Below, one piece after another: positions 1 to 64,000 of a stretch of DNA of 64,000 nt (within the stretch, counting starts at the first letter, position 1; each line of letters begins with the position of its first letter). Under the pieces are notes generated by a model. That model made no database searches. It saw only the letters and a list, made by a program, of their open reading frames with translations, and was not told the DNA's origin. Location: sequence record OR515477.1. The stretch is one strand, 5' to 3'. The DNA is from Escherichia phage Es2. The position numbers and the translations under genes are program-made.

Positions 1-719
1 CCATCATAGTCCTTAGCAACCAGACCACGACGAGACAGCATAGATTTAACACCGCGCTCAGATTTACCAGTTTTCTCAGCGATCTCAGCAACAGTCATGT
101 TAACCAGATCCAGACCTTCTAACAGATCTTCACGAGTTTTAGCACTTGAAGTTTCCTGTACCGGCATAGCAGCGATACGACCTTCACGAAGCAGGCTCAG
201 AGCTTTACCACGGATCTGTTTGATATTACGACCGAAGTGAGCAGCGATAGCTTCAATAGTAGCACCAGCAACAACCTGATTAACAAAATCAGTTTCTTCA
301 TCCGGAGTGAAGGAACGAACAGCGGCAGCTTTTTCAGTTGGTTTAACAGAAGCGGTCATTTCCAGACTCAGGATCTTACCCTGTACCTGTTTAGCACCGA
401 ACTGACCACCAGCTACAGCAGCAGCGATCTCAGCATAGGTATACTGACCAGCATGAGCGTTCAGGAAATCAACCAGTTCAGCTTCCTGCTCAGGAGTCCA
501 CGGGGATTTCTGTACTTCGTTAGCTTTCTGTACTTCAAAACCTTCTTTACGCAGTTTAGAGCCAACGGAGCGAGCAGTAACATCTTTGCCAGTTTCAGCA
601 GCCAGTTCAGCAGCGATAGCAGCTACTTGTTCTTGAGAGATTACAGCAACACCCAGAGCAGTGGCTTTTGCTTTCAGAGACTCGGTTACACCTTCTACGT
701 TCCAGTTCAGTTTAGACAT
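1..719 (-). CDS. hypothetical protein, partial (C-terminus beyond window edge); three internal repeats, strong codon bias
   Basis: Minus frame open from ATG (plus-strand cat at 717-719) to position 1; translation MSKLNWNVEGVTESLKAKATALGVAV... with three similar segments (AEIAAAV / IEAIAAHFGRNIKQIRGKALSL / VAEIAEKTGKSERGVKSMLSRRGL); the + ORF 237-746 is its Ser-rich antisense. Confidence 0.55.
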   Translation of the reverse strand, partial: MSKLNWNVEGVTESLKAKATALGVAVISQEQVAAIAAELAAETGKDVTARSVGSKLRKEGFEVQKANEVQKSPWTPEQEAELVDFLNAHAGQYTYAEIAAAVAGGQFGAKQVQGKILSLEMTASVKPTEKAAAVRSFTPDEETDFVNQVVAGATIEAIAAHFGRNIKQIRGKALSLLREGRIAAMPVQETSSAKTREDLLEGLDLVNMTVAEIAEKTGKSERGVKSMLSRRGLVAKDYD

Positions 720-1494
720 TATTATTTTTCTCCAATAGTTCTTTAATCGACAGGATTTCTATCCCATTCGTTTCGGCTTTCTTATAAGATGAGGAAGAAC
801 GCTTTGATTCATCCTCACAGATTAGGTATTTGACGTCTTTAGTAACGGATTTCTTAACCGTATACCCTAGACTTTCTAAATAGTTTGTTGCATCCGTTCT
901 ATTTGCAAAATCTTGCAAAGATCCGGTAATACATACCGCGATTCCATTTGGTTGGGCTACTAGACCATCAGTGATGATAACCTCAGCTTTAGCACCCTTA
1001 ATACCATTTGAGAATTTCCACGGTAATTCAATAACATCCTTGCCTTGTGGGGAATTTAGCCAGGCTTTATAGTTTTCTCCAGCTTTGCCGTCAGCCTTCA
1101 CATCACGGAAGCTAGTGCAATTTTGGGATAATTTCTTTGCTGCAACCTCTCCAATTAGGGGGATTCCTAAAGAACCGAGAACTGAACCAAAGTCAATGTC
1201 TCCGCGAACTTTAGTATTTAATTCGCTAATTAACTTAGCGGCAACCTTGCTACCCACGGCTCTAACCAAATCTTCTTCGGTTAGGTAAAATAGTTCTGAA
1301 ATCTTCGTCAGCCCCAGCTTCTCAATAGTTTTTGGGCCAAAACCCTTTAACTTCATTTTTGAACAGAAGTTCTCAATTAACTTACTTGATTGCGCTGGAC
1401 AGTTGGACTTATTCCGACAGAATAATTGTCCGTTGACAAGATCTAGCTTAGAACCACAAGAGGGACATTGTGTTGGAATTTCGATTTTCATCAA
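712..1494 (-). CDS. lig: NAD-dependent DNA ligase, C-terminal module (Zn-finger, HhH, BRCT-like)
   Basis: CPSCGSKL..C..C zinc-finger-like N-terminus, GFGPKTIEKL helix-hairpin-helix, C-terminal BRCT-like region; adjacent to the adenylation module. Confidence 0.75.
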   Translation of the reverse strand: MMKIEIPTQCPSCGSKLDLVNGQLFCRNKSNCPAQSSKLIENFCSKMKLKGFGPKTIEKLGLTKISELFYLTEEDLVRAVGSKVAAKLISELNTKVRGDIDFGSVLGSLGIPLIGEVAAKKLSQNCTSFRDVKADGKAGENYKAWLNSPQGKDVIELPWKFSNGIKGAKAEVIITDGLVAQPNGIAVCITGSLQDFANRTDATNYLESLGYTVKKSVTKDVKYLICEDESKRSSSSYKKAETNGIEILSIKELLEKNNNV

Positions 1495-1521
1495 ATTTCT
1501 TCCTTATCAATTTATATAAAT

Positions 1522-1550
1522 ATTATAGCAAGTATTTAAGCATTTAGCAA
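1522..1550 (-). promoter_or_regulatory. early-type sigma70 promoter (minus strand)
   Basis: Reverse complement reads TTGCTA, 17 bp, TATAAT, then TTTATATAAATTGATAAGG. Confidence 0.6.
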
Positions 1551-1693
1551 CTACAATTTTAATTAACTTTGCTTACCCTCGCCATAACTTTCTATCCCTC
1601 AACTGAATGATAATAGTATATACCTAAGCGGCGAAAATGTCAATAACCACTTTATAATTCCGATATGGTAGATGGGTAGCAAAGGGTTATGTA

Positions 1694-2665
1694 TTAATCG
1701 TATACTCGCTCTACTATGCACGGTATTACACCACCAGCACGAATCACTCGAATCTGGCAACCGATCTCTAGATCAAGAGAGTTAATATAATCAACGTTAT
1801 TAAGAGTCGCTTTAACAATTGTAGCGTCATCAATAATTACCGGTTCGAAATATCCAACAGGAGTTACTTTACCAGAAGCCCCTACCTGCCACTCAACTTT
1901 GAGAAGAGTTGTAATTTCGCCTTCTTCATCTTGTTTAATTGCATAAGCACCGCGAGGATGTTTATTCGTCCAACCTTCTCGGAAGAATTTGTTGTTGTCA
2001 TTAATACGAACAACTTTACCGTCCGTAGGAATCCATTTAAAGAAGGAACGCACATTAACAACTGTTAAGAAGTTCTCATTCTCCAGCCAGAGCATATCTT
2101 TTAAATATGCTTCTGTAACACCTACAGATTCAGCAGAACACTGGATACCATATGCAACGAAGATTAAACCACCCTCCCCGATACGTTGTACGAAATCATC
2201 GCTATCTTTGAGGTTAATAGCACCAGAGGCAAAGTTACGTTTATTTTCTACTTCTTTTGTAATTAGAACTTCGCCAGTGATTTGAGTAGGTACTTTTTGA
2301 GAAATCTTTTTAGGAATGTTCAGCAATCTTACGTTGCTTGTGACATCATTTCCCAGAATACCATTACCACGAGTTAATGCTTGAACAAACTCACCGTTAA
2401 TATATAGCAGAGAAATTGCACAACCATCTAACTTATCAGTTTCTACCTGACCTAACGGGTTAAATGGGGGTTTATCTCCACGATTATAATAAACTTTCTG
2501 TAAAGAATACATACGATACAGATGTGGAATATCACCCTTAGGCCCGATCTCTTCTTCTAGTGGGAAGCGTTTTACTAAGCAATCATATTCTTCATCAGAG
2601 ATTAAAGACATGCCTTGATAGTATGCTTCTTGACAGCGTTTAATAAATTCTTTTACATTAGTCAT
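1694..2665 (-). CDS. lig: NAD-dependent DNA ligase, N-terminal adenylation/OB module
   Basis: KLDG adenylation motif (ETDKLDGCAISLLY), LigA-like domain order; promoter-like sequence in the 199 bp gap to the C-terminal module. Confidence 0.75.
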   Translation of the reverse strand: MTNVKEFIKRCQEAYYQGMSLISDEEYDCLVKRFPLEEEIGPKGDIPHLYRMYSLQKVYYNRGDKPPFNPLGQVETDKLDGCAISLLYINGEFVQALTRGNGILGNDVTSNVRLLNIPKKISQKVPTQITGEVLITKEVENKRNFASGAINLKDSDDFVQRIGEGGLIFVAYGIQCSAESVGVTEAYLKDMLWLENENFLTVVNVRSFFKWIPTDGKVVRINDNNKFFREGWTNKHPRGAYAIKQDEEGEITTLLKVEWQVGASGKVTPVGYFEPVIIDDATIVKATLNNVDYINSLDLEIGCQIRVIRAGGVIPCIVERVYD

Positions 2666-2697
2666 TTATTTGTATCTCTCATTAATTTATATAAATA

Positions 2698-2725
2698 TTA
2701 TATAACAGAACTGAGTTGAAAGCAA
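2698..2725 (-). promoter_or_regulatory. early-type sigma70 promoter (minus strand)
   Basis: Reverse complement TTGCTT, 16 bp, TATAAT; drives the ligase N-terminal module. Confidence 0.6.
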
Positions 2726-2752
2726 ATACATTTATAAAGAAAAAGCCAAGAA

Positions 2753-3061
2753 CTAGGCATTCTTGGCTTTGAGTTCTTCAGCTCGTTTCTGTACTTCATG
2801 TAAAACCTCAGATTCGCTAAGAATCTGTGTAAACGCATAGAAAAGCTGTGATGTTGTTTCTAGAGTGTAAGGAAAAGAGAAGCCAGATTTCGTTGGAAAC
2901 CATTCATCATTAATATCAAGAAGCCAGTAACGAATACCCATGTATAGATTCCCACGAAATTCAGATACTGTTAATCTTACTTGTTCCCCCTCCTTCTCCC
3001 AAAGTATGATGGACTGGTCATCAACGTGTCCTTCATAGTTTTGATTTACCTGTTCGCTCAT
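2753..3061 (-). CDS. hypothetical protein
   Basis: Six-frame ORF, 102 aa, preceded by early-type promoter on minus strand. Confidence 0.5.
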   Translation of the reverse strand: MSEQVNQNYEGHVDDQSIILWEKEGEQVRLTVSEFRGNLYMGIRYWLLDINDEWFPTKSGFSFPYTLETTSQLFYAFTQILSESEVLHEVQKRAEELKAKNA

Positions 3062-3080
3062 TTACATATCCCAAATACAC

Positions 3081-3101
3081 AAAAAGCCCCATATAGGGGC
3101 T
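3081..3101 (-). terminator. rho-independent terminator (minus strand)
   Basis: Reverse complement AGCCCCTATATGGGGCT followed by TTTTT. Confidence 0.55.
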
Positions 3102-3111
3102 AATTGGTTTC

Positions 3112-3408
3112 TTATCGGCCTACTGGAGAAGCACGATCTAACTCTGATTGGAGGCTAGTCACACGACGGACTTTCTCGACAGGAATAAAACGGAAGCTAT
3201 CATTAGTACGAGAGAAGACAAGGATCTCATCATCTTTCGCTTTACGAATACGTTCACGTTTAATACGCTCAGCTAGATATTTATCCTGGGCTGGATCAAA
3301 TTCCATAGTACCCTGAAGGTACGTGGTTCCTTTCTGACGAAGTTTCTCGTAATGAAGATAAAACTCACCAAATTTTTCACATTGTGCAATAATTTCAGCT
3401 TTGGTCAT
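3112..3408 (-). CDS. hypothetical protein
   Basis: Six-frame ORF, 98 aa; followed by minus-strand hairpin terminator. Confidence 0.5.
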   Translation of the reverse strand: MTKAEIIAQCEKFGEFYLHYEKLRQKGTTYLQGTMEFDPAQDKYLAERIKRERIRKAKDDEILVFSRTNDSFRFIPVEKVRRVTSLQSELDRASPVGR

Positions 3409-3444
3409 AACTGTGTTCCTTTTGTTGGTGGATTTATCTAAAAA

Positions 3445-3855
3445 TTACTTAGTGATAGCTCGGATTGCTTCTGCCAGATGAGCAGCCGCTTTACCGGTCA
3501 GTTTGTCGATAATTGCATCATCCAGAAAATCTGGTGCTAGGCCAGCATCAGAGAATGCTGAACGAAGGTCGGCATGAGCTTGGGCTTTAGAAGTACGAGA
3601 GCCACCAGAAGCTTTTTCTCCAGTAGATGCGCTAGATTTAGAAGTAGAACCAGCAGCTTTCTTGATGTACAAACCTGCTTTAGTCAGCTTCATACGAAAA
3701 CCGTTCGGGGTTACACCATTTTCCTGGGCAATTTCGCTAACAATTTCCATGCTAACACCCGGACGTTCATCCTCTGGGAATTGCTCCATACGAGCAACAT
3801 ATTCGGAAGACATTTTTTCGAACAGTTCATCAGTCCACTGAGTTGGAGTAGTCAT
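3445..3855 (-). CDS. hypothetical protein
   Basis: Six-frame ORF, 136 aa, promoter upstream at 3913-3941. Confidence 0.5.
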   Translation of the reverse strand: MTTPTQWTDELFEKMSSEYVARMEQFPEDERPGVSMEIVSEIAQENGVTPNGFRMKLTKAGLYIKKAAGSTSKSSASTGEKASGGSRTSKAQAHADLRSAFSDAGLAPDFLDDAIIDKLTGKAAAHLAEAIRAITK

Positions 3856-3912
3856 ATTTTATATTTCCTTAATTAAGAATTAAACAGAATAGTTCTTTCA
3901 AACTATGAGAAT

Positions 3913-3941
3913 ATTATATCAAGAATTGTAGGATTAAGCAA
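3913..3941 (-). promoter_or_regulatory. early-type sigma70 promoter (minus strand)
   Basis: Reverse complement TTGCTT, 17 bp, TATAAT. Confidence 0.55.
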
Positions 3942-3961
3942 TTGAAATTTTTCGGTAATTG

Positions 3962-4222
3962 CTACACATCTAGCTCAACAATCCCCCAATCATCCGCTAG
4001 AGCTTCGTCTAGGGTTAATTCAACCTCTTCATCACTAGGCAGCAGCGTAGTATCTGGAGGCATCCACACGTATTGACGTACAGTATTGCTGTCTACGTCA
4101 AATTTCAATAGTACAGTATATTCTTTATTATTTTCCCAGCTATCCCGCTGGAGATATTTTACGTCTCCAGCTTTAAGTAAATCAGTTAGTTTACTCACGG
4201 CGTTTTCCTTTTTCTTTATCAA
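3962..4222 (-). CDS. hypothetical acidic protein
   Basis: Six-frame ORF, 86 aa. Confidence 0.45.
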   Translation of the reverse strand: MIKKKENAVSKLTDLLKAGDVKYLQRDSWENNKEYTVLLKFDVDSNTVRQYVWMPPDTTLLPSDEEVELTLDEALADDWGIVELDV

Positions 4223-4895
4223 GTTTCAGGGCAGCCTTAACAGCTTCGTTAATCAACGTAATAACTTCTTCACGAGTCCACTTGTACCCCAGTGATTTTA
4301 CGTCAACTCCTAACTTTTCCAGGTGTTTAACAGAAGCCAGCTCATAATTCATATAATGAACGTTCTGTTGTTTGCCTTCCGATAGAAGCCATACGCGGTA
4401 ACAACCAACAGGGTTATCCATTGCTTTTTTGATTTCACCGATACACTGGTATCCAGGAACCCAGACAAGTTCTCCAACCTCAAATTCTTCTGCTACAGCA
4501 TCATCAGGAATAATTGGTGGATTCAATGGATCTACAATATCATTCAAACGAAGCAGAGCGCCATAGCGCTCCAGAACAGATTTAACCATTGCTACAGAGC
4601 GATAATTACGATCAGCAATCTCCTCAAAGGAATCACCAGATAGATACTGTTCAATAACGTTGGCTAACTCGATGCCTTCAATGAGTGTGCCACGTTTCTT
4701 TTTCTTCATTTCGGCAACTTGAATCTGGCGGTCTTGCCATTCCTCAATCATCCTTTCCATAGTTGGATTGGATGATACGCCGAGCATTTCACATGCTGCT
4801 TTCTTAGTACCACCGTTCTCCAGGTGCTCTATAACCTTTTTAAAGACTTCATCTGGGATTTCATGAATGTGTTTCTTTCTGCGAGAACCAGCCAT
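4191..4895 (-). CDS. putative HTH DNA-binding protein
   Basis: 234 aa; N-terminal HTH-like segment (GGTKKAACEMLGVSSNPTMERMIEEW); sits directly downstream of a PN25-like promoter. Confidence 0.5.
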   Translation of the reverse strand: MAGSRRKKHIHEIPDEVFKKVIEHLENGGTKKAACEMLGVSSNPTMERMIEEWQDRQIQVAEMKKKKRGTLIEGIELANVIEQYLSGDSFEEIADRNYRSVAMVKSVLERYGALLRLNDIVDPLNPPIIPDDAVAEEFEVGELVWVPGYQCIGEIKKAMDNPVGCYRVWLLSEGKQQNVHYMNYELASVKHLEKLGVDVKSLGYKWTREEVITLINEAVKAALKLDKEKGKRRE

Positions 4896-4926
4896 ATTTA
4901 AACTCCTCTCTCAAATTTATGAATCT

Positions 4927-4955
4927 ATTATACAGAAATTTTTTGCACTATGCAA
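4927..4955 (-). promoter_or_regulatory. PN25-like strong early promoter (minus strand)
   Basis: Reverse complement AAAAATTTATTTGCAT...TTTCTGTATAATAGATTCATAAATTTGAGAGAGGAGTTT; the -10 and downstream segment match the classic T5 N25 promoter as recalled. Confidence 0.7.
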
Positions 4956-4963
4956 ATAAATTT

Positions 4964-5206
4964 TTACGATTCCTTGAGCAAAGAAGCAAGTTCAGCATAG
5001 ACTTTATCTAACTCAAAGCCTACGCGAAGAGACACGTTAGTTTTCCGTTGTTTAAGTAACCACTCGGATATGTTAGGGATGCCAGCTAGTCTATGCGGTA
5101 CCACCCTACATAGCTTTTCCGAAGTGTCGTAAACAGGAACTTTACGTTCTTTTACTGGAAACTTCCTTGTTTCCCATTTTTTATTCTTCACTGTCATTTC
5201 TAGCAC
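4964..5206 (-). CDS. hypothetical protein
   Basis: Six-frame ORF, 80 aa. Confidence 0.4.
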   Translation of the reverse strand: MLEMTVKNKKWETRKFPVKERKVPVYDTSEKLCRVVPHRLAGIPNISEWLLKQRKTNVSLRVGFELDKVYAELASLLKES

Positions 5207-7970
5207 CTAGCTCTGCCATTGCTTCATCATGCATATGTTTTTCCTCGTCAGTCATGAATTTATAAGGAATTGGCATACACTCGATTTTACAATAAGTTCT
5301 GTACCAGTCTACGATATTTTCAGTGTTCATATCTTTGCCAATACCCATCATACCAAGATACATTCTGGCATATTTTGGGTTAGCACTCTGACCTGTTTTA
5401 AGGAAGAAATCTTTCTTCTTACCTTTCAGAGCTTCTATGAATGGTTTGATAGTGACATTTGAACACTTCTTAATATCTTCCCAGAACATCTCATGCATCT
5501 TATGGAAGAACGCAGCTCGATCATTAGGTTTATCCTTGATATATTGTTCAACATGCTCAACTGTTACATCTTTAATAGACTCAAGATGATAATAGCGAAC
5601 AAGAAGTAGTTTAGCTTCATACGCATCTGCATGGCGTGGAGCACAATAGTCCGGAGTTGAGTGCAGAATAGCTTTGATTCGCTCTTCTGTATACTCTTTT
5701 CCTGCACCTTCGATAGTTCCCCAGCTTTCACTGAAAATATCAATAGTTGCTCCCTGATCAAGCAAGTAATAGCGTAAAGTACTAGTGTAGTTCCTAGATT
5801 CCAGCTCCCTACGACGTGCGTATAATTGCTGTGCTAACTCCAGCCAACCTTCATCAATGTTATATTGTTCAGAACCTGCTGAGAATCCACTCGTAGATTT
5901 ATCAATAAAATAATAAATGTTCTGAGCGCCACGGTCGCGCCTGATTGCTTGGAAACGCATGTTTGGCGCTTGATTACTGGTTCTAGTAATAACGAATACG
6001 TTATCAAAATAGTTAAAGTCAACGCCACTCGTTACGGATGGACTACATAATAAGCAATCAATTTGTTGATCAATTAGCTCATTAGTTGTGTAATCCAGAA
6101 TACGTCTAATATCTACATCAGACGTAGAATTTGAGTGAATTTCCTTAACTAACGCACCCGTATTACGACGCAGTGCCATACCCTTCTCATTCAGCTCATC
6201 AGGGCCACAGTCAGATACTAGAATAGACTTCTCCCCCATCTCTAGTGATGTTTGGAGTGCAACCCAAATACTAGATTCATCAGGAAACTCATAAGCATGG
6301 GCTTTTGACAGCATCTTACGGTGATGATTATAAAATGCGACCGGTTTATCAAACTCAATTAAAGAACCATATGCTTCAATTGTTTCTGCACTAATGTCCC
6401 CATCAGATAATATAATGATTTTTGCAGTTGCAAGAATATCCCGAAGAACCTGAATACATTCACGACGTTGCTTAACAACCGGGGCGAATAACAGGTCATT
6501 CATTACAGCATCACATTCATCGATAAAGATTGCATCTATTTGACCAATAAAACTCTTGAATTTATGCAAAGAGTGAATAGTTGTGGACATACGGTCAATA
6601 GCACCACGCTTAAAATTAAGCATATCTACAGACTTATCGTATTGTCCTGCACTAAATTTCTTAGCATTTGAGGATACCAGTGCTCGAGTATTGGTAATTG
6701 CTAAGAAATTACCTTTAATAACTCCCGAATCTAACCAACGCACAACCGCCGTAGTTTTACCTGTACCTAGACTTGCTTTTACAAAAGTCATATAGCCTTC
6801 TGGTGGTACAGTATTTAATTTCAAGAAGTTATCAGTCTCTAAAGAGTTAGTTTCTAGCTTTTTAAGTGGAATACCTTTTAAAACATCAGGTATATCACGT
6901 TTAGAATTATTAACAAACGCTTTCAGAGCCTGTTTTCTACCATTATTAAAGTAATCTTGAATATTACGACTATTATCTTTAGTTGCAATATATTCTGATA
7001 AGGCTGGGCGGATTTCTTTTTCTAGCCATGCAAAGTCAACACCATCCTCTAAAGCTCTGTGATAGAGTTTAGGTATGATACGTAGATACACTCCATCCTC
7101 AGCTTCTTCTAGTTCGCTGATAGTTTCCTCTACTTTATCAGAGGCAGCTTTTTTACCCTTAATTTGGTCGAGTAAAGAGTAGAACTCTTCTTTAAACTCA
7201 CCTCTAGTTGTTTCATAGTCAACCAGATTATTGGGTAAATTTACTTTAGAACCCTTAACAAATACCAGACGTGAAGCACCCTCCGCTTTAAACGGATCTA
7301 CTATACCATCAGTAAATAAAGGATCTGCAAAATAATGGAGCTGTACGGAAGAGTAATAAGCTAAGTCGGCAATATCAAAGCCATACTTTTGTCTACTACT
7401 TTCGTTGATAGATGTAAATAAGAATTTGATTTGACCCTGAGTTACTTTAACATTAGATTCTAGTATTAAGTGCATTCGGATACCTGGTTTTAGCCCAGCC
7501 GAAGACGATGCGTGAGCGATAAACCCTGCATCAAGAGGAAACATATCCTCACTAATACTATTTAACATTCTAATAATATGTCGAGCCATGCCAACAAGAT
7601 CAAACTTGTTACAACCACCTGTATCTACAATACCATCCACGTCCATTGCAATTATATGACTTGGATTAGATACATTAAAGTTGCCCTTCTTACGTCGCAC
7701 ATTATTTTTAGGTGCAAGACATCGACCTCGTACCGCAACGATATGAGGGTCAGACGTTAAACGTCTCATAAGAGGAAGCATTTCTACTAGGGTTTGAGGA
7801 TCAACTTCATCAATTACATCAAACTTGAAGGGCATTGAAGCTGGTTTACCTTCAGGATGCTTTGAGGAAAATCTTTTAGCAAAAAGATAGTCTTCTGCTT
7901 TAACTTCTCGCCAAATGCCTGTGGCTAAATCGCGATGAAATCCTGCATGACCTTGTAGGATTGAGAACAC
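5181..7970 (-). CDS. SF2-like helicase/ATPase (Walker A GTGKTT, DECD box)
   Basis: Walker A LGTGKTT and Walker B-like IFIDECDAV; track ORF begins at a TTG (8048) but a GTG about 7 nt after an AGGAG at ~7970 is the better start (position +/-1). Confidence 0.6.
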   Translation of the reverse strand: MFSILQGHAGFHRDLATGIWREVKAEDYLFAKRFSSKHPEGKPASMPFKFDVIDEVDPQTLVEMLPLMRRLTSDPHIVAVRGRCLAPKNNVRRKKGNFNVSNPSHIIAMDVDGIVDTGGCNKFDLVGMARHIIRMLNSISEDMFPLDAGFIAHASSSAGLKPGIRMHLILESNVKVTQGQIKFLFTSINESSRQKYGFDIADLAYYSSVQLHYFADPLFTDGIVDPFKAEGASRLVFVKGSKVNLPNNLVDYETTRGEFKEEFYSLLDQIKGKKAASDKVEETISELEEAEDGVYLRIIPKLYHRALEDGVDFAWLEKEIRPALSEYIATKDNSRNIQDYFNNGRKQALKAFVNNSKRDIPDVLKGIPLKKLETNSLETDNFLKLNTVPPEGYMTFVKASLGTGKTTAVVRWLDSGVIKGNFLAITNTRALVSSNAKKFSAGQYDKSVDMLNFKRGAIDRMSTTIHSLHKFKSFIGQIDAIFIDECDAVMNDLLFAPVVKQRRECIQVLRDILATAKIIILSDGDISAETIEAYGSLIEFDKPVAFYNHHRKMLSKAHAYEFPDESSIWVALQTSLEMGEKSILVSDCGPDELNEKGMALRRNTGALVKEIHSNSTSDVDIRRILDYTTNELIDQQIDCLLCSPSVTSGVDFNYFDNVFVITRTSNQAPNMRFQAIRRDRGAQNIYYFIDKSTSGFSAGSEQYNIDEGWLELAQQLYARRRELESRNYTSTLRYYLLDQGATIDIFSESWGTIEGAGKEYTEERIKAILHSTPDYCAPRHADAYEAKLLLVRYYHLESIKDVTVEHVEQYIKDKPNDRAAFFHKMHEMFWEDIKKCSNVTIKPFIEALKGKKKDFFLKTGQSANPKYARMYLGMMGIGKDMNTENIVDWYRTYCKIECMPIPYKFMTDEEKHMHDEAMAELGARNDSEE

Positions 7971-8469
7971 AACAATACTCCTGTGTTGGAAATAAAATAA
8001 GTTTTCTTTAGGACTATTCAGAAAGAATAGAACAACTGTTACTGTCAATTTCTCAACAAATTAATCGCAAATACTGAAGGGGGGTGGCAACTTCCCCTTT
8101 CACGCTACACTGCCGCTTCACTATACCGCACAAATCCTTGAGGATGGCCGCTAAGCCAGATTTGCTCACCTAATGCTTCATGTACTAGCTCATACTAGGT
8201 GCAGTATACCTTACGTCATCACTTCTCAGAGTTTTTCACTCTTCCCGTCTCACTTCACAACCACCTCACACTAGGTTGCTTCGAGGCCTTACCAGGGTTC
8301 CTACGGGATGTAGATCGCTAAGTATTCTATTAACTATTTGTTTAAAAACTAACACGTAACAGTTAAAACAACCCTTAATGGGGCAGCCTAACTGTTCCGT
8401 ATCGCGGATTGTAAACAAGAAAAATTAGTAAAATCAATTTTTACTAATGTCTCTCAATTCAATATAAAT

Positions 8470-8498
8470 ATTATATCAAGATTTTGGGCATCCTGCAA
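8470..8498 (-). promoter_or_regulatory. early-type sigma70 promoter (minus strand) upstream of helicase leader
   Basis: Reverse complement TTGCAG, 17 bp, TATAAT, then TTTATATTGAATTGAGAG. Confidence 0.55.
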
Positions 8499-8589
8499 GT
8501 AAAATTTTCCAGATGGTGCTATCATTGGTCTTGGGTACGGATAAAACCGAGCCAAAATGACTCGGTAATCGGGGTTCAGCTAATAAAAA

Positions 8590-8982
8590 TCATTCATCAT
8601 TTAATCCCGGAACATAGATCCCAACACGGCTTAATTGTTCTTTAGCTTCTGCGAGAATATCTGGAGTGTACTCCCAAATATCATCTTCCACCCGTAAAAG
8701 ATGGGGTGAACAACCATCATCCGGCACACGACATATGGCCAGACCACGTGGATGGAACAAAGAGAAATTTAGGGCAACAATCAAGCCCATAGCAGACAAT
8801 TCATTCCAATCCAATTCCCGTTCCCCGGCATATCCAGACAGGAAAACACCAATGCAGGGGTCATCTATTTGCTGCTCCGGAAAAGTGAAGGAGGCTTGTC
8901 TTACCCCCAACCAACGTTGTAGTAGCTTCTCCGCACGTCTCACCAAACTAGGGTCAATCTGACGCCAATATACTTGTTCCAT
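8590..8982 (-). CDS. hypothetical protein, paralog of 8992-9420
   Basis: Shares PCIG, W.EL..MGL..ALN..LF.P and G..VPGL blocks with the adjacent ORF. Confidence 0.55.
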   Translation of the reverse strand: MEQVYWRQIDPSLVRRAEKLLQRWLGVRQASFTFPEQQIDDPCIGVFLSGYAGERELDWNELSAMGLIVALNFSLFHPRGLAICRVPDDGCSPHLLRVEDDIWEYTPDILAEAKEQLSRVGIYVPGLNDE

Positions 8983-8991
8983 TCTGCCTCC

Positions 8992-9420
8992 TTAAGCAGT
9001 TAAACCTGGGATCATATACCCGAAACGTCGAAGTTTCTGAATCCCCTCATTTACTTCTTCCGGTGAGTAAGACCAACCATAACGTTCATTAACCTGAAAA
9101 CCAGGAGATTCACTAGTCTTATAGTTAACAACGAGGCGATGCTTAGCAGGCATAAACAGCTTATAGTTTAACGCAAAAACTAAGCCCATTTCATCTAGCT
9201 CTTTCCAGCCCACAATCTCTTCAAGACCATCCTCTACCTGCACAATTAAACCAATACATGGGGCCTCATCAATATCATCTTTAAAAGCAAAGGAGATTTC
9301 GTTATTCTCACACCATATTTTCAAAAAGTTAATAGCCTCATTATACAGGCTAGCCGGGAGAGTACGCCAAAAGTTAACCAAAATTGGGTTAGCTTCTTTA
9401 GAGAATACATTATTGAACAT
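8992..9420 (-). CDS. hypothetical protein, paralog of 8590-8982
   Basis: Tandem paralog; same conserved blocks. Confidence 0.55.
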   Translation of the reverse strand: MFNNVFSKEANPILVNFWRTLPASLYNEAINFLKIWCENNEISFAFKDDIDEAPCIGLIVQVEDGLEEIVGWKELDEMGLVFALNYKLFMPAKHRLVVNYKTSESPGFQVNERYGWSYSPEEVNEGIQKLRRFGYMIPGLTA

Positions 9421-9422
9421 AC

Positions 9423-9929
9423 TTACACCTTAAATTGTTGTAAGGATTTACACATTTCAAGATCTGGGCTAAATTCTAGCATATAGCTAACAGCTTTTAA
9501 ATCTTGAAGATTTACCCCAGTCCTACCATTGACTATAACCGTTGGATACTGGTACATCATAGCACCAGCATCATCCAGCACACACCAATGTTTGAGCTTA
9601 TGCTTTTCAACGAAGCGAAGAACAGAATTACCCCTAGATAATCCACCCCCGGTAAAATCCGTTGTACCAAGAAAACGATCGATAAGACCTAATCCGGTCA
9701 TAATCTGAACGTTCTCCATCTCATTTCTGACAGAGAACCAAGATGATACCCCAACAATCATTATTGAAGAGGGACGAATAAAATCCTGAAAAGCCTTGAG
9801 AAGTGGCTTAAAAACCCAATCACTTCCGAAGAAGATCTTTTCATCATCCGGCGCATGGTGGTGCGAGATGCTCGAATTGAGCACCCCATCAATATCTAGA
9901 AAAATAACTGGAGTATTACTTATTTCCAT
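9423..9929 (-). CDS. HAD-superfamily phosphatase-like protein
   Basis: N-terminal FLDIDGVLN (DxDG[TV] HAD motif I). Confidence 0.55.
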   Translation of the reverse strand: MEISNTPVIFLDIDGVLNSSISHHHAPDDEKIFFGSDWVFKPLLKAFQDFIRPSSIMIVGVSSWFSVRNEMENVQIMTGLGLIDRFLGTTDFTGGGLSRGNSVLRFVEKHKLKHWCVLDDAGAMMYQYPTVIVNGRTGVNLQDLKAVSYMLEFSPDLEMCKSLQQFKV

Positions 9930-10098
9930 TTTTGTTCCTTTCTAAGAACGTATCATACTCAACCGTATCAACATATATGACACCATAGTCATCGGATTTA
10001 TAGTCCATTTCCCACAGCTCACAGCGATAACACCAACTACCATCCGCCCATACAAATATATCATCGGGATGTGTATATACAGATTTAACTATAGACAT
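9916..10098 (-). CDS. hypothetical protein
   Basis: 60 aa ORF overlapping neighbours by a few nt (coupled). Confidence 0.4.
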   Translation of the reverse strand: MSIVKSVYTHPDDIFVWADGSWCYRCELWEMDYKSDDYGVIYVDTVEYDTFLERNKNGNK

Positions 10099-10913
10099 AT
10101 TTGTTTCCCTGGCATATAAGGTCTACCCTCTAAATGAGCTTCCACACGAGCAATAAAATCAGGATCACTGAAAGCATCTACCGCACCTTTACTCCAGTAA
10201 GGGATACCACGTTCTTCCAACTGGTACATCTCACTACGAGTCATACCTTGATAGCCGGGCTCCGCTGCTAGAGCACTATCATAGTAGTTAACAACCATAA
10301 GTTTCGCAGCAGTCAAATTAAGAACAGGAAATAATTCCCAGTAGAAGTTAATTACTTGGTTAGAACAACCAACTACAATAATCATATCTTGACTGGTAAT
10401 ACTGTCAAAAACATTATACATTTCTGTGTATGCAGGAGCATGCTCTCCAAAGAAGATTACATTAGGTTTAACCCATTTATAATCATCTGGATCAATAGAA
10501 TTGTATCCTACGTCAATAATCCGTTTATTGCTACTATTATAGCTATCAGCTACAATAATCTCTTTTAAATATCCGTGAATGTGCAGAATGTCACTATGTG
10601 GAACGCCAGCACGTTCAATAAGGTCATCAACGTTAGTAGTCAAGTTTACTACTTGACCTGGATATTGTTTATACCATTCACCAATACGCAAATGCGCAAG
10701 ATTGGGTTCAACAGTTTTTAGCTCTTCACGACGTTTATTGTAAAATGCGTGAGTTTTATGATAAAAGTTACCACGAAAGGCATGAATATTACATACCTCT
10801 TCTAGATCATAATCATCCCACAATGCCTTACCGCTAGCAGTATCCGTACGGAAGGCTCGTACACCACTTTCAACGCTCAAACCTGCACCACTAATAATAA
10901 TTAATCTACGCAT
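10089..10913 (-). CDS. Sir2-family (sirtuin-like) NAD-dependent protein
   Basis: ISGAGLSVESGVRAFR (GAGIS..SGIP.FR-like), TNVDDLIERAG (TQNID.LH..AG-like) and HIHG motifs. Confidence 0.7.
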   Translation of the reverse strand: MRRLIIISGAGLSVESGVRAFRTDTASGKALWDDYDLEEVCNIHAFRGNFYHKTHAFYNKRREELKTVEPNLAHLRIGEWYKQYPGQVVNLTTNVDDLIERAGVPHSDILHIHGYLKEIIVADSYNSSNKRIIDVGYNSIDPDDYKWVKPNVIFFGEHAPAYTEMYNVFDSITSQDMIIVVGCSNQVINFYWELFPVLNLTAAKLMVVNYYDSALAAEPGYQGMTRSEMYQLEERGIPYWSKGAVDAFSDPDFIARVEAHLEGRPYMPGKQICL

Positions 10914-11127
10914 TTTTCACCTGTTCTCTGAAGTTTTGCCCAATACTGTCTAACAGCTCAGCTAACTCTTTATTGCCTTTCTCCATTAAGGTATTAGCAA
11001 TAACTTCTAGCATAGTAGCGCAGGATTCAACACCATCCTTATAGCCAGTTTCCCAGTGCTGCATTAATGCGTTTTCCAAAGCGGTGTTTAAATCATTATC
11101 GGGTAGCATCGGCTTCGAGAATGCCAT
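10906..11127 (-). CDS. hypothetical protein
   Basis: Six-frame ORF, 73 aa. Confidence 0.4.
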   Translation of the reverse strand: MAFSKPMLPDNDLNTALENALMQHWETGYKDGVESCATMLEVIANTLMEKGNKELAELLDSIGQNFREQVKNA

Positions 11128-11320
11128 AAAGTTTCTCCTCTAGTTCCATGATACGATTTTCATAAGAGGCACGCAACTTTTCAATTGCCAGCGCACGCAC
11201 TGTAACTTCATTAGAATTAATAGCTAATTGGGCCAGGTCTTCTGTTTCCATACGTCCGTTGTAAATTAAGCGATATTTAAGATGTTTCACATTCTTAGTC
11301 ATTATTAAACTCCACTGCAA
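11096..11320 (-). CDS. hypothetical protein
   Basis: Six-frame ORF, 74 aa. Confidence 0.4.
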   Translation of the reverse strand: MQWSLIMTKNVKHLKYRLIYNGRMETEDLAQLAINSNEVTVRALAIEKLRASYENRIMELEEKLYGILEADATR

Positions 11321-11675
11321 CTGTTTCTAGGTCTTCATCAGAAAAATTAGAGTATACATCTTTAAGGTATTGTTTAATGTCTTCAGTAATATCTTCGTAT
11401 CCCTCAGGACTACGTTGGTATACTTTTAGTACTCTATTATAAACAAATTCAATATCATACTTTATTTCACCCTCATCCTCGTCAAACAAGCAATCTGAGT
11501 TATACGGTGATACATCTAGATTTGTTTCTACCCAATCACCAATAATTGATGAATATCCAATACCCTCTAGATGGGAGTAATCTCCAGTAGATGCAAAAAT
11601 AGCTTCTCTAAGATCGTCTACGCCAAGATGGAAACCACCACATGTAGACTCAACTATATATGGTTTTAGATTCAT
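11295..11675 (-). CDS. hypothetical acidic protein
   Basis: 126 aa ORF downstream of promoter 11706-11734. Confidence 0.5.
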   Translation of the reverse strand: MNLKPYIVESTCGGFHLGVDDLREAIFASTGDYSHLEGIGYSSIIGDWVETNLDVSPYNSDCLFDEDEGEIKYDIEFVYNRVLKVYQRSPEGYEDITEDIKQYLKDVYSNFSDEDLETVAVEFNND

Positions 11676-11705
11676 AATTCATACCTCTCTCAAATTTATA
11701 AATCT

Positions 11706-11734
11706 ATTATATATAAATTTTTGGCTGAAAGCAA
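11706..11734 (-). promoter_or_regulatory. early-type sigma70 promoter (minus strand)
   Basis: Reverse complement TTGCTT, 17 bp, TATAAT, then ATTTATAAATTTGAGAGAGG. Confidence 0.6.
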
Positions 11735-11770
11735 ATAAAATAAAAGCCAGGTCGACTAGCAACCCGGCTG
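11733..11770 (-). terminator. rho-independent terminator after nrdD (minus strand)
   Basis: Reverse complement AGCCGGGTTGCTAGTCGACCTGGCT followed by TTTATTTTATTT. Confidence 0.6.
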
Positions 11771-11776
11771 ATTAGC

Positions 11777-13651
11777 TTATTTAGCTCGAATATCCTGATG
11801 TTTCACTCTGCCCATAACCTCGTGCTGTTTGCCAGGGTTAAATGGACGAGCACCTGGATTTCCAAGATACCCACAAACTCGACGAGTTACTTCAAGAGTT
11901 TCGGGGTCATGATTACCACAGATAGGGCACTTAAATCCATCTTCGGATGCTACTGTTTCACCTAAGAATCCACATTTACCACAAGAATCCACTGGAGTAT
12001 TAATACCGAAGTAATGAACTTTACTAGCAGCATAATTAATAACCCATTCCAGTGCATCTGGGAATCGTTTCATATCTGGTAGTTCTACATAGGAAATGCA
12101 CCCACCAGAAGCAATCGGAGTAAAATTAGATTCATAATCAAATTTCACATTGGGAGCAACTTTGCGTTCTACATCAAGGTGGTGCGAGTTAGTGTAGTAA
12201 CCTTTACTAAGAATATCTTCATGCTCCGGGAAATATTCACGATCTAAACGGCAGAAACGATCACATAAGGATTCAGATGGTGTAGCATACAGGCTATAAC
12301 CTAACTTAGTTTCTTCCTTCTTCTGATCGACTCTATCCCGCATGTACTGCAATACACGCTGAACAAACTTGATGCAGGTATCGGACATTGTGTCTACATC
12401 TTTGCCAAACATGAACTGTAGCATTTCATGGCAACCAATATACCCTAGAGATACAGAAGCACGGTTATAGAAATGATCGAATACATATTCATCAGGCTCC
12501 AAGCGTAACCCAAAGGCTCCTGACATATAGAGGATGGGTGCAGCTTTAGCTTGGATGTATTTTAAGCGATCAACTCTCCACTCCAATGCTTTTAGCGCTG
12601 TATCCACACGTAGCTCAAGCAAATCAAAGAATAGATCAATATTTCCTTCAGCTTCGATAGCAATTCTAGGCAAGTTTACAGAAACAACACCTAAGTTATT
12701 ACGACCGGCAGTTTCACCATCTTCTGCAGCAGCTAGGAATGAACGACAGCCCATAGAAACTTTGTAGTCTCCAGTAACTTCTACAACCTTGTCATAGCTG
12801 ATATAATCTGGATACATACGTTCAGACGTACATTTCATAGCTAACTTCTTGATGTCATAATTAACATCCCCTGGTTTCATGTTAACGCCATCACGGAGTA
12901 CAAATACCAGTTTAGGGAAGATAGCTGTACGCTTATTGATACCTAAACCATCCATGCGTACTTTCAGTATTGCTTTCTGTACTAGACGTGCTTCCCAAGA
13001 AGTTCCTAGACCAAAACCAAAGGTAATAAATGGACTCTGACCATTAGAGTTGAACATGGTATTGATTTCATATTCTAAACCCTGACAAGCGTCATAGACT
13101 TCTTTTTCAGTCATCTCCGTAGCCATTACGGATGCTTTAGCTTCATCCTTAGTCCAACGTTTTGCAAACGCATGATTTTTGTCATAGGATTTACGAACAT
13201 AAGGGGCTAATACTTCATCAAGGCGATCTACAGAAGTACCACCATACTGATGGGAGCTAACCTGAGTGATAATCTGAGCAGTAATAGCCGCCGCAGTAGT
13301 GATAGAGTTTGGAGTGCTAATTTCAGCATTACCAACCTTCATACCATTCTTCAACATATCTTCCAGAGCTACCAGGCAACAGTTAGTCATGCCTAATGCA
13401 GCATAATCAGCATCATGGAAATGAATATCCCCAATCATATGAGCATTTCGAATCTGAATTGGCATTTCTTCTAGAATCAGATACTTACTCAATTCACCTG
13501 CAAGCATATCCCTTTGTGTAGGGAAACGTTCTGAGGGTTTATTGGCATTATTAAACAGCAGCTCTTCATCTGCTGACCCTTCGATAATCTCTTTGCAGTT
13601 TCTAATTAACGCCTGCATTTCTTTATACTTTAGTTCTTCATTGCGATTCAT
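11777..13651 (-). CDS. nrdD: anaerobic ribonucleoside-triphosphate reductase (class III RNR)
   Basis: C-terminal glycyl-radical motif TRRVCGYLG, Cys-rich CGKCGF..CPICG zinc site, 624 aa. Confidence 0.8.
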   Translation of the reverse strand: MNRNEELKYKEMQALIRNCKEIIEGSADEELLFNNANKPSERFPTQRDMLAGELSKYLILEEMPIQIRNAHMIGDIHFHDADYAALGMTNCCLVALEDMLKNGMKVGNAEISTPNSITTAAAITAQIITQVSSHQYGGTSVDRLDEVLAPYVRKSYDKNHAFAKRWTKDEAKASVMATEMTEKEVYDACQGLEYEINTMFNSNGQSPFITFGFGLGTSWEARLVQKAILKVRMDGLGINKRTAIFPKLVFVLRDGVNMKPGDVNYDIKKLAMKCTSERMYPDYISYDKVVEVTGDYKVSMGCRSFLAAAEDGETAGRNNLGVVSVNLPRIAIEAEGNIDLFFDLLELRVDTALKALEWRVDRLKYIQAKAAPILYMSGAFGLRLEPDEYVFDHFYNRASVSLGYIGCHEMLQFMFGKDVDTMSDTCIKFVQRVLQYMRDRVDQKKEETKLGYSLYATPSESLCDRFCRLDREYFPEHEDILSKGYYTNSHHLDVERKVAPNVKFDYESNFTPIASGGCISYVELPDMKRFPDALEWVINYAASKVHYFGINTPVDSCGKCGFLGETVASEDGFKCPICGNHDPETLEVTRRVCGYLGNPGARPFNPGKQHEVMGRVKHQDIRAK

Positions 13652-13680
13652 TATACTCTCCTTCTCTAACTAAGACTACT

Positions 13681-13709
13681 ATTATAACTCATTCGAGGGC
13701 GGATGTCAA
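13681..13709 (-). promoter_or_regulatory. sigma70 promoter for nrdD (minus strand)
   Basis: Reverse complement TTGACA, 17 bp, TATAAT. Confidence 0.55.
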
Positions 13710-13760
13710 CAATATTTTACTATAAAGTTCTGTAACATGATCTGAGTCAAAAAATTTTAT

Positions 13761-13789
13761 TTGCCAATCTCTATTAAAAATTGTATAAT
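13761..13789 (+). promoter_or_regulatory. sigma70-like promoter (TTGCCA, 17 bp, TATAAT)
   Basis: Part of the divergent control region; followed by CACGCACTCGTGCACGC partial dyad. Confidence 0.5.
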
Positions 13790-13901
13790 CACGCACTCGT
13801 GCACGCAATATAAAATGATTATCTAGTATCACACATCTCACGTTAAAAGCAAGCAAATTTTTTATTTAAATGCAATATCATAGGCTTATTTAAAATTGTA
13901 G

Positions 13902-13930
13902 TTGCTTTTTACTGTATATATTGGTATAAT
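13902..13930 (+). promoter_or_regulatory. early-type sigma70 promoter for phoH operon
   Basis: TTGCTT, 17 bp (TG-extended), TATAAT. Confidence 0.6.
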
Positions 13931-14003
13931 ATATTTGTAAGTTGATAAACAAGATCTTTTTGTTGATCCTCTGTTAGCGAAATACACTATAGGAGTGTTA
14001 TTT

Positions 14004-14756
14004 ATGGGAAAAGCACGTCAAAAAAGAGAGAACCGCAATGGTTCAAGAAAGCGTGGCAACAAGTATGAGAATAACGTAATTCAGGCTGATTTTTCTAATG
14101 ATTACGCTAACCCAGTTGCTAAATCCCTAGTAGGTAAAAACCGCGAGCAAAAATCATATATCAATATGATCAAGAACAACACAGTGACTGTGGGTATCGG
14201 TGAGCCAGGTACTGGTAAAACCTTTATTCCGTCCGTTCTTGCAGCTCAGGAACTCGTAGACATTCACTCAGATATTGAGCAAGTGATTCTCGTCCGTCCT
14301 AATGAACCTCTAGGTAAGTCTCTTGGTATGCTTCCTGGTGATCTAGCGGAAAAGCTAGAGCCTTGGTTGGAGCCAATAGCTGATGGTATGAAATGGGCCA
14401 TCGGCGATCATGCATATAAAGGATATGTCGAACGTCAGAAAATTAAATTTTTGGCTATCGAACATGCTCGTGGCAGAACTTTCAACAACTCCTATGTAAT
14501 TGTCGATGAAGCTCAGAATATTTCCGTTGAGGCAATGATTTGTCTCCTAACTCGTGTAGGACAAGACTGCCGTTTAATTATCTGCGGAGATATAGCTCAG
14601 AAAGACATTAAAGGTGATTCAGGTCTAGCACTCCTTATGGAAGTCTATGAGAAATACGAAAATGCCCCCTTCTCAATGATCGAATTGATTGATAACGTTC
14701 GTTCTGTTGAGTCTAAAGCATTCTATGACATTTTTAAAGACATGGGGAAGGTGTAA
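14004..14756 (+). CDS. phoH: PhoH-like ATPase
   Basis: Walker A GEPGTGKTF, Walker B-like VIVDEAQN; ATG 14004 with AGGAG upstream. Confidence 0.75.
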   Translation: MGKARQKRENRNGSRKRGNKYENNVIQADFSNDYANPVAKSLVGKNREQKSYINMIKNNTVTVGIGEPGTGKTFIPSVLAAQELVDIHSDIEQVILVRPNEPLGKSLGMLPGDLAEKLEPWLEPIADGMKWAIGDHAYKGYVERQKIKFLAIEHARGRTFNNSYVIVDEAQNISVEAMICLLTRVGQDCRLIICGDIAQKDIKGDSGLALLMEVYEKYENAPFSMIELIDNVRSVESKAFYDIFKDMGKV

Positions 14757-14757
14757 T

Positions 14758-14979
14758 ATGGGAAACGTCGTTCATCTGAGCCGTAAAACTAAAATACATC
14801 GTACTTCACTGAGTGCTGCTAATATGATTACACGTAAGGAAGGGGAAGAAAGTCCTAAGACAACCCTAGCATGGAAAATTGTAACCTCAAATCCAAATAA
14901 ACCATTCAATTATAACGAGCTGAGCACCTCCATAGATATTCTATTAAAAGAAGTAGCTAGAGCTAAAGTAATTGAATAA
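14758..14979 (+). CDS. hypothetical protein
   Basis: ATG immediately after phoH stop; 73 aa. Confidence 0.45.
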   Translation: MGNVVHLSRKTKIHRTSLSAANMITRKEGEESPKTTLAWKIVTSNPNKPFNYNELSTSIDILLKEVARAKVIE

Positions 14980-15121
14980 GCTAAAAAGCTAGACTGACAA
15001 CACAGAAGGCCTGGGTATGAAAATACTCGGGCCTTTTCTATCAGAAAATTTTATTTGCCTAATGACCGATAATAAAGTAGAATATTTCCTAAATCCTGAT
15101 AACTATAAAAAGGAAAACCAA

Positions 15122-17452
15122 ATGAGCCATCGTATTGAAAAAGTAATTAAACGTGACGGTACTGTAGAAGACTTTGCTCCTGGAAAAATCAATGGTTGGG
15201 CAGAGTATGGTTGCAAAACAGTTGATGTAAGTTGGTCAGCCATTACTATGGCTGCTCAAAAAACTCTACCTAAAGGGGTTGTAGATTCCGATACTCTGAT
15301 GGACGCATTAATTAAGGCTGCTGAAAGTCTTATCAAAGATAACCCAGCATATGATGTGCCGGCAAAGGAATTACGTCTTGCGCAAATGCGTAAACGTCTT
15401 TATGACTCTTTCGAACCGCCTTCTCTGCGCTTCTTCCACGACCATATGGTTAGCGTAGGTGCATGGGAAGATATGAGTGCATGGATTACCGATGAGCAAT
15501 TTGAAGCTCTGAATCAGGTTATCGACCATGATCGTGACCGTCTTTTTACTAGTGGTGGGCTGAAGCAGTTCTTTGATAAATATTCCCGTCGTAACATAGC
15601 CACTGGTGAAATTTACGAAACCCCGCAGTTTGCCTACATGGGTATGGCAATGGCGATGCTATCTCAACCTAACTGGACAATTCTAGATGCAATCGATCTC
15701 TACAATGCAATGTCGCTCCACAAAATCAACGTTCCTACGCCGCCACTGGTTGGTCTGCGCTCTAGTGACCGTGGATTTGCTAGTTGCTGCCTCGTGGATT
15801 CCACTGACACGTTGGATTCAATCGACACCGCCGAGCACATCGTCTTCAAGATGGTCGCAGCCAGAGCGGGAATCGGGTATCATCTTGAAAGCCGATCAAT
15901 TGCTGATCCGGTGCGAAATGGGGCATTCCCGCATTCCGGAAAACTGCCATATTATCGACACATTGACCGCTCAGTAAAGGCCAATACTCAGCAAACTCGT
16001 GGTGGTTCTGCTACAGTGTCTTATCCATACTTCGACCCTGAAATCATTCAGTTGATGCAGGTTAAGCAACAACGTGCTACAGACGAGAATAAAATCGACA
16101 AGATGGATTATTCTCTGAATTTCAATAATCTTTTGTTAAAACGTTATCTTAAAAACGAAGATATTACGCTAATGTCATACTTCTATGCTCCAGAAGTTCA
16201 TGAAGCGTTTTATAGTGATGACGAGGCTAAATTTGAAGAAATCTACGTGGCAGCGGAGAAACGTGTGGCATCTCTTACAAAGATCGACCACGAAGGAAAA
16301 ACAGTTCCAGCAGCTCCTAAAGTCTCTGCAAAAGAAATCCTAGATACTTGGCTACGTATCCGAATGGAAACAGGACGTATGTATGCTCATCACATCGGGG
16401 AATCTAATCGTCACGGTAACTTCCTTGATCCGATCCGTATGACAAACCTTTGTGTTGAAATTACTCAGCCTACACGCCCGTTCCATCATATTACAGAGCT
16501 GTACAAGACAAAAGAGCAGCTTGATCAAATGAAGCCGGAGGATATTGGTGAAGTATCCCTGTGTAACTTAGGTGGTGTTGTACTTGGACGCATGGAATCT
16601 CTGGCTGAGTGGGAAAAAACTTGCTATATTCTTCTGAAATTCGTTGATACCATCATTGAAATTCAGGATTATCCGTTCCCAACTATGGAATATACGGCTA
16701 AGAAACGTCGTAACGTTGGTATTGGTCTGATGAACGCAGCGGGTGCAATGGCAGCGGAAGGTTTGGCTTACGAAGGTATTGAAGCTCGTAACTGGATCCA
16801 CCGTGAGGCTGAAAAACTATCTTACTTCCTGCATAAAGCCTCTGTACGCCTGGCTAAGGAACAGGGTGCATGTGAGTGGTTTGATCGTACTAAACCATCT
16901 AAAGGAATTCTAGTAATCGATACGTACAAGAAAACTGTTGATGAACTGGTATCCGTAGGTCTAGAAATGGATTGGGAGTCTCTGCGTGCAGATATTCTGA
17001 AATACGGTATGCGTAACTCTGTTCTGACTGCTCAGATGCCAGGAGAAAGTTCTTCTGTTCTGTTAGGTGTTACTAACTCTATTGAACCGCCTCGTAAGAT
17101 TGTATCTATCAAAGGTAGTGCAGTGAATAAAGTAATTGCAATTGCCCCGGGTGCAACCGATTGGGAAACGTTAATGAGCTATAAACTGGCTTATGATGTA
17201 GATCGTATCGAGTGGATCAAATGGGTAGCAACTATGCAGAAATTCTTCAGTCAGTCTATCAGTACGAATATGTACTATGACTACACCAAGTTTGAGAATG
17301 AAATCATTCCTGGCCCAGTAGTAGTTCGTGATTTCATGACTGCTGTTAAGTATGGGTGGAAAACTTGGTATTATGCTAACTTCAACACTGCAAATGGTGG
17401 AGGTGCAGGAGAAGAAGCAGCAGGTTGTGCATCCGGTGGTTGTACTATTTAA
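15122..17452 (+). CDS. nrdA: ribonucleoside-diphosphate reductase alpha subunit (class Ia)
   Basis: N-terminal ATP-cone-like region, active-site TNLCVEI, C-terminal CASGGC tail; start at MSHRIEK with RBS. Confidence 0.8.
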   Translation: MSHRIEKVIKRDGTVEDFAPGKINGWAEYGCKTVDVSWSAITMAAQKTLPKGVVDSDTLMDALIKAAESLIKDNPAYDVPAKELRLAQMRKRLYDSFEPPSLRFFHDHMVSVGAWEDMSAWITDEQFEALNQVIDHDRDRLFTSGGLKQFFDKYSRRNIATGEIYETPQFAYMGMAMAMLSQPNWTILDAIDLYNAMSLHKINVPTPPLVGLRSSDRGFASCCLVDSTDTLDSIDTAEHIVFKMVAARAGIGYHLESRSIADPVRNGAFPHSGKLPYYRHIDRSVKANTQQTRGGSATVSYPYFDPEIIQLMQVKQQRATDENKIDKMDYSLNFNNLLLKRYLKNEDITLMSYFYAPEVHEAFYSDDEAKFEEIYVAAEKRVASLTKIDHEGKTVPAAPKVSAKEILDTWLRIRMETGRMYAHHIGESNRHGNFLDPIRMTNLCVEITQPTRPFHHITELYKTKEQLDQMKPEDIGEVSLCNLGGVVLGRMESLAEWEKTCYILLKFVDTIIEIQDYPFPTMEYTAKKRRNVGIGLMNAAGAMAAEGLAYEGIEARNWIHREAEKLSYFLHKASVRLAKEQGACEWFDRTKPSKGILVIDTYKKTVDELVSVGLEMDWESLRADILKYGMRNSVLTAQMPGESSSVLLGVTNSIEPPRKIVSIKGSAVNKVIAIAPGATDWETLMSYKLAYDVDRIEWIKWVATMQKFFSQSISTNMYYDYTKFENEIIPGPVVVRDFMTAVKYGWKTWYYANFNTANGGGAGEEAAGCASGGCTI

Positions 17453-17459
17453 TAAAAAT

Positions 17460-17487
17460 AAGGAGATCTTCGGGTCTCCTTTTTCTT
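17460..17487 (+). terminator. rho-independent terminator after nrdA
   Basis: AGGAGATC-TTCG-GGTCTCCT followed by TTTTCTTT. Confidence 0.65.
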
Positions 17488-17553
17488 TGAAATTTTACTT
17501 GCTAATCGCTACCAGATTTGCTATAATATCTCCATTAGTTAAGGAGATTAGTT

Positions 17554-18078
17554 TTGATAACACAAGATGAATTAAAAAGGGTTCTGGAATATAATCCAGA
17601 TGAAGGAACATTTACTTGGTTAGATAATCAAGAAGTACATAATAAAGTAAGAGGGCTACCTGCCGGTTGCTTAAAACCGCACTCAGTAGATCCTAACCGA
17701 AAAGATTTAGTAATACAAATCAACGGTAAGAAGTATCCTGCACAAAATATTGCTTTCCTGTATATGACAGGAAATTTACCCAAAATTATGGTTGATCATG
17801 TAGATGGAGATCCACTAAATTATAGGTGGAATAATCTAAGGGAAGCAGACTGGCAGTTAAATAGTCAAAATAGAAAAACCAGCAAAAACAATATATTGGG
17901 TACTAAGAATATTAGGAAGAAAGGGTCTGGGTTCCAAGTTAGAAAATCCATTAACGGAAAAGAATATGTGAAAACTCTTCCTACGCTAGAAGAAGCGATA
18001 GAATATCGAGATTCTTTAATCCTCTCTATAACCAAAGACCCAACACTACTTAGAAACACAGATAAACAGGAGAACTAA
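17554..18078 (+). CDS. HNH homing endonuclease-like protein
   Basis: DHVDGDPLNYRWNNLREA HNH motif; TTG start 7 nt after AAGGAGA; inserted between nrdA and nrdB. Confidence 0.6.
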   Translation: MITQDELKRVLEYNPDEGTFTWLDNQEVHNKVRGLPAGCLKPHSVDPNRKDLVIQINGKKYPAQNIAFLYMTGNLPKIMVDHVDGDPLNYRWNNLREADWQLNSQNRKTSKNNILGTKNIRKKGSGFQVRKSINGKEYVKTLPTLEEAIEYRDSLILSITKDPTLLRNTDKQEN

Positions 18079-19223
18079 TGACAACTTTACTTAACTTAAA
18101 CTGGGACCATACCAATAAAGATCTATTTCTTGGTGATTCTCTTGGTATTGCAGATTATGTACGAGTAGCCCATCCAGAGCTAGAAAGGCTGGCGTTATTA
18201 GCTCGCTCTCAATTTTGGACTGAAACTGAAATCAGTCTGGAAGCAGATAAGAAACAATGGCCTAATCTCCCACGTGAAATTCAGGAAATTACACTCCTGA
18301 ACTTAGCATGGCAAACCCAAACCGACTCCTTTATCAGTCGTGCCCCTGAAGCAGCTATTATGCCGCTTGTAAGTCGTCCAGAATTGGAAGGTATGCTCAA
18401 GCAGTGGAGCTACTTCGAAGATCTGCATAGTCGTGCTTATAGTAATATTATTCGTAATGTGCTGACTGATCCAGCAGAATTTATTGATTCTGTAACCAAA
18501 AACCAGGAAGCATTCGCACGTATCGCTGATTCTGTTGAACTATTCGATGAACTGTACCAGTTAGGTCAGTATTTCATCGCAGTACGCGATCATCGTGGCG
18601 ACAATACATACCCAGAAACTGAGTTCCCTGAAGTTAAACGTGAAACTCAGTCTAAACTATTAGACGCTTACTTTGCGATCTATGGTCTGGAAGCAATGCA
18701 GTTTTACGCATCCTTTGCATGTACCTTTGCATTAGCAGAGAACGATATTCTGCAAGGTATTGCTAAAAATCTGCAATTAATCGCTAAAGATGAAGCTCTG
18801 CACACTCAGATGTCCAAAGCAATCATCCAGATTATGTTTCAGCAATTTGACAAAGATCTGGTAGATGAAGCAGTGGCTAAAGCACCAGCACAGCTCCTGA
18901 AAACTCTGAAAACTGAAATTGAATGGGGTCATTTCATTTTCAAAGGTCGTAGTCTGATTGGCTTGAATGCAGAACTTCTAGAAGAATATCTGTACTTTGT
19001 GGGGCGTAATGCATTTATGCACATTGGTGTAGAATGGCCTAGTCATTTACCAGTAATCACCAAAAACCCTATTCCGTGGATCATGAACTGGTTGGATACC
19101 ACTTCTTTACAGCCTGCTCCACAAGAAATCCAGATTGGTGCAGCTTACCGTGTAGGTCAGGTAACTGAGACCTCTACTGATACTCTGAAAGATTTGGGCA
19201 ATGAATTTGGAGATTTCCTATGA
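18078..19223 (+). CDS. nrdB: ribonucleoside-diphosphate reductase beta subunit
   Basis: Di-iron ligand pattern (EDLHSRAY, DEALHTQM), size 381 aa, follows nrdA. Confidence 0.75.
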   Translation: MTTLLNLNWDHTNKDLFLGDSLGIADYVRVAHPELERLALLARSQFWTETEISLEADKKQWPNLPREIQEITLLNLAWQTQTDSFISRAPEAAIMPLVSRPELEGMLKQWSYFEDLHSRAYSNIIRNVLTDPAEFIDSVTKNQEAFARIADSVELFDELYQLGQYFIAVRDHRGDNTYPETEFPEVKRETQSKLLDAYFAIYGLEAMQFYASFACTFALAENDILQGIAKNLQLIAKDEALHTQMSKAIIQIMFQQFDKDLVDEAVAKAPAQLLKTLKTEIEWGHFIFKGRSLIGLNAELLEEYLYFVGRNAFMHIGVEWPSHLPVITKNPIPWIMNWLDTTSLQPAPQEIQIGAAYRVGQVTETSTDTLKDLGNEFGDFL

Positions 19224-19753
19224 TTACAGCAATGTATGCAGTTGGGCCGAATGGGGAGTTCGGCCTCCGAGGTAAGCTACCATGGGGTTCTTTCAAAGAA
19301 GAATTGAATGCTTTTTATTCCCAACTGGATGTATTGAATCCCGATAACATCATTATTGGTGCGGGTACTTATTTAGCTCTTCCACACGCCGTTAGGGAAC
19401 GTATGATTGGAGCTTCTGACCTATTTATTCGTGCTGATCGTCCACTACCAGACGATATTACACATGATATTTACACTCCAATTTCTAAGATTGGGGATAC
19501 ATTACCTACATTCTTAAAAGATCAACAGACAGTGGTGTTAGGTGGTGCAACATTACTGTACGAAATGTATATTCATGGACATATTGAAAGTGCTTTTGTA
19601 TCCACGATCTTTAGTACTCAAAAACTAGAGGCAGATGTACATCTGGATAATACGATTCTAGATTACAACTATGAATCTACTCGTTTAGTTTACGCAACTG
19701 GCGCAAACAGTGATAACAGCCTGCGATTTGTACAGGAATTGGTTACTTATTAA
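19220..19753 (+). CDS. frd: dihydrofolate reductase
   Basis: [24 protein letters not shown]-terminal DHFR signature; ATGA overlap with nrdB. Confidence 0.7.
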
Positions 19754-20607
19754 TGGATCAGTATATCGAAGTTGGAAAACGTATTCTATCAGAAGGTCAG
19801 TGGGTAACGAATCCTAGAACAGGGGTTCGTTGCCTCACCATTATTGACGCAGATTTTACTTTTAACGTAGGTGCAGGTGAATTTCCACTTATTACTACCC
19901 GTAAGGCGTTTGCAAAACAAGCAATAATGGAAATGATTGGGTATCTACGTGGGTATGATTCAGCAGCACAATTCCGCGCTATTGGTGTTAACACATGGAA
20001 TGCTAATGCAAATGAAAATTTAGCTTGGCTAGACAATCCATACCGTAAAGGTGAGGATGATATGGGACGAGTCTATGGTGTTCAAGGACGTCAGTGGACT
20101 AATTCCGATGGTCTTATGTTTGACCAGCTAGCCAAGATTTACCATAACCTGAAGAAGGGCATTGATGATCGTGGGGAAATTCTAACGTTCTGGAATCCGG
20201 GGGAGTTCTCAAAGGGTTGCTTACGTCCATGTATGCACACTCATCAGTTCTCTATTTTGGGAGATACATTATACCTGAACTCTTTCCAGAGATCTAATGA
20301 CTTCCTGCTAGGCCAAGTATTTAACATGGTTCAGTGCTATACGCTTCTAGCATTAATGGCACAGATTACAGGCCTTAAACCAGGAATTGCACGCCAGAAG
20401 ATTATCAATCTTCATATCTATGAGGATCAGTATAATGTTTTGATGGAGCATAAGCAATTCGATCGTGAACCTTTTGCACCTCCTACTCTAGAAATCAATC
20501 CAAATATCCGAACTCTGGAGGATGTATTGACCTGGGTAAATAAGGATGATTTTACTGTTCGTGGTTATGAACACCATCCTGCTATTGCATACCCCTTTAC
20601 GGTATAA
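19753..20607 (+). CDS. thyA: thymidylate synthase
   Basis: Active-site region [11 protein letters not shown] and conserved DFLLGQVFN-like block; 284 aa. Confidence 0.8.
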
Positions 20608-20610
20608 TAT

Positions 20611-20964
20611 ATGCTTACAATATTATTATTTGTTATATTCTTCCTGAAACATTTTATGGCTGATTATCCCCTCCAAACTCCATACATGTTAAGAAAGACT
20701 CACAAAATAGGATGGAAACTTCCATTACTAACCCATTCTCTAGCACATGCTGGGCTAACCTTTATAATTCTTACTATGTTCACATCACTAGGGATGGCTA
20801 TAACTTTAGCTATAATGGAATTAATCCTACACTTTATCATAGATTACTGGAAAGCACAACGCTGTAAATACGATATAAGTGATTCCAAGTTTTGGATAGC
20901 TTTAGGATTTGATCAGTTACTTCATTACTTAACCTACGCTCTCATAATCTTGATTATAATTTAG
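20611..20964 (+). CDS. small integral membrane protein
   Basis: 117 aa, multiple hydrophobic segments; hairpin terminator follows. Confidence 0.5.
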   Translation: MLTILLFVIFFLKHFMADYPLQTPYMLRKTHKIGWKLPLLTHSLAHAGLTFIILTMFTSLGMAITLAIMELILHFIIDYWKAQRCKYDISDSKFWIALGFDQLLHYLTYALIILIII

Positions 20965-20968
20965 CTCA

Positions 20969-20995
20969 AATAGCCCTTCGGGGCTATTATATTTA
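20969..20995 (+). terminator. rho-independent terminator
   Basis: TAGCCC-TTCG-GGGCTA followed by TTATATTT. Confidence 0.6.
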
Positions 20996-21003
20996 AATTT
21001 CAT

Positions 21004-21032
21004 TTGCTTATTTAGTGAAATTTAAATATAAT
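21004..21032 (+). promoter_or_regulatory. early-type sigma70 promoter
   Basis: TTGCTT, 17 bp, TATAAT, then TTTTATAAATTGG. Confidence 0.6.
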
Positions 21033-21058
21033 ATATTTTATAAATTGGAGGTACACAT

Positions 21059-21322
21059 ATGGGACTCTTTAGAAAGAAAATTTATCTAACAGAAAGGCAA
21101 GAACACAAACTTCTTACTCTATCAGAATACTATCATTTACCTTATGACTACTTTGTAGATAGAGCAATAGAGGAATTCTTGGATAGGGAATTAGAGGCTA
21201 TAAAACCTAAGCCTCCTGAGCCGTCTTTAGCATCAAATGGTCCACAAAGAGAGTACCCAAGAGTTCCACCAATGCCTCCTACTCCGCCAAAAACTAGAGT
21301 TGTAACAGAAGGTGAAAAATAA
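21059..21322 (+). CDS. hypothetical protein
   Basis: 87 aa ORF after promoter 21004-21032, GGAGG RBS. Confidence 0.5.
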   Translation: MGLFRKKIYLTERQEHKLLTLSEYYHLPYDYFVDRAIEEFLDRELEAIKPKPPEPSLASNGPQREYPRVPPMPPTPPKTRVVTEGEK

Positions 21323-21798
21323 TGTCGGTTTTCCACATTTACACAGATGGTGCTTGTAAGTCTAATCCAGGTCCAGGTGCTTGGGGTTTTATTGTCTATG
21401 ATGATAACGACGATCGTTTAGGTTCTAAATCTGGTTATAATCCTAAAACTACAAATAATGAGATGGAACTCACAGCTATCGTAGAAGCCCTACGTTGGTC
21501 TGTTAAAAAAGATAATAGACCAATTGCTATATATACTGACTCTGCTTATTGCAAAAATGGTATGGAAAGTTGGATGTTTTCTTGGCAAAGGAAAGGTTGG
21601 AAGAAAGCAGATGGTGAAGTCCCTCTTAATCTAGAACTTTGGCAGGAAGCATTTAAATTAACACAGCAGTATATCAACTTTCATAATACTAACCCTACCT
21701 TTATTAAGGTTAAAGGACATTCTGGTATCAGTGGTAATGAAGCTGCAGATGCATTGTGTAACACAGTTATTACTGAAGCTGAAATGGCTGAGATGTGA
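21322..21798 (+). CDS. rnhA: ribonuclease H
   Basis: YTDGACKSNPGPGAWG and TNNEMEL RNase HI motifs. Confidence 0.8.
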   Translation: MSVFHIYTDGACKSNPGPGAWGFIVYDDNDDRLGSKSGYNPKTTNNEMELTAIVEALRWSVKKDNRPIAIYTDSAYCKNGMESWMFSWQRKGWKKADGEVPLNLELWQEAFKLTQQYINFHNTNPTFIKVKGHSGISGNEAADALCNTVITEAEMAEM

Positions 21799-21818
21799 TA
21801 AATAAATTAAAAATTTTC

Positions 21819-21847
21819 TTGCTTAAAGCCCTCTAATTTAGTATAAT
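21819..21847 (+). promoter_or_regulatory. early-type sigma70 promoter
   Basis: TTGCTT, 17 bp, TATAAT. Confidence 0.6.
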
Positions 21848-21874
21848 ATTCGTATTGAAAGTGAGGAGGGCTTT

Positions 21875-22153
21875 ATGCGAATTTATAACTCAAATTCACT
21901 AGGATTTAAACCATTGAGAAAACGTGCACAATCACCTCGTCAAATAAGAAAGGCTAATATTGGTGAGCCAGAAACACGTCTTCCACCCCCTCCAGAACAA
22001 CGTTTAGTTTATCTGGACGAAGAATTAGCTGAACGCGAAAGAAAAGCTCAAGAAGAGATTGAGCGTAAGAAAATGTGTACTGCTCCGGCGTATAATAAAG
22101 GAGCGTATCAATATGTCTCAGATGCTGAACAAGCTAAGATGGTTGGTAGATAA
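21875..22153 (+). CDS. hypothetical protein
   Basis: 92 aa ORF with GAGGAGGG RBS after promoter 21819-21847. Confidence 0.5.
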   Translation: MRIYNSNSLGFKPLRKRAQSPRQIRKANIGEPETRLPPPPEQRLVYLDEELAERERKAQEEIERKKMCTAPAYNKGAYQYVSDAEQAKMVGR

Positions 22154-22169
22154 TTTTTAAAAAATTCAT

Positions 22170-22198
22170 TTGCTAAACGTTTCAAATTCTCGTATAAT
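22170..22198 (+). promoter_or_regulatory. early-type sigma70 promoter
   Basis: AAAAATTCATTTGCTA, 17 bp, TATAAT, then TTCATAAATTGAT. Confidence 0.65.
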
Positions 22199-22236
22199 AT
22201 ATTTCATAAATTGATAAACAAAAAGGAAAATAAATA

Positions 22237-22752
22237 ATGGCTAAGCAGAAAAACGCAAAAACTCAAGCAGCTCCGGCAGTTAAAACTTTCCCGCAGACCG
22301 AGGCTAATCGCAAAGCTCGTCTGGAACGTCACCTGCGTAAGCATCCTACCGATGCTCAGGCTGCGCAAGCACTGAATAATCCGGCTCCGATTCGTAAGAA
22401 GCCTAAAGCTAAAAATGCCGCCCGTAAATCCTACAAAATGGTTATGTATGTAGAAAATTACGGCCACAAATCTGTCCCAGTTTCCCTGAGCTTCAACGCT
22501 GGGGCTGAATTGTTCCCTCGTAATGGTATGTCTATGAAAGACTATGAGAAGGCAGTTAACCAGAAGCGTAAACCAACAGCAGATGTATTGCGTGATACTC
22601 GTGGACAGTTTGGTTCTGTTAAGCCAAATATCTTTGGCGTAGAGTATAGTAAAGATAATGTTCGTGCTCTGTGTTACGGTGTAGGCATTAAGTTCACGGG
22701 TGATTCTGCTCGTAAATCTGCTAAACCAGCGCGCAAGCGTAAAGCGAAGTAA
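22237..22752 (+). CDS. hypothetical basic protein (possible nucleic-acid binding)
   Basis: 171 aa, Lys/Arg-rich, host-like codon bias; terminator 22762-22784 follows. Confidence 0.5.
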   Translation: MAKQKNAKTQAAPAVKTFPQTEANRKARLERHLRKHPTDAQAAQALNNPAPIRKKPKAKNAARKSYKMVMYVENYGHKSVPVSLSFNAGAELFPRNGMSMKDYEKAVNQKRKPTADVLRDTRGQFGSVKPNIFGVEYSKDNVRALCYGVGIKFTGDSARKSAKPARKRKAK

Positions 22753-22761
22753 TAGATAAAT

Positions 22762-22784
22762 AGGGGCGAAAGCCCCTCTTATTT
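22762..22784 (+). terminator. rho-independent terminator
   Basis: AGGGGC-GAAA-GCCCCT followed by CTTATTT. Confidence 0.65.
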
Positions 22785-22793
22785 GGAGAAACT

Positions 22794-23030
22794 ATGCGTA
22801 ATTTTGTAGCAAAGAATGACTTTAATCGTGCTAGCACTCATAAGTCCGCTAGAGATTATACACGACTTTCTAGTCATGAGGTAATGGATACCTGTTATGA
22901 AGAGCTGGAAGGTAGCTGGAATGAGTGGCCCGACTTCTCTATGGAAGAGAACTGGGATGTCAGTGAGGATATGCTTCCTGGTTTTAAAGACCCCAAGAAG
23001 TGGGAGTCTATTAAAGAGACAGCTCTTTAA
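22794..23030 (+). CDS. hypothetical acidic protein
   Basis: 78 aa ORF. Confidence 0.45.
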   Translation: MRNFVAKNDFNRASTHKSARDYTRLSSHEVMDTCYEELEGSWNEWPDFSMEENWDVSEDMLPGFKDPKKWESIKETAL

Positions 23031-23058
23031 TAGTTTTCTACACAATAAAGGATAAGTT

Positions 23059-23760
23059 ATGAAAGTAAAACCATTTGGTATGCTAGATATTGAATCTCTG
23101 GGAACTCCAGGAGATTGTGGTACTACTCATATCGCAATGCCTTCTTTCGCTTTTGTGGCTATGCATGGAATTGATAAAGACCCTGATCTAATATTTGTTA
23201 CTTTGGATGTGCAGGATCAGCTTAATTCTGGTGCCAAAGTTACAGCATCTACTCTAGCATTCTGGATGGATCAAGCTAAACATAGCCCGTCTGCTATCCA
23301 CATTATGGAAGCCATGAAGGAACGTAATCCAAAACTGATTGTCTTCCAAAATGGTAAACATCATTGCACTAATAAATTAGGCTCAAACTATGCTGCCTTC
23401 TCTATGGCTCAAAATATTATGGAGTTGGCTCTAGGTGAAAATGCTTTGTATTATGGCAACGGTCCAGAGTTTGATATGACTATCTACTCTGCAAACACGT
23501 TCCATGCTGGAACCAATGAAGAGGTAGTTCCGTGGAAATTCTGGAATTTGGGTAATGTTCGATCTCTTCGTAACCTCTGGATGCAAGCTGGATACAGTTA
23601 TAAAGCTCTAGAGACCGAAGGTATTAGCTGGGCAATAGCTAAAATGGAGAAGATGGACACCATTCGTTATGGGATCTATCCGGTTAAGCACGACCCTGCA
23701 TTTGATGCCTTAGTTGAAAGCTATTGTGTTGCAGCTATGATCGAAAAAATGAAAATTTGA
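23059..23760 (+). CDS. putative DEDDh-type 3'-5' exonuclease-like protein
   Basis: N-terminal MLDIESLG (D-x-E) and C-terminal KHDPAFDA (H-x-A-x-x-DA) resemble DnaQ/RNase T exonuclease motifs. Confidence 0.4.
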   Translation: MKVKPFGMLDIESLGTPGDCGTTHIAMPSFAFVAMHGIDKDPDLIFVTLDVQDQLNSGAKVTASTLAFWMDQAKHSPSAIHIMEAMKERNPKLIVFQNGKHHCTNKLGSNYAAFSMAQNIMELALGENALYYGNGPEFDMTIYSANTFHAGTNEEVVPWKFWNLGNVRSLRNLWMQAGYSYKALETEGISWAIAKMEKMDTIRYGIYPVKHDPAFDALVESYCVAAMIEKMKI

Positions 23761-23761
23761 T

Positions 23762-23790
23762 TTGCTTCCGGCTCCAAAATTCTGTATAAT
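23762..23790 (+). promoter_or_regulatory. early-type sigma70 promoter
   Basis: TTGCTT, 17 bp, TGTATAAT. Confidence 0.6.
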
Positions 23791-23830
23791 ATATTCATAA
23801 ATTTGAGAAAACAATAAAAGGAAAACAAAT

Positions 23831-24013
23831 ATGCCAGTATCTAAAAATGTTCGTAAAAATGGTAAGAAAGCTACTCGTAATCTGGGTATCCGTCGTATGG
23901 CTGAACGTCAATCAGGTATCCAGAAAATCTTTGATCTGCTAAATCGTGCTAATCCTAAAATTGATAACAGTAATGATACTGTTCTGCGCACTCTGCTGGC
24001 AATTGGTCTGTAA
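23831..24013 (+). CDS. hypothetical basic protein
   Basis: 60 aa ORF after promoter 23762-23790. Confidence 0.45.
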   Translation: MPVSKNVRKNGKKATRNLGIRRMAERQSGIQKIFDLLNRANPKIDNSNDTVLRTLLAIGL

Positions 24014-24066
24014 TAGGCCAACTTTAAACAAATTCAAATCTCAAACTTCATATAAGGAAGCAAATA

Positions 24067-24705
24067 ATGACTACTCGTATTTCTAAAACTCGCGCTCTGG
24101 CAACTATCAAATCTCTGGAAGCTAAAATCCGTAAAGCTACTGAACAACATCTTCTGATTGCTGTTGGTGAAGGTAAGGATAAAAACCAGGTTGTAGTTGG
24201 CGCTGCAATCGAAGTAGCTGATCTGTCTACTCGTATTAAGACTGATTTCCAATCTCTGCTGGATATGATGTCTCGGCGTGATCGTATTAAATCTGCTCTG
24301 ATTAAGAGCAATGCAGAAACAATCGTTGAGATCGGTTCTCGTAAGATGACTGTTGCGGAAGCAATTGAAGCTAAGCGTTCTATGGAACTTAAAGCTCAAC
24401 TGCTGGCTAACATGCGTAAGCAGTTCCATGCCGCTACGGTTAAGTTTAATACGCAGAAAGCACAGTTTGATGCTAAATACGAGCGTTTGCAGGACAGCAT
24501 GGCTACCCGCGATAAGAAAACTTCCGAAGATGAAGTTAAAATGCAGCTCAACCTGCTGGAACTCAAGAATACTCCATTCTTGATTGATCCGCTGGAACTG
24601 GAGAAGCTGATTAAGCAGCATGACGAGGAATACCAGGACTTTGCAACAAATGTTGACTTTGTTCTGTCCGAGTCTAACGCCTCTACCTTTATTGAAGTAG
24701 AGTAA
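24067..24705 (+). CDS. hypothetical protein
   Basis: 212 aa ORF, strong codon bias, coiled-coil-like. Confidence 0.55.
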   Translation: MTTRISKTRALATIKSLEAKIRKATEQHLLIAVGEGKDKNQVVVGAAIEVADLSTRIKTDFQSLLDMMSRRDRIKSALIKSNAETIVEIGSRKMTVAEAIEAKRSMELKAQLLANMRKQFHAATVKFNTQKAQFDAKYERLQDSMATRDKKTSEDEVKMQLNLLELKNTPFLIDPLELEKLIKQHDEEYQDFATNVDFVLSESNASTFIEVE

Positions 24706-25088
24706 TAATTTAAAAGCTAGTAAATCGGTAGACGAAAGCCCAAGCATCTTACCTCGCAGCAGCGGTTGAAATACGAGGTTAAATAAGACCGCTGACCATA
24801 CTATAAAGTATAATCTATTGGAGATTATGTTTATTACACCAGCCTTTTAAGCTGACACGTAAGAACAAAGCGTCGTTGATATTACCGACACAACTTCAAA
24901 GATCAACATTTAAGTATGAAAGCTGAAAAGTTCAAAGAACTCAAACTTCTAAACTTCTAAAGCTAAAAGATGCAAAGTATTCGTTGATGATTCAAACCCT
25001 AGATCAAAGGTACATGGCTCATAAGATATGGCCTGTGGCGCCTCTAGGCTGTTTATCGGTTTACTAGTTTCACAATTTAAAAATGTAT

Positions 25089-25117
25089 TTGCTAATCTAC
25101 TAAATTATATGTATAAT
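25089..25117 (+). promoter_or_regulatory. early-type sigma70 promoter
   Basis: TTGCTA, 17 bp, TGTATAAT. Confidence 0.6.
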
Positions 25118-25147
25118 ATATTTTTAAATTGATGAAACGAGGCTATT

Positions 25148-25465
25148 ATGACTTTTCATATTTTGATTGATGATGTGCGTAATCTTCACGGAATGGACAT
25201 TATCATTCGAACCCCAGAAGCCGCTGTAGAGTTTCTGAATAAAACTGATACCACAGGCCATTTCGTTTATATGGATAATGACTTGGCTGTAGATGGTATG
25301 GAAGGTTATCAAATTCTTCGTTTACTCTTAGAATTTGGGCAGAGACCAAAGAAAGTGGTACTAGTAACCTCGAACCCAGTAGCTAAGCAAAATATGCGTA
25401 ATGATTTGCTTGACTTAGGGTATAAAGAAAATCCCAATCGTGTTGAATATGATTGGCAGGAGTAA
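25148..25465 (+). CDS. hypothetical protein
   Basis: 105 aa ORF after promoter 25089-25117. Confidence 0.5.
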   Translation: MTFHILIDDVRNLHGMDIIIRTPEAAVEFLNKTDTTGHFVYMDNDLAVDGMEGYQILRLLLEFGQRPKKVVLVTSNPVAKQNMRNDLLDLGYKENPNRVEYDWQE

Positions 25466-25470
25466 AAAGA

Positions 25471-25920
25471 ATGAAGGCAGCTTTGCTTTTAGTAGCTGCC
25501 CTTACCTTCAGCTTTAGTAGTCAGGCATCGCACGATGCAAAAGAAATAGATTGCATTGCTAAAAATATCTATTTCGAAAGTCGTGGTGAGGGCATAAAGG
25601 GAATGACGGCGATTGCACATGTTACTAAAAACCGTGTAAACTCCGGTAAATTCCCAGATTCCTACTGTAAAGTAGTATATCAGTCTAACCAGTTCTCTTG
25701 GGTATCTAAGAGACCAAAAGTTGATAAAACTGATGAGGCTTGGCAAACCGCTAAGAATTTAGCTAGAGTGATATACTACGTTGATTTACCACAAGATCCT
25801 ACACATGGAGCATTATACTTCCATAGTGGTAAAGATAAACCTTACTGGACAAAGAAATTTAAGAAAACAACTAAGATTAAGGGGCATACATTCTATAAAC
25901 CTGTTGTCACTAAAACTTAA
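25471..25920 (+). CDS. secreted SleB-like cell-wall hydrolase
   Basis: Signal peptide MKAALLLVAALTFSFSSQA then CIAKNIYFESRGE...AHVTKNRV...YCKVVYQSNQFSW (cell-wall hydrolase family signature). Confidence 0.6.
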   Translation: MKAALLLVAALTFSFSSQASHDAKEIDCIAKNIYFESRGEGIKGMTAIAHVTKNRVNSGKFPDSYCKVVYQSNQFSWVSKRPKVDKTDEAWQTAKNLARVIYYVDLPQDPTHGALYFHSGKDKPYWTKKFKKTTKIKGHTFYKPVVTKT

Positions 25921-25928
25921 AAATTTAC

Positions 25929-25957
25929 TTGCTTAAATACTTAAATTTCTGTATAAT
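25929..25957 (+). promoter_or_regulatory. early-type sigma70 promoter
   Basis: TTGCTT, 17 bp, TGTATAAT. Confidence 0.6.
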
Positions 25958-25988
25958 ACTTCCATAAATTAATGAGAGGAAGCGAAAT

Positions 25989-26159
25989 ATGAAATCAGTT
26001 GTAATTATTGGTGTTAACACTCGCGGTATTCGTACTACGAAAACTGTTAAAACTTCTAACGTTGCTGAAATCACTACGAACCCTAAAAAGTTTGATTTCG
26101 CCAAAGTCTCAGCAGTTATGACAGAGCAATCTTTTAACCAAGCATTGGGGATGAAATAA
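25989..26159 (+). CDS. hypothetical small protein
   Basis: 56 aa ORF (MKSVVIIGVNTRGIR...) with AGGAAG RBS after promoter 25929-25957; below track cutoff. Confidence 0.4.
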   Translation: MKSVVIIGVNTRGIRTTKTVKTSNVAEITTNPKKFDFAKVSAVMTEQSFNQALGMK

Positions 26160-26593
26160 TGGGTACGAATATGATTCGTGTGCTGCGAGAATTAATTGAA
26201 AAAGCTCGCAAACACGGTGATACTGTGTCAGTCAAGCACCTTAGTACGATTTTAGGTGACTTACAACGAATTGATAAAGATTGCGTATCTAGACTAGAGT
26301 TTACTAACTGGATTAAATCACAGTTCAAAGCAATTGAGAATACAATGACTTCTGCTGCAAAAGCAAATATCGAGTATACTCCAGATGCTGAATATCTCGA
26401 CTTGTTAGCAGGTCTAGAGTATGAATATGCTCTAGAGCAGTTAACTGAAGTTCAGATTCGTGAGTATTTTGCAGAACTGGTTAAATTAAACCCAGGTATT
26501 ACCAAAGCTCTATTAATGAAAACTATTAAGGCAGAATTTCCTGGACGTTATGACGGTAAAACAACTGCTTTGATTGCTAGTGAATTTTTCTAA
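26159..26593 (+). CDS. hypothetical protein
   Basis: 144 aa ORF, ATGA coupling. Confidence 0.5.
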   Translation: MGTNMIRVLRELIEKARKHGDTVSVKHLSTILGDLQRIDKDCVSRLEFTNWIKSQFKAIENTMTSAAKANIEYTPDAEYLDLLAGLEYEYALEQLTEVQIREYFAELVKLNPGITKALLMKTIKAEFPGRYDGKTTALIASEFF

Positions 26594-26601
26594 AAATTCA
26601 T

Positions 26602-26630
26602 TTGCTAAATGCTTATAAATTCTGTATAAT
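26602..26630 (+). promoter_or_regulatory. early-type sigma70 promoter heading the tRNA/ncRNA cluster
   Basis: AAAAATTCATTTGCTA, 17 bp, TGTATAAT. Confidence 0.6.
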
Positions 26631-26853
26631 ATATTCATAAATTAGGGAACAGCGAGCCGATTACGCTGAGTGCAGAATCCCAACCGGAGCGCATTGAATA
26701 GAGTCGGTGGGTTAGTTGTAAAACTAGTACACAGGGGGCGGCAATCCCGGTTAGTGGCTAGAACGTGTAAAATGAGGCGTCTGAAACCTCTCCCTTAAAC
26801 TCTTCTCTAATTTATAAATAGTGGGGTGTGGAAATCACTTATGTAGTAACACT

Positions 26854-26925
26854 GCCGTCCTAGTATAATTGGTATTATCAAGCCGTAACTGGTGGAAGAT
26901 GTAGGTTCGAATCCTACGGTCGGTA
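26854..26925 (+). tRNA. tRNA-like (isotype undetermined)
   Basis: T-arm GTAGG-TTCGAAT-CCTAC and acceptor GCCGTCC/GGTCGGT, but no clean anticodon arm. Confidence 0.35.
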
Positions 26926-27427
26926 AGAACTGGATAACTGATGCTTTTAACGTAAAAGCTTCCGAGGTTAGTTGCGCACTGCCTAAACCACGCGGTAGTT
27001 GGTTCCAGACTAACCAACCAGTCTGCTGAATAGTTTTATTACGATTTAACTATGTCCAGGCTAAAGAAGAACTTTAGAAAGTATTCTAGGATAGTGAAGT
27101 TCTTTCTCCATATCGGAGTAGTTTTTCAAGCTATCCATAAAGTGGGAAATGCTGGCATGAGAGATGCCACTAATGGTGCACAATAGCACAGGTAATTCGC
27201 GATAACTCCTGTTGAGTAGCAGCAAAAGGCGGGAAGTCATGACCCCAAGCCTAACCGAGTCCTCAATATACCGCAGGACATAACCACTAAGTCACCCTGA
27301 CTTAAACTGGAAAATAATAGACGTTACTGTATTTTGTCTTGAAATACTTAATGAGTGAGACTTATGACTCTCCCGGTATCGTCTGTATTTTTAAGAGTTT
27401 TTACGAGAGTTCTTAAAAATACTTAAA

Positions 27428-27499
27428 CGGGGTGTAGTCTAAGGGAGAGGCAGGAGTCTTCTAAATTCCTTTATGCAGGTTCGAATCCTGTCACCTCGG
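27428..27499 (+). tRNA. tRNA-Arg (anticodon TCT)
   Basis: Acceptor CGGGGTG/CACCTCG, anticodon loop CTTCTAA, T-arm GCAGG-TTCGAAT-CCTGT, CCA encoded. Confidence 0.7.
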
Positions 27500-27536
27500 C
27501 CAATTTTATTAACTGTAGCTAAAACAAAGGAAATAT

Positions 27537-28484
27537 ATGTTTAATACTAAAAATATGAAAGAACTGACTTCTGAGCAAAAAGTAATTCGCACTATTAAAC
27601 GTTGGGGTATTGGTGCTGTAGTTGGTTTAGCAGGTTTAGTTCTAGCTCTTAACTCCTATACCGTTGTTCAAGACGGTACTGTTAAGACCCAGACTTTCTT
27701 GGGTAAAGTTGATCCTAACCCTGTATTGCCGGGCTTTCATATTGTAAATCCTTTTGCTTCTTTTGATACTTTTAGTACTAAAGATATTGCTCTGAAATTA
27801 GATAAACTTCAGGTTCCTAGTCAGGATAAGTTTAAATCCACTGTTGACCTGACTGTTATGTTGCAGTTTGATGGTTCTAAAGCACCGATTAACCGTATTA
27901 ATGCAGGTACTCAGGATCAAGCATTAGACAAATATGTAACTGAAAAATTACTGTCTACTATTCGTGAGTTTGGTAAGTCTGTACCTAAAGCACAAGATTT
28001 ATTTGATGCTAAAATTCAGGCTCAATTGCAAACTGCAATTCAACAGGAAGTTGAAGAGTATGCACGCCCATATGGTTACACAGTTAAGCAGGTGTTTCTT
28101 CAGGATATTACTTTGCCACCGGTAATCATGGAACAGGTACAGAATACCAAAGTTCGTGAAGAACAGGTTAATGCTGCTAAAGCTGAATTAGCTCGTGTTG
28201 AACAGGAAGCACAGCAAAAAGTTAAACAAGCAGAAGCAGATCGTGAAGCTCGCAACAACCAAGCTATTGCTAACGAACGTGACGCAGATGCTAAGCTGTA
28301 TGCAGCTAAGAAAGAAGCTGAAGCTAACGCCGCATTGCAACGTACCATTACTCCTGAGATGATTCACTGGAAGCAACTGGAAGTTGAAATGATTCGTGCT
28401 CAGAAGTATCAGGGTGGTGTACCGCAGACTGTGGTTGGCACTGGCTATGATGGCCAAATGATTATGGATATGCGTAATAAATAA
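27537..28484 (+). CDS. SPFH/band-7 (prohibitin/HflKC-like) membrane protein
   Basis: N-terminal TM (WGIGAVVGLAGLVLAL), SPFH-like core, Ala/Gln/Glu-rich coiled-coil C-terminus. Confidence 0.6.
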   Translation: MFNTKNMKELTSEQKVIRTIKRWGIGAVVGLAGLVLALNSYTVVQDGTVKTQTFLGKVDPNPVLPGFHIVNPFASFDTFSTKDIALKLDKLQVPSQDKFKSTVDLTVMLQFDGSKAPINRINAGTQDQALDKYVTEKLLSTIREFGKSVPKAQDLFDAKIQAQLQTAIQQEVEEYARPYGYTVKQVFLQDITLPPVIMEQVQNTKVREEQVNAAKAELARVEQEAQQKVKQAEADREARNNQAIANERDADAKLYAAKKEAEANAALQRTITPEMIHWKQLEVEMIRAQKYQGGVPQTVVGTGYDGQMIMDMRNK

Positions 28485-28509
28485 TACCCGCATGTAACAT
28501 CTGAAGTAA

Positions 28510-28545
28510 GCCCTGCGTTTCCTGGAGAGCGCAGGGCTTTTCTAT
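28510..28545 (+). terminator. rho-independent terminator
   Basis: GCCCTGCG...CGCAGGGC hairpin followed by TTTTC. Confidence 0.6.
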
Positions 28546-28580
28546 ATAATGTATTTGTAAATCTAACTAGGAGATCAAAT

Positions 28581-29099
28581 ATGAATGTTGATGAGCTAAC
28601 ACAGCACCTCTTATCTAGAGGATTTGATACAGATAAATATCATTGCTGGTTAAGTCCAGCAGGGTGGCTAACAGTCCCGTTGTATGATTTCTCTGGGATG
28701 TTGAGGGGCTATCAAACTTATAATCCTTCTGCTCCAAAAGGTCATGGTAAGTGTCCCTTTGAAGCTAAATATTTTACCTATTCTACTACCCAGTGTGTAT
28801 GGGGATTAGAAACTCTCAATGGAGATGAAAAAGTAGTATTGGTCGCTGAATCTGTATTTAAGGCAGTTGCGTTACATAATGCTGGTTATCCAGCCCTAGC
28901 AATGTTGGGTTCTTCTCCAGGAAAAGCGTTATTAAAGCAACTGAAATTATTACCTTTTAAATTGGTAGCTGTCGGGGATAACGATCCTGCGGGTGAAAAA
29001 TTTGCTAGAAAATTAAACGGCTTTGTTTCTCCTGTAGATGTGGATGAGATGTCTACCGAAAACTTGAAAAATTTTCTTGCTATGAAGCTAAATTTCTAA
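28581..29099 (+). CDS. hypothetical protein
   Basis: 172 aa ORF with AGGAG RBS. Confidence 0.5.
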   Translation: MNVDELTQHLLSRGFDTDKYHCWLSPAGWLTVPLYDFSGMLRGYQTYNPSAPKGHGKCPFEAKYFTYSTTQCVWGLETLNGDEKVVLVAESVFKAVALHNAGYPALAMLGSSPGKALLKQLKLLPFKLVAVGDNDPAGEKFARKLNGFVSPVDVDEMSTENLKNFLAMKLNF

Positions 29100-29120
29100 T
29101 ATAATATATCTTATAAATTC

Positions 29121-29206
29121 GGAAGAATAGCATAATGGTATTGCAGCAGATTGCTAATCTGTCGGTTTGAAATATAGCCTTGTGGGTTCGATTCCCACTT
29201 CTTCCG
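29121..29206 (+). tRNA. tRNA-Ser (anticodon GCT)
   Basis: Acceptor GGAAGAA/TTCTTCC, anticodon loop TTGCTAA, long variable arm, T-arm GTGGG-TTCGATT-CCCAC, CCA encoded. Confidence 0.75.
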
Positions 29207-29215
29207 CCAGATTTT

Positions 29216-29290
29216 GGTTCTCAAGCTCATATGGTATGAGCACCCGGCTCATAACCGGAAGGTACGTAGGTTCGAATCCTCGGGGAGCCA
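29216..29290 (+). tRNA. tRNA-Met/Ile2 (anticodon CAT)
   Basis: Acceptor GGTTCTC/GGGAGCC, anticodon loop CTCATAA, TTCGAAT T-loop (T-stem imperfect), CCA encoded. Confidence 0.6.
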
Positions 29291-29312
29291 CCAACTTATT
29301 TAGGAGCTACAA

Positions 29313-29501
29313 GTGGAACTATACATAGTTTATGTTGTGTTTATTCAAGATAGAGAATATCCGGATGAGTATAAACAAGGGTATAGGTTAGCCAGGGCTA
29401 CCTCTGAAGCACAAGCTATGGATAAAGTAGCTGAGTATATGATTATGGTAGAAAATGTACACTATATCGACTCACTTGAAGCCTCAAAAGTAATTGAATA
29501 A
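29313..29501 (+). CDS. hypothetical protein
   Basis: 62 aa ORF. Confidence 0.4.
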   Translation: MELYIVYVVFIQDREYPDEYKQGYRLARATSEAQAMDKVAEYMIMVENVHYIDSLEASKVIE

Positions 29502-29510
29502 GGAGACTGT

Positions 29511-29696
29511 ATGTCCAAGTTTCAAGAACTCAAGCAAGAGCTAGAAGAATGTGCCTGCCCTGAGTGTAGGGGAATTGGTGAAAGTTCTGATGCAGAAGCA
29601 GGAGATACTTTTTGCAATATCTGGGTTTGCCCAAATTGCAATGGTACAGGTATTAATCCTAACTGTGGTATTTCTCTAGATATTGAAAGGGGATAA
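29511..29696 (+). CDS. small zinc-ribbon protein
   Basis: CACPECRG...CPNCNG paired CxxC motifs, AAGGAG RBS. Confidence 0.5.
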   Translation: MSKFQELKQELEECACPECRGIGESSDAEAGDTFCNIWVCPNCNGTGINPNCGISLDIERG

Positions 29697-29797
29697 TATC
29701 TGTGAAACTAAAAGATTATTATATTGGTTGGTTTGTGGGACTAGTAGTAGGATTTTCACTAGGCTATAATATGTATCAACTAATAAACTGATTACAC

Positions 29798-29871
29798 GGG
29801 GGTGTAATCGAATTGGCATAGGTACTGGACTTAAAATTCAGGTTTTGTGGGTTCGAATCCCACCACCCCTA
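29798..29871 (+). tRNA. tRNA with anticodon TAA (Leu-decoding; class I architecture)
   Basis: Acceptor GGGGGTG/CACCCCT, anticodon loop CTTAAAA, short variable arm, T-arm GTGGG-TTCGAAT-CCCAC, CCA encoded. Confidence 0.55.
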
Positions 29872-30049
29872 CCAAATTAAGGAAATAAGATGTATAGACA
29901 TCCACCTCCGCCAACACGTCGTTCTAGAGAAGTTATCCTCATGGAATTGACTAAAAACTTCAAGGCAACTCTTGAAGATAGAGATTTAGGCACGGATGAA
30001 GACATTGATTTTATTTGTAGACTATTAAAGATGAAATTGGAGAAACAAC

Positions 30050-30256
30050 ATGGCTAATCCTGAAATTACCGCACAACGTTTCATGCTTAAAGGCATGATT
30101 GCTGAAGCAGGTATGACTCAAGAGGTTGCAGACTTTCATAAGCAATTTCTTGATATTATAACTCTAGCTAAGGAGACTGGAGAAAAAGAGCACGCAGCAG
30201 CAATTATGGCTATATCTCTTATTAGTCTAGACTTGGCTGAAGAATCTGGAGTTTAG
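30050..30256 (+). CDS. hypothetical protein
   Basis: 68 aa ORF. Confidence 0.45.
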   Translation: MANPEITAQRFMLKGMIAEAGMTQEVADFHKQFLDIITLAKETGEKEHAAAIMAISLISLDLAEESGV

Positions 30257-30285
30257 CTCCTCCAAACAGAATTTTTAAAAATGTA

Positions 30286-30315
30286 CTTGCCTTTTGCTTT
30301 AAATTTCTGATATAA
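30286..30315 (+). promoter_or_regulatory. early-type sigma70 promoter
   Basis: TTGCCT, 18 bp, TATAAT. Confidence 0.5.
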
Positions 30316-30346
30316 TAGTTATATAAATTAATGAAGGAGTTAACAA

Positions 30347-30622
30347 ATGCAAAATCGTGTTATAGCAACTGGTATTGAAAGTGCAATCTGTAAATCCTGG
30401 GAAGGCTGGGAAGGTGAGATTGAATGGCTTTATTTCTACGATGTAGAACTTCTGCCGGAAGTTAAAGCTAAATGTGTTGAAGCTGGCATGGCTCCAGATG
30501 CAAAAGCTGATATTGATATTTCAATGTCTGAACTTAAAGGCCGTGTAATTACTGTTAGTGATGAGGGCGAAGAAGTTTTCGAACTTCCGTTCTCCTTAAC
30601 TGTCACTCCTAAGTTCGACTAA
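30347..30622 (+). CDS. hypothetical acidic protein
   Basis: 91 aa ORF, AAGGAG RBS after promoter 30286-30315. Confidence 0.5.
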   Translation: MQNRVIATGIESAICKSWEGWEGEIEWLYFYDVELLPEVKAKCVEAGMAPDAKADIDISMSELKGRVITVSDEGEEVFELPFSLTVTPKFD

Positions 30623-30658
30623 CTAATACAGCACTGAGCAAGTTCTTTAAAATTTGAC

Positions 30659-30687
30659 TTGCTCAGTGCCTTAAAACTTGGTATAAT
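30659..30687 (+). promoter_or_regulatory. early-type sigma70 promoter overlapping a 12 bp-stem hairpin
   Basis: TTGCTC, 17 bp, TGGTATAAT; -35 lies inside the inverted repeat GCACTGAGCAAG...CTTGCTCAGTGC (30631-30669). Confidence 0.55.
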
Positions 30688-30705
30688 AGTTATCTAATTT
30701 GGAAA

Positions 30706-30812
30706 CATATTTGAATGAGAAGTAACTAAGCGAGTTGCTTTGAGGGGTAAAGTCAGGATAGCCTGAAATATTCCACCTTGAGTTTAACCGACTTACTTTT
30801 CATTCAAATATG
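30706..30812 (+). ncRNA. long hairpin element (20 bp stem enclosing 67 nt) at start of tRNA-Tyr transcript
   Basis: CATATTTGAATGAGAAGTAA (30706-30725) pairs with TTACTTTTCATTCAAATATG (30793-30812); lies between promoter -10 (30682-30687) and tRNA-Tyr. Confidence 0.4.
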
Positions 30813-30890
30813 GGGGGGTTGGCTCAGAGGCGACGGCGCCTGGCTGTAGACCGGGTATACCACGCGGAGGTTCGAGTCCTCCATCCCCCA
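30813..30890 (+). tRNA. tRNA-Tyr (anticodon GTA)
   Basis: Acceptor GGGGGGT/ATCCCCC, anticodon loop CTGTAGA, extended variable region, T-arm GGAGG-TTCGAGT-CCTCC, CCA encoded. Confidence 0.6.
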
Positions 30891-30911
30891 CCAAATTACT
30901 AAGGAAATAAT

Positions 30912-31457
30912 ATGCACAATAAGTTAATAAATGAACTTCAAAAAAGACAAATAATAACAAAAACTAAGGAGTTTGATATAACTCCGGATTTAATAGTTGA
31001 ATGTTCGAAAGTTTACTTAGAGTTAAGTAACACAAAGGCTAAGAAAGTCTCTTTAGGAGATCTTAGATATAATGTTAAACTATTGTGCCTATCCTTAATT
31101 AAATTTAAGCAAGAAAATAAACTTCTCATAAAAGAAGGTTTCATATATTTTATAGCAAATAAGGCGTGGCCCAATTATTTTAAGATTGGTATGTCAGCTA
31201 ACCCAAAGAAACGTCTGGCTAACTATCAAACATATAGTCCTTTTAGGGATTATACAATGCTACACTGGTCTTTCTGGTTTGACAGAAAGGAAGGTGAAAA
31301 ATTTGTACATAGTCTCTACCAAGACAGAGATCATGAATGGGTTAGGCTGCCACAAAGAAAACTAAATAAAATATTTGAGCAAATAAATAAACTTTCTGGC
31401 CTAGAACACTTGGTACAGAAAGTTAATAGAGAAATAGTTAATGCACCTATCGTCTAA
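30912..31457 (+). CDS. GIY-YIG-like (T5orf172-type) domain protein
   Basis: FIYFIANKAWPNYFKIGMSANPKKRLANYQTYSP resembles the GIY-YIG/T5orf172 fold; 3' end overlaps tRNA-Glu. Confidence 0.5.
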   Translation: MHNKLINELQKRQIITKTKEFDITPDLIVECSKVYLELSNTKAKKVSLGDLRYNVKLLCLSLIKFKQENKLLIKEGFIYFIANKAWPNYFKIGMSANPKKRLANYQTYSPFRDYTMLHWSFWFDRKEGEKFVHSLYQDRDHEWVRLPQRKLNKIFEQINKLSGLEHLVQKVNREIVNAPIV

Positions 31458-31514
31458 TGGTTAGGACATCAGGATTTCAATCTGAGAATCGGAGTTCAAT
31501 TCTCCGTGGGTGTA
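31443..31514 (+). tRNA. tRNA-Glu (anticodon TTC)
   Basis: Acceptor GCACCTA/TGGGTGT, anticodon loop ATTTCAA, T-arm CGGAG-TTCAATT-CTCCG, CCA encoded. Confidence 0.7.
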
Positions 31515-31523
31515 CCAAATTCT

Positions 31524-31599
31524 GCATTCCTAGAGTGTTACTGGACAGCATGTCGGTCTCCAAAACCGTACGGTCTAGGTTCGAGTCCTAGTAGGTTTG
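31524..31599 (+). tRNA. tRNA-like, possible tRNA-Trp (anticodon CCA)
   Basis: Good T-arm CTAGG-TTCGAGT-CCTAG and anticodon loop CTCCAAA, but acceptor stem pairing is poor; ends approximate. Confidence 0.35.
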
Positions 31600-31608
31600 C
31601 CAAAATTT

Positions 31609-31680
31609 GCACCTTTAGCTGAGATGGATTAGCGCTTGCCTGAAGAGCTTGAGAGGTTCGTTCGATTCGAACAGGGTGCA
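31609..31680 (+). tRNA. tRNA, possible tRNA-Phe (anticodon GAA)
   Basis: Acceptor GCACCTT/AGGGTGC, T-arm GTTCG-TTCGATT-CGAAC, CCA encoded; anticodon stem weak (loop CTGAAGA). Confidence 0.5.
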
Positions 31681-31685
31681 CCAAT

Positions 31686-31973
31686 TTGAGGGAGCTGCTG
31701 ATGCATCCTGAAAACTTCTTTATTTACTGCGCTGATAAGTCGCTGAAACGTAGAATTAACAAAGTCTATCATTATAGTGCTAGTCAACAGCCTTATGTAT
31801 ACGCTTTTGACGGTGATCACATTCCACTAGAACAATTATCTTGTGATTACATGATATTGAAGAACTTTGATGAGACGAAGATCTCGAGCGTTCATAATCG
31901 ACAGAATCCATTGACGTGGAAATATAAGAAGAAAAAGAAAGGCATCAAATTCTTAAAAAATGTAGTTGCTTAG
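31686..31973 (+). CDS. hypothetical protein
   Basis: 95 aa ORF; a promoter overlaps its 3' end. Confidence 0.45.
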   Translation: MRELLMHPENFFIYCADKSLKRRINKVYHYSASQQPYVYAFDGDHIPLEQLSCDYMILKNFDETKISSVHNRQNPLTWKYKKKKKGIKFLKNVVA

Positions 31974-31994
31974 TTTCCAAAAGTTCTGTATAAT
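31966..31994 (+). promoter_or_regulatory. early-type sigma70 promoter
   Basis: TTGCTT, 17 bp, TGTATAAT. Confidence 0.6.
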
Positions 31995-32005
31995 AATTAC
32001 ATAAA

Positions 32006-32248
32006 TTGAACTGGAGAAGCAACATGACAGAACAAGAATTGAATGAACGTAAGCTGGTAATGCTTCGCTTACTAAATATTTTCTCTGGTATGGACGGTGG
32101 AATTGACTTTGTTCATCTACGTTCTTTCGTAGAAGAAGCTGAAGGCGAATCTATCACTAAAATCCTTAAACACATGGGATTACTTTTAGATGCTGCTAAT
32201 GTGGCTACTGAATATAAAATAGAAGATCTACCGGAGCGTGTTAAATGA
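32006..32248 (+). CDS. hypothetical protein
   Basis: 80 aa ORF after promoter 31966-31994. Confidence 0.5.
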   Translation: MNWRSNMTEQELNERKLVMLRLLNIFSGMDGGIDFVHLRSFVEEAEGESITKILKHMGLLLDAANVATEYKIEDLPERVK

Positions 32249-32436
32249 AACGATTAGTTAGATTTAAGTGTTGTGGTTCCGAGCACATTTTCACACATCT
32301 TCGTGAATTTAAAATGTGTGATTGTGGTAAATCAGGCTATGACTCAGGAGATGGGTTCTACACCCGTACTCTAGGGAACTTCAATGATCTAGAATTTGAA
32401 GATCTCGAAAAACAAGATAAACCGACCGTTGGCTGA
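32245..32436 (+). CDS. small Cys-rich protein
   Basis: 63 aa, CCGSEH...CDCG motif; 3' end overlaps tRNA-Cys. Confidence 0.45.
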   Translation: MKRLVRFKCCGSEHIFTHLREFKMCDCGKSGYDSGDGFYTRTLGNFNDLEFEDLEKQDKPTVG

Positions 32437-32495
32437 ATGGCTTAGGCGAAGGATTGCAAATCCTTTTTATGTGAGTTCAAATCTCATGCGGTCGT
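32423..32495 (+). tRNA. tRNA-Cys (anticodon GCA)
   Basis: Acceptor CGACCGT/GCGGTCG, anticodon stem-loop AAGGA-TTGCAAA-TCCTT, T-arm GTGAG-TTCAAAT-CTCAT, CCA encoded. Confidence 0.7.
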
Positions 32496-32501
32496 CCAAT
32501 T

Positions 32502-32640
32502 TGCTGAAAGAATTGTTAAATCAATTCAGGCACGCGTAGGAACACTGTCTCCGTAATTGAAAGATGAGGCACGGTTTGGAGAGGTATGCCGCTACACGCT
32601 ACGGTGCTAACTCCGTCTAGGTGAAAATCCTAGTCAGCAA
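32502..32640 (+). ncRNA. long tRNA-like element (~139 nt)
   Basis: 7 bp acceptor-like pairing TTGCTGA/TCAGCAA, D-arm-like hairpin GAATTG-TTAAAT-CAATTC, T-arm-like CTAGG-TGAAAAT-CCTAG; no ORF. Confidence 0.35.
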
Positions 32641-32650
32641 TATAAATTTA

Positions 32651-32730
32651 GGGTCGTTAGCCAAGCGGTTTGGCGGTGGACTGTTAATCCATGTCGAAAG
32701 ACAACGTAGGTTCGAATCCTACACGGCCCG
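32651..32730 (+). tRNA. tRNA-Asn (anticodon GTT)
   Basis: Acceptor GGGTCGT/ACGGCCC, anticodon loop CTGTTAA, extended variable region, T-arm GTAGG-TTCGAAT-CCTAC, CCA encoded. Confidence 0.65.
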
Positions 32731-32835
32731 CCAAATTCTGTGTAGAGTTAAGTAAACCGGTAGCCAACCAGCTATCATTGCTGATATCGAATTCAGCCAC
32801 AGATACCATTTTCATTAATAACTGAGGAAACAAGC

Positions 32836-33021
32836 ATGTCCAAGAATGTAATTGCACAGCTAGAAGTTCATCGTGATAACACAGCTAATAACATTAAGTG
32901 CCGACAAAAAGATATTGAAGCTCGAAAGGCTGATCTTTTAATGAGTATTCGAGAGCTTAATGTACGGAAAGAGTTTCTTAAAGAACTTAATGCAGCTATT
33001 GAAAAACTCAAAGTTGAGTAA
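32836..33021 (+). CDS. hypothetical protein
   Basis: 61 aa ORF, coiled-coil-like. Confidence 0.4.
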   Translation: MSKNVIAQLEVHRDNTANNIKCRQKDIEARKADLLMSIRELNVRKEFLKELNAAIEKLKVE

Positions 33022-33030
33022 ATAAATTAT

Positions 33031-33104
33031 GCGACCGGGGCTGGCTTGGTAATGGTACTCCCCTGTCACGGGAGGGAATGTGGGTTCAAATCCCATCGGT
33101 CGCG
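33031..33104 (+). tRNA. tRNA-Asp (anticodon GTC)
   Basis: Acceptor GCGACCG/CGGTCGC, anticodon stem-loop CTCCC-CTGTCAC-GGGAG, T-arm GTGGG-TTCAAAT-CCCAT, CCA encoded. Confidence 0.75.
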
Positions 33105-33132
33105 CCAAATTAATTTAGTATGAGAATATACT

Positions 33133-33480
33133 ATGCGTAATGCTAAAGAAGAGTTGTTACTTGCCTTAAAAAATACTAATTCTGAAGTTAAATGTATTAA
33201 AATAGAATTCGGGTATTATGGGGATAAAAAAGTTTGGGTATTACCTTTAGGTTATACAGAAAAAGATATTGAGGATTTTCTTAATAATCTAGACTTTAAG
33301 TACGATTCTGGGTATGGTGGGCAATTACTTTATGGTAATGTATGGTTTGCCGACGGAACTTGGCTAGAACGTGGGGAATACGATGGTGCTGAGTGGTGGG
33401 AGTACAAAGCTACCCCGGAAATTCCAGAGGAATGCCGAACAATTAATGGTGAAGTAGATAATACTTTACTATTAAACTAA
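33133..33480 (+). CDS. hypothetical protein
   Basis: 115 aa ORF. Confidence 0.5.
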   Translation: MRNAKEELLLALKNTNSEVKCIKIEFGYYGDKKVWVLPLGYTEKDIEDFLNNLDFKYDSGYGGQLLYGNVWFADGTWLERGEYDGAEWWEYKATPEIPEECRTINGEVDNTLLLN

Positions 33481-33602
33481 AAGAATTTCAGTGCAGAACA
33501 CGGAGCTAGCAATTCGGAAGTGCTGACTCATGATAAGCTGCCTATGTACTTGCTAAGCGGTCGTGTCCAAGACTCGGACTCTTGCACTGAAAACAATCAA
33601 AC

Positions 33603-33723
33603 ATTCTAGCGTGGTTGATGGGGAAACCAGCTTGGCTAGGGCAGAAGCTCGTTCGATTCGAGTGAAAGAATGGTTCTCGTAAGTCCGCACAAGTGATAGC
33701 AGGTTCGAGTCCTGTCTAGAATG
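33603..33723 (+). ncRNA. long tRNA-like element (~121 nt)
   Basis: Perfect 7 bp acceptor pairing ATTCTAG/CTAGAAT, T-arm GCAGG-TTCGAGT-CCTGT, internal second T-arm-like GCTCG-TTCGATT-CGAGT; too long for a canonical tRNA. Confidence 0.4.
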
Positions 33724-33731
33724 ACACTATA

Positions 33732-33859
33732 AAGTTTACTTATTATGTAGGTTCCGATAGATCGGCGGGTCTATTCTGGCATTTAAGAGAAGTCTCGCAA
33801 ACTTCTTTGTCAGCCGTGGGGTTGGTAGCCTCCAGGTGGCCTACACAATAAGTAAATTT
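33732..33859 (+). ncRNA. long hairpin element (20 bp stem enclosing ~88 nt)
   Basis: AAGTTTACTTATTATGTAGG (33732-33751) pairs with CCTACACAATAAGTAAATTT (33840-33859); sub-hairpins inside; no ORF. Confidence 0.4.
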
Positions 33860-33872
33860 ATTAAAAATTCAT

Positions 33873-33901
33873 TTGCTATTTTTCTTAATTATCTGTATAA
33901 T
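33873..33901 (+). promoter_or_regulatory. early-type sigma70 promoter
   Basis: AAAAATTCATTTGCTA, 17 bp, TGTATAAT. Confidence 0.6.
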
Positions 33902-33933
33902 ATATTTTATAAAGTGAAGAGAAGGAAAGCAAA

Positions 33934-34092
33934 ATGAAACACAAGATAGCCCAAGTTTTTATGGCATTATGGTGTATGCCAATAGCTATAACAGCATTTA
34001 ATCTAGATACTTTTACTATAGAAGAAAAATGTATCGGATTAGTTAGCGGCTTTAGTATGCTTGGCTTATCTTTGTTGTGGTTGAAGAAATAA
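33934..34092 (+). CDS. small hydrophobic protein
   Basis: 52 aa ORF MKHKIAQVFMALWCMPIAITAF... after promoter 33873-33901; below track cutoff. Confidence 0.4.
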   Translation: MKHKIAQVFMALWCMPIAITAFNLDTFTIEEKCIGLVSGFSMLGLSLLWLKK

Positions 34093-34096
34093 TATT

Positions 34097-34171
34097 CTCC
34101 GTGTAGCTCAGTTTGGCCAGAGCGTTTCGTTTGGGGCGATAGGGTCGGGGGTTCAAATCCTCCCACGGAGA
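34097..34171 (+). tRNA. tRNA-Pro (anticodon TGG)
   Basis: Acceptor CTCCGTG/CACGGAG, D-arm GCTC..GAGC, anticodon loop TTTGGGG, T-arm GGGGG-TTCAAAT-CCTCC, CCA encoded. Confidence 0.7.
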
Positions 34172-34180
34172 CCAAACAAT

Positions 34181-34255
34181 TGCGGGTTAGATCTCTGGTA
34201 GAGATCGCTAGTCTCATAAGCTAGAAAGAGGTAGGTTCGATTCCTGCACCCGCTT
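34181..34255 (+). tRNA. tRNA-Met/Ile2 (anticodon CAT)
   Basis: Acceptor TGCGGGT/ACCCGCT (1-72 mismatch), anticodon stem-loop CTAGT-CTCATAA-GCTAG, T-arm GTAGG-TTCGATT-CCTGC, CCA encoded. Confidence 0.65.
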
Positions 34256-34278
34256 CCATTTTAATAGAGGATTTCGAA

Positions 34279-34446
34279 ATGAAAGTATTTCGATTAGTAG
34301 TAAGTGACAAACGGTTAGGTAAGAATACATCAAAATCCCTACTCGCTCATTACGGTAAAAATTGGGATGAAGTAATGGCAGAGTTTAGTACTAATCACCC
34401 TTACTTGAAAGTTCACTCTATTAAAGAAGTATATAATGGTTACTAA
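34279..34446 (+). CDS. hypothetical small protein
   Basis: 55 aa ORF with GAGGA RBS between tRNAs; below track cutoff. Confidence 0.4.
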   Translation: MKVFRLVVSDKRLGKNTSKSLLAHYGKNWDEVMAEFSTNHPYLKVHSIKEVYNGY

Positions 34447-34447
34447 T

Positions 34448-34523
34448 AGATCGCTAGCTCAATAGGTTTAGTAGCATCCGACTTTTAATCGGAAGGTTCT
34501 GGGTTCGAGTCCCAGGCGATCTA
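34448..34523 (+). tRNA. tRNA-Lys (anticodon TTT)
   Basis: Acceptor AGATCGC/GCGATCT, anticodon stem-loop TCCGA-CTTTTAA-TCGGA, T-arm CTGGG-TTCGAGT-CCCAG, CCA encoded. Confidence 0.75.
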
Positions 34524-34530
34524 CCAAATT

Positions 34531-34601
34531 GCTCGGTTAGTTTAATGGGAGAACCCCGTCTTTACACGGCGGTTGAGATAGTTCAATTCTATCACCGAGT
34601 A
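34531..34601 (+). tRNA. tRNA-Val (anticodon TAC)
   Basis: Acceptor GCTCGGT/ACCGAGT, anticodon loop TTTACAC, T-arm GATAG-TTCAATT-CTATC, CCA encoded. Confidence 0.7.
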
Positions 34602-34623
34602 CCAATTAACTCAAAATAAGGAA

Positions 34624-34983
34624 TTGCAAATGCAATTATCAAGCAAGATTCAAGGTTATTTCGGTCATGTAACAATGGAGTTCGCTATCTCTAAAGGTTG
34701 GGACTTCGAACAAGATTTAGCTGAGTTCTACAAAGATATTGATCTGAACGTACCGTACATGGGACTTTCTACTGGTCAGGAGATCACAGAAGCCGATGTA
34801 TTCAAGGCAAGTCAAGGTGAGGTAACACCTAGTTTTGCCGAGTTCTGGTTAGGCATTACGTTAAAAGAAGATGCACCAGATAGTGGTGTACTAATGTCTA
34901 GTATGCACTCTGGAAGTTCCGATTACCTTTTCATTAGCGATGTTAAGGAAATACAAGAAGTCTGCAAAAATGTACTTGCTTGA
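34624..34983 (+). CDS. hypothetical protein
   Basis: 119 aa ORF with AAGGA RBS. Confidence 0.5.
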   Translation: MQMQLSSKIQGYFGHVTMEFAISKGWDFEQDLAEFYKDIDLNVPYMGLSTGQEITEADVFKASQGEVTPSFAEFWLGITLKEDAPDSGVLMSSMHSGSSDYLFISDVKEIQEVCKNVLA

Positions 34984-35004
34984 TGCTTAATTTCTTGTTA
35001 TAAT
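34976..35004 (+). promoter_or_regulatory. early-type sigma70 promoter
   Basis: TTGCTT, 17 bp, TATAAT; followed by hairpin GATGAGGA-GAAA-TCCTCATC. Confidence 0.55.
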
Positions 35005-35242
35005 ATTTATATAAATTGATGAGGAGAAATCCTCATCATAGTTCACTAAGGTATTAGCTCGACCTAGGACTGGCTGCCAAAAAGCACGATCCCTACGATT
35101 CGGGAAAAGTTCTAGATTGGTCCACTAGATTCAGCGGCAACTGAATAGTGTATTGGGTTTGCGAGATGACGTAGTTCCTTCCGCTCTAAGCGAAGGTGCT
35201 GTAGTTACGCCGAGCTAATAGCCTTAGTAAACTAAAGAATTT

Positions 35243-35318
35243 GGGGAATGGGTCTGCATGGAGTGGACACCTCGCTTGCACCGAGGACATCAGAACGGTT
35301 CGATTCCGTTATTCTCCA
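35243..35318 (+). tRNA. tRNA-Ala (anticodon TGC)
   Basis: Acceptor GGGGAAT/ATTCTCC, anticodon stem-loop CCTCG-CTTGCAC-CGAGG, T-arm AACGG-TTCGATT-CCGTT, CCA encoded. Confidence 0.7.
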
Positions 35319-35326
35319 CCAAATAC

Positions 35327-35400
35327 GCGTGATTGATGGAATGGGCATACATACCGTCCTTAGAAGTCGGGTTTTGAGGGTTCGAATCCCTTGTCACGCA
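35327..35400 (+). tRNA. tRNA with anticodon TAG (Leu-decoding; class I architecture)
   Basis: Acceptor GCGTGAT/GTCACGC, anticodon loop CTTAGAA, short variable arm, T-arm GAGGG-TTCGAAT-CCCTT, CCA encoded. Confidence 0.55.
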
Positions 35401-35515
35401 CCAAATTTGATGGTCAGAGTAAATTAAACCTACTATCTCGGTTGAGCTGTTTTAATGGGTTCGAATCCCAGCGGGGCGTAACTGCCTGGTGTGATAGAGG
35501 CATCATCTTATTATT

Positions 35516-35603
35516 GGAAGAGCAAATCGAATTGGCGACGAAAACCGCTTGGAAAGTGGCTGACTGGTAAAACGGCTTGAGAGTTCAAATCTCTCCTCTT
35601 CCG
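35516..35603 (+). tRNA. tRNA-Ser (anticodon GGA)
   Basis: Acceptor GGAAGAG/CTCTTCC, anticodon loop TTGGAAA, 18 nt variable arm, T-arm GAGAG-TTCAAAT-CTCTC, CCA encoded. Confidence 0.7.
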
Positions 35604-35618
35604 CCAAACAATTTATAT

Positions 35619-35710
35619 GGTAGGTCAATCCAATGGCTGGCGCTGGACTCCGACTTGAAATCGGTTGATCGTAGTGATACGGTGTAAGGGTTCGATCCCC
35701 TTACCTACCT
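35619..35710 (+). tRNA. tRNA-Ser (anticodon TGA)
   Basis: Acceptor GGTAGGT/ACCTACC, anticodon loop CTTGAAA, 20 nt variable arm, T-arm AAGGG-TTCGATC-CCCTT, CCA encoded. Confidence 0.7.
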
Positions 35711-35716
35711 CCAAAT

Positions 35717-35850
35717 CTTGAAGTATGCCGGAATCGGTAGACGGGGCTGCCTAAAAGGTTTATAGGGAACATCCACTCCCTGCAACATACCTCATAAAGC
35801 GGCTGAGATAAATGGTCTATCTCGTGAAGGTTCAAGTCCTTCTGCTTCTT
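35717..35850 (+). ncRNA. long tRNA-like element (~134 nt)
   Basis: Acceptor-like pairing TGAAGTA/TGCTTCT (6 of 7), T-arm GAAGG-TTCAAGT-CCTTC, internal D-arm-like hairpins; no CCA, no ORF. Confidence 0.35.
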
Positions 35851-35964
35851 GATACATCTATGGCTCAAAGTGTAACGGTGCTATTTGATGCTCTTGGTAA
35901 GACTTCCCCGACATGCGTTCGGGAGTAAGCTGCTAAGACTAGAGTAGAAGAGTTTCTGAGAGCC

Positions 35965-36084
35965 GCCACAATTGAAAATTCGTACTCGTCTTGAGCTGCG
36001 CGCAATAGGAGATAACTTGATTAGTATTCTAGAACATGCTAATTGAGGAAGGTTTCGCTAACCCTGCGAGTTTTCAATTGTGGC
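35965..36084 (+). ncRNA. long hairpin element (18 bp stem enclosing ~85 nt) abutting tRNA-His
   Basis: GCCACAATTGAAAATTCG (35965-35982) pairs with CGAGTTTTCAATTGTGGC (36067-36084); the 3' arm overlaps the tRNA-His acceptor. Confidence 0.4.
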
Positions 36085-36153
36085 TATATCATAATTGGTT
36101 AATGATCCTGATTGTGAATCAGGCCTATGTGGATTCGAATTCCACTAGCCACC
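36080..36153 (+). tRNA. tRNA-His (anticodon GTG)
   Basis: Acceptor GTGGCTA/TAGCCAC, D-arm TCAT..ATGA, anticodon stem-loop CCTGA-TTGTGAA-TCAGG, T-arm GTGGA-TTCGAAT-TCCAC, CCA encoded. Confidence 0.7.
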
Positions 36154-36180
36154 CCAAATTAACTTAAATAGGAAATAAAT

Positions 36181-36387
36181 ATGGCTGATTTCTGCAAACA
36201 ATGCTCCATTGATATGTGGGGTAAAGATACTGGTGATCTTTCTGGTTTGATTACAGAAGCTGAAGTTAAAGAAGGCTACGGTGCTGCTGTGATCTGCGAA
36301 GGATGCGGAGTTATTCGAGTAGATCATGAAGGCAAACGTTTAGAAGATCCAAAAAGTATTAAGAAGAAGGTTAGCCAAGTAGGTTAA
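36181..36387 (+). CDS. small zinc-ribbon protein
   Basis: CKQCS...CEGCG motifs, 68 aa; 3' end overlaps tRNA-Gln. Confidence 0.5.
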   Translation: MADFCKQCSIDMWGKDTGDLSGLITEAEVKEGYGAAVICEGCGVIRVDHEGKRLEDPKSIKKKVSQVG

Positions 36388-36437
36388 GGCTGGGGTCTCT
36401 GAAATCCTGATCAGTGGTTCGAATCCACTACCTTCTG
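36365..36437 (+). tRNA. tRNA-Gln (anticodon CTG)
   Basis: Acceptor AGAAGGT/ACCTTCT, anticodon loop CTCTGAA, T-arm AGTGG-TTCGAAT-CCACT, CCA encoded. Confidence 0.6.
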
Positions 36438-36446
36438 CCAAACAAT

Positions 36447-36521
36447 TGGGGATTAGCTTAGCTTGGCCTAAAGCTTCGGCCTTTGAAGTCGAGATCATTG
36501 GTTCAAATCCAATATCCCCTG
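36447..36521 (+). tRNA. tRNA-Gln (anticodon TTG)
   Basis: Acceptor TGGGGAT/ATCCCCT, D-arm GCTT..AAGC, anticodon stem-loop TCGGC-CTTTGAA-GTCGA, T-arm ATTGG-TTCAAAT-CCAAT, CCA encoded. Confidence 0.65.
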
Positions 36522-36534
36522 CCAGCTAAATTAA

Positions 36535-36607
36535 TGCGTGATTAGTTCAGTGGCTAGAATAACTGGCTTCCAACCAGTAGACACGAGTTCGACTCTCGTA
36601 TCCCGCA
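36535..36607 (+). tRNA. tRNA-Gly (anticodon TCC)
   Basis: Acceptor GCGTGAT/ATCCCGC, anticodon stem-loop ACTGG-CTTCCAA-CCAGT, T-arm ACGAG-TTCGACT-CTCGT, CCA encoded. Confidence 0.7.
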
Positions 36608-36624
36608 CCAAATAAGGAAACGTT

Positions 36625-36846
36625 ATGCACGTTTTTGAGTTTCGTAATAAAAATACTGATAAGCGAGTTATCATTATTGGAGAAACATACCGAGCATATG
36701 AACAAACTGACGGCTCTGTTATCTTGAATGATGAGAAAGGAGGTTTTAGCTTTTATCCAGAAGAACCTTATGAAGAGTTTCGTACTAAGTTTCTTTTACC
36801 AGACTGGCTAGCAGTAGCCGAGCAACGAGAATCCGAAGATGGCTGA
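36625..36846 (+). CDS. hypothetical protein
   Basis: 73 aa ORF, AAGGAAAC RBS. Confidence 0.5.
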   Translation: MHVFEFRNKNTDKRVIIIGETYRAYEQTDGSVILNDEKGGFSFYPEEPYEEFRTKFLLPDWLAVAEQRESEDG

Positions 36847-37001
36847 TAACCTAAAATTAAGGGTCGACAAACAAAAGAAATACATTGAGGTTGAATTAGG
36901 CGAAGAACGATTAAAGCTAACTTTCGAGTTTCTTCAGCAGTTGGCTATGACAGTTATGACTGATAAGTCTCCTGTTATTGAAAAAGAAATCCCGTTGAAA
37001 T
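36840..37001 (+). CDS. hypothetical small protein
   Basis: About 53 aa ORF (MADNLKLRVDKQKKYIEV...) overlapping the previous stop; coordinates +/-2. Confidence 0.35.
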
Positions 37002-37012
37002 AACGGGATCAT

Positions 37013-37085
37013 CGCTCCTAAAGCATTGCTGGCGATGCAGTTGCCTTGTAAGCATCTGAACCGGGTTCGATTCCTGGTGGGAGCA
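37013..37085 (+). tRNA. tRNA-Thr (anticodon TGT)
   Basis: Acceptor GCTCCTA/TGGGAGC, D-arm GCAT..ATGC, anticodon loop CTTGTAA, T-arm CCGGG-TTCGATT-CCTGG, CCA encoded. Confidence 0.65.
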
Positions 37086-37103
37086 CCAAATTTAAAAATT
37101 CAT

Positions 37104-37132
37104 TTGCTTTCTCTCTTATTTATTGTTATAAT
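37104..37132 (+). promoter_or_regulatory. early-type sigma70 promoter
   Basis: AAAAATTCATTTGCTT, 17 bp, TATAAT. Confidence 0.6.
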
Positions 37133-37162
37133 ATTCATATAAATTAATGAGAGGGAAGCCAA

Positions 37163-37456
37163 ATGAAACGTTATCTTTCTGTTGTGTTCCAAACTGGTGG
37201 TCAACGCTATACTTACGAATTTCCTGGCTCTTGGAAGATCAAAGAAGGTGATCAAGTAGTAGTGTTAACACCGCGTGAGGGTTTTAAGGTAGTAACGGTT
37301 AAGCAAGTATTTCCAAAAGAGCGTGAACCAGCTAAAGGCATTCGCTATAAGATGATTCATGGTGTAGTTCGTCAAGTACCACGAGCGGAAGTCGAAATCA
37401 AAGTAGATAAAGATGGTAAACTTAAATATACCTCTTGCTTAGACGAGTTGCTATAA
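37163..37456 (+). CDS. hypothetical protein
   Basis: 97 aa ORF after promoter 37104-37132. Confidence 0.5.
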   Translation: MKRYLSVVFQTGGQRYTYEFPGSWKIKEGDQVVVLTPREGFKVVTVKQVFPKEREPAKGIRYKMIHGVVRQVPRAEVEIKVDKDGKLKYTSCLDELL

Positions 37457-37662
37457 TGAGGATTACTTTTACAGAAAAGATCATGAGTAATGGTGTTATG
37501 ATCATTACCGCATGGGATGGTAATCAGTGGTGTAGTGTTTCAGGTATTAAGCCTGAAGAACAAACACTAGATAATATCTCAAAGATTAAGCGAAGAATGA
37601 CAGAACGTGCACGACTTCCAGGTGCACCTAGAAATGGCAAACGTTCTGCTGCAAAATGTTAA
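37456..37662 (+). CDS. hypothetical protein
   Basis: 68 aa ORF starting at overlapping TAATG. Confidence 0.45.
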   Translation: MRITFTEKIMSNGVMIITAWDGNQWCSVSGIKPEEQTLDNISKIKRRMTERARLPGAPRNGKRSAAKC

Positions 37663-37663
37663 T

Positions 37664-37737
37664 GCTTCGGTAGCTTAGCGATCTAAAGCACTCGGCTGAT
37701 AACCGAGAGATCGGGGGTTTAAATCCCTCCCGGAGTA
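37664..37737 (+). tRNA. tRNA-Ile (anticodon GAT)
   Basis: Acceptor GCTTCGG/CCGGAGT, D-arm GCTT..AAGC, anticodon stem-loop CTCGG-CTGATAA-CCGAG, unusual T-loop TTTAAAT, CCA encoded. Confidence 0.7.
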
Positions 37738-37836
37738 CCAAATTTAGGAATTAAGACTATGCGTCCAGGAAAGTTTAAAAAAGCTAATTGGTCTAAAGAG
37801 TATAAAGAATACTTACTTAGTCTAGTAAAACATAAT

Positions 37837-37909
37837 AGTTAGTTGGCAGAGTGGTTATGCACCTCCTTCATACGGAGCGACTACAGTGGTTCAAATCCAC
37901 TACTAACTA
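37837..37909 (+). tRNA. tRNA-Met/Ile2 (anticodon CAT)
   Basis: Acceptor AGTTAGT/ACTAACT, anticodon loop TTCATAC, T-arm AGTGG-TTCAAAT-CCACT, CCA encoded. Confidence 0.65.
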
Positions 37910-37949
37910 CCATTAAAAGAGCTAGAGATAGCTAACTTTAGGAGCAGCT

Positions 37950-38144
37950 ATGTTAACAATTAAAATAATGTCAGCCAAGAATGGGGAACAGATTCATACA
38001 GGCAAAAGTGTAAGCTTTAATCCTAGAAATAAAAGACTGGCTATAGTTGGAGTAGACCAAGCCATCTTTTTAAAAGAAGATGAAGTAGCATATGTCATGA
38101 ACCAAACTGGTAAGACAGTTTCCGTATACTATGGAAAAGTATAA
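37950..38144 (+). CDS. hypothetical protein
   Basis: 64 aa ORF, AGGAG RBS. Confidence 0.45.
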   Translation: MLTIKIMSAKNGEQIHTGKSVSFNPRNKRLAIVGVDQAIFLKEDEVAYVMNQTGKTVSVYYGKV

Positions 38145-38186
38145 AGAATAAATAGCTGAGCCAAATTCTAACATCGGGGAGATCTA

Positions 38187-38555
38187 ATGAAAGCATATCA
38201 AAACCTTAAATCTGGCGTAATTAATATTGTTCATAATAATCAGATCATTCAGCTATATTCCGATAATGGTGAACTTAAACAGAAAGTTCTAGTTGAAGAT
38301 CTAGAAGGTATCACACCTCACTTTGACCCTGAGGCCTTTCGCATTGTAGATGTGGAAGTGGTTCCTCAAATCGAAGGTGGTCAGCACCTAAATGTCAATG
38401 TATTAAGCCGTGATCAGCTTTTGGATGCGCAGAAACATCCTGAAAAATACCCTCAATTAACTATCCGTGTTTCAGGGTACGCTGTTCGATTTAATGCACT
38501 GACTCGTGAACAACAGAACGACGTTATTAGTCGTACATTTACTCAGGCGATGTAA
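38187..38555 (+). CDS. grcA: autonomous glycyl-radical cofactor-like protein (GrcA/YfiD-like)
   Basis: C-terminal [11 protein letters not shown]...[37 protein letters not shown] closely matches the GrcA/PFL glycyl-radical domain as recalled from memory (RVSGY motif). Confidence 0.7.
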
Positions 38556-38636
38556 TGGGGTTTGGGTACGATTTCTCCCAGCTACGCAAGGTAGTCGAGC
38601 AAACTCCGTTTATCTCCCAAGTTTTAGGAGAAATGT

Positions 38637-38951
38637 GTGGATCGAGCATTAAGACGTCATCACAGGCAACGTGTAAAGAACAACCGCAAGAAGTACTGGA
38701 CAGTCTTTCCACATGAAGAAAGCCCTAAGCGGTTAGGTATTATCACTACTACTCCTTGCATCTGTTCTTGTTGGATGTGTGGGAACCCTCGCAAGTACTA
38801 TAAGAATAGTAAAGCAGGCATGAAAACCTCGGAGATCAGGAAAATGGAAGCGATGATTATGGGCATCTCAAATGATGAATTTGATGGCTTTGTAGGATTC
38901 GGAGAAGGAATCAGCTCAGGCTGTTTAGAAGATGAACGCCCCGACCTGTAA
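38637..38951 (+). CDS. hypothetical Cys-rich basic protein
   Basis: 104 aa ORF, CICSCWMC motif; start codon uncertain. Confidence 0.4.
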   Translation: MDRALRRHHRQRVKNNRKKYWTVFPHEESPKRLGIITTTPCICSCWMCGNPRKYYKNSKAGMKTSEIRKMEAMIMGISNDEFDGFVGFGEGISSGCLEDERPDL

Positions 38952-38962
38952 TTAATAACAAA

Positions 38963-38997
38963 CCCCAGCTATTGAATAAGTAGTCTGGGGTTTTTCT
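38963..38997 (+). terminator. rho-independent terminator
   Basis: CCCCAG...CTGGGG hairpin followed by TTTTTCT. Confidence 0.6.
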
Positions 38998-39072
38998 GTA
39001 TAAAGGTACATAATATATGTATAATAAAATTCATCCACATTAGGTTAATTTAAAAGACTTAATGGAGGTAAT

Positions 39073-39420
39073 ATGAGCCGTACTTATCGTAGACAATCTG
39101 GTGATCAGTGGTGGAAGTCTAAAGAACAATTCTCTCAAGAATATTCTTTCCTCAAAGAAAATGGCTACTGGATTCGTGTTATTTATGCCAAATCCTGGGA
39201 CGACATCAAAAAAGAAATGAAGGAAGCAACCATTCGTAATGAGAAAAAGGATGGTTATAACTGGAATTCCATTAGTAAGAATGTTAAGTGGCATTCTAAT
39301 AAAATGGTTCGTCAAGGGAATCGTCAAGAACTCCACCGCGTGATGAAAGATCCAGAAAATTACGACTATAATCGCGACCATGACATGCGTAAGCGTGGAT
39401 TATGGTGGTGCTATGACTAA
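39073..39420 (+). CDS. hypothetical protein
   Basis: 115 aa, Trp/Lys-rich, GGAGG RBS. Confidence 0.5.
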   Translation: MSRTYRRQSGDQWWKSKEQFSQEYSFLKENGYWIRVIYAKSWDDIKKEMKEATIRNEKKDGYNWNSISKNVKWHSNKMVRQGNRQELHRVMKDPENYDYNRDHDMRKRGLWWCYD

Positions 39421-39437
39421 ATTCTGAAATAATTCAT

Positions 39438-39466
39438 TTGCTAAACCTCTCTTTTCTTGCTATAAT
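39438..39466 (+). promoter_or_regulatory. early-type sigma70 promoter
   Basis: TTGCTA, 17 bp, TATAAT. Confidence 0.6.
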
Positions 39467-39496
39467 ATATTTATAAATTGATAAGAGAGGTTTGAA

Positions 39497-39778
39497 ATGA
39501 AAAATCGCCTAGACTGTGCCATTCATGTTCTTGAACATGATGTTACGGGAACCTGTATGTCTTACCACGAAGCAGGTCGTTTAATTAAAGAACGCGTGGC
39601 AGATGTGTGCGGATTGAAGATTACTGCTGAGGAAGCTGATGATCTTTTAGGTCAAGCACTGGAGAAAACCGAAATGTTCCTCTGCGATTCTTGTTCTTGG
39701 TGGTGTGAAGCTCACGAACGTTCTTTCAACGATTATGATGTATGTCGTGATTGTAGTGGGGAGGATAAAGATGAATAA
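39497..39778 (+). CDS. hypothetical Cys-rich protein
   Basis: 93 aa ORF after promoter 39438-39466; CDSCSWWC...CRDC motifs. Confidence 0.5.
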   Translation: MKNRLDCAIHVLEHDVTGTCMSYHEAGRLIKERVADVCGLKITAEEADDLLGQALEKTEMFLCDSCSWWCEAHERSFNDYDVCRDCSGEDKDE

Positions 39779-40067
39779 GTTTATTATTGCACTGATGATC
39801 TCCGCAGTTAGTTTCGGTTCTCTGGCGTCTACCAAAGTTTCTATGAAAAATGGTAATGTTAAAGTCCAACAGAACGGTATTATTACTGAGTATGGTAAAG
39901 TTCGTGATGTTAAAGAACGTAATGGTAAGGTAGAAATCTATACTAATAAAAACTTCTCTACTCCAGCCGTTACTATTAGCAAACGCGGTGAAATAACCAC
40001 TCAACGTACTAATAGCTCCAGTTCTTTTACTTGTCGTTATGATTGCGACTTTGAAGGGGAAGAGTAA
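39771..40067 (+). CDS. secreted small protein (signal peptide)
   Basis: MNKFIIALMISAVSFGSLAS signal-like N-terminus; ATGAATAA overlap with upstream stop. Confidence 0.5.
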   Translation: MNKFIIALMISAVSFGSLASTKVSMKNGNVKVQQNGIITEYGKVRDVKERNGKVEIYTNKNFSTPAVTISKRGEITTQRTNSSSSFTCRYDCDFEGEE

Positions 40068-40068
40068 C

Positions 40069-40377
40069 ATGGAAAAGAACGTGAAAAAACTAAACATCAA
40101 CAGCACAGTGCAGATTCCAGCAACTAAGGATGTTTTAACATTCCTACGGAGTGAAAACGCTCAGTTTTGGCATGATCATGTTGTAAAGAACGGTAGTACT
40201 CCAGATGTAGTTTACTTTGCTAAAAAACGTATCGAAGAATATAAAGATCCAGAGATTAAAGATGGGATGATAACTATGCAATTGTGGGTAGCCATGAATA
40301 CGTTTGGACCTACTATGAGTCTAGGAGTTACTCCACTGTTTACTAATATTCTAATTAATGAAAAGGATCTGAAATGA
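40069..40377 (+). CDS. hypothetical protein
   Basis: 102 aa ORF starting MEKNVKKLN with GAAGGGGAAGAG RBS. Confidence 0.5.
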   Translation: MEKNVKKLNINSTVQIPATKDVLTFLRSENAQFWHDHVVKNGSTPDVVYFAKKRIEEYKDPEIKDGMITMQLWVAMNTFGPTMSLGVTPLFTNILINEKDLK

Positions 40378-40658
40378 TTATCTCTCCATTTGCTCTTTGG
40401 TTCGTCATCGGATCTATAGTAGCTATTTACAGCTTGGTTGATGATCTGTATATTTCTAAGAATAAAGATGTAATATTATACATTATACATAAAACTCGAC
40501 CGTTAGATCTGCCTCCTCTTGATGATAAAACATTACTGAGATGTGCTAGATCTATGATATTTATTGTGGATATTCTTCTAGGCCCAACATCTGTGTTTTT
40601 CTTTTATAGAAAGACTCGTAATATGAAAAAATTTAAAGCTGAAATGCAGAATACCTAA
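40374..40658 (+). CDS. small membrane protein
   Basis: 94 aa with two hydrophobic segments; ATGA coupling. Confidence 0.5.
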   Translation: MIISPFALWFVIGSIVAIYSLVDDLYISKNKDVILYIIHKTRPLDLPPLDDKTLLRCARSMIFIVDILLGPTSVFFFYRKTRNMKKFKAEMQNT

Positions 40659-40768
40659 AGAACTCGCGTAGGACCGAGTTGCGTCACCTGCAACTGTTAC
40701 GGATAAGGGAGTCGTGCCCCTTAGTGCGGTAAGTGGTGAGGTGGCTGCTAGCCCTAACTGGAGATAAT

Positions 40769-41113
40769 ATGACTATATTACTAATTCTTGTTACAACTTG
40801 GTTTTTAATCGGTGCTGGATATGCGATAGCTATTATTAGACATTTGGATGAACATTCTGCTGAATGGTTTGTTAAGTATCTACGTATTGATGGTCAAGAA
40901 CAGAAGTTTAAAGACGAAAAGCAGAAAAAAGCAGTAAATAATATGACAGCCAAAGAATGCTTGTTCTACATGCGTATTGTAGGGTTCTTTGGACTATTAG
41001 TTGCTGGCCCAATTGGTTCTACCATTGCCCCATATAAAGAAACAGTTGCTGACATCAAATTGTGGAGAAATGCAGGGGTACTGCACAAAGCTAGAAAAAC
41101 TAATATTACATAA
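40769..41113 (+). CDS. membrane protein
   Basis: Start MTILLILVTTWFLIGAGYAIAII with GGAGA RBS; hydrophobic segments; terminator follows. Confidence 0.5.
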   Translation: MTILLILVTTWFLIGAGYAIAIIRHLDEHSAEWFVKYLRIDGQEQKFKDEKQKKAVNNMTAKECLFYMRIVGFFGLLVAGPIGSTIAPYKETVADIKLWRNAGVLHKARKTNIT

Positions 41114-41158
41114 GATTGACACTAAGTCAGCTTACTAGCAAAAGCAAATAATGACAAA

Positions 41159-41193
41159 GCCCAGCCTGCACTTTTGCGACTGGGCTATTTTTA
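41159..41193 (+). terminator. rho-independent terminator
   Basis: GCCCAG...CTGGGC hairpin followed by TATTTTTAT. Confidence 0.6.
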
Positions 41194-41207
41194 TAATAAA
41201 ATTTTAG

Positions 41208-41236
41208 TTGCTTAGATGCCCAAACTTTTGTATAAT
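41208..41236 (+). promoter_or_regulatory. early-type sigma70 promoter
   Basis: TTGCTT, 17 bp, TGTATAAT. Confidence 0.6.
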
Positions 41237-41267
41237 ATGTTTATAGATTGAGGCAAGAGGATTAAAT

Positions 41268-41966
41268 ATGAGGATTATTTCTAAGTTCGCCGATGTGTAT
41301 GATTTGCAGAACAGTTTGTTTGACCCAGATCGTGTGTGGGAACGTAAAACTGAGGAGTTACTGGTTAAAGTAACCGATGATGCAGAAAAGAACATTGTGC
41401 ATACTCGCCAGGTATTTCGTGATGGTTCGCTATCTTTCCGTGGTGATTTCGAATACTTTGTAAACCCACTATTTGTTGCAGGTGAAGTTTACTGGTTACA
41501 CGAGCTGTACTGCTGGCATCCAGCATTTAGCTTCAAAACGTTCAACCTCGACACTATGTTCGATAAAATGGAAGAGATGGGATTGCATGCTCGCTCTTAC
41601 TTAATGGATAAGAGTCGCGGAGATGTTCGTGAAACAATGCGTGATTTGCTCGCTGAAGCAAAACCTAAAGCAGAACGTATCTTATCCGAACTGCGTGTAC
41701 CGATTGCATATGTGAAAGGTATTAAGAAGAACGATAACGATGATGTTCGTAACTTCGTGATTCAGACTAACATTCGTTTCCATCAGTCAGGTATTCCGTG
41801 GCAGGAAATTGAAAGTAACTTATACCGTTTACACCAAGTTCTCGAACAGTATATCTTCGGTGTACTAGGAACTGGTGAGCCTGATATGATTAAAGTATCA
41901 GATAAAGACAGGTTAGCAGCGCATGGATTTGATACAAAAACTTCTTTCAGGAATATGGCAAGGTAA
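41268..41966 (+). CDS. hypothetical protein
   Basis: 232 aa ORF after promoter 41208-41236. Confidence 0.55.
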   Translation: MRIISKFADVYDLQNSLFDPDRVWERKTEELLVKVTDDAEKNIVHTRQVFRDGSLSFRGDFEYFVNPLFVAGEVYWLHELYCWHPAFSFKTFNLDTMFDKMEEMGLHARSYLMDKSRGDVRETMRDLLAEAKPKAERILSELRVPIAYVKGIKKNDNDDVRNFVIQTNIRFHQSGIPWQEIESNLYRLHQVLEQYIFGVLGTGEPDMIKVSDKDRLAAHGFDTKTSFRNMAR

Positions 41967-42372
41967 GTGGTATATCCTGGGAGCAGGTCTAGCGATAGGC
42001 ATCGGGTTCGGTGCTTATCACTTAGTAGATAAAGTGGAGACTTTAGCGGGAGATCTTGCGGTAGCTACTAAAAAGATCTCTTCTCTAGAAACTTCCCTTA
42101 ATAAGGTGAAAGCTGAGAGCGAACTTCGGGAGACTCGAATGAACCAGTATTTCACAATGAATAATATTTCGCAAGCAGATCTAGACAAAAAGATTAAGCA
42201 GCTAGATAAAGCTCTTAGTCGTCAAGATATTATAGCTGCAAAGCCTGGATTGGTAACATTAATAGCTAAAAAGCAGAGTAGAGAGTTCGAGGAAAGATTA
42301 GCATGTTTAACTGGAAACTTGGAATACTGCTCGCAGCCGCAATCACAATCACAGGCTGTGCAGAAGAAATAA
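41923..42372 (+). CDS. putative i-spanin-like protein (TM plus coiled coil)
   Basis: N-terminal TM (WYILGAGLAIGIGFGAYHLV) followed by coiled-coil; downstream lipoprotein gene starts inside its 3' end. Confidence 0.45.
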   Translation: MDLIQKLLSGIWQGKWYILGAGLAIGIGFGAYHLVDKVETLAGDLAVATKKISSLETSLNKVKAESELRETRMNQYFTMNNISQADLDKKIKQLDKALSRQDIIAAKPGLVTLIAKKQSREFEERLACLTGNLEYCSQPQSQSQAVQKK

Positions 42373-42656
42373 AACCAGAGCCTTCTCATGAGTTAAAGCA
42401 AGCTCATGTAGACTGGCCTAAAGGACTTCAACCTTGTAGCTTTGACTTTAAGTTTGAAAAGAAATTAGCTACAAATGGGGAAGATGGCGTAGTAGTTGTT
42501 GTACCATATAAAGATTGGAATGCAAAAGCAAAATGTGAGGAAGCAGTTTACTCTTACATTTCACGACTGACTGGTATGGTTTGCTTCTATCGCCAAGATT
42601 TACAAGAAAAACGTTGCTTAGTTTACTATCCACCAATTAACAATAGGAAAGATTAA
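42303..42656 (+). CDS. putative o-spanin-like lipoprotein
   Basis: Lipoprotein signal MFNWKLGILLAAAITITGC (lipobox ITGC); overlaps the upstream gene in another frame (Rz/Rz1-like arrangement). Confidence 0.45.
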   Translation: MFNWKLGILLAAAITITGCAEEIKPEPSHELKQAHVDWPKGLQPCSFDFKFEKKLATNGEDGVVVVVPYKDWNAKAKCEEAVYSYISRLTGMVCFYRQDLQEKRCLVYYPPINNRKD

Positions 42657-43408
42657 TGTCAGTATTAGTCGGTTTACATGGTGAAGCTGGTTCGGGAAAA
42701 GATACCGTTGCAAAATTAATTATCGATTGGTGTAATGACACGTATCCAACGTGTTTATCCCGTCGTTATAGTTTTGCTAAGCCCGTTTATGAACTTGCAT
42801 CCGTAATCCTCGGTGTAACTCCAGAGTTTCTAGGAGAGCGCAGAGGAAAAGAGATTGCTCAATGGTTTACGGTCACACAATCTCAATTGGAGCGAGCTAG
42901 AGATGTGTGGTTTAAATACGGTATCGATAAGTTTGAAGACTTCTCGTACGTTTGGCCTATTTTTGAGGAAAAATATCTTAATCCTCAACAACTTATCTCA
43001 GAGAATAAAGAAGACGGACTTTATAGTTTATTTATTTCTCCGAGAAAAATGTTACAGCTCGTAGGGACAGAGCTAGGAAGGCAGCTGGTGCATGAACGCA
43101 TTTGGCTCATAATTCTGGAGCAATCCATCGCTAAAGACGACCCAGACGTCGCCGTAATAACAGATGTTAGATTCCCCAATGAAGGAGAGCTACTCAGAGA
43201 AACAAACCATTTAGATATGGATTCTTTGATAGTAAATGTAGTACCCGCTGAGCAGAAGTTTACTATTAAATCAGATCATCCATCTGAAAGTGGTATTCCT
43301 GCAAAATATATTACTCACGAATTAGTTAATAAATTCGATGGTATCAATAACCTTAAACTAGAAGTTTATAACTTCTGTGACTTAGAGCTAGAACCACTAG
43401 TTGGATAA
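42656..43408 (+). CDS. deoxynucleoside monophosphate kinase-like P-loop kinase
   Basis: Walker A LHGEAGSGKDT resembles phage dNMP kinases. Confidence 0.55.
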   Translation: MSVLVGLHGEAGSGKDTVAKLIIDWCNDTYPTCLSRRYSFAKPVYELASVILGVTPEFLGERRGKEIAQWFTVTQSQLERARDVWFKYGIDKFEDFSYVWPIFEEKYLNPQQLISENKEDGLYSLFISPRKMLQLVGTELGRQLVHERIWLIILEQSIAKDDPDVAVITDVRFPNEGELLRETNHLDMDSLIVNVVPAEQKFTIKSDHPSESGIPAKYITHELVNKFDGINNLKLEVYNFCDLELEPLVG

Positions 43409-43420
43409 TCAAGGATCGCT

Positions 43421-44020
43421 ATGACTAATAAAAAAGAAGAAAAGACTAACCTGTTTCACTCCATTCGCCAATCTAACGAGTATACCTTTTTCTTTGATGA
43501 AGAATTAGGCCCACCAGATGAATACCGTGATTTATCAATGGTACTTATGCAGGCAAATGAGGACGACGAAATTAATCTGATGATTAATGGTCCGGGTGGT
43601 TATGTTGATACTGCTGCACAGTTATCTAACTTAATTGCTAATTGCCGTGGAACAGTTATAGGGCATCTGATTGGTCCTAGTGCTTCTGCTTACTGCACAA
43701 TTTTCCTATCCTGTCATGGGTGGGTAGTACATCCACATGCTACGCTAATGGGGCACACGTTCTCTGGCGGATTCTGTGAGAAGGGTCAAGAAATTAAGAA
43801 AGCCTATGAATCTTACAACAAGTTCGTAGAAGATATGATGCTAGATGTCTACTATCCGTTCTTCTCAATAGACGAAATCGACGAGATGGTAAAAGACAAC
43901 AAAAATATCTATCTAGATAGCAAAGAAATCCATAAGCGTATTGAAATCTTGGCAAAATATCGATCTGAGCAATATAATAAAGCCCAGTTACCTCAATTAG
44001 AGGAGCACAGTGAAGAGTAA
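43421..44020 (+). CDS. ClpP-like serine peptidase
   Basis: INGPGGYVDTAAQL (ClpP INSPGG-like), GPSASAY serine region, downstream His residues. Confidence 0.55.
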   Translation: MTNKKEEKTNLFHSIRQSNEYTFFFDEELGPPDEYRDLSMVLMQANEDDEINLMINGPGGYVDTAAQLSNLIANCRGTVIGHLIGPSASAYCTIFLSCHGWVVHPHATLMGHTFSGGFCEKGQEIKKAYESYNKFVEDMMLDVYYPFFSIDEIDEMVKDNKNIYLDSKEIHKRIEILAKYRSEQYNKAQLPQLEEHSEE

Positions 44021-44029
44021 GTAGTTTTA

Positions 44030-44060
44030 AGCCAGGGTTTAACGACCCTGGCTTTTCTTT
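44030..44060 (+). terminator. rho-independent terminator
   Basis: GCCAGGG...CCCTGGC hairpin followed by TTTTCTTTT. Confidence 0.65.
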
Positions 44061-44176
44061 TATCTAAAATTCTTCTTGACAACGACAAAATTTTATGCTC
44101 CAGAAGTGATCTTTAAAAACACATTGTAATTTTCCTCCAAAATTAGTATAATGGTACTGGTTAGAGGAGGTTACAA

Positions 44177-44833
44177 TTGGAAAAGTTCTTACAATTATTA
44201 ACGGTACTGCTCCAAGAAGCGAAAGATCCAGCATCGCTTCTTAAACGTCTGCTAACTATCTTAGTTGCTGTCATTATTTTCTTATTTGTTAGTAATACTA
44301 GCGAGGTGATGTCATTCTTAAAGACTTTCTCCACGTCTGCGGTTCTACAGGATGTTCAAACTCAAAGGATAGATAACTTTCCTAATGTAGCTAGAGAAAA
44401 AAGCATGGTACTCTTTTCTCAAACGGGTGCGGATGCTGTTTTTGTCGTCAAGTATAAACCCGATGCCATTAATGATTATTCTAACATTATTGCATGGGAA
44501 AGCAATGCGCAATTAGATAGGGCTGACTTGGCCGATAAAGCGGTAAATAAAACGTCTGAGCTATATAGACGTCACTTGGAAGGCTTTAACTACGCATCGG
44601 ATTTAAGTGTAAAAGTAAATAAATACATGGGGTTAGATATACCTGCGTTTAAGAACGTTACTTTTAATTACATATACACTTGTCCATATTTCAATCTAAA
44701 CAATATCTATGCTGGATATATTGGTATTGCTTGGAAAGATAATCCTGTAGATGCAGCCGATTCTGAGAAATTTAACGAGTATTTAACAAAGCTCTGTTCC
44801 CCACAACAGAGATCTTTAGGTAGATCAATATGA
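44177..44833 (+). CDS. putative holin
   Basis: 218 aa with N-terminal TM (LTILVAVIIFLFV), directly upstream of and overlapping the endolysin gene. Confidence 0.6.
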   Translation: MEKFLQLLTVLLQEAKDPASLLKRLLTILVAVIIFLFVSNTSEVMSFLKTFSTSAVLQDVQTQRIDNFPNVAREKSMVLFSQTGADAVFVVKYKPDAINDYSNIIAWESNAQLDRADLADKAVNKTSELYRRHLEGFNYASDLSVKVNKYMGLDIPAFKNVTFNYIYTCPYFNLNNIYAGYIGIAWKDNPVDAADSEKFNEYLTKLCSPQQRSLGRSI

Positions 44834-45243
44834 GTTTTAAATTTGGTAAAAATAGTGAAAAACAATTAGCTACCGTTAAGCCAGAGCTACAAAAAGTAGC
44901 TCGTAGAGCTTTAGAATTATCTCCATATGATTTCACGATCGTACAGGGTATTCGTACAGTAGCACAAAGTGCCCAGAATATTGCTAATGGTACTTCATTT
45001 TTAAAAGATCCTAGTAAAAGCAAGCATATTACTGGGGATGCCCTTGATTTTGCTCCATATATTAATGGCAAAATTGATTGGAATGATTTAGAAGCATTTT
45101 GGGCAGTTAAAAAGGCTTTTGAACAAGCAGGTAAAGAACTAGGCATTAAACTTCGTTTTGGTGCTGATTGGAATGCTTCGGGAGACTATCACGATGAAAT
45201 AAAACGTGGTACCTATGATGGCGGTCATGTCGAACTAGTTTAA
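44830..45243 (+). CDS. lys: endolysin, L-alanyl-D-glutamate peptidase type
   Basis: 137 aa; H..D...H metal-site pattern (KHITGDALD ... DGGHVELV); matches the T5 endolysin as recalled from memory. Confidence 0.75.
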   Translation: MSFKFGKNSEKQLATVKPELQKVARRALELSPYDFTIVQGIRTVAQSAQNIANGTSFLKDPSKSKHITGDALDFAPYINGKIDWNDLEAFWAVKKAFEQAGKELGIKLRFGADWNASGDYHDEIKRGTYDGGHVELV

Positions 45244-45252
45244 TTGATAACT

Positions 45253-45278
45253 GAGGCGGGAATATTCCCGCCTTTTTA
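45253..45278 (+). terminator. rho-independent terminator
   Basis: GGCGGG-AATATT-CCCGCC hairpin followed by TTTTT. Confidence 0.7.
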
Positions 45279-45320
45279 GGCAAAGGGGGCTTTAATAATT
45301 TTTGAAGATAGGAGAAAGCC

Positions 45321-45737
45321 ATGTTTGCAGAACTATTCACTATGATGCTGCTAGGTATCTGGAAAATAAGTCTAGTAGTATTCGTTTTAATGATAGTTTT
45401 TACTATCCTTGCATTAACTACCCGAAATAGCTTACTAATAAAGGTTATTCACGGACTAGAGTATATAATTATGGGTTCATTCGGCGTTTGTAAATGCAAT
45501 TGCCATAGAGATACGAAATATTGTTGGTTATGGATGGAACTAGAGAATCCTATATCCATAGCTTTGGCTGTTTCATTCGGCATGATTCTTATGGCCCTTA
45601 CTCTAGCATTAATTCCTTTGATGTTAGCTGGGGGAGTTACAGCGTATTTCACCCTTTTCTCCCCGATACTTATGTACTCAATTTACCCAATAACTATGTA
45701 TCTAGTTAGGAAAAGATTTATACATGCAGTAGATTAA
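45321..45737 (+). CDS. integral membrane protein
   Basis: 138 aa with 3-4 hydrophobic segments. Confidence 0.5.
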   Translation: MFAELFTMMLLGIWKISLVVFVLMIVFTILALTTRNSLLIKVIHGLEYIIMGSFGVCKCNCHRDTKYCWLWMELENPISIALAVSFGMILMALTLALIPLMLAGGVTAYFTLFSPILMYSIYPITMYLVRKRFIHAVD

Positions 45738-45750
45738 GATAAAAAAGTAG

Positions 45751-45779
45751 TTGACTTTTAGCCCTAGTTATTATATAAT
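45751..45779 (+). promoter_or_regulatory. sigma70 promoter
   Basis: TTGACT, 17 bp, TATAAT. Confidence 0.6.
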
Positions 45780-45812
45780 ATATACATAAATTAGTTAAGA
45801 GAGGTATATATT

Positions 45813-46244
45813 ATGTCTGATCGTTTCTATACTCAAATGGCGGAACATTTTCGTATACCACATTACGAGCTAAACATTGCACTCCGTGATCATGACTCTC
45901 CTGAGTACAAAAAGCTCGAAAAGAAAGCGGAAAAATCTATTGATACAAAGGTAGGTGCATCTATGTCTAAGGGCAAAAAGTTAACTCGTCTTGATCTTAA
46001 TAAAATTTTAACTGAACTTTTGGGTACTGATATTGAAGGTGCTAAATTACCGCTTCTTGTACTAGAGACTATGATTAAAAAGGTCAAAAATAAAGAGTAT
46101 AAAAAGGTAGAAGTCCCAGAAGGCAGATTAAAGGCTCCTTATCAGGAAGCATTAACCGAGTGTTTGGGTGTAAATCTTGATCTGAGCACCGCAACCGTAA
46201 AAACTATGAAAAACTTCTTAGAGGCCATTAATAACTATGAGTAA
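45813..46244 (+). CDS. hypothetical protein
   Basis: 143 aa ORF after promoter 45751-45779, GAGAGG RBS. Confidence 0.5.
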   Translation: MSDRFYTQMAEHFRIPHYELNIALRDHDSPEYKKLEKKAEKSIDTKVGASMSKGKKLTRLDLNKILTELLGTDIEGAKLPLLVLETMIKKVKNKEYKKVEVPEGRLKAPYQEALTECLGVNLDLSTATVKTMKNFLEAINNYE

Positions 46245-46527
46245 ATTAGTATATCTATTGAAAGGTTCTACTTGCAACCCTTGCAAAATGTTTGAGCCAG
46301 TATTTGATAAAGTAGTCAATGAATATAATTTGGAAGTCCATAAAGAGACTGATAATACAGAATTAATGCAGAAATTTGGCGTACGCCAAGTTCCTGTAGT
46401 AGTTCTGGCAGATCGCTTACCTAATGGTCGAGTAGAAGCTAATCATATTTTGATTGGACGTCAGCTTCGTAAAGAAACTATGCACGAAGCTATTAAAAAT
46501 TTCCTGGATGATAATCCAGAGGATTAA
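46237..46527 (+). CDS. thioredoxin-fold protein (CxxC)
   Basis: N-terminal STCNPCKMFEP CxxC motif, 96 aa. Confidence 0.5.
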   Translation: MSKLVYLLKGSTCNPCKMFEPVFDKVVNEYNLEVHKETDNTELMQKFGVRQVPVVVLADRLPNGRVEANHILIGRQLRKETMHEAIKNFLDDNPED

Positions 46528-46533
46528 TAAACC

Positions 46534-46566
46534 AAGCCTGATCTTAGCGGATCAGGCTTTTATTTT
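46534..46566 (+). terminator. rho-independent terminator
   Basis: AAGCCTGAT...ATCAGGCTT hairpin followed by TTTATTTT. Confidence 0.7.
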
Positions 46567-46568
46567 AC

Positions 46569-46597
46569 TTGCTTTCAGCTAAAAATTTTGGTATAAT
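46569..46597 (+). promoter_or_regulatory. early-type sigma70 promoter
   Basis: TTGCTT, 17 bp, TGGTATAAT. Confidence 0.6.
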
Positions 46598-46624
46598 ACT
46601 TATATAAATTGATTGGAGGATTAA

Positions 46625-46870
46625 ATGTTAGCGGAACAAGCAAAACGTTTAGCTAGGATAAATAGAGCTGCTCTTCTCAAGAGCAGAAAGAAGCCGTATA
46701 GATACGTTAAAAGACGGATTCTAGCTTCTGTAGAGGCTGGGGGTTCTTTTATACAATTTAATCGTGATGAAATTAGTTATGAAGCTATAAAAGCCCTCTA
46801 TAAAGATGGTTATACTCTAAAACTATCAAATAATTATGGTACAACTATTTTAAATGTTATTTGGGAATAA
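46625..46870 (+). CDS. hypothetical protein
   Basis: 81 aa ORF after promoter 46569-46597. Confidence 0.5.
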   Translation: MLAEQAKRLARINRAALLKSRKKPYRYVKRRILASVEAGGSFIQFNRDEISYEAIKALYKDGYTLKLSNNYGTTILNVIWE

Positions 46871-46872
46871 TT

Positions 46873-47736
46873 ATGAAAAAAGAATTTAATGTACATAAAA
46901 CACTAGTAGTACCTGATGATGTTAACTTATTCTTTGTTGGTGATATTCATGGATGCAACGATTTACTAGAAGATGCACTACAATTAGCTGGATATAACGG
47001 CAAGAAAGATTGCGTTGTATGCGTGGGAGATTTAATTGATCGAGGCACGCAGAACCTACAAGTTTTAGCTAAATTCCTGTATAATCCACGCTTTATCAGT
47101 GTCCGTGGTAATCATGACCAATTTATGATTGTGGGAGATTGGGCTAACTGGATGTATAACGGTGGTATGTGGGCTATGAATGAACTAGATGCAGATACCA
47201 TTAAAAATATTGCCGAAGACATGGCTGAAAAAATGCCAGTATTCCTAACTGTTAAACATCGCGGCAAGAAGTATGGTGTTGTTCATGGTGGTGTACCTTT
47301 TACATACAAAGAATGTGGTAATGAAGTAGAAACCCCAGTATGGGATAATCTTATTGCACAAGTAGAAGCAGCTAAGGAAGACCCACACGACCATCCTGGA
47401 TACCATGTTGAGCCATACTTATGGGATCGAGATGTAATCCAAGAAATAGGTTTTCACTTAGCTAAAAATGGTGAAGAACACTCATATTTCCAGCGTTATG
47501 CAGGGTTTAAAGAGAAATACATGGTAGAAGTACCTCCAGTTAATGGGGTAGACTTTGTATTTCATGGACATACCGGAGTACCTTACCCGATTTTATACCA
47601 GAACCGTGTTTATCTTGATACTGGCGGTGTTTTCAACGGGCAGTTGACGGTTGCGCAAGTTAATGATGAAACTGGGAAAATCACAACATTTACCACGCTT
47701 CGAGAAGATAGCTGTGGTGTACAGAGGATTCTTTAA
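46873..47736 (+). CDS. Ser/Thr protein phosphatase (calcineurin-like metallophosphoesterase)
   Basis: GDIHGC, GDLIDRG and RGNHD motifs. Confidence 0.75.
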   Translation: MKKEFNVHKTLVVPDDVNLFFVGDIHGCNDLLEDALQLAGYNGKKDCVVCVGDLIDRGTQNLQVLAKFLYNPRFISVRGNHDQFMIVGDWANWMYNGGMWAMNELDADTIKNIAEDMAEKMPVFLTVKHRGKKYGVVHGGVPFTYKECGNEVETPVWDNLIAQVEAAKEDPHDHPGYHVEPYLWDRDVIQEIGFHLAKNGEEHSYFQRYAGFKEKYMVEVPPVNGVDFVFHGHTGVPYPILYQNRVYLDTGGVFNGQLTVAQVNDETGKITTFTTLREDSCGVQRIL

Positions 47737-48023
47737 TGAATGATAGAATGAAAGAAGTACAAGAAGAATTACGAGCAATGCGTATTGATGCCCTTCGTTG
47801 GAGAGCATTAGTTAATGCTTTCGTCAAAGGAGATACCGGAGTAATATATTCTGGAATAGCAGTCAATTTTTGTTTTAATTCTCCTGCTGAAATAGAGATA
47901 GAAACAAGGCTTACTACCTACCTTAATGAGGTAGACCTTAAGGAAGGAGAGACTCCCGGGGAGTTTAAAACTAGAGTATTAACTACCTGGGTTGATAATT
48001 TAATACAAAAAAGGAGTAAGTGA
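47736..48023 (+). CDS. hypothetical protein
   Basis: 95 aa ORF, ATGA coupling. Confidence 0.45.
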   Translation: MNDRMKEVQEELRAMRIDALRWRALVNAFVKGDTGVIYSGIAVNFCFNSPAEIEIETRLTTYLNEVDLKEGETPGEFKTRVLTTWVDNLIQKRSK

Positions 48024-48613
48024 TGAAGGTTAAATTCTGGTCAGACTTGCACTTAGACCACCCTGGAGCACTACGTTTCCGTCCGTGGTTTAAGAACATG
48101 AAAGAGCACGATGAGTATATTCTAGATACTTTATCCAAGCATATTGGTAAACGAACAAAACTTATTTTGCTAGGAGATATTGCAGTAGGTCGTGAAGGTC
48201 TGGCCAAATTAAAGTCGGTTATCCACAATGTCCCTAATCAACTCATTATGGGTAATCATGATGCGGAGCGTCAAGGACTGAGTATTAGGGACTTAGCGGA
48301 AGTTTATGACGATATTCAAGCTCTAGGCAAACAGACTGGAGGTGGCAAAAAGTTTTGGCTATCTCACTGCCCTTTGCACCCTAATGAACTTCGTGGCAAA
48401 CTAAATATTCACGGACATGTACATACTACTTCTTTACGTGATCCACGTTATATTAATGTCTCATTTGAAATGAGTAGAACTCCAATTCCACTAGAGGATA
48501 TTGTGTCTGGTAAGTTTACTAGTTACGATAGAGTGGTTAATTGTACTACCGGCGAGGTATTACAAATAGGAGAAGACGTAGCTGCTGTATTGCGTGGCGA
48601 TATAAATGTCTAA
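48020..48613 (+). CDS. calcineurin-like metallophosphoesterase (second copy)
   Basis: LGDIAVGREG, GNHD and HGHVH motifs. Confidence 0.6.
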   Translation: MMKVKFWSDLHLDHPGALRFRPWFKNMKEHDEYILDTLSKHIGKRTKLILLGDIAVGREGLAKLKSVIHNVPNQLIMGNHDAERQGLSIRDLAEVYDDIQALGKQTGGGKKFWLSHCPLHPNELRGKLNIHGHVHTTSLRDPRYINVSFEMSRTPIPLEDIVSGKFTSYDRVVNCTTGEVLQIGEDVAAVLRGDINV

Positions 48614-48721
48614 GTATATAGCTAGGGCTATTATTAAACGAATTATACAAGTGATAGCAATACTTATAGTTATTTGTATTGCCATTGGCACAGGACTAGG
48701 CATTTTAATTAAAAGTTTTAT

Positions 48722-48750
48722 TTGCTAAAATGCCTAAATTTCTGTATAAT
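48722..48750 (+). promoter_or_regulatory. early-type sigma70 promoter
   Basis: TTGCTA, 17 bp, TGTATAAT. Confidence 0.6.
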
Positions 48751-48780
48751 TACTTTATAAATTGATGAGAAGGAATAAAA

Positions 48781-49212
48781 ATGAACAAAGTCGATAAAGC
48801 CTTAGTTTTCGCAGCAGCAGATAAGTTTGAACAAGTCAAGGCAACTTTCCGAACCTTGTTCCAGTCTTACGTTCAAGATAAGTCTAATCCTATTTCTGAA
48901 CGCTTAATGGTTTGGGAATGTCATGCTTGCAATGCCCTGCTAATTGCGGATTATCGTAGTGATATAGATAAAGATCTCTGTGAAATCCTCATCCCTGAGG
49001 AAGCAGAACGTTATCAGCTAATCTCTTTTCAAGATTTGGCAGAGCACATAATCCCTGATGATCTTTGGGATAAATACTATGGTGATCCTGAAGATGAGGG
49101 GATGACTCCAGAAGCATGTATTGAGTTAATCTGTAAGGATCATCCTGAAATTGCAGAAAAATTTGAAAAAGTTTTTGCTTCTGAGTTCTCTGGTGTTGTT
49201 AACGATTGGTAA
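48781..49212 (+). CDS. hypothetical protein
   Basis: 143 aa ORF after promoter 48722-48750. Confidence 0.5.
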   Translation: MNKVDKALVFAAADKFEQVKATFRTLFQSYVQDKSNPISERLMVWECHACNALLIADYRSDIDKDLCEILIPEEAERYQLISFQDLAEHIIPDDLWDKYYGDPEDEGMTPEACIELICKDHPEIAEKFEKVFASEFSGVVNDW

Positions 49213-49229
49213 GTAATTAAAAAATTCAG

Positions 49230-49258
49230 TTGCTTTAAGCCTTAAAATTCTGTATAAT
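49230..49258 (+). promoter_or_regulatory. early-type sigma70 promoter
   Basis: TTGCTT, 17 bp, TGTATAAT. Confidence 0.6.
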
Positions 49259-49290
49259 AAGTTCATAAATTAATGAGAGAGGAAATTCTA

Positions 49291-49542
49291 ATGGAAAACA
49301 TGACTAAAAATGAAATGGCTAACGTTCTGGCAATTCTCCTCGACATGCAGGGTTTTGAGGGTCAGCTCATGAAGATGTCTATTCCGGCAATGAAAAAGAT
49401 GTATGATTCTCTGAATAAGAATGCTATGGCATTCAACCTTGCAAAACAGGAAGCACGTTTTGCTAAAGAGCATCAAGCGACTGCCGAACGTCGTGCAGCA
49501 TCTTTTGAGCGTGAAGTTAAGCAACTGAAAGGTAAGAAATAA
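49291..49542 (+). CDS. hypothetical protein
   Basis: ATG 49291 with GAGAGG RBS after promoter 49230-49258. Confidence 0.5.
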   Translation: MENMTKNEMANVLAILLDMQGFEGQLMKMSIPAMKKMYDSLNKNAMAFNLAKQEARFAKEHQATAERRAASFEREVKQLKGKK

Positions 49543-49564
49543 GGACTAAGGGAGTATATAATTA

Positions 49565-49846
49565 ATGTTGATTGAAATTCTTATTGGGTTACTAGTTCTT
49601 ACTACCCTAGTAGCGATTGGCGGAGTTATTGGGATTGTGAATGCACGAAAAAGCATGGAAAATATGCTTATTACTAATGATGGACTACACCACCGTTTGC
49701 TAGAGCAAGAGCAGGATATTGAATTAGCACAAAGACGCTCGGATATTCTTAAGGAAAAATTAAATAATATAGAAGCAATAGTTGGGAATAATAAATTACC
49801 TGCTAAAGTAATGCGTACACAGATAATCACGGAGATTAAAAAATGA
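49565..49846 (+). CDS. membrane-anchored protein
   Basis: N-terminal TM (ILIGLLVLTTLVAIGGVIGIV), 93 aa. Confidence 0.5.
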   Translation: MLIEILIGLLVLTTLVAIGGVIGIVNARKSMENMLITNDGLHHRLLEQEQDIELAQRRSDILKEKLNNIEAIVGNNKLPAKVMRTQIITEIKK

Positions 49847-50088
49847 TGATGTTTATTCTAGCGTTTTATCTAATTGTGGTTGGTGTACTGGTTACTAAGT
49901 ATCACACATGGACACCAAAGAATGTAGGTAAGGTAGCACTGTTTGTTATCCCAGTTCCACTTATTATCTTTTCTATGTTACTGGTGATGTTAATTGGTAA
50001 AGTAACAAAAACTGATATTAAACGTATTGCTGATGAATTGCAACAGTCTTGTGATATGGTAGAGGATATTATTAAAGATGAAGCTTAA
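49843..50088 (+). CDS. small membrane protein
   Basis: 81 aa, two hydrophobic segments. Confidence 0.5.
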   Translation: MMMFILAFYLIVVGVLVTKYHTWTPKNVGKVALFVIPVPLIIFSMLLVMLIGKVTKTDIKRIADELQQSCDMVEDIIKDEA

Positions 50089-50404
50089 TTTTAATGAATT
50101 AAATACCTTACATGAGATATTACAGTTTGTGAATAATAATATTAGTATTCCAGATGATACTCTAGAAGTTCTCATGTTAATCGAGAAAAAGGTAGGAATT
50201 GAAATTGAGGATTCTTGGAAACCACTTTCTGTATTAACACCACTTAATATAAAAGTGATAGTTAAAAATATTGATACTGGTGAAGAGTGTGAAATGATTC
50301 GTAAAGAACTAGCTGATAGTTATTCACCAAAGTCTGTAGTAATGTACCATGATGATACTCCTAAGGTTCTACAGACAGCTAATTACGTATGGCGTCTACC
50401 ATGA
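50078..50404 (+). CDS. hypothetical protein
   Basis: 108 aa ORF. Confidence 0.5.
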   Translation: MKLNFNELNTLHEILQFVNNNISIPDDTLEVLMLIEKKVGIEIEDSWKPLSVLTPLNIKVIVKNIDTGEECEMIRKELADSYSPKSVVMYHDDTPKVLQTANYVWRLP

Positions 50405-50503
50405 TTGATCTAGTACCAGTTACTGCGGGGCTAATAGCATTGCTAGTATTAGCAGTATTCATTATTGTGGAGCAGGCCAAAGTAATAAGGAGACTTAAAA
50501 ACA

Positions 50504-50704
50504 ATGATAAAACGTCTTGTTTATCAGGCACCAAAGATTGTAACTGAGTATTTTGTATTACTGCCTCAGATTGTATTTCTAACAGCATTATTTAATATAC
50601 TTTTTCGACATCTAGGAATAACGGAAAATATCTTCTACACTTCTGAACTACTTCCCTTTATGTACGAAGGCATCATCGTGGCAATTAACGGAGTTCGTAA
50701 ATGA
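50504..50704 (+). CDS. hypothetical protein
   Basis: 66 aa ORF. Confidence 0.4.
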   Translation: MIKRLVYQAPKIVTEYFVLLPQIVFLTALFNILFRHLGITENIFYTSELLPFMYEGIIVAINGVRK

Positions 50705-51162
50705 CAGCACTACAACAACTACAGAATTACTGGTTTGATAACCAATTTAACGATCTCTTTATCCAGTTGTTTGTCGAAACGAACGGACGCTTCAACTACC
50801 GATTCTTTAATAAGTTTCACGAAACAAAATTCTCCCATACAGAAATTAACGCAGCAATTCAGGACTTAACAGGTTCTAAGGTAATTCAGTATCGTGAAGT
50901 AGACTTTACACCAGATTGTTTTGGATTTGAATTGTTTAAGAAAGCGTATAAATTTGGCAAGTTTGAGGATGCTCGTCAATGGGTTCATGATTTCTGGTAT
51001 AATACCGATATTGTTCCTAGTCGTGTGCTGATTCTTAACTGGATTGCTAAACAACACCCACCTAAAGCTCAATCGTCCTTCTTACCAACTGACACAGGAA
51101 ACCTTTACCATGACAGAAAAGAAAAATCCATTGCTGGAGCAGATGAAGGAATGGGAGAGTAA
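50701..51162 (+). CDS. hypothetical protein
   Basis: 153 aa ORF, ATGA coupling. Confidence 0.5.
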   Translation: MTALQQLQNYWFDNQFNDLFIQLFVETNGRFNYRFFNKFHETKFSHTEINAAIQDLTGSKVIQYREVDFTPDCFGFELFKKAYKFGKFEDARQWVHDFWYNTDIVPSRVLILNWIAKQHPPKAQSSFLPTDTGNLYHDRKEKSIAGADEGMGE

Positions 51163-51481
51163 TATTGAAACTGGTCTAGTAGACGGAGAAGATATTGTTA
51201 ACTCTATGCTAGAAGTAACAGTGGATAATATTAACCCTATTTTGGCCGGGGAAACCTCAGATCTTATAGGACTTTCTAGTACATTCGATTCTTTGGCTAA
51301 ATTAGCCTTAGATAACGAAGAGATAACCAAAGAAGATCTCGCTACAGCTATGAATATGGCTATTAACGCCTATATTGGTAAACGTACTGATGAACTCGAT
51401 AAACAAATCAAAAAGCGTGATACAACGTTAGATCTTATGGAAATGGCCACTATGTTAAGAAGTGGTAAACAACTTCATTAA
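51110..51481 (+). CDS. hypothetical protein
   Basis: Start MTEKKNPLLEQ (ACAGGAAACC upstream); terminator follows. Confidence 0.45.
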   Translation: MTEKKNPLLEQMKEWESNIETGLVDGEDIVNSMLEVTVDNINPILAGETSDLIGLSSTFDSLAKLALDNEEITKEDLATAMNMAINAYIGKRTDELDKQIKKRDTTLDLMEMATMLRSGKQLH

Positions 51482-51487
51482 TTTTAG

Positions 51488-51518
51488 GGGCCAGGACTTA
51501 ATTGTTCTGGCCTTTTGT
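51488..51518 (+). terminator. rho-independent terminator
   Basis: GGCCAGG...CTGGCC hairpin followed by TTTTGTG. Confidence 0.6.
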
Positions 51519-51535
51519 GTTTCAAGGAACTCCAA

Positions 51536-51739
51536 ATGCAAGTATACGTCCTTACTAGAGACATAAATGAGTATAATCAGGATGGTGAGTATTTTGTAAA
51601 AGTGTTCGCTGAAAAGCCAAGTAAACAACAACTATTAGACGCTGGAGTACCAGAAGACCAGGCTAAGTATATACTACAAGATAAAGAATTTACTGGAGAT
51701 GCTTACGAATGCTTCCATCTTAGTTGTGAGAATATCTAA
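51536..51739 (+). CDS. hypothetical protein
   Basis: 67 aa ORF. Confidence 0.45.
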   Translation: MQVYVLTRDINEYNQDGEYFVKVFAEKPSKQQLLDAGVPEDQAKYILQDKEFTGDAYECFHLSCENI

Positions 51740-51740
51740 T

Positions 51741-52187
51741 ATGAGAGAAAAAGTAAATGAATTATTAATCGAGGAAGCGAACAACTTCCCAATAAATAGG
51801 TTTATCAAATCGGATGGATCTATTAATAGAACTAAGATTAAGCAGTTACACCCCGACTTTCAACAAGAAGCGCTAAATCTTATATTTGTCAAGAAAGCTG
51901 TTGCAGCTCATGGGGTTTTCTTCGGGTATGAGCGTGTAAATTATAAGACAATGCAACAGCAGGTTGAGATATATTGTCCAGACCACAAGGGTTATTACTG
52001 GCAAACTGCTAGATCTCATTTAGAAGGGCATGGTTGTCGACTGTGCGCACACAAGGTTGTGCAGCGTATCACGGATTATGGAACTTATACCGTACCAGCA
52101 TGTTATCATAAATTTGTAATTGACGATAACCATATAGTTTGGTATAATAAGTTTTCAAAGTTAAGAATGGAGATAAATAGTGAGTAG
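51741..52187 (+). CDS. hypothetical Cys/His-containing protein
   Basis: 148 aa; CPDHKGYYW...HGCRLCAHK motif. Confidence 0.45.
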   Translation: MREKVNELLIEEANNFPINRFIKSDGSINRTKIKQLHPDFQQEALNLIFVKKAVAAHGVFFGYERVNYKTMQQQVEIYCPDHKGYYWQTARSHLEGHGCRLCAHKVVQRITDYGTYTVPACYHKFVIDDNHIVWYNKFSKLRMEINSE

Positions 52188-52470
52188 CTACATTGTATGG
52201 TCAAATCCATTAGCAGCACTTAGTAATAAATTATTTAAAACAGAATGGGGTAAAAACGAAATAGACTTAGGTAGTCGCCCAATACCAAATAAGCACCCAT
52301 TAGTACCCGAGCTATATAGGGTAGTTATAAATGGCACAGAGTATTTGGTCGATAAATTTGACAGAAAACGTTTACTAGAGGGTATCTACGATAATTCTAT
52401 ATCAATAAATGAATTAGTGGAACATGCCCAAATATATGATAAAAGCTGGATGTTAATATGGAAATCATAG
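52180..52470 (+). CDS. hypothetical protein
   Basis: 96 aa ORF. Confidence 0.45.
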   Translation: MSSYIVWSNPLAALSNKLFKTEWGKNEIDLGSRPIPNKHPLVPELYRVVINGTEYLVDKFDRKRLLEGIYDNSISINELVEHAQIYDKSWMLIWKS

Positions 52471-52691
52471 CAATTATTTTAGTAGTTATGTTATTCATCG
52501 TAGTACTTGTATCTTTTGCTATTATGAGCAGAGCTAGAGAACTAGCAGAAGATCTAACAAAATTACGTGGTGAAGTGGCCGCCCTTAAACTACAGCGTGA
52601 GGCTTTAAAGTTGTTTGTAGTTCAGGGTAGCGTAGCTCATACACCAGAAGACTTCATCATATACCTCAAACGCTATATGGGGATTAAATAA
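52458..52691 (+). CDS. small membrane protein
   Basis: 77 aa with N-terminal TM. Confidence 0.45.
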   Translation: MEIIAIILVVMLFIVVLVSFAIMSRARELAEDLTKLRGEVAALKLQREALKLFVVQGSVAHTPEDFIIYLKRYMGIK

Positions 52692-52876
52692 TGGAAACAC
52701 TTTTTCTTTTAATGCTCGTAGGTTCGTTAGTAGTTATATTAGCACTCCTATTAATCTGTAATATTCTTAATAATAAGAATTTAGGACTAAAGTGTGAGAA
52801 CCAAATCCTTAATCGTGAACTTGAGCAATATAACCTAGCAGCCCATAAACTATTAGACAAACTGGAGAATAAATAA
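52691..52876 (+). CDS. small membrane protein
   Basis: 61 aa with N-terminal TM. Confidence 0.45.
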   Translation: METLFLLMLVGSLVVILALLLICNILNNKNLGLKCENQILNRELEQYNLAAHKLLDKLENK

Positions 52877-53475
52877 TGTTCACACAACAACCTATTCAAG
52901 TAGTACCAGACCATGAACTGAACACATGGGATTATAGCTTTAAAGATTTAACTGCTACTGTACAATTCAAATCTATGAAGCTAACATTTGCACACACTGA
53001 CCTTAGAGCATGTAAAGATCTTGAAGGTAAGCTAGAAGATGCTCGTAAGATTTTTGGCAAGGCTCGCATCCCGGCTGATAACCTGATTAATGCACTGATC
53101 GATGCAGGATACAAACTCGTGAAGGCTGAGGTTAACCGTCCTAGTACTCCAGTGACTATTAGAGATCCGTGGCAATCAGGGCCAATCGCAATGCTAAATA
53201 AATCATCGGATTTGCACAATGTTCCATGTGGCGGTACGCTGTCGTCTAATCAATCCTATCGAGTTGGGGAAGATTATGGGCCTTCTATACAGTTGAAACA
53301 TACTCAAGAAGCTCTTGAGTCTGACATGAAAAGCGTAGCACCGGGGAACTCTGGAGTTTCTAGGAATTCTGTCTATACTGTTCATTTAAACAATCCTGGT
53401 AATCATGGAAGTTTAGAGGATGCTATTATGGAGGCGTTGGGAGCTGTCATTAATGAAGATAAGAGAGGTAATTAA
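52876..53475 (+). CDS. hypothetical protein
   Basis: 199 aa ORF. Confidence 0.5.
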   Translation: MFTQQPIQVVPDHELNTWDYSFKDLTATVQFKSMKLTFAHTDLRACKDLEGKLEDARKIFGKARIPADNLINALIDAGYKLVKAEVNRPSTPVTIRDPWQSGPIAMLNKSSDLHNVPCGGTLSSNQSYRVGEDYGPSIQLKHTQEALESDMKSVAPGNSGVSRNSVYTVHLNNPGNHGSLEDAIMEALGAVINEDKRGN

Positions 53476-53822
53476 TGATATTTGGTAAAACAAAAATAGC
53501 CCCTGCTGGGGAAAATTTAATTACTCTTAGCCTCTACTATAAGGATGAAAATGTAGAAATAGAAACATTAGAGTATGTTCTTATAAATACTAATAAGCCT
53601 AAAATAGGAGAGTTACTTGGTATAATCTCTAATATCTCTGATAGGGAAGATATTCCAAGTATAACACCAAAGAATATAGCTCACTTAGCACAACAATTAG
53701 GAATCTTGTGGTATAAAGTAGATCTTCCAGCTAAAGAAAGAACCAAAGGAACCTTTGCAGAGATCGCAAGAAAACCTAAGTCAGAAAAGAAAGAAACAGG
53801 GGAGCAAGCGTCTGATATATGA
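53475..53822 (+). CDS. hypothetical protein
   Basis: 115 aa ORF. Confidence 0.5.
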   Translation: MIFGKTKIAPAGENLITLSLYYKDENVEIETLEYVLINTNKPKIGELLGIISNISDREDIPSITPKNIAHLAQQLGILWYKVDLPAKERTKGTFAEIARKPKSEKKETGEQASDI

Positions 53823-54532
53823 TTAAAGAAGCCGAAAAATTAAAACGTCTCATCCAGCTAGCGCGGGGTGCTACACAAAAGAGTCTTTCCCAGCTAACTA
53901 ATGAAGAAAAATATGCAGTAATGTTTTTAGGAGATCATTATCCTGCTAGGTGGGATAAAGGTAAGATCAAGTATGATCGTGATGCAAAACAAGTTGTTTG
54001 GTCAGGCTCATATGTAGAAGTGAATAAAGCATTAAAGGCTTTAGATCCTGAAGCAAAAGGTTTCTCTTCTAATGCTATTCATATTCTAATTGATGAAGAT
54101 CTCCCAAGATTTAAGGAAGCATCATTTAAAGAAGCATTAGCTAGTGAAGATCTTATTCCTTTTAAACACGGTAAGTATGCACATCTTCCACCACTAGAAA
54201 AAGAGAAACCTACTCTAGTTAAAGATGAAGTTTATCGTGGGATTGGCACAATGCTAGCGAGTTTGACTGTAGCTCTCCATAAAGATCTAGAGTTAACGCC
54301 CCTAGAAAACGCTGTGCATTTCATGTGCCATAAGTACGAGGATACATTTAAAGAGCTATGTAAGTCGCTAGGAATGCCAAGTTACACGATATTAAACTAT
54401 GCTCCTGAATATACTAGAGCAGCTCGTGGAACTATGGATTACGATGATACAGGATCCACTGCTTCCTATTTAGCAACTTATATCTACTTCGCATCCTTAG
54501 GTATCAAACTCAAATCCAAGAAGGAGGAATAA
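53819..54532 (+). CDS. hypothetical protein
   Basis: 237 aa ORF; last gene before the repeat region. Confidence 0.5.
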   Translation: MIKEAEKLKRLIQLARGATQKSLSQLTNEEKYAVMFLGDHYPARWDKGKIKYDRDAKQVVWSGSYVEVNKALKALDPEAKGFSSNAIHILIDEDLPRFKEASFKEALASEDLIPFKHGKYAHLPPLEKEKPTLVKDEVYRGIGTMLASLTVALHKDLELTPLENAVHFMCHKYEDTFKELCKSLGMPSYTILNYAPEYTRAARGTMDYDDTGSTASYLATYIYFASLGIKLKSKKEE

Positions 54533-54547
54533 AAGTTAACAAAAAGT

Positions 54548-54576
54548 TCTTGCATTCTCATACCCAAACATGTTAT
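54548..54576 (+). promoter_or_regulatory. sigma70-like promoter (TTGCAT, 17 bp, TATAAT)
   Basis: ttcTTGCATtctcatacccaaacatgtTATAATaatc. Confidence 0.5.
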
Positions 54577-54582
54577 AATAAT

Positions 54583-54750
54583 CTCATAGATTAACAACTA
54601 CTCTAGTTGATTAACTCTAGGGGCGATGATTATTACACGAATGTCTCGTATAGCTTGCGGCCTAGCAACAGCGGTATGACGGCATGAGTACTCACGTAAT
54701 TAATCACGCGCCCACAGGAGAGACTCTCATGAAATTGGGGGTCTCTTTTT
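54583..54750 (+). ncRNA. candidate small RNA unit (promoter to terminator, no ORF)
   Basis: Bounded by promoter 54548-54576 and hairpin AGAGAC...GTCTCT plus TTTTTCTTT (~54713-54750); internal inverted repeat TTAACAACT...AGTTGATTAA. Confidence 0.35.
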
Positions 54751-55042
54751 CTTTATATTATTTAAATATTTTTAATGGCAATATCTGTGTTCAAGATGAT
54801 ACACCTGTTGCCGCTCATCTGCTAGGATGGCACAACACTTTCTTCTAGACTCCTAAGTTTCTAGGAATAGTTGAGCACTAACTCTAGAGTTTACATTAAA
54901 CTTTAAATCTGTTTCTCTAGTCAACTCAGGCGGTTTTCATATTCCTAGAAACTCTAGCAATAGGCGGTTAATACAGGGCGGTTTTAGGGAGGGCGGTTAT
55001 TTCTAGAAGACATTTTTTGAAAACACATTTCTAGAAATTACT

Positions 55043-55643
55043 GTCGTATTTGCACACTGCATTTCTAGAAATTTATGGTCGGATTTGCACAAACGCCTAA
55101 GTTTTTAGGAACATATAATCTCTTGAAAATGGCAGCATTATTTCGGGCCGAAGGCCCGTGATTGCCTGAGTTTTTAGAGCCACAAGAATTTTCACTTGTC
55201 AAGCTATTTTGCCCCATTTAGCAAATAAAATTTTACTTTATCTCCTCTAATCTCAAATTAACCCAAATCTTCTCAACTCTTCCCCAAAATACCCGCAAAT
55301 CAGGTGCTCCGCACCAAACATGCGCCTCTCCCACAGTTCCCCCAAAATTTCTCTCGCTCTCTCAACTTCTCCCCAAACATACACAATCACACACCCTCCA
55401 ATCGAAGCCACAAAAATCTTGTCGGATTCGCACATCTTAATCCTAGAAAAACCGTGTCGGATTTGCACATACCCCACAGGATTCGAACGCAGTTCGAGAT
55501 TGCTGGAGTTTTTAGGAAAATTCATTGTCGGATTCGCACACTATAAAAATTTTTCGGGTCGGATTTGCACACTACCAAAAATTGTCGGATTCGCACATAC
55601 ACGCCCGCACGTAACACCCGTGGAGCAATGTCGGATTTGCACA
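55043..55643 (+). repeat. eight dispersed copies of a 14 bp motif GTCGGATT(T/C)GCACA
   Basis: Copies at about 55043, 55078, 55421, 55456, 55527, 55558, 55584 and 55630; interspersed TTCTAGAA palindromes and GGCGGTT repeats. Confidence 0.7.
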
Positions 55644-55646
55644 AAA

Positions 55647-55668
55647 GCGCAGGGCAATTGCCCTGCGC
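55647..55668 (+). repeat. perfect palindrome GCGCAGGGC-AATT-GCCCTGCGC
   Basis: 9 bp arms with 4 nt centre; read directly. Confidence 0.8.
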
Positions 55669-55669
55669 T

Positions 55670-55900
55670 AAATGAGAATAAAAATAAGAATCATTCTCAT
55701 TTAGAAAGCGGAATGAGAATGATAATAATTCGCATTTAGAAAGCGAAATGAGAATCAATCTCATTTAAGAACGGAAACGAAAATTATTCAGGAAGTGAAA
55801 CGATTCTCATTTAGAAAGTGGAATGATTCTCATTTAGAAAGTGGAATGCAAATGATAATGATTCGCATTTAAGAATGGAAGTGAGAAACACTGTTATTTA
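55670..55900 (+). repeat. tandem ~28-30 bp direct repeats (CTCATTTAGAAAG[CT]GGAATGA-like), about 6 units
   Basis: Repeated ATTCTCATTTAGAAAGCGGAATGAGAATGA-like units with variants; no ORF. Confidence 0.7.
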
Positions 55901-56010
55901 AGTTATCCACAGACTTATCAACAGCACGATTTGACTTGACAAAATTCTAGCCATTTTGAGGCGTTATCAACAGACTTATCAACAGCTTATCCTACTGTAT
56001 AAATATACAG
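55881..56010 (+). repeat. left composite inverted repeat (IR-A and IR-B) with DnaA-box-like TTATCCACA
   Basis: IR-A 55881-55918 is 37/38 identical to the reverse complement of 59205-59242; IR-B 55971-56010 is 38/40 identical to the reverse complement of 59113-59152. Confidence 0.75.
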
Positions 56011-56207
56011 TATTCCTATGCAGTGAATAATTCTAATATACAGCTAAAACGCTCTCAAACGCATTCTAACGCGTTTAATTTTGGTGGGGATACTAAAACA
56101 CGGGCAAAATTGGAGGAGGCTTAGAAATTAGTTAGCTCGCTAACGATCACACAAGGCGACACGTAACATCCTAACCATTAGCAGGCTAACCATCGCGGGC
56201 GCGGTCA

Positions 56208-56228
56208 AATGAGAATGATTCTCATTTG
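56208..56228 (+). repeat. palindrome AAATGAGAAT-G-ATTCTCATTT
   Basis: 10 bp perfect arms; same half-site as the 55670-55900 repeats. Confidence 0.75.
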
Positions 56229-56378
56229 AGAATTGGGGGCACTTCCTGATAGTTGCGCCCCGTGATTATTACAGTAGTGGGCAACCTTTACGCTTTGCCC
56301 ATTCCCGCCACTCATCTTGATGTCTAGACTTGCGACGGCGTACTAAAAACCATTTATACCAGTGATTAAACCATCGTT

Positions 56379-56582
56379 TCATAAATCCTCCTCCGGTAGT
56401 CGGTGCGTGATTTTTTCCTCCTCTCCGTAGGAATCCACTAAATGCTGATAATAACCATCGTGATCATAAATCACTTTATCATATTCGCCACGCTCGACCG
56501 CTTGTCGGTTTTCCGGCGTATCTGGCACGTAAAAAACATCAACCATTGTACTGATTTTGGTTACAACAATTTTATTGCTCAT
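56379..56582 (-). CDS. hypothetical protein
   Basis: 67 aa; last gene of the inverted-repeat-bounded block; GGAG RBS. Confidence 0.45.
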   Translation of the reverse strand: MSNKIVVTKISTMVDVFYVPDTPENRQAVERGEYDKVIYDHDGYYQHLVDSYGEEEKITHRLPEEDL

Positions 56583-56607
56583 AATAACGCTCCGTTATTA
56601 TATAATC

Positions 56608-56952
56608 TCATTGTGCCACCTTTCGAAACGCTGTTTCAATACTTTCCGCAGTTGACTGAATATACGCGCCTTTCATGATCAGGCGCTCAGTGCATACCTT
56701 ACGGAAGATATTAATAAAATCATCTTCATTTTCTGCAATTAACGCTTCACCCATAACCTGAACGTCACAAGATGCAAAGGTCAAAAATTGAAACGCTAGT
56801 TCACGGGCAACGACCTCATTGATTTTATAATGCGCCTTGCCCTCATAAATATTAATAACGCCCTTATATGTTGGGGAAAGCTGATTTAAATAATTTGCTA
56901 ATAATGCTGGGCGGCAATTAGCAATAAAACGATTGCCTTCATAAATAACCAT
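56608..56952 (-). CDS. hypothetical protein
   Basis: Start MVIYEGNRF after GGGAGG; 114 aa. Confidence 0.5.
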   Translation of the reverse strand: MVIYEGNRFIANCRPALLANYLNQLSPTYKGVINIYEGKAHYKINEVVARELAFQFLTFASCDVQVMGEALIAENEDDFINIFRKVCTERLIMKGAYIQSTAESIETAFRKVAQ

Positions 56953-57079
56953 TTGACAGCCTCCCAATTAGATAGCCAGATAATAACATAAAGATCCCCA
57001 ATGAAAGGGGGTCATTTTTAAATAGGGTGGCGGTAAAACCGCCAGCCATTGCAAGGATGATAACAATAACGCTTTTCAT
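56942..57079 (-). CDS. small hydrophobic peptide
   Basis: 45 aa (MKSVIVIILAMAGGFTATLF...), ATGA coupling to the upstream gene; below track cutoff. Confidence 0.35.
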
Positions 57080-57288
57080 AGTACCCCACGAAACGCAGCG
57101 TAAAAGGTGGCAAAATGTTTAACTGTTTCAGCTATCACGTTGCCGCGCTTGTCAAATTTCTTTTCTGTAACACGAAAGGCATTCTTATTACGTGCTACAT
57201 ATTCAATTTTACAATCTTCCCGCTCGAACGTGTTAACATCCACCAGCTTAAAGCCTTTCGAACGTGCAAGAGAAACATTGCGGATCAT
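57076..57288 (-). CDS. hypothetical protein
   Basis: 70 aa; AGGAGAATAA RBS. Confidence 0.5.
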   Translation of the reverse strand: MIRNVSLARSKGFKLVDVNTFEREDCKIEYVARNKNAFRVTEKKFDKRGNVIAETVKHFATFYAAFRGVL

Positions 57289-57290
57289 TT

Positions 57291-57446
57291 TTATTCTCCT
57301 TTACTAGTCATGCAGCCCAGCAGATAAGAAAATGCAGCGATACCCGCGCCAATAATAACCGCGTGAACACCGAAAGCTATTGCAAAAAGGGATAAAATAG
57401 CGCCCAAGATACCTGCTAGAATAGCTCGAAAAATAACCATTTTCAT
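57291..57446 (-). CDS. small hydrophobic peptide
   Basis: 51 aa (MKMVIFRAILAGILGAILSLFAIAFGVHAVIIGAGIAAF...), GGAGA RBS; below track cutoff. Confidence 0.35.
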   Translation of the reverse strand: MKMVIFRAILAGILGAILSLFAIAFGVHAVIIGAGIAAFSYLLGCMTSKGE

Positions 57447-57486
57447 TCTCCTAGTTTGCGGGGCGAAAGTAACGCCCCGTTATTAC

Positions 57487-57717
57487 TTACATTAAAACAA
57501 TTTTTGCCGCTTGTTTTTTAGTACAGTGTTCCGCTTTCAGGGTATCCAGCAAAAAGCCGGCCGTTTGCTGATCGATTTTATCGGCGTTGTATAGTTCTTG
57601 GATGGTGTTATAAGTTTTAGCAATGCCGAACTCCTGCACCATTTCATGAATGATGGCGCGATTAGATACCCAGCCTTGCGCGGTGAACAGATGACTAGCA
57701 GAAGAATAAGCAACCAT
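57487..57717 (-). CDS. hypothetical protein
   Basis: Start MVAYSSASH after GGAGGT; 76 aa. Confidence 0.5.
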   Translation of the reverse strand: MVAYSSASHLFTAQGWVSNRAIIHEMVQEFGIAKTYNTIQELYNADKIDQQTAGFLLDTLKAEHCTKKQAAKIVLM

Positions 57718-57781
57718 TTTAAACCTCCAAATTTTTGGGAAAATTTTCAACCGTCCTCAAACGGTGTAAAGGCATTATAAC

Positions 57782-57810
57782 AAAAAAGGTCGCCATAAAA
57801 GGCGACCTTT
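57782..57810 (-). terminator. rho-independent terminator (hairpin usable on both strands)
   Basis: AAAGGTCGCC-ATAAAA-GGCGACCTTT with A/T runs on both sides. Confidence 0.65.
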
Positions 57811-57835
57811 ACAAAACTTTACATTAGATTATTTA

Positions 57836-58846
57836 TTACTCGTTTTCGGTGTTAGTGGTAAAAGTAGAAATATCGATACCTTTTACCATTTCATCAATCA
57901 TTTCAGCGATGTTAAAACTTTGCACCATTTCCAACATTGCCGCTTCCATAGCTGCCCCTGCTACCGCTTTCGCTTTCTGGTTGCTTGGGGCATACTGGTC
58001 AACCGCTACGCTCAGCAGGTTGGCAATTACTACTCGACCGATAGGCGTATCAATATAACCTTTAATCATGAACGGTGCTTTTTTAGCCGCTACTTTCGTA
58101 ATTTGAGTCAGTGCAATTTTACCCGCTTCCAGTTTTGCAGCGTTTACAACGGCGGATTTATTAGCGGCAACGATGTTAGCAATCTTGGTCATGGTATTTT
58201 TTCCTTTATTTTCAGTGATTTGAGTATTAACGCTTTGAGTGTTAGAATTTACAGCATGGTTTTCTACGCTGTCAATAATCTGATCTTCATCTTTCCAGAA
58301 AGAAAAACCAGCGCTTTCTATATCCCCATCATAAATATACGGGTATAGCTCCCGTGGTAACAAAAAATTACCGTCGCCATCAAAAGCCATTATACCGGTA
58401 TATTGAGATCCGTCGTTATCCGGCTTATACCATCCAGCGGGTAAATACTTCCAGATAACATCTAAAAATCCCTCAATGCTAGAAAGTCCATTTATCAGAT
58501 CAAGCCCAATAAGCTCAAAACCATTTATATTAAATGATTGACGGCCTGAATTGCTATGATACGCAACAATAGTATTGCCCTGCGCAACAATAAAATCGGT
58601 ATCCGGCCCCGCTCCCCTGCCCGTAAAGATATGGCAATCCCGATTATGTAAAACTAGCGTTGCCCCTTGCTTATATAAGGGTAGAAAACTATCCATATCA
58701 TAGGCGTCATATTCATCAAAAAAGTTTTGATGAATAGTTTCAACCTTGTTAATAAAATGTTTAATGCTGGTTGACTTGCTACCGTCCAGCAGGTTACGCA
58801 ATGCACCTTTTAAGACGGTTGCGTTATCTGGTTTATAAAGCCTCAT
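57836..58846 (-). CDS. hypothetical protein (336 aa)
   Basis: AGGAGG RBS; GC-richer codon usage than the surrounding phage genes; no recognisable motif. Confidence 0.55.
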   Translation of the reverse strand: MRLYKPDNATVLKGALRNLLDGSKSTSIKHFINKVETIHQNFFDEYDAYDMDSFLPLYKQGATLVLHNRDCHIFTGRGAGPDTDFIVAQGNTIVAYHSNSGRQSFNINGFELIGLDLINGLSSIEGFLDVIWKYLPAGWYKPDNDGSQYTGIMAFDGDGNFLLPRELYPYIYDGDIESAGFSFWKDEDQIIDSVENHAVNSNTQSVNTQITENKGKNTMTKIANIVAANKSAVVNAAKLEAGKIALTQITKVAAKKAPFMIKGYIDTPIGRVVIANLLSVAVDQYAPSNQKAKAVAGAAMEAAMLEMVQSFNIAEMIDEMVKGIDISTFTTNTENE

Positions 58847-59112
58847 TTGTTCGGCCTCCTCGTTAATCGGTGAGTGAATGATAAAGGTATTTTCTTTCTA
58901 GGGGCAAATATTATTTTACCTTTTTATTTTCTTTGCCTAACTCCTAGTTTTATGCTAATCGCGCAGCGGTACAGTAAAGAGCAAAACACGGCGAAGCCAC
59001 CAGGGCGACGGGTGAAGGCTTTACTTTAATATTACCCCACTGCATTTAGCTCGTTAGAAAGCGATTTAGGCCGCTTAAAATTGATTGCAGTTGTTAACAC
59101 TACCTTTTTACC

Positions 59113-59242
59113 CTGTATATTTATACAGTAGGATAACCTGTGGATAAGTCTGTGTAAAAGTCCTTATATCGCCGCCTATCATGTCAAGTTATTTTACAAA
59201 ATGTATAAGTCTGTGGATAACTTAAATAATAGTGTTTCTCAC
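59113..59242 (+). repeat. right composite inverted repeat (IR-B' and IR-A') with two TGTGGATAA DnaA-box-like sites
   Basis: Reverse-complement match to 55881-56010. Confidence 0.75.
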
Positions 59243-59410
59243 TAACTAATTTATGCAGTTATTATATCGTAAAATATAGTTAGTTGGCTAATAGGATTTT
59301 AAAGTGATTATGAGTCCGCTAATTAAACCTGAAAAACTCATTAGCTAGTCTGCTAATCATTTTGATATAATATAATAGAGATTAAATTAATAACATAAGG
59401 AAACAATTAG

Positions 59411-59929
59411 ATGCCTAAATATAAACATATAGATTATGACCTTTTTAATAGTTACTTTTATTATGATGAAACATCGTTATCATTTTTACGCTGGCGAGAA
59501 GATCATGCCATCGCTGGTGGTTTAAATGGTAATTATTGGCAAGTTGAATTATTAGATAAAGGACAATTCAAAGTACATAGAATTATTTTTTGTATAATGA
59601 ATGGTGGTATAGATAGCGAGCTAATGATTGATCATATTGATCGTAACCCCCGTAATAATAACATTTGGAATCTTCGCGCGGTTGATAGTTCCCAGAATAA
59701 CTATAATAAGACTCCTAGTGAGTATGAAAACTATAAGCGTGCTAATGGTATCCCTAGAAACATTTACGTTAATAAAATTCGCCCCCGTGATAGTTTCGGG
59801 CGTGATTATTTAACTGCTCAAATTAAGAATCCTATTACTAACAAGCGTGTTAGTAAGTCTGGTTATGATTTACAAGAGTTATTATTATGGCTTGAAGCTA
59901 AAAAAGCTGAATTCGGAATTGTCAATTAA
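59411..59929 (+). CDS. HNH endonuclease
   Basis: DHIDRNPRNNNIWNLRAV HNH motif; AAGGAAAC RBS. Confidence 0.65.
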   Translation: MPKYKHIDYDLFNSYFYYDETSLSFLRWREDHAIAGGLNGNYWQVELLDKGQFKVHRIIFCIMNGGIDSELMIDHIDRNPRNNNIWNLRAVDSSQNNYNKTPSEYENYKRANGIPRNIYVNKIRPRDSFGRDYLTAQIKNPITNKRVSKSGYDLQELLLWLEAKKAEFGIVN

Positions 59930-60875
59930 TTTATTTTATAAATTAACTCGTTTAGTCTTGATTTTTAAAAGTCAAGACCTTTTTCAACTATTTTTCAATT
60001 TTGCGGTTGTTAAATATTTGTTAAACCGAAAATAAGCCGCCTAAAACGCCCCAGAACGCGATGAAAGTTTTAGTCATGCCATTGCATTGCCTACCCTCGT
60101 TTATCGCTACCACGAGCTTTTTAGATTTTGTCAAGTAGGGGAAAGCAAATATAAATGAAAAAATTACTTGCCTATCTGCTATGTTTTGTGGTATTCACGC
60201 GCCCGTTTCTTTTAATTTTAGTGTGCCGCGCCCTAGTCGCCGCACGCCGTCCGGTGAATCGTGTCTTTACGTTTCTTTACAAAAATAAGGTTGCGCCATT
60301 TTCGGGAATCCCCTATTATTTATCACGTAGGGCGGCAATGACGAACTACACGGCGGGAAGTTTACCGCCACGCTCTTTAAAAATTGGGTATATCTTAAAG
60401 CCTATCGGCGGTAAACTTATTCATTATAAGGAATCGACGATATGAAACAAACGCTTTTGATAACTGGTAAACCAGCTAAAAAATTAGATGGTACTACTAA
60501 AAAATTGTTGACAGTAGCGCAAAGATCCATAAGATATAGATTCACGCAGTACAAGAAAGGCCGCCAGCAAGGTTTAGAAATGATCTGGCGAAATATTATG
60601 ATTGACCTGAAAGAAAATCATAAAAAACTGCAAAAAATTGTTTGACACCCTAGCCGATAGGCTTTAAGATGTACCCAGTTCGATGAGAGCGATAACTTGA
60701 TACAATTTGACGGTCGGTGCTTACCATAATGCATCCCGCCCCCTAACTGGGATATAGCGGCCTGAGTGGAGTTCTTTAAATTGATTATAATGGCGAGCGG
60801 ATTGTTACTTATTACCTGCTACTATTTTCTAGTAGGTAATGCGAAACAATCCCCTAAATAACTGGAGTTTATACT

Positions 60876-61127
60876 ATGCAAAACGTTACTAATGCGCCGA
60901 AAATTGGTCAATCCGTTTTTATCCCTTTCGTTACCAAAACGGATGAATTAACCGGAAAAGCCGAACGTATTAAAGGTGCGGCGCTTATGCCGTTCGATAC
61001 AATCGACGCGGTATACGCTGAAAATGAACGCAGTAACAACGGCAAGCCGATTTATAACGTTCGCGTTAAATCCGGCGACGTTGTAAAGGTTGTTCAACGC
61101 AACGAAAAATGGGAAGCTGTACTGTAA
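60876..61127 (+). CDS. hypothetical protein
   Basis: 83 aa ORF with TGGAG RBS. Confidence 0.5.
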   Translation: MQNVTNAPKIGQSVFIPFVTKTDELTGKAERIKGAALMPFDTIDAVYAENERSNNGKPIYNVRVKSGDVVKVVQRNEKWEAVL

Positions 61128-61225
61128 TCTAGTGTTAACTTTATATTCCCCTGAAATATGGGGAATATAACGATTAACATTAGTTAATCATAATCCCTTA
61201 AATTAAACTAATAGGAGTTTATATC

Positions 61226-61633
61226 ATGACTAACGCAAAAACCGCAAAATTCGCATGGAATGAAGAAAACACCCAAAAAGCTGTTACCATGTACCAGCAG
61301 TTAATCAACGAAAACGGTTTAGATTTCGCAAATAGTGACGGGCTGAAAGAGATTGCAAAAGCAGTAGGCGCGGCTTCTCCCGTATCCGTTCGCTCAAAAT
61401 TGACCAGTGCAAAAGCCTACCAGAAAAGCGATAAGCCGCGTAAAGTTGGCGGCGGCAGTTCTGTACGCAAAGCGCATTATGTGCGTGTTATTGCTAAACA
61501 TGCCATTGATTCCGGCATTATCAAAGACGCTGACGATCTGGCATCACTGGAAAGTGCAAAACTTGAAACGCTGGACGCGGTAGCGCAATTGCTAGGCGTT
61601 GCCGATGAAGTGAAACAAGCCGCAGGCGAATAA
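61226..61633 (+). CDS. hypothetical protein
   Basis: 135 aa ORF with AGGAG RBS. Confidence 0.5.
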   Translation: MTNAKTAKFAWNEENTQKAVTMYQQLINENGLDFANSDGLKEIAKAVGAASPVSVRSKLTSAKAYQKSDKPRKVGGGSSVRKAHYVRVIAKHAIDSGIIKDADDLASLESAKLETLDAVAQLLGVADEVKQAAGE

Positions 61634-61722
61634 TAGTTATACATTGCCCTTCCTAGTGGGAGGGCAATAATATAACTGTTTAGCGATAGTTATTTTCTTC
61701 CCTTAAATCAGGAGTTTTAAAA

Positions 61723-61920
61723 ATGATTTTCTTTCCTACTGAATCATTAATTTTAGGCTTGTTTATTATGGCGGCCTCATTATTGTTCGCTTATTTTCAA
61801 AATGATTTAGATTCATATTATTTTAAACGTAAATCTAAGTTAGCAAAGCGTTTAGGTCTGATTTGTTTTATTGCCGCCGTTGCTTGTGGTGTTAGTTCTA
61901 GCCTTATGCCTTTAAATTAA
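61723..61920 (+). CDS. small membrane protein
   Basis: 65 aa, two hydrophobic segments. Confidence 0.45.
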   Translation: MIFFPTESLILGLFIMAASLLFAYFQNDLDSYYFKRKSKLAKRLGLICFIAAVACGVSSSLMPLN

Positions 61921-62016
61921 TGTTGCAAATTATAACGCCTATTATTCAAGGCGTTATATTTGGCAATATTTGCCAATAACAAACGTTTTTTAATCCCTTT
62001 AATGGAGTTTATTACT

Positions 62017-63681
62017 ATGATTATTTCCGCAGAAAAACAAACCGTTATCCTGAAAATGGCCGCTGACTTTAATTTCTATGGTAAACGTCTGCGCGCCACT
62101 AAACTGGAGGTCTGCGACGATATATCAAAAGCGGTCTACGATACAACAAAACACTCGACCGCCATTTGTGATTGGCTGGAAGCAAATAAACCAGTTAAAC
62201 CAAAAGCTGCAAAAGTAGCAAAAGCTATTAAAAACGATGAGCGCCCCGAAGCGGCTGGGATCGTTTCTAGCACGGTTGAACAGTGGGAAGTAAAACAAGG
62301 CAAACGCTTTATTATTACGTCGATTCAGAATAATACTTTCCCGCATAAAAACTTTTTGGCCTCGCTTGAACAGTATGCTAAATACATCGGCGCTGATTTG
62401 CTTGTTTCTAAGTATATTTATAATAAAAACGGCTTCCAAAATGGTGAAGGTGCGGATGGAATCAAATATGATTCCGCGTTCGATAAGTATATTTGCAGCA
62501 AAAACGTGTTTTTAAACAACCGCCGTTTTGCTTTCATGGCTGAAATTAACGTTTTGCCTACCGCAGATTATCCGCTTTCTGGATTCGCTGAAACTGCAAC
62601 GGCGCTTAATCTTGAAGGTCTGGCAATTGGTCACGCTAAAATCACCGCCGAAAGCGTGCCAGCTTTAAAAGGTGAAGTAGTACGCCGCATGTACTCAACC
62701 GGAACGGCAACGCTAAAAAACTACATTCAGCAGAAAGCAGGGCAAAAAGCGGAAGCGCTGCATAACTTCGGTGCGCTGATTGTTGAGTTCGACGAAGACG
62801 GTGAGTTTTTTGTACGCCAGCTTGAAACAATGGACGAAAGCGGGGTGTTTTATGATCTGAATGTTTGCGCTACTCCCGCAGGATGCTATGAAACATCGGG
62901 GCATGTTTTAGGTTTACAATATGGCGACATCCACGCAGAAAAATTAGATGATGATTGTGCCGTTGCGTCATGGGCTGGCGAAAATAGCTTGCTTGATATT
63001 CTTAAACCAAAATATCAGTTTATCCATGACGTTCACGATTTTACATCTCGCAATCATCATAATCGTGCGTCCGGTGTATTCCTAGCGAAACAGTACGCCG
63101 CCGGACGTGATAAAGTTCTGGATGATCTTATCGATACGGGGCGCGTGCTGGAATCAATGGAACGTGATTTTAGTCAAACGATCATTGTTGAATCGAATCA
63201 CGATTTGGCGCTATCCCGTTGGCTGGATGATCGTAATGCTAACATTAAAGACGATCCAGCAAACGCCGAACTATATCACCGCCTGAATGCTGCAATTTAC
63301 GCGGCAATCGGTGAACACGACGAAACGTTTAACGTGTTAGATTATGCGCTGCGCAAGGTTGCAGGTTGCGAGTTTAACGCCATTTTCCTAACAACTGACC
63401 AATCATTTAAAATTGCAGGCATCGAGTGTGGCGTACACGGTCACAACGGCATTAACGGAAGCCGTGGCAATCCTAAACAGTTTAAGAAATTGGGCAAACT
63501 GAACACGGGGCATACGCATACGGCAAGCATTTACGGCGGGGTATACACCGCTGGCGTGGCTGGTAGTCTGGACATGGGTTACAACGTTGGCGCGTCAAGC
63601 TGGACGCAAACGCATTTAATTACCTATGCAAACGGTCAGCGCACTTTGATTGACTTTAAAAACGGTAAATTCTTTGCGTAA
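62017..63681 (+). CDS. A1: A1-like pre-early protein with calcineurin-like phosphoesterase motifs
   Basis: GDIHAE, ESNHD, GHNG and GHTHT metallophosphoesterase motifs; size ~554 aa; gene symbol assigned by analogy to T5 A1 from memory. Confidence 0.5.
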   Translation: MIISAEKQTVILKMAADFNFYGKRLRATKLEVCDDISKAVYDTTKHSTAICDWLEANKPVKPKAAKVAKAIKNDERPEAAGIVSSTVEQWEVKQGKRFIITSIQNNTFPHKNFLASLEQYAKYIGADLLVSKYIYNKNGFQNGEGADGIKYDSAFDKYICSKNVFLNNRRFAFMAEINVLPTADYPLSGFAETATALNLEGLAIGHAKITAESVPALKGEVVRRMYSTGTATLKNYIQQKAGQKAEALHNFGALIVEFDEDGEFFVRQLETMDESGVFYDLNVCATPAGCYETSGHVLGLQYGDIHAEKLDDDCAVASWAGENSLLDILKPKYQFIHDVHDFTSRNHHNRASGVFLAKQYAAGRDKVLDDLIDTGRVLESMERDFSQTIIVESNHDLALSRWLDDRNANIKDDPANAELYHRLNAAIYAAIGEHDETFNVLDYALRKVAGCEFNAIFLTTDQSFKIAGIECGVHGHNGINGSRGNPKQFKKLGKLNTGHTHTASIYGGVYTAGVAGSLDMGYNVGASSWTQTHLITYANGQRTLIDFKNGKFFA

Positions 63682-63735
63682 TTAAATTATTACCCTAGCG
63701 GCTTGAAATACAGCCGCTATTATAGGAGTCAAAAA

Positions 63736-63993
63736 ATGAAAGTTACATTACCCAAAACATTAGACGAAAAAGCGTTTATTTCCCCCGATGAAATGGAATC
63801 CGATAAAGTTTACAGCTTCGGGCCTATCCTAGCCGCCAAAACTAATACTGATGGAATTATTACAGTCGATTATCGTGATAATGATATTGTTCCCTTTGAC
63901 GATGATGACGCTTTTTACGAGTGGTTAAGCGATAATAATTTACCCGTAAGTGGTGAATTAACGCCGTATCAGATGCAAATCATTATCAAATAA
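63736..63993 (+). CDS. hypothetical acidic protein
   Basis: Start MKVTLPKT with AGGAG RBS; 85 aa. Confidence 0.45.
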   Translation: MKVTLPKTLDEKAFISPDEMESDKVYSFGPILAAKTNTDGIITVDYRDNDIVPFDDDDAFYEWLSDNNLPVSGELTPYQMQIIIK

Positions 63994-64000
63994 TTTAAAT

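What the first reader, a model, noticed from the sequence alone, without database searches (positions are those of the whole stretch)
712..2665. NAD-dependent DNA ligase encoded as two separate ORFs with a promoter-like gap
The adenylation/OB module (1694-2665) and the Zn-finger/HhH/BRCT module (712-1494) are separate ORFs on the same strand, separated by 199 bp that contains a consensus early promoter (1522-1550). The enzyme is therefore either made as two polypeptides or the gene is disrupted by a decayed mobile element or intron. A two-subunit LigA-type ligase would be unusual.
Basis: partly seen in the sequence, partly recalled or inferred. Interest (0 to 1): 0.5.

Follow-up and report, generated by a model that had tools for sequence, protein, structure and literature searches.

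The report
Split two-subunit DNA ligase of T5-like phage
This is the known two-gene (ligA + ligB) NAD-dependent DNA ligase of phage T5 and its relatives, a real and ancient split at a domain boundary, whose 202-bp spacer carries two conserved early promoters, so it is genuine but already described.

Summary
The window is a T5-like phage (Tequintavirus). On the minus strand, ORF 1694-2665 encodes domain Ia, the adenylation domain and the OB fold. ORF 712-1491 encodes the Zn finger, HhH and BRCT domains. The 202-bp spacer has 18 stop codons and the two ORFs are in different frames, so no sequencing error can join them.

The cut lies in the OB|Zn linker, near E. coli LigA residues 393-400. Both genes are under strong purifying selection (dN/dS 0.04-0.12).

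The split is present in every Demerecviridae genus sampled and in more than 100 metagenomic clusters at 50% identity. The spacer holds two sigma-70 promoters, which the T5 GenBank record annotates as P-K28b and P-K28a. Both are conserved as far as Providencia phage PR1.

It is already known:
- PDB 9HU3 (released January 2026) is the [quoted passage not shown]. Its two chains are the PR1 orthologues of these two ORFs.

A decayed intron or mobile element is not supported.

One small addition: a distant T5-like metagenomic contig with the same gene order has the ligase fused into one 568-aa protein. This points to a gene fission in place.

The parts
2697..2725 (-). Promoter in front of ligA: TTGCTT-17-TATAAT, followed by the shared early-promoter 19-mer (2684-2702).
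   Evidence: Read from the sequence. The T5 record annotates a promoter at the equivalent place, L001 1556-1630 = window 2671-2745. 19-mer match. The -35 hexamer matches only 3/6, so the scan did not list it.
1694..2665 (-). ligA, subunit A (323 aa): short domain Ia, nucleotidyltransferase domain with the KxDG lysine at K78, and OB fold. It ends ...VIPCIVERVYD at the end of the OB domain.
   Evidence: Pfam PF01653 and PF03120. PDB 9hu3_A E=3.5e-102. Alignment to E. coli LigA and catalytic residues. dN/dS 0.04-0.05. T5.116 'subunit A'.
1615..1643 (-). Upstream spacer promoter: TTGACA-17-TATACT (T5 P-K28b).
   Evidence: Scan, 11/12. Annotated as P-K28b in AY543070. Hexamers conserved in Klebsiella IME260 and Providencia PR1.
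1559..1585 (-). Mini-ORF MARVSKVN* with GAGGGA upstream, just downstream of P-K28b. Significance unknown; it may be chance or a relic.
   Evidence: PR1 has a 9-codon ORF at the aligned position. IME260 has only a 4-codon one.
1522..1550 (-). Downstream spacer promoter: TTGCTA-17-TATAAT with extended TG (T5 P-K28a).
   Evidence: Scan, 10/12. Annotated as P-K28a. Conserved to PR1. The following 19-mer is identical to the one at the ligA promoter.
1499..1505 (-). Shine-Dalgarno sequence AAGGAAG for ligB, 9 nt before the ATG at 1491.
   Evidence: Read from the sequence.
712..1491 (-). ligB, subunit B (259 aa): Cys4 zinc finger (C9, C12, C25, C31), shortened HhH domain, linker and BRCT domain. Its end overlaps the start of D5 (ATG at 719) by 8 nt.
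   Evidence: Pfam BRCT and HHH_2. PDB 9hu3_B E=4.7e-80. Invariant cysteines. AlphaFold model, pLDDT 81.6, best match 9hu3_B then 2owo_A. dN/dS 0.08-0.12. T5.117 'subunit B'.

Best explanation
This is the heterodimeric NAD+-dependent DNA ligase of a T5-like phage, encoded by two early genes. Subunit A (Ia-NTase-OB) takes AMP from NAD+ onto K78 and carries out the chemistry. Subunit B (Zn-HhH-BRCT) supplies the DNA-binding half. Together they are expected to clamp around a nick, as single-chain LigA does. The gene was cut cleanly in the OB|Zn linker without loss of residues. The spacer carries two tandem sigma-70 early promoters that add transcription of ligB and the overlapping downstream D5 gene. 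No terminator was detected after ligA, so read-through from the ligA promoter may also reach them (a PR1 record does annotate one in its spacer). Shown here: homology, domain content, cut position, selection on both genes, conservation of the split and of the promoters, and the existence of a solved orthologous heterodimer-DNA complex. Inferred: that this phage's two proteins associate and ligate, NAD+ use, promoter activity in this phage, and a higher or separate dosage of ligB and D5.
For: Domain content. The cut lies at E. coli LigA ~393 | ~400, and the residues I checked are mostly kept: Y15, D24, Y27, D28, K78, D80, G81, R99, E132, R143, D215, G216, K244, R309, V313, I314. Four cysteines are invariant. 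dN/dS is 0.04-0.05 for ligA and 0.08-0.12 for ligB. 454 phage records carry the same arrangement at the DNA level. T5, HdH2, rutana, Klebsiella IME260, Erwinia KEY, Providencia PR1 and Vibrio VPG01, D13 and Cody all have separate ligA and ligB. The top 120 ligB homologues are all 247-263 aa apart from four shorter, apparently truncated ones (190-256 aa). PDB 9HU3/9I5I chains A and B match PR1 gp098 and gp097 exactly over the stretches compared, and the entry is titled 'PR1 phage heterodimeric DNA ligase in complex with 21-mer nicked DNA'. Promoter hexamers are conserved to PR1, while the spacer differs from T5 at 1 of 202 positions against dS of 0.27 and 0.095 in the flanking genes. The T5 record names the promoters P-K28b and P-K28a.
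Against: No biochemistry or structure exists for this phage's own proteins. Identity to the solved PR1 pair is only about 53-54%. Several E. coli residues that I recall as important differ: R208->N, R277->I, K290->R, R333->A, H23->Y. The consensus promoter count in the region is not above chance. No paper describing 9HU3 could be found in the library, so I rely on the entry title for the claim of a heterodimer on DNA.
Confidence: 0.93

Rival explanations
1. The gene is a pseudogene, or was interrupted by a decayed intron, homing-endonuclease cassette or other mobile element, and the host LigA does the work.
For: The spacer position is a place where other genera carry extra ORFs: Erwinia KEY has one, Vibrio phages have two. 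So insertions do happen there, and an ancient insertion may have caused the fission.
Against: Both halves have dN/dS of 0.04-0.12 and retain most of the catalytic and Zn-binding residues checked. Rfam has no hit in 1300-1900 at E<=1. The inserted ORFs in other genera are a DprA-like protein (phrog_768) and proteins of unknown function, not endonucleases. The spacer is more conserved than synonymous sites. The PR1 orthologues form a solved complex on DNA.
Confidence: 0.02
2. The split is a sequencing or assembly frameshift in a single ligase gene.
For: None beyond the adjacency of the two ORFs.
Against: There are 18 stop codons across the three frames of a 202-bp spacer, and the ORFs are in different frames. 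The same arrangement is seen in 454 independent phage records and in metagenomes.
Confidence: 0.005
3. The two products work largely independently. Subunit A is a self-sufficient minimal ligase. Subunit B is a separate BRCT/HhH DNA-binding factor, for example a nick binder or replisome adaptor expressed with D5.
For: ligB has its own two promoters and is translationally linked to D5 rather than to ligA. In Vibrio phages the two genes are more than 1 kb apart with other genes between them. ligA and ligB show different dS in the same genome pairs.
Against: The two genes always co-occur next to each other, in this order, in every locus examined. A syntenic relative has them fused. PDB 9HU3 shows them as one heterodimer on a nick. 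From my own knowledge of LigA domain-deletion studies, Ia-NTase-OB fragments self-adenylylate but seal nicks poorly without Zn-HhH.
Confidence: 0.05

Closest known systems
Phage T5 ligA/ligB (T5.116/T5.117; GenBank AY543070, AY692264, NC_005859)
   Same: The 2.2-kb region is 96.3% identical at the DNA level. ORF lengths are the same (323 and 259 aa), the spacer is the same 202 bp (1 difference), the promoters are the same, and ligB overlaps D5 in the same way.
   Different: Only point substitutions: 8 nonsynonymous differences in ligA and about 6.5 in ligB.
Providencia phage vB_PreS_PR1 heterodimeric DNA ligase (PDB 9HU3, 9I5I; gp098 + gp097)
   Same: The gene is split in two at the same position, with the same domain content. 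E-values are 3.5e-102 and 4.7e-80. Both spacer promoters are conserved.
   Different: About 53-54% identity. PR1 subunit A is 10 aa longer and subunit B 11 aa shorter. The PR1 record also annotates a terminator in its spacer, which the scan did not find here.
E. coli LigA (PDB 2OWO), the single-chain bacterial NAD+-dependent ligase
   Same: The same order of modules: Ia, NTase, OB, Zn, HhH, BRCT. Motif residues and the Cys4 finger are kept.
   Different: The phage enzyme is two polypeptides, not one. It is compact: about 582 aa in total against 671, with a shorter Ia domain, two deletions in the NTase domain and one HhH unit missing. Some E. coli residues are replaced (R208N, R277I, K290R, R333A).
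Compact fused phage LigA of 555-578 aa (for example P0145 on metagenome contig L014)
   Same: The same compact domain set, with 36-38% identity to both halves. L014 has the same neighbours in the same order: D2-like, D3-like, two small genes, ligase, D5-like.
   Different: It is a single ORF. A roughly 14-residue linker (GVEIKPLSRTVINLDIN) takes the place of ...ERVYD* + 202-bp spacer + MKIEIPTQ, and there is no promoter-bearing spacer.

Membership tests
NAD+-dependent DNA ligase (LigA family) | N-terminal domain Ia with NMN-binding residues (E. coli Y22, D32, Y35, D36; list recalled from memory) | tested here: met
   Y15, D24, Y27 and D28 of subunit A align to them. H23 is Y. The domain is shortened.
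NAD+-dependent DNA ligase (LigA family) | Nucleotidyltransferase domain with the KxDG lysine and motifs III, IV and V | tested here: met
   PF01653 84.4 bits against a cut-off of 27. K78, D80, G81, E132, D215, G216 and K244 are kept. K290 is R220.
NAD+-dependent DNA ligase (LigA family) | LigA-type OB fold | tested here: met
   PF03120 78.5 bits against a cut-off of 32.9. R309, V313 and I314 are kept.
NAD+-dependent DNA ligase (LigA family) | Cys4 zinc finger after the OB fold | tested here: met
   C9, C12, C25 and C31 of subunit B are invariant in 22 homologues and align to the E. coli finger region.
NAD+-dependent DNA ligase (LigA family) | HhH DNA-binding domain | tested here: met
   Pfam HHH_2 scores 24.6 bits, below its cut-off of 27. 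However, phmmer aligns residues 3-122 to E. coli LigA 402-529, and the model matches 2owo_A at E=1.5e-07. One HhH unit is missing.
NAD+-dependent DNA ligase (LigA family) | C-terminal BRCT domain | tested here: met
   PF00533 33.2 bits against a cut-off of 21.3.
NAD+-dependent DNA ligase (LigA family) | All modules on one polypeptide | tested here: not met
   Two ORFs are separated by 202 bp containing 18 stop codons, in different frames.
NAD+-dependent DNA ligase (LigA family) | NAD+-dependent nick sealing | not testable with these tools
   This needs an enzyme assay.
Heterodimeric LigA/LigB ligase of T5-like phages (Demerecviridae; PR1 type, PDB 9HU3) | Two adjacent co-oriented genes, cut at the OB|Zn linker | tested here: met
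Heterodimeric LigA/LigB ligase of T5-like phages (Demerecviridae; PR1 type, PDB 9HU3) | Full-length homology of each product to the corresponding solved chain | tested here: met
   9hu3_A covers 4-323 at E=3.5e-102. 9hu3_B covers 1-255 at E=4.7e-80.
Heterodimeric LigA/LigB ligase of T5-like phages (Demerecviridae; PR1 type, PDB 9HU3) | Physical A-B complex on nicked DNA | not testable with these tools
   Known only for PR1, from the PDB entry title.
Gene interrupted by a group I/II intron, intein or homing-endonuclease cassette | Intron RNA structure, an endonuclease ORF, or intein residues at the junction | tested here: not met
   No Rfam hit. There is no ORF in the spacer apart from an 8-codon one. 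The junction residues add up to the linker length of the fused relative, leaving no extra sequence for an intein. Inserted ORFs in other genera are not endonucleases.

The most novel reading that the evidence does not exclude
The promoter-bearing spacer, not the ligase, may be what selection keeps. On this reading the fission let the phage place two strong early promoters inside the former ligase gene, so that ligB and D5 are made in excess over ligA. The surplus subunit B (Zn-HhH-BRCT) would then have a role without subunit A, for instance binding or shielding the site-specific nicks of T5-type genomes, or docking replication proteins through its BRCT domain. The evidence does not exclude this. 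The spacer is far more conserved than synonymous sites, and ligB is coupled to D5 rather than to ligA. The solved PR1 complex was made on a 'phage nick sequence'.
Probability: 0.1. Interest if true: 0.5.

Novelty: already known. Interest (0 to 1): 0.15.

Why it matters
It shows that the LigA clamp can be assembled from two separately encoded halves. That is of some interest for ligase engineering and for how phage replication genes are regulated. But the point has already been made by the T5 annotation and by the PR1 heterodimer structure. The findings that I could not locate in the literature available here are comparative. The cut site and the two spacer promoters are conserved across the family. 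The spacer is under stronger constraint than the flanking synonymous sites. A syntenic T5-like relative still has the fused gene.

Tried and rejected
- **Rfam:** a search of 1300-1900 at E<=1 for intron or riboswitch structures found nothing.
- **Terminator:** the scan found none between ligA and ligB. The only ones are upstream of ligA, at 2742-2770 and 3085-3101.
- **Inserted ORFs:** I tested whether the ORFs lying between ligA and ligB in Erwinia and Vibrio phages are homing endonucleases. Pfam and PHROGs gave only a DprA-like family and families of unknown function. The 'endonuclease' annotated next to ligB in phage SPLA5b is simply the D5 gene under another name.
- **53-aa ORF:** ORF 1599-1760, which overlaps the end of ligA, has no Pfam hit and I treated it as spurious.
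- **Literature:** searches for 9HU3, 'heterodimeric DNA ligase', PR1/Providencia and the promoter name K28a found no paper on the split ligase or on these promoters. Only a T5 helicase paper lists 'ligase subunit A and B' in passing (PMC3632103).
- **Tree:** a neighbour-joining tree of the subunit B region was too star-like to say how many fission or fusion events occurred. I draw only the coarse conclusion that split and fused compact forms belong to one clade, apart from the long cellular-type LigA.
Full report
**What is there**

The window is a T5-like phage. The 2.2 kb around the finding matches 454 phage records. Most are Salmonella and Escherichia Tequintavirus or Epseptimavirus, and phage T5 itself is 96.3% identical.

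On the minus strand, ORF 1694-2665 (323 aa) carries the NAD-ligase adenylation domain (PF01653, 84.4 bits) and the LigA OB fold (PF03120, 78.5 bits). ORF 712-1494 carries a BRCT domain (33.2 bits) and weaker HhH matches. The probable start of the second ORF is the ATG at 1491, 9 nt after AAGGA, as in the T5 annotation. That gives 259 aa and a spacer of 202 bp.

The spacer has 7, 5 and 6 stop codons in its three frames, and ligB is in a different frame from ligA. No single frameshift or read-through can join them.

**Where the cut falls**

I concatenated the two products of eight T5-like phages and aligned them to E. coli LigA. Subunit A ends at about E. coli residue 393, the end of the OB domain. 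Subunit B begins at about residue 400, eight residues before the first zinc-finger cysteine.

Most of the residues I recall as essential in E. coli LigA are kept:
- **Domain Ia:** Y15, D24, Y27, D28.
- **NTase:** K78 (the KxDG lysine), D80, G81, R99, E132, R143, D215, G216, K244.
- **OB:** R309, V313, I314.
- **Zinc finger:** four cysteines, invariant in 22 homologues.

Some are replaced in the whole phage clade: R208N, R277I, K290R and R333A (A or K within the clade).

The enzyme is compact. Domain Ia is shorter, the NTase domain has two deletions, and one HhH unit is missing.

**Both genes are alive and the split is old**

- **Selection:** pairwise dN/dS against T5, HdH2, MET_P1 and rutana is 0.04-0.05 for ligA and 0.08-0.12 for ligB.
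- **Family-wide split:** separate ligA and ligB genes, in this order, are present in T5, HdH2, MET_P1_179_112, rutana, SPLA5b, Klebsiella IME260, Erwinia KEY, Providencia PR1 and Vibrio VPG01, D13 and Cody.
- **Variable spacing:** the enterobacterial phages have a spacer of 192-204 bp. Erwinia KEY has one extra ORF there. The Vibrio phages have two, one of them DprA-like. None is an endonuclease.
- **Close homologues:** in the 5.8-billion-protein collection, the best 120 relatives of ligB, down to 50% identity, are 247-263 aa, apart from four shorter, apparently truncated ones (190-256 aa).
- **Distant homologues:** the exhaustive search of 50%-identity representatives lists more than 100 stand-alone clusters of about 250 aa.
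- **A remote example:** one member on a 1.7-kb metagenome contig has a ligA-type gene (39% identical) ending 48 bp upstream, cut at the same place.

**Fused relatives**

The same exhaustive search found about ten compact single-chain forms of 555-578 aa, at 33-42% identity.

One of them, P0145, sits on a contig whose genes match the window in the same order: D2-like, D3-like, two small genes, ligase, D5-like. Its residues 9-306 match ligA and residues 315-567 match ligB. Its OB-to-Zn linker is about as long as the C-terminal tail of subunit A plus the N-terminal tail of subunit B. So the split is a clean cut in the linker, with no residues lost.

All other LigA enzymes are single chains, so I infer that a fission happened in place in the T5-like lineage. 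A neighbour-joining tree was too poorly resolved to count events.

**The spacer**

It contains two sigma-70-type promoters. TTGACA-17-TATACT lies at 1643-1615, and TTGCTA-17-TATAAT, with an extended TG, lies at 1550-1522.

The count of consensus matches in this AT-rich region is not above chance (5 against 6.8 expected), so the case rests on other evidence:
- The T5 record annotates exactly these two as promoters P-K28b and P-K28a.
- Both pairs of hexamers are conserved in Klebsiella IME260 and Providencia PR1, where most of the rest of the spacer has diverged.
- Within Tequintavirus the spacer differs from T5 at 1 of 202 positions, while synonymous divergence is 0.27 in ligA and 0.095 in ligB.

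The 19 bases from the -10 hexamer onward (TATAATATTTATATAAATT) are identical at the ligA promoter (2684-2702) and at P-K28a (1509-1527). They recur 17 times in the window with up to 3 mismatches, against 0.22 expected. This is a common early-promoter design.

No terminator-like site lies between the genes. ligB overlaps the start of D5 by 8 nt. I infer that ligB and D5 are transcribed from the two spacer promoters, perhaps with read-through from the ligA promoter as well.

**How it works**

The deciding evidence is a solved structure. PDB entries 9HU3 and 9I5I contain a 339-aa chain named 'DNA ligase (NAD(+))' and a 248-aa chain named 'DNA ligase subunit B'. They match the two window ORFs at E=3.5e-102 and 4.7e-80.

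The aligned parts of these chains that I compared are identical to gp098 and gp097 of Providencia phage PR1: 244 residues of chain B and a 111-residue stretch of chain A. An AlphaFold model of the window's subunit B (pLDDT 81.6) finds 9hu3_B first. That entry is titled 'PR1 phage heterodimeric DNA ligase in complex with 21-mer nicked DNA containing phage nick sequence' and was released on 2026-01-14.

So the orthologous pair forms a heterodimer on a nick. By homology, subunit A here does the adenylyl transfer and sealing chemistry, and subunit B supplies the Zn-HhH DNA-binding half and the BRCT domain. That the two proteins of this particular phage associate, use NAD+ and depend on each other is inferred, not shown.

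**Rivals**

- **Pseudogene or decayed intron or mobile element:** contradicted by the selection on both halves, the lack of any Rfam hit, the conserved regulatory spacer and the solved complex.
- **Sequencing artefact:** excluded.
- **Independent functions for the two products:** not fully excluded, but unlikely given their constant co-occurrence, the fused syntenic relative and the structure.

**Novelty**

This is already known. [quoted passage not shown] A 2013 paper lists them as such (PMC3632103). The heterodimer has been solved. I could not find the paper that describes the structure.

The comparative points made here are modest additions:
- the cut site is conserved across the family and in metagenomes;
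- both spacer promoters are conserved as far as PR1;
- the spacer is under stronger constraint than the flanking synonymous sites;
- a syntenic relative has the fused gene.

Noticed in passing
window 1509-1527, 2684-2702, 34999-35017 and 14 further sites: The 19-mer TATAATATTTATATAAATT (-10 hexamer plus the start of the transcript) occurs 17 times with up to 3 mismatches, against 0.22 expected. All copies below 12 kb are on the minus strand and all between 23 and 47 kb are on the plus strand. This looks like a family of early promoters in two divergent transcription blocks.
   Followed up: partly
window 1559-1585 (-): An 8-codon mini-ORF (MARVSKVN) with a GAGGGA Shine-Dalgarno-like sequence lies just downstream of promoter P-K28b. 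PR1 has a 9-codon ORF at the aligned position and Klebsiella IME260 only a 4-codon one. It could be a leader peptide, a relic or chance.
   Followed up: partly
window 1492-1693 versus the flanking genes: The spacer differs from T5 at 1 of 202 positions, although synonymous divergence is 0.27 in ligA and 0.095 in ligB. ligA's dS is also about 2.5-3 times that of ligB in every pair compared. This may mark a recombination boundary near the spacer.
   Followed up: no
window 1-719 (-): The D5 gene overlaps the end of ligB by 8 nt. It has 47% G+C against 38-40% in the ligase genes. Its codon choice looks like that of a very highly expressed E. coli gene.
   Followed up: no
L005 3469-4448; L009 3469-4361; L006 3457-3917; L008 3459-3785: In Vibrio T5-like phages, a DprA-like gene (phrog_768) and a small ORF sit between ligA and ligB. 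Erwinia phage KEY has one 108-aa ORF there. The inter-subunit gap seems to be a place where accessory genes are inserted.
   Followed up: partly
L014 2151-3857 (Logan SRR12825405): A distant T5-like metagenome contig with the same gene order has the ligase as a single 568-aa ORF, followed immediately by the D5 homologue.
   Followed up: yes
L013 700-760 (Logan SRR17187268): A distant split pair has a spacer of only 48 bp. It contains TTGATT-17-TATAAT ending 7 nt before the ligB ATG, with no visible Shine-Dalgarno sequence. The ligB transcript may be leaderless.
   Followed up: no
window 2742-2770 and 2753-3061 (-): The 102-aa ORF upstream of ligA is annotated in T5 records as a PC4/p15-like transcriptional coactivator or regulator. 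A 12-bp stem terminator-like hairpin spanning its stop codon, followed by a T-run, separates it from the ligA promoter.
   Followed up: no

What the first reader, a model, noticed from the sequence alone, without database searches (positions are those of the whole stretch)
1..719. Highly codon-biased gene with three internal repeats at the window edge
The minus-strand gene starting at 719 has strongly host-optimised codon usage (CTG, GCT, GGT, CGT) and three ~45-aa repeats with helix-turn-helix-like segments, suggesting an abundant DNA-binding protein. The supplied + ORF 237-746 is its antisense artefact.
Basis: seen in the sequence. Interest (0 to 1): 0.4.

Follow-up and report, generated by a model that had tools for sequence, protein, structure and literature searches.

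The report
Phage T5 D5 DNA-binding protein gene
This is the first 239 codons of gene D5 of a T5-like phage, a long-known, very abundant early DNA-binding protein, so the finding is correct but ordinary; the one refinement is that the protein is four, not three, tandem copies of a small helix-turn-helix module of the GcrA/Myb type.

Summary
Window 1-719 (minus strand) holds codons 1-239 of the 255-codon gene D5 of a Tequintavirus (T5-like phage). It differs from T5 D5 at 1 of 239 residues and lies directly after ligB, as in T5. The window edge removes the last 16 codons and the stop.

- **Coding strand:** the minus frame is open. 24 of 26 differences from T5 fall on its third codon positions.
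- **Codon bias:** CAI is 0.73, against a mean of 0.27 for 82 other ORFs in the window (z = 5). In T5 itself D5 scores above the major head protein.
- **Repeats:** they are real but number four, with cores of about 44-60 aa spaced 61-68 aa apart. AlphaFold2 (pLDDT 94) gives four three-helix modules.
- **Closest solved structure:** the Caulobacter GcrA DNA-binding domain is the best match by both fold and sequence profile. D5 lacks GcrA's sigma-binding zinc finger.
- **Plus-strand ORF 237-746:** it is the codon-aligned antisense frame. It stays open because D5 almost never uses TTA, CTA or TCA.

Published work already describes D5 as a DNA-binding protein needed for replication and late transcription. 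It is also reported as very abundant in lysates and, recently, as the trigger of retron-Kva2. Verdict: already known, low interest.

The parts
1..719 (-). Gene D5, codons 1-239 (ATG at 719-717). The window edge cuts off the last 16 codons and the stop; the full length is 255 aa in T5, in BF23 and in the 99%-identical P0001.
   Evidence: Open frame. One amino-acid difference from T5 D5 over 239 residues. PHROG 323 at E 2.9e-66. T5 and BF23 annotation.
534..713 (-). Repeat R1 (residues 3-62): a three-helix HTM-type helix-turn-helix module with helices 11-22, 29-43 and 49-58. Conserved residues are W6, R50, K55 and R57. It carries an insertion between helices 1 and 3 relative to the other repeats.
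   Evidence: AlphaFold2 secondary structure, invariant columns, profile comparisons, repeat alignment.
354..509 (-). Repeat R2 (residues 71-122), with helices 76-88, 95-101 and 109-118. Conserved residues are W74, Q113, G114, K115 and L117.
   Evidence: R2-R3 hhalign 95.9%, E 6e-9. Single-sequence z = 8.9. Model.
174..317 (-). Repeat R3 (residues 135-182), with helices 139-150, 155-162 and 166-178. Conserved residues are G171, K172 and L174.
   Evidence: Pfam HTH_23 at residues 151-184, below the curated cut-off.
12..143 (-). Repeat R4 (residues 193-236), with helices 210-217 and 221-231. Helix 1 is weak or short. Conserved residues are G223, L228, R230 and R231.
   Evidence: Pfam Sigma70_r4_2 at residues 204-230, 29 bits against a cut-off of 25.7. 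hhalign to R1 and R3 at 51-66%. Model.
730..733 (-). GGAG Shine-Dalgarno-like motif 10 nt upstream of the D5 ATG, lying inside the 3' end of ligB.
   Evidence: Read directly from the sequence. Its function is inferred.
712..1494 (-). ligB (NAD-dependent DNA ligase subunit B), the upstream gene. Its last 8 nt overlap the D5 start (712-719), which suggests co-transcription and translational coupling.
   Evidence: ORF list. PHROG 3498 at E 6.9e-136 and Pfam BRCT. Same arrangement in T5 and BF23.
1522..1643 (-). Two sigma-70-type promoter-like sites: TTGCTA-17-TATAAT at 1550-1522 and TTGACA-17-TATACT at 1643-1615. They correspond to T5 early promoters P-K28a and P-K28b, the nearest annotated promoters upstream of ligB-D5.
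   Evidence: Consensus scan. Positions transferred from the AY543070 annotation. Activity was not tested here.
237..746 (+). Non-coding antisense ORF (169 aa). It is the codon-aligned reverse frame of D5 and is an artefact.
   Evidence: No family hits. Its first codon position coincides with the D5 third position. Only two D5 codons, TCA at 147-149 and TTA at 120-122, can give antisense stops. The longest stop-free antisense stretch in Vibrio phage Dax is only 70 aa.

Best explanation
The region is the 5' 94% of gene D5 of a T5-like phage (Tequintavirus).

D5 is an early, non-structural, very highly expressed protein of 27 kDa. It is built from four tandem, mutually homologous three-helix helix-turn-helix modules joined by linkers of 8-12 residues, and it ends in a short Ala/Lys-rich helix.

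The proposed mechanism has four steps.
1. The gene is transcribed with ligB from the strong early promoters P-K28a and P-K28b.
2. It is translated very efficiently because nearly every codon is a major E. coli codon. It therefore accumulates to levels comparable with virion proteins.
3. Each module places its positively charged third helix (motif R/K-x-V-x-G-K-L-x-S/R-L-G) in a DNA major groove, as the GcrA DNA-binding domain does. One monomer would thus grip several successive grooves of duplex DNA, with little or no sequence specificity.
4. Coating of phage DNA then shapes what the replication and transcription machinery can do. This matches the classical phenotype of D5 mutants: replication fails, late transcription is lost and early genes are not shut off.

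Shown here: identity, coding strand, codon bias, the four-repeat architecture, and the HTH fold with GcrA as the closest solved relative. Taken from the literature: DNA binding, the genetic phenotype, abundance and the monomeric state. Inferred: groove-by-groove binding by all four modules, lack of sequence specificity, and coating as the cause of the transcription switch.
For: **Identity and context**
- The region is 96.6-97.1% identical in DNA to the listed T5-like phages; the T5 and BB1 records annotate a 'D5 protein' there and Bf23 a 'transcription factor D5'.
- The D5 gene lies between ligB and the D6 helicase in T5, BF23, Klebsiella phage SEL21 and Vibrio phage Dax.
- PHROG 323 matches at E 2.9e-66.

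**Coding strand**
- 24 of 26 differences from T5 are at third codon positions of the minus frame.

**Expression level**
- CAI is 0.734, z = 5 within the window.
- In T5, D5 (0.695) exceeds the major head protein (0.630) and all 31 other genes scored.
- The bias is conserved on other hosts: Nc is 31.2 in SEL21 and 30.1 in Dax, against 37-58 for their neighbours.
- D5 is 'very abundant in lysates' and absent from virions (PMC10644984).

**Architecture**
- The AlphaFold2 model has pLDDT 94 and shows four three-helix bundles.
- The repeats are related to each other.
- 117 of 120 homologues have exactly four repeats.

**DNA-binding fold**
- The repeat profile finds the GcrA domain as the best natural PDB sequence, E 1.1e-3 over the whole domain. 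hhalign gives 96.4%.
- R4 passes Pfam's Sigma70_r4_2 threshold.
- The third helices carry net charges of +3, +1, +4 and +4.
- The invariant residues R50, K55 and R57, K115, K172, and R230 and R231 sit on helix 3. They occupy positions equivalent to the GcrA DNA-contacting residues N34, K39, H41 and R42.

**Function from the literature**
- GenBank note and the title of McCorquodale et al. 1979.
- D5 binds retron-Kva2 msDNA, is a 26-kDa monomer and is toxic on its own. Escape changes G53D and G232D fall on or just after the third helices of R1 and R4 (bioRxiv 10.64898/2026.07.11.737809).
Against: - No DNA-binding experiment was run here, and the 1979-83 biochemical papers are not in the held library. 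Cooperative, non-specific duplex binding therefore rests on my memory of that literature and on the GenBank note.
- The whole protein is about neutral (pI 6.8, net charge 0), which is unusual for a pure DNA-coating protein. R2's third helix is only +1.
- The model's pTM of 0.56 means the relative arrangement of the four modules is not predicted.
- The GcrA relationship is marginal in database-corrected sequence statistics (E about 1e-3), and Pfam's GcrA model is not hit.
- The gene's 3' end and stop codon are outside the window.
Confidence: 0.85

Rival explanations
1. D5 is a sequence-specific late-transcription activator that works like GcrA. One or more of its GcrA-type modules would read a motif in T5 late promoters while another part of D5 contacts the sigma-70 RNA polymerase holoenzyme, so that D5 switches the polymerase directly from early to late promoters.
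For: - GcrA is the closest solved relative of the repeats. GcrA activates sigma-70 promoters as a monomer bound near the start site (PMC5887438; PMC9976885).
- D5 is required for late transcription.
- T5 late genes are transcribed by the host sigma-70 holoenzyme, and the switch mechanism is 'unknown' (PMC7472727).
- Database records call D5 a 'transcription factor'.
Against: - D5 has no cysteine, so it cannot contain GcrA's CCCH zinc-finger sigma-interaction domain. No other RNA-polymerase-binding domain was detected.
- Expression on the scale of the capsid protein suggests a stoichiometric DNA coat rather than a promoter-specific factor.
- GcrA's base-reading residues (R33, N34, I37, H41, R42) are not conserved as a set in any repeat.
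- D5 also affects replication.
Confidence: 0.2
2. D5 acts mainly as a protective 'phage chromatin'. By coating replicating T5 DNA it would shield the DNA from host or phage nucleases and methyltransferases, and its transcription and replication phenotypes would be secondary.
For: - D5 is extremely abundant and has a multivalent dsDNA-binding design.
- T5 and BF23 DNA evades restriction and methylation in vivo by unknown means, and a protective DNA-binding protein has been proposed (PMC10644984).
- At least one defence system, retron-Kva2, has evolved to sense D5.
Against: - The restriction-evasion determinant is inferred to be expressed from the first-step-transfer region, before D5 (an early gene on second-step DNA) can be made.
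- The same paper reports that avoidance of methylation could not be tied to the proposed DNA-protecting protein, because the restriction-sensitive relative Bas26 is also unmethylated.
- There is no direct evidence for this role.
Confidence: 0.1
3. The plus-strand ORF 237-746 is the real gene, or a second overlapping gene.
For: It is a 169-codon ORF with a GTG start, and long antisense open frames also exist in T5, BF23 and SEL21.
Against: - It has no Pfam or PHROG hit.
- Substitutions fall on its first codon position, not its third.
- Its CAI is 0.32.
- Its openness is fully explained by D5 using TTA, CTA and TCA only twice.
- It is not conserved in Vibrio phage Dax, where the longest open antisense stretch is 70 aa.
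- Its predicted protein is Ser/Phe-rich and of low complexity.
Confidence: 0.01

Closest known systems
Bacteriophage T5 D5 protein (T5.118, AAS77164; also BF23 ORF135, 'transcription factor D5')
   Same: It is the orthologue. There is one amino-acid difference from T5 D5 over the 239 residues in the window (A25 here, D25 in T5). It has the same position after ligB, the same 8-nt overlap with ligB, the same upstream P-K28a/b promoters and the same codon bias.
   Different: Nothing of substance differs. The window copy is cut after codon 239, and about 3% of bases differ, almost all synonymously.
[quoted passage not shown]
   Different: GcrA has one such domain plus a linker and a CCCH zinc-finger domain that binds sigma-70 region 2. 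D5 has four domains in tandem, no cysteine and no such domain. The Pfam GcrA model is not matched. GcrA's base-contacting residues are not conserved as a set.
Tandem Myb/SANT repeat DNA-binding domains (c-Myb R1-R3, SNAPC4, plant R2R3-MYB)
   Different: All Myb hits are below Pfam's threshold (at most 17.9 bits against 24.4). D5 repeats lack the three regularly spaced tryptophans. Myb proteins are sequence-specific eukaryotic factors.
T5 pre-early proteins A2 (N-terminus, this window 61226-61633) and A1 (N-terminal 60 residues)
   Same: A2 residues 8-62 match the D5 repeat profile (hmmsearch E 1e-4 within the window, hhalign 95.3%). The A1 N-terminus was reported to resemble the GcrA DNA-binding domain (bioRxiv 10.1101/2022.08.27.505566). 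All three are T5 DNA-binding proteins.
   Different: A1 and A2 carry a single module fused to other domains, are pre-early genes and act in second-step DNA transfer and host shut-off. A1 was not examined here.
Sigma-70 region 4 (Pfam PF08281)
   Same: Repeat R4 scores above Pfam's gathering threshold (29.0 against 25.7 bits), and 12 of 42 repeats match. This reflects a shared helix-turn-helix.
   Different: D5 has no sigma region 2 and no significant region 3. The NCBIfam sigma-70 model scores 13.6 against 42.9 bits. D5 is not a sigma factor.

Membership tests
D5 protein family of T5-like phages (PHROG 323; Demerecviridae) | Full-length sequence homology to T5 D5 | tested here: met
   238 of 239 residues are identical to T5 D5. 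PHROG 323 matches at E 2.9e-66 over residues 1-239. 808 homologues were found, the best at 99% identity and 255 aa.
D5 protein family of T5-like phages (PHROG 323; Demerecviridae) | Conserved position in the early replication cluster, between ligB and the D6 replicative helicase | tested here: inconclusive
   The ligB side is met: ligB lies at 712-1494 and overlaps D5 by 8 nt, as in T5, BF23, SEL21 and Dax. The D6 side lies outside the window.
D5 protein family of T5-like phages (PHROG 323; Demerecviridae) | Four tandem HTH repeats | tested here: met
   The repeat HMM finds four domains in the window protein and in 117 of 120 homologues. The AlphaFold2 model shows four three-helix modules.
D5 protein family of T5-like phages (PHROG 323; Demerecviridae) | Binding to double-stranded DNA; requirement for replication and late transcription | not testable with these tools
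   Known only from the literature and the GenBank note. msDNA binding is reported in a 2026 preprint.
GcrA cell-cycle regulator family (Pfam PF07750) | N-terminal GcrA-type three-helix DNA-binding domain | tested here: met
GcrA cell-cycle regulator family (Pfam PF07750) | C-terminal sigma-70-interacting CCCH zinc-finger domain (C-X14-C-X9-C-X2-H) | tested here: not met
   The feature is defined in PMC5887438. D5 contains no cysteine.
GcrA cell-cycle regulator family (Pfam PF07750) | Match to the Pfam GcrA model | tested here: not met
   No PF07750 hit at E up to 1 for the whole protein, and none among the 25 families listed for the 42 single repeats.
Myb/SANT DNA-binding domain (Pfam PF00249) | Match above Pfam's gathering score; three regularly spaced aromatic residues | tested here: not met
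Sigma-70 family sigma factors | Region 2 (binding of the -10 element and core polymerase) together with region 4 | tested here: not met
   Only a region-4-like HTH is present in R4 (PF08281, 29 bits). There is no region 2. The NCBIfam sigma70-ECF model scores 13.6 against 42.9 bits.

The most novel reading that the evidence does not exclude
D5 may be the four-fold tandem form of a GcrA-type HTH module that T5-like phages reuse in their key DNA-handling proteins: once in A2, as seen here, once in A1, as reported elsewhere, and four times in D5.

As the most host-codon-optimised protein of the phage, D5 would then act as a phage 'chromatin' protein. Its stoichiometric coating of duplex phage DNA would itself be the early-to-late transcription switch, and might also shield phage DNA from host enzymes.

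That would give a concrete, testable mechanism for the still-unexplained temporal switch of T5 transcription by the unmodified sigma-70 holoenzyme.
Probability: 0.15. Interest if true: 0.5.

Novelty: already known. Interest (0 to 1): 0.15.

Why it matters
It matters little as a discovery. D5 has been a named and genetically and biochemically studied T5 gene since the 1970s, and the window copy is essentially identical to it.

The analysis is useful in three ways.
- It confirms that a reader can correctly infer 'abundant DNA-binding protein' from codon usage and repeats alone.
- It shows why highly biased genes throw up long antisense ORFs that gene callers may list.
- It refines the description of D5. 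Papers and database records speak of 'a helix-turn-helix' or a 'transcription factor'. The protein is in fact four homologous GcrA/Myb-like modules, a module also present in the pre-early protein A2.

This architecture is relevant to current work. D5 was recently reported as the trigger of the retron-Kva2 defence system through its HTH fold, and the mechanism of the T5 early-to-late switch remains open.

Tried and rejected
- **Plus-strand ORF 237-746 as a gene:** rejected. It has no homology, the substitution phase is wrong, and its openness is explained by D5's avoidance of TTA, CTA and TCA.
- **D5 as a sigma factor:** rejected. Only a region-4-like HTH is present.
- **D5 as a GcrA orthologue:** rejected. 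It has no CCCH zinc-finger domain, no cysteine and no Pfam GcrA hit.
- **Whole-protein sequence search of the PDB:** nothing significant (best E 0.56, a Myb protein). Only the repeat profile reached GcrA.
- **The 'phage-encoded DNA binding protein' that triggers DRT4 in T5:** I checked whether this was D5. It is ORF55.
- **Original D5 papers:** PMC353123 is not held, and searches for the 1979-83 biochemistry found only citations. Statements on cooperative duplex binding are therefore marked as memory or annotation.
- **Foldseek against afdb50:** the library was unavailable.
- **BFVD search:** it returned D5 homologues and loosely similar multi-HTH phage proteins at low TM-score, and added nothing.
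- **NCBIfam:** no meaningful family for D5, A2 or D3.

Full report
**What is there**

Translating the minus strand from the ATG at 719 gives an uninterrupted frame of 239 codons that runs off the window at position 1. The first 3.2 kb of the window is 96.6-97.1% identical in DNA to the listed T5-like phages of Escherichia and Salmonella.

In the T5 record AY543070 the matching gene is D5 (T5.118, 768 nt, 255 aa). Its annotation reads 'DNA-binding protein; required for DNA replication and late transcription; also is involved in shutoff of expression of ...'. BF23 calls it 'transcription factor D5'.

The window protein differs from T5 D5 at one residue of 239. It matches PHROG 323, 'transcriptional regulator, D5-like', at E 2.9e-66. 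The window therefore lacks only the last 16 codons and the stop.

The neighbours are those of T5:
- ligB at 712-1494, overlapping the D5 start by 8 nt;
- ligA at 1694-2665;
- a PC4-like protein at 2753-3061;
- D3 at 3445-3855.

Two sigma-70-type sites on the minus strand coincide with T5's annotated early promoters P-K28a and P-K28b upstream of ligB. They are at 1550-1522 and 1643-1615. No promoter-like site lies between ligB and D5, and a GGAG lies 10 nt before the D5 ATG. Co-transcription with ligB and translational coupling are inferred from this.

**Coding strand**

- Of 26 base differences from T5 within the gene, 24 are at third positions of the minus frame. That makes 25 synonymous codon changes against 1 non-synonymous. 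BF23 gives 11 against 1.
- The plus ORF 237-746 has no Pfam or PHROG match.
- It is the exactly codon-aligned antisense frame, so stops can arise in it only opposite the sense codons TTA, CTA or TCA.
- D5 uses these codons only twice: TCA at 147-149 and TTA at 120-122. This is why the antisense frame stays open from there to beyond the D5 start.
- In Vibrio phage Dax the longest antisense open stretch is only 70 aa.

**Codon bias**

| Amino acid | Preferred codon | Share in D5 |
|---|---|---|
| Leu | CTG | 16 of 18 |
| Ala | GCT | 34 of 37 |
| Gly | GGT | 16 of 18 |
| Arg | CGT | 9 of 11 |
| Ile | ATC | 9 of 10 |

- CAI with E. coli weights is 0.734. For 82 other long ORFs of the window the mean is 0.269, sd 0.092 and maximum 0.554, giving z = 5.0.
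- The weight-free effective number of codons agrees. In T5, Nc is 31.2 for D5 against 41-58 for the eight neighbouring genes.
- The bias is a conserved property of the gene. Nc is 31.2 in Klebsiella phage SEL21 and 30.1 in Vibrio phage Dax, against 37-58 for their neighbours.
- Across the right half of the T5 genome, D5 (0.695) ranks above the major head protein (0.630) and all 31 other genes scored.
- Published proteomics matches this. [quoted passage not shown] It also appeared among the strongest signals in a Yersinia T5-like phage preparation (PMC8624392).

**Repeats**

A 57-sequence family alignment (A1) shows a motif recurring four times:
- RSVGSKLRKxG (R1);
- KQVQGKILSLE (R2);
- xIRGKALSLxREG (R3);
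- RGVKSMLSRRG (R4).

Profile-profile comparison of the four segments gave these results. Reversed-sequence controls scored E 0.1-0.4.

| Pair | Probability | E-value |
|---|---|---|
| R2-R3 | 95.9% | 6e-9 |
| R3-R4 | 65.8% | 5.7e-5 |
| R1-R2 | 64.8% | 6.2e-5 |
| R1-R4 | 51.4% | 1.5e-4 |
| R1-R3 | 38.1% | 3.3e-4 |
| R2-R4 | 10.5% | 3e-3 |

On the window protein alone, only three pairs stand out from 2000 shuffles: R2-R3 (z 8.9), R2-R4 (z 3.6) and R1-R4 (z 3.5). A joint alignment of all four repeats from 14 homologues lines up cleanly.

There are therefore four repeats:
- R1, residues 3-62, which carries an insertion;
- R2, residues 71-122;
- R3, residues 135-182;
- R4, residues 193-236.

They are spaced 61-68 residues apart, rather than being three repeats of about 45 aa. 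Of 120 homologues, 117 have four repeats. Two are fragments, and one 316-aa protein has five.

**Fold**

AlphaFold2 on A1 (first sequence the full-length, 99%-identical P0001) gives mean pLDDT 94. It shows four three-helix bundles plus a C-terminal helix at 240-254. The pTM is 0.56, so the relative orientation of the modules is undetermined.

- Next come the Tn3 resolvase HTH, SNAPC4 Myb repeats, the Timeless DNA-binding repeat, LUX and c-Myb R1/R2, among others.
- Independently, an HMM built from 42 repeat sequences (A2) finds GcrA as the best natural protein in the PDB. E is 1.1e-3, aligned over the whole domain. The only better hit is a designed coiled coil matched on low-complexity 'EIA' segments.
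- hhalign of that profile against the GcrA domain gives 96.4%. That target was chosen after the search, so the database-corrected E of about 1e-3 is the fair figure.

Pfam sees only generic HTH families. Sigma70_r4_2 on R4 is above threshold. HTH_23 on R3, Myb on R2 and HTH_33 on R1 are below threshold.

In GcrA, helices 2 and 3 bind the major groove. Contacts come from R33, N34, I37, G38, K39, H41 and R42 (PMC5887438). In the alignment these positions correspond to the conserved basic positions of the D5 third helices: R50, K55 and R57; K115; K172; R230 and R231. Those helices carry net charges of +3, +1, +4 and +4, while the whole protein is neutral (pI 6.8).

**What D5 is not**

- It has no cysteine, so it cannot have GcrA's CCCH sigma-70-interaction domain.
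- It has no sigma region 2.

It shares a DNA-binding module with GcrA, Myb proteins and sigma region 4. It is not a member of any of those families.

**Mechanism**

The best-supported reading is as follows. D5 is made early and in very large amounts. Each monomer (26 kDa by mass photometry) carries four major-groove-binding modules on flexible linkers. By binding duplex phage DNA multivalently, it conditions replication and the early-to-late transcription switch.

- DNA binding and the genetic phenotype come from the annotation and the title of McCorquodale et al. 1979.
- Cooperative, sequence-independent duplex binding is my recollection of the 1979-83 biochemistry, which I could not read here.
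- The groove-by-groove picture is inference from the GcrA structure.

The main rival is a GcrA-like, promoter-specific activator that contacts sigma-70 RNA polymerase. It is attractive because the T5 temporal switch is still unexplained (PMC7472727). It lacks a detectable polymerase-binding domain, and it fits poorly with expression on the scale of the capsid protein. A protective 'chromatin' role is possible but unsupported.

**Recent literature**

A July 2026 preprint identifies T5 D5 as the natural trigger of retron-Kva2. D5 binds the msDNA stem-loop through 'a helix-turn-helix motif' and is toxic on its own. An escape phage carried G53D, W74*, V149I and G232D in D5.

In my alignment:
- G53 lies on the third helix of R1, at the position equivalent to the base-contacting I37 of GcrA;
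- G232 is the conserved glycine that ends the third helix of R4, equivalent to GcrA G44;
- W74 is the first conserved residue of R2.

Placing acidic residues at two recognition helices would be expected to weaken DNA binding. This is inference.

**Verdict**

The object is the well-known gene D5 of a T5-like phage. Novelty is 'already known', and interest is low at 0.15.

There are two modest additions:
- the explicit four-fold architecture of GcrA/Myb-type modules;
- the finding that the pre-early protein A2 carries one copy of the same module.

Noticed in passing
window 61226-61633 (+): This is the T5 pre-early gene A2 (135 aa, a DNA-binding protein needed with A1 for second-step DNA transfer). 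Residues 8-62 match the D5 repeat profile (hmmsearch E 1e-4 among 582 window ORFs, hhalign 95.3%). A2 has no Pfam or NCBIfam hit. A2 therefore seems to carry one copy of the same GcrA-type HTH module. A published preprint reports the same fold for the A1 N-terminus.
   Followed up: partly
window 3445-3855 (-): Gene D3 (136 aa) has the second-highest E. coli CAI in the window (0.554; 0.560 in T5). In T5, D11 is also high (0.554). D3 has no informative Pfam or NCBIfam hit. The retron-Kva2 preprint lists D3 as a DNA-binding gene mutated in an escape phage. D3 may be another abundant early protein of unknown function.
   Followed up: partly
window 712-2665 (-): The NAD-dependent DNA ligase is split into two genes. 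ligA (1694-2665) carries the adenylation and OB domains. ligB (712-1494) carries the Zn-finger, HhH and BRCT domains. A 200-nt gap between them holds the two P-K28 promoters. In Vibrio phage Dax three extra small genes sit between the two halves.
   Followed up: no
window about 1496-1663, 3887-3961 and 4912-4986 (-): By coordinate transfer from AY543070, these are the classic strong T5 early promoters P-K28a/b, P-N26 and P-N25. From memory, P-N25 is the 'T5 promoter' of commercial expression vectors. Only the P-K28 pair was checked with the consensus scan.
   Followed up: partly
whole window against AY543070: Window position 1 maps to about T5 68028, but A2 at window 61226-61633 maps to T5 3727-4134. 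The window phage is therefore about 2.7 kb shorter than T5 over this span, presumably through differences in the deletable early region and homing-endonuclease genes. The gaps were not located.
   Followed up: no
protein P0065 (a hit, not in the window): One metagenomic D5 homologue of 316 aa has five repeat modules instead of four, so the repeat number is not absolutely fixed in the family.
   Followed up: no
hits P0020 and P0039 and H27: D5 fragments 100% identical to the window protein are deposited as 'Enterococcus faecalis' proteins. A 4.8-kb record with 98.5% DNA identity is named 'Listeria phage LM 4-11-1'. These are most likely contamination or mislabelling of T5-like phage DNA in those data sets.
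   Followed up: no
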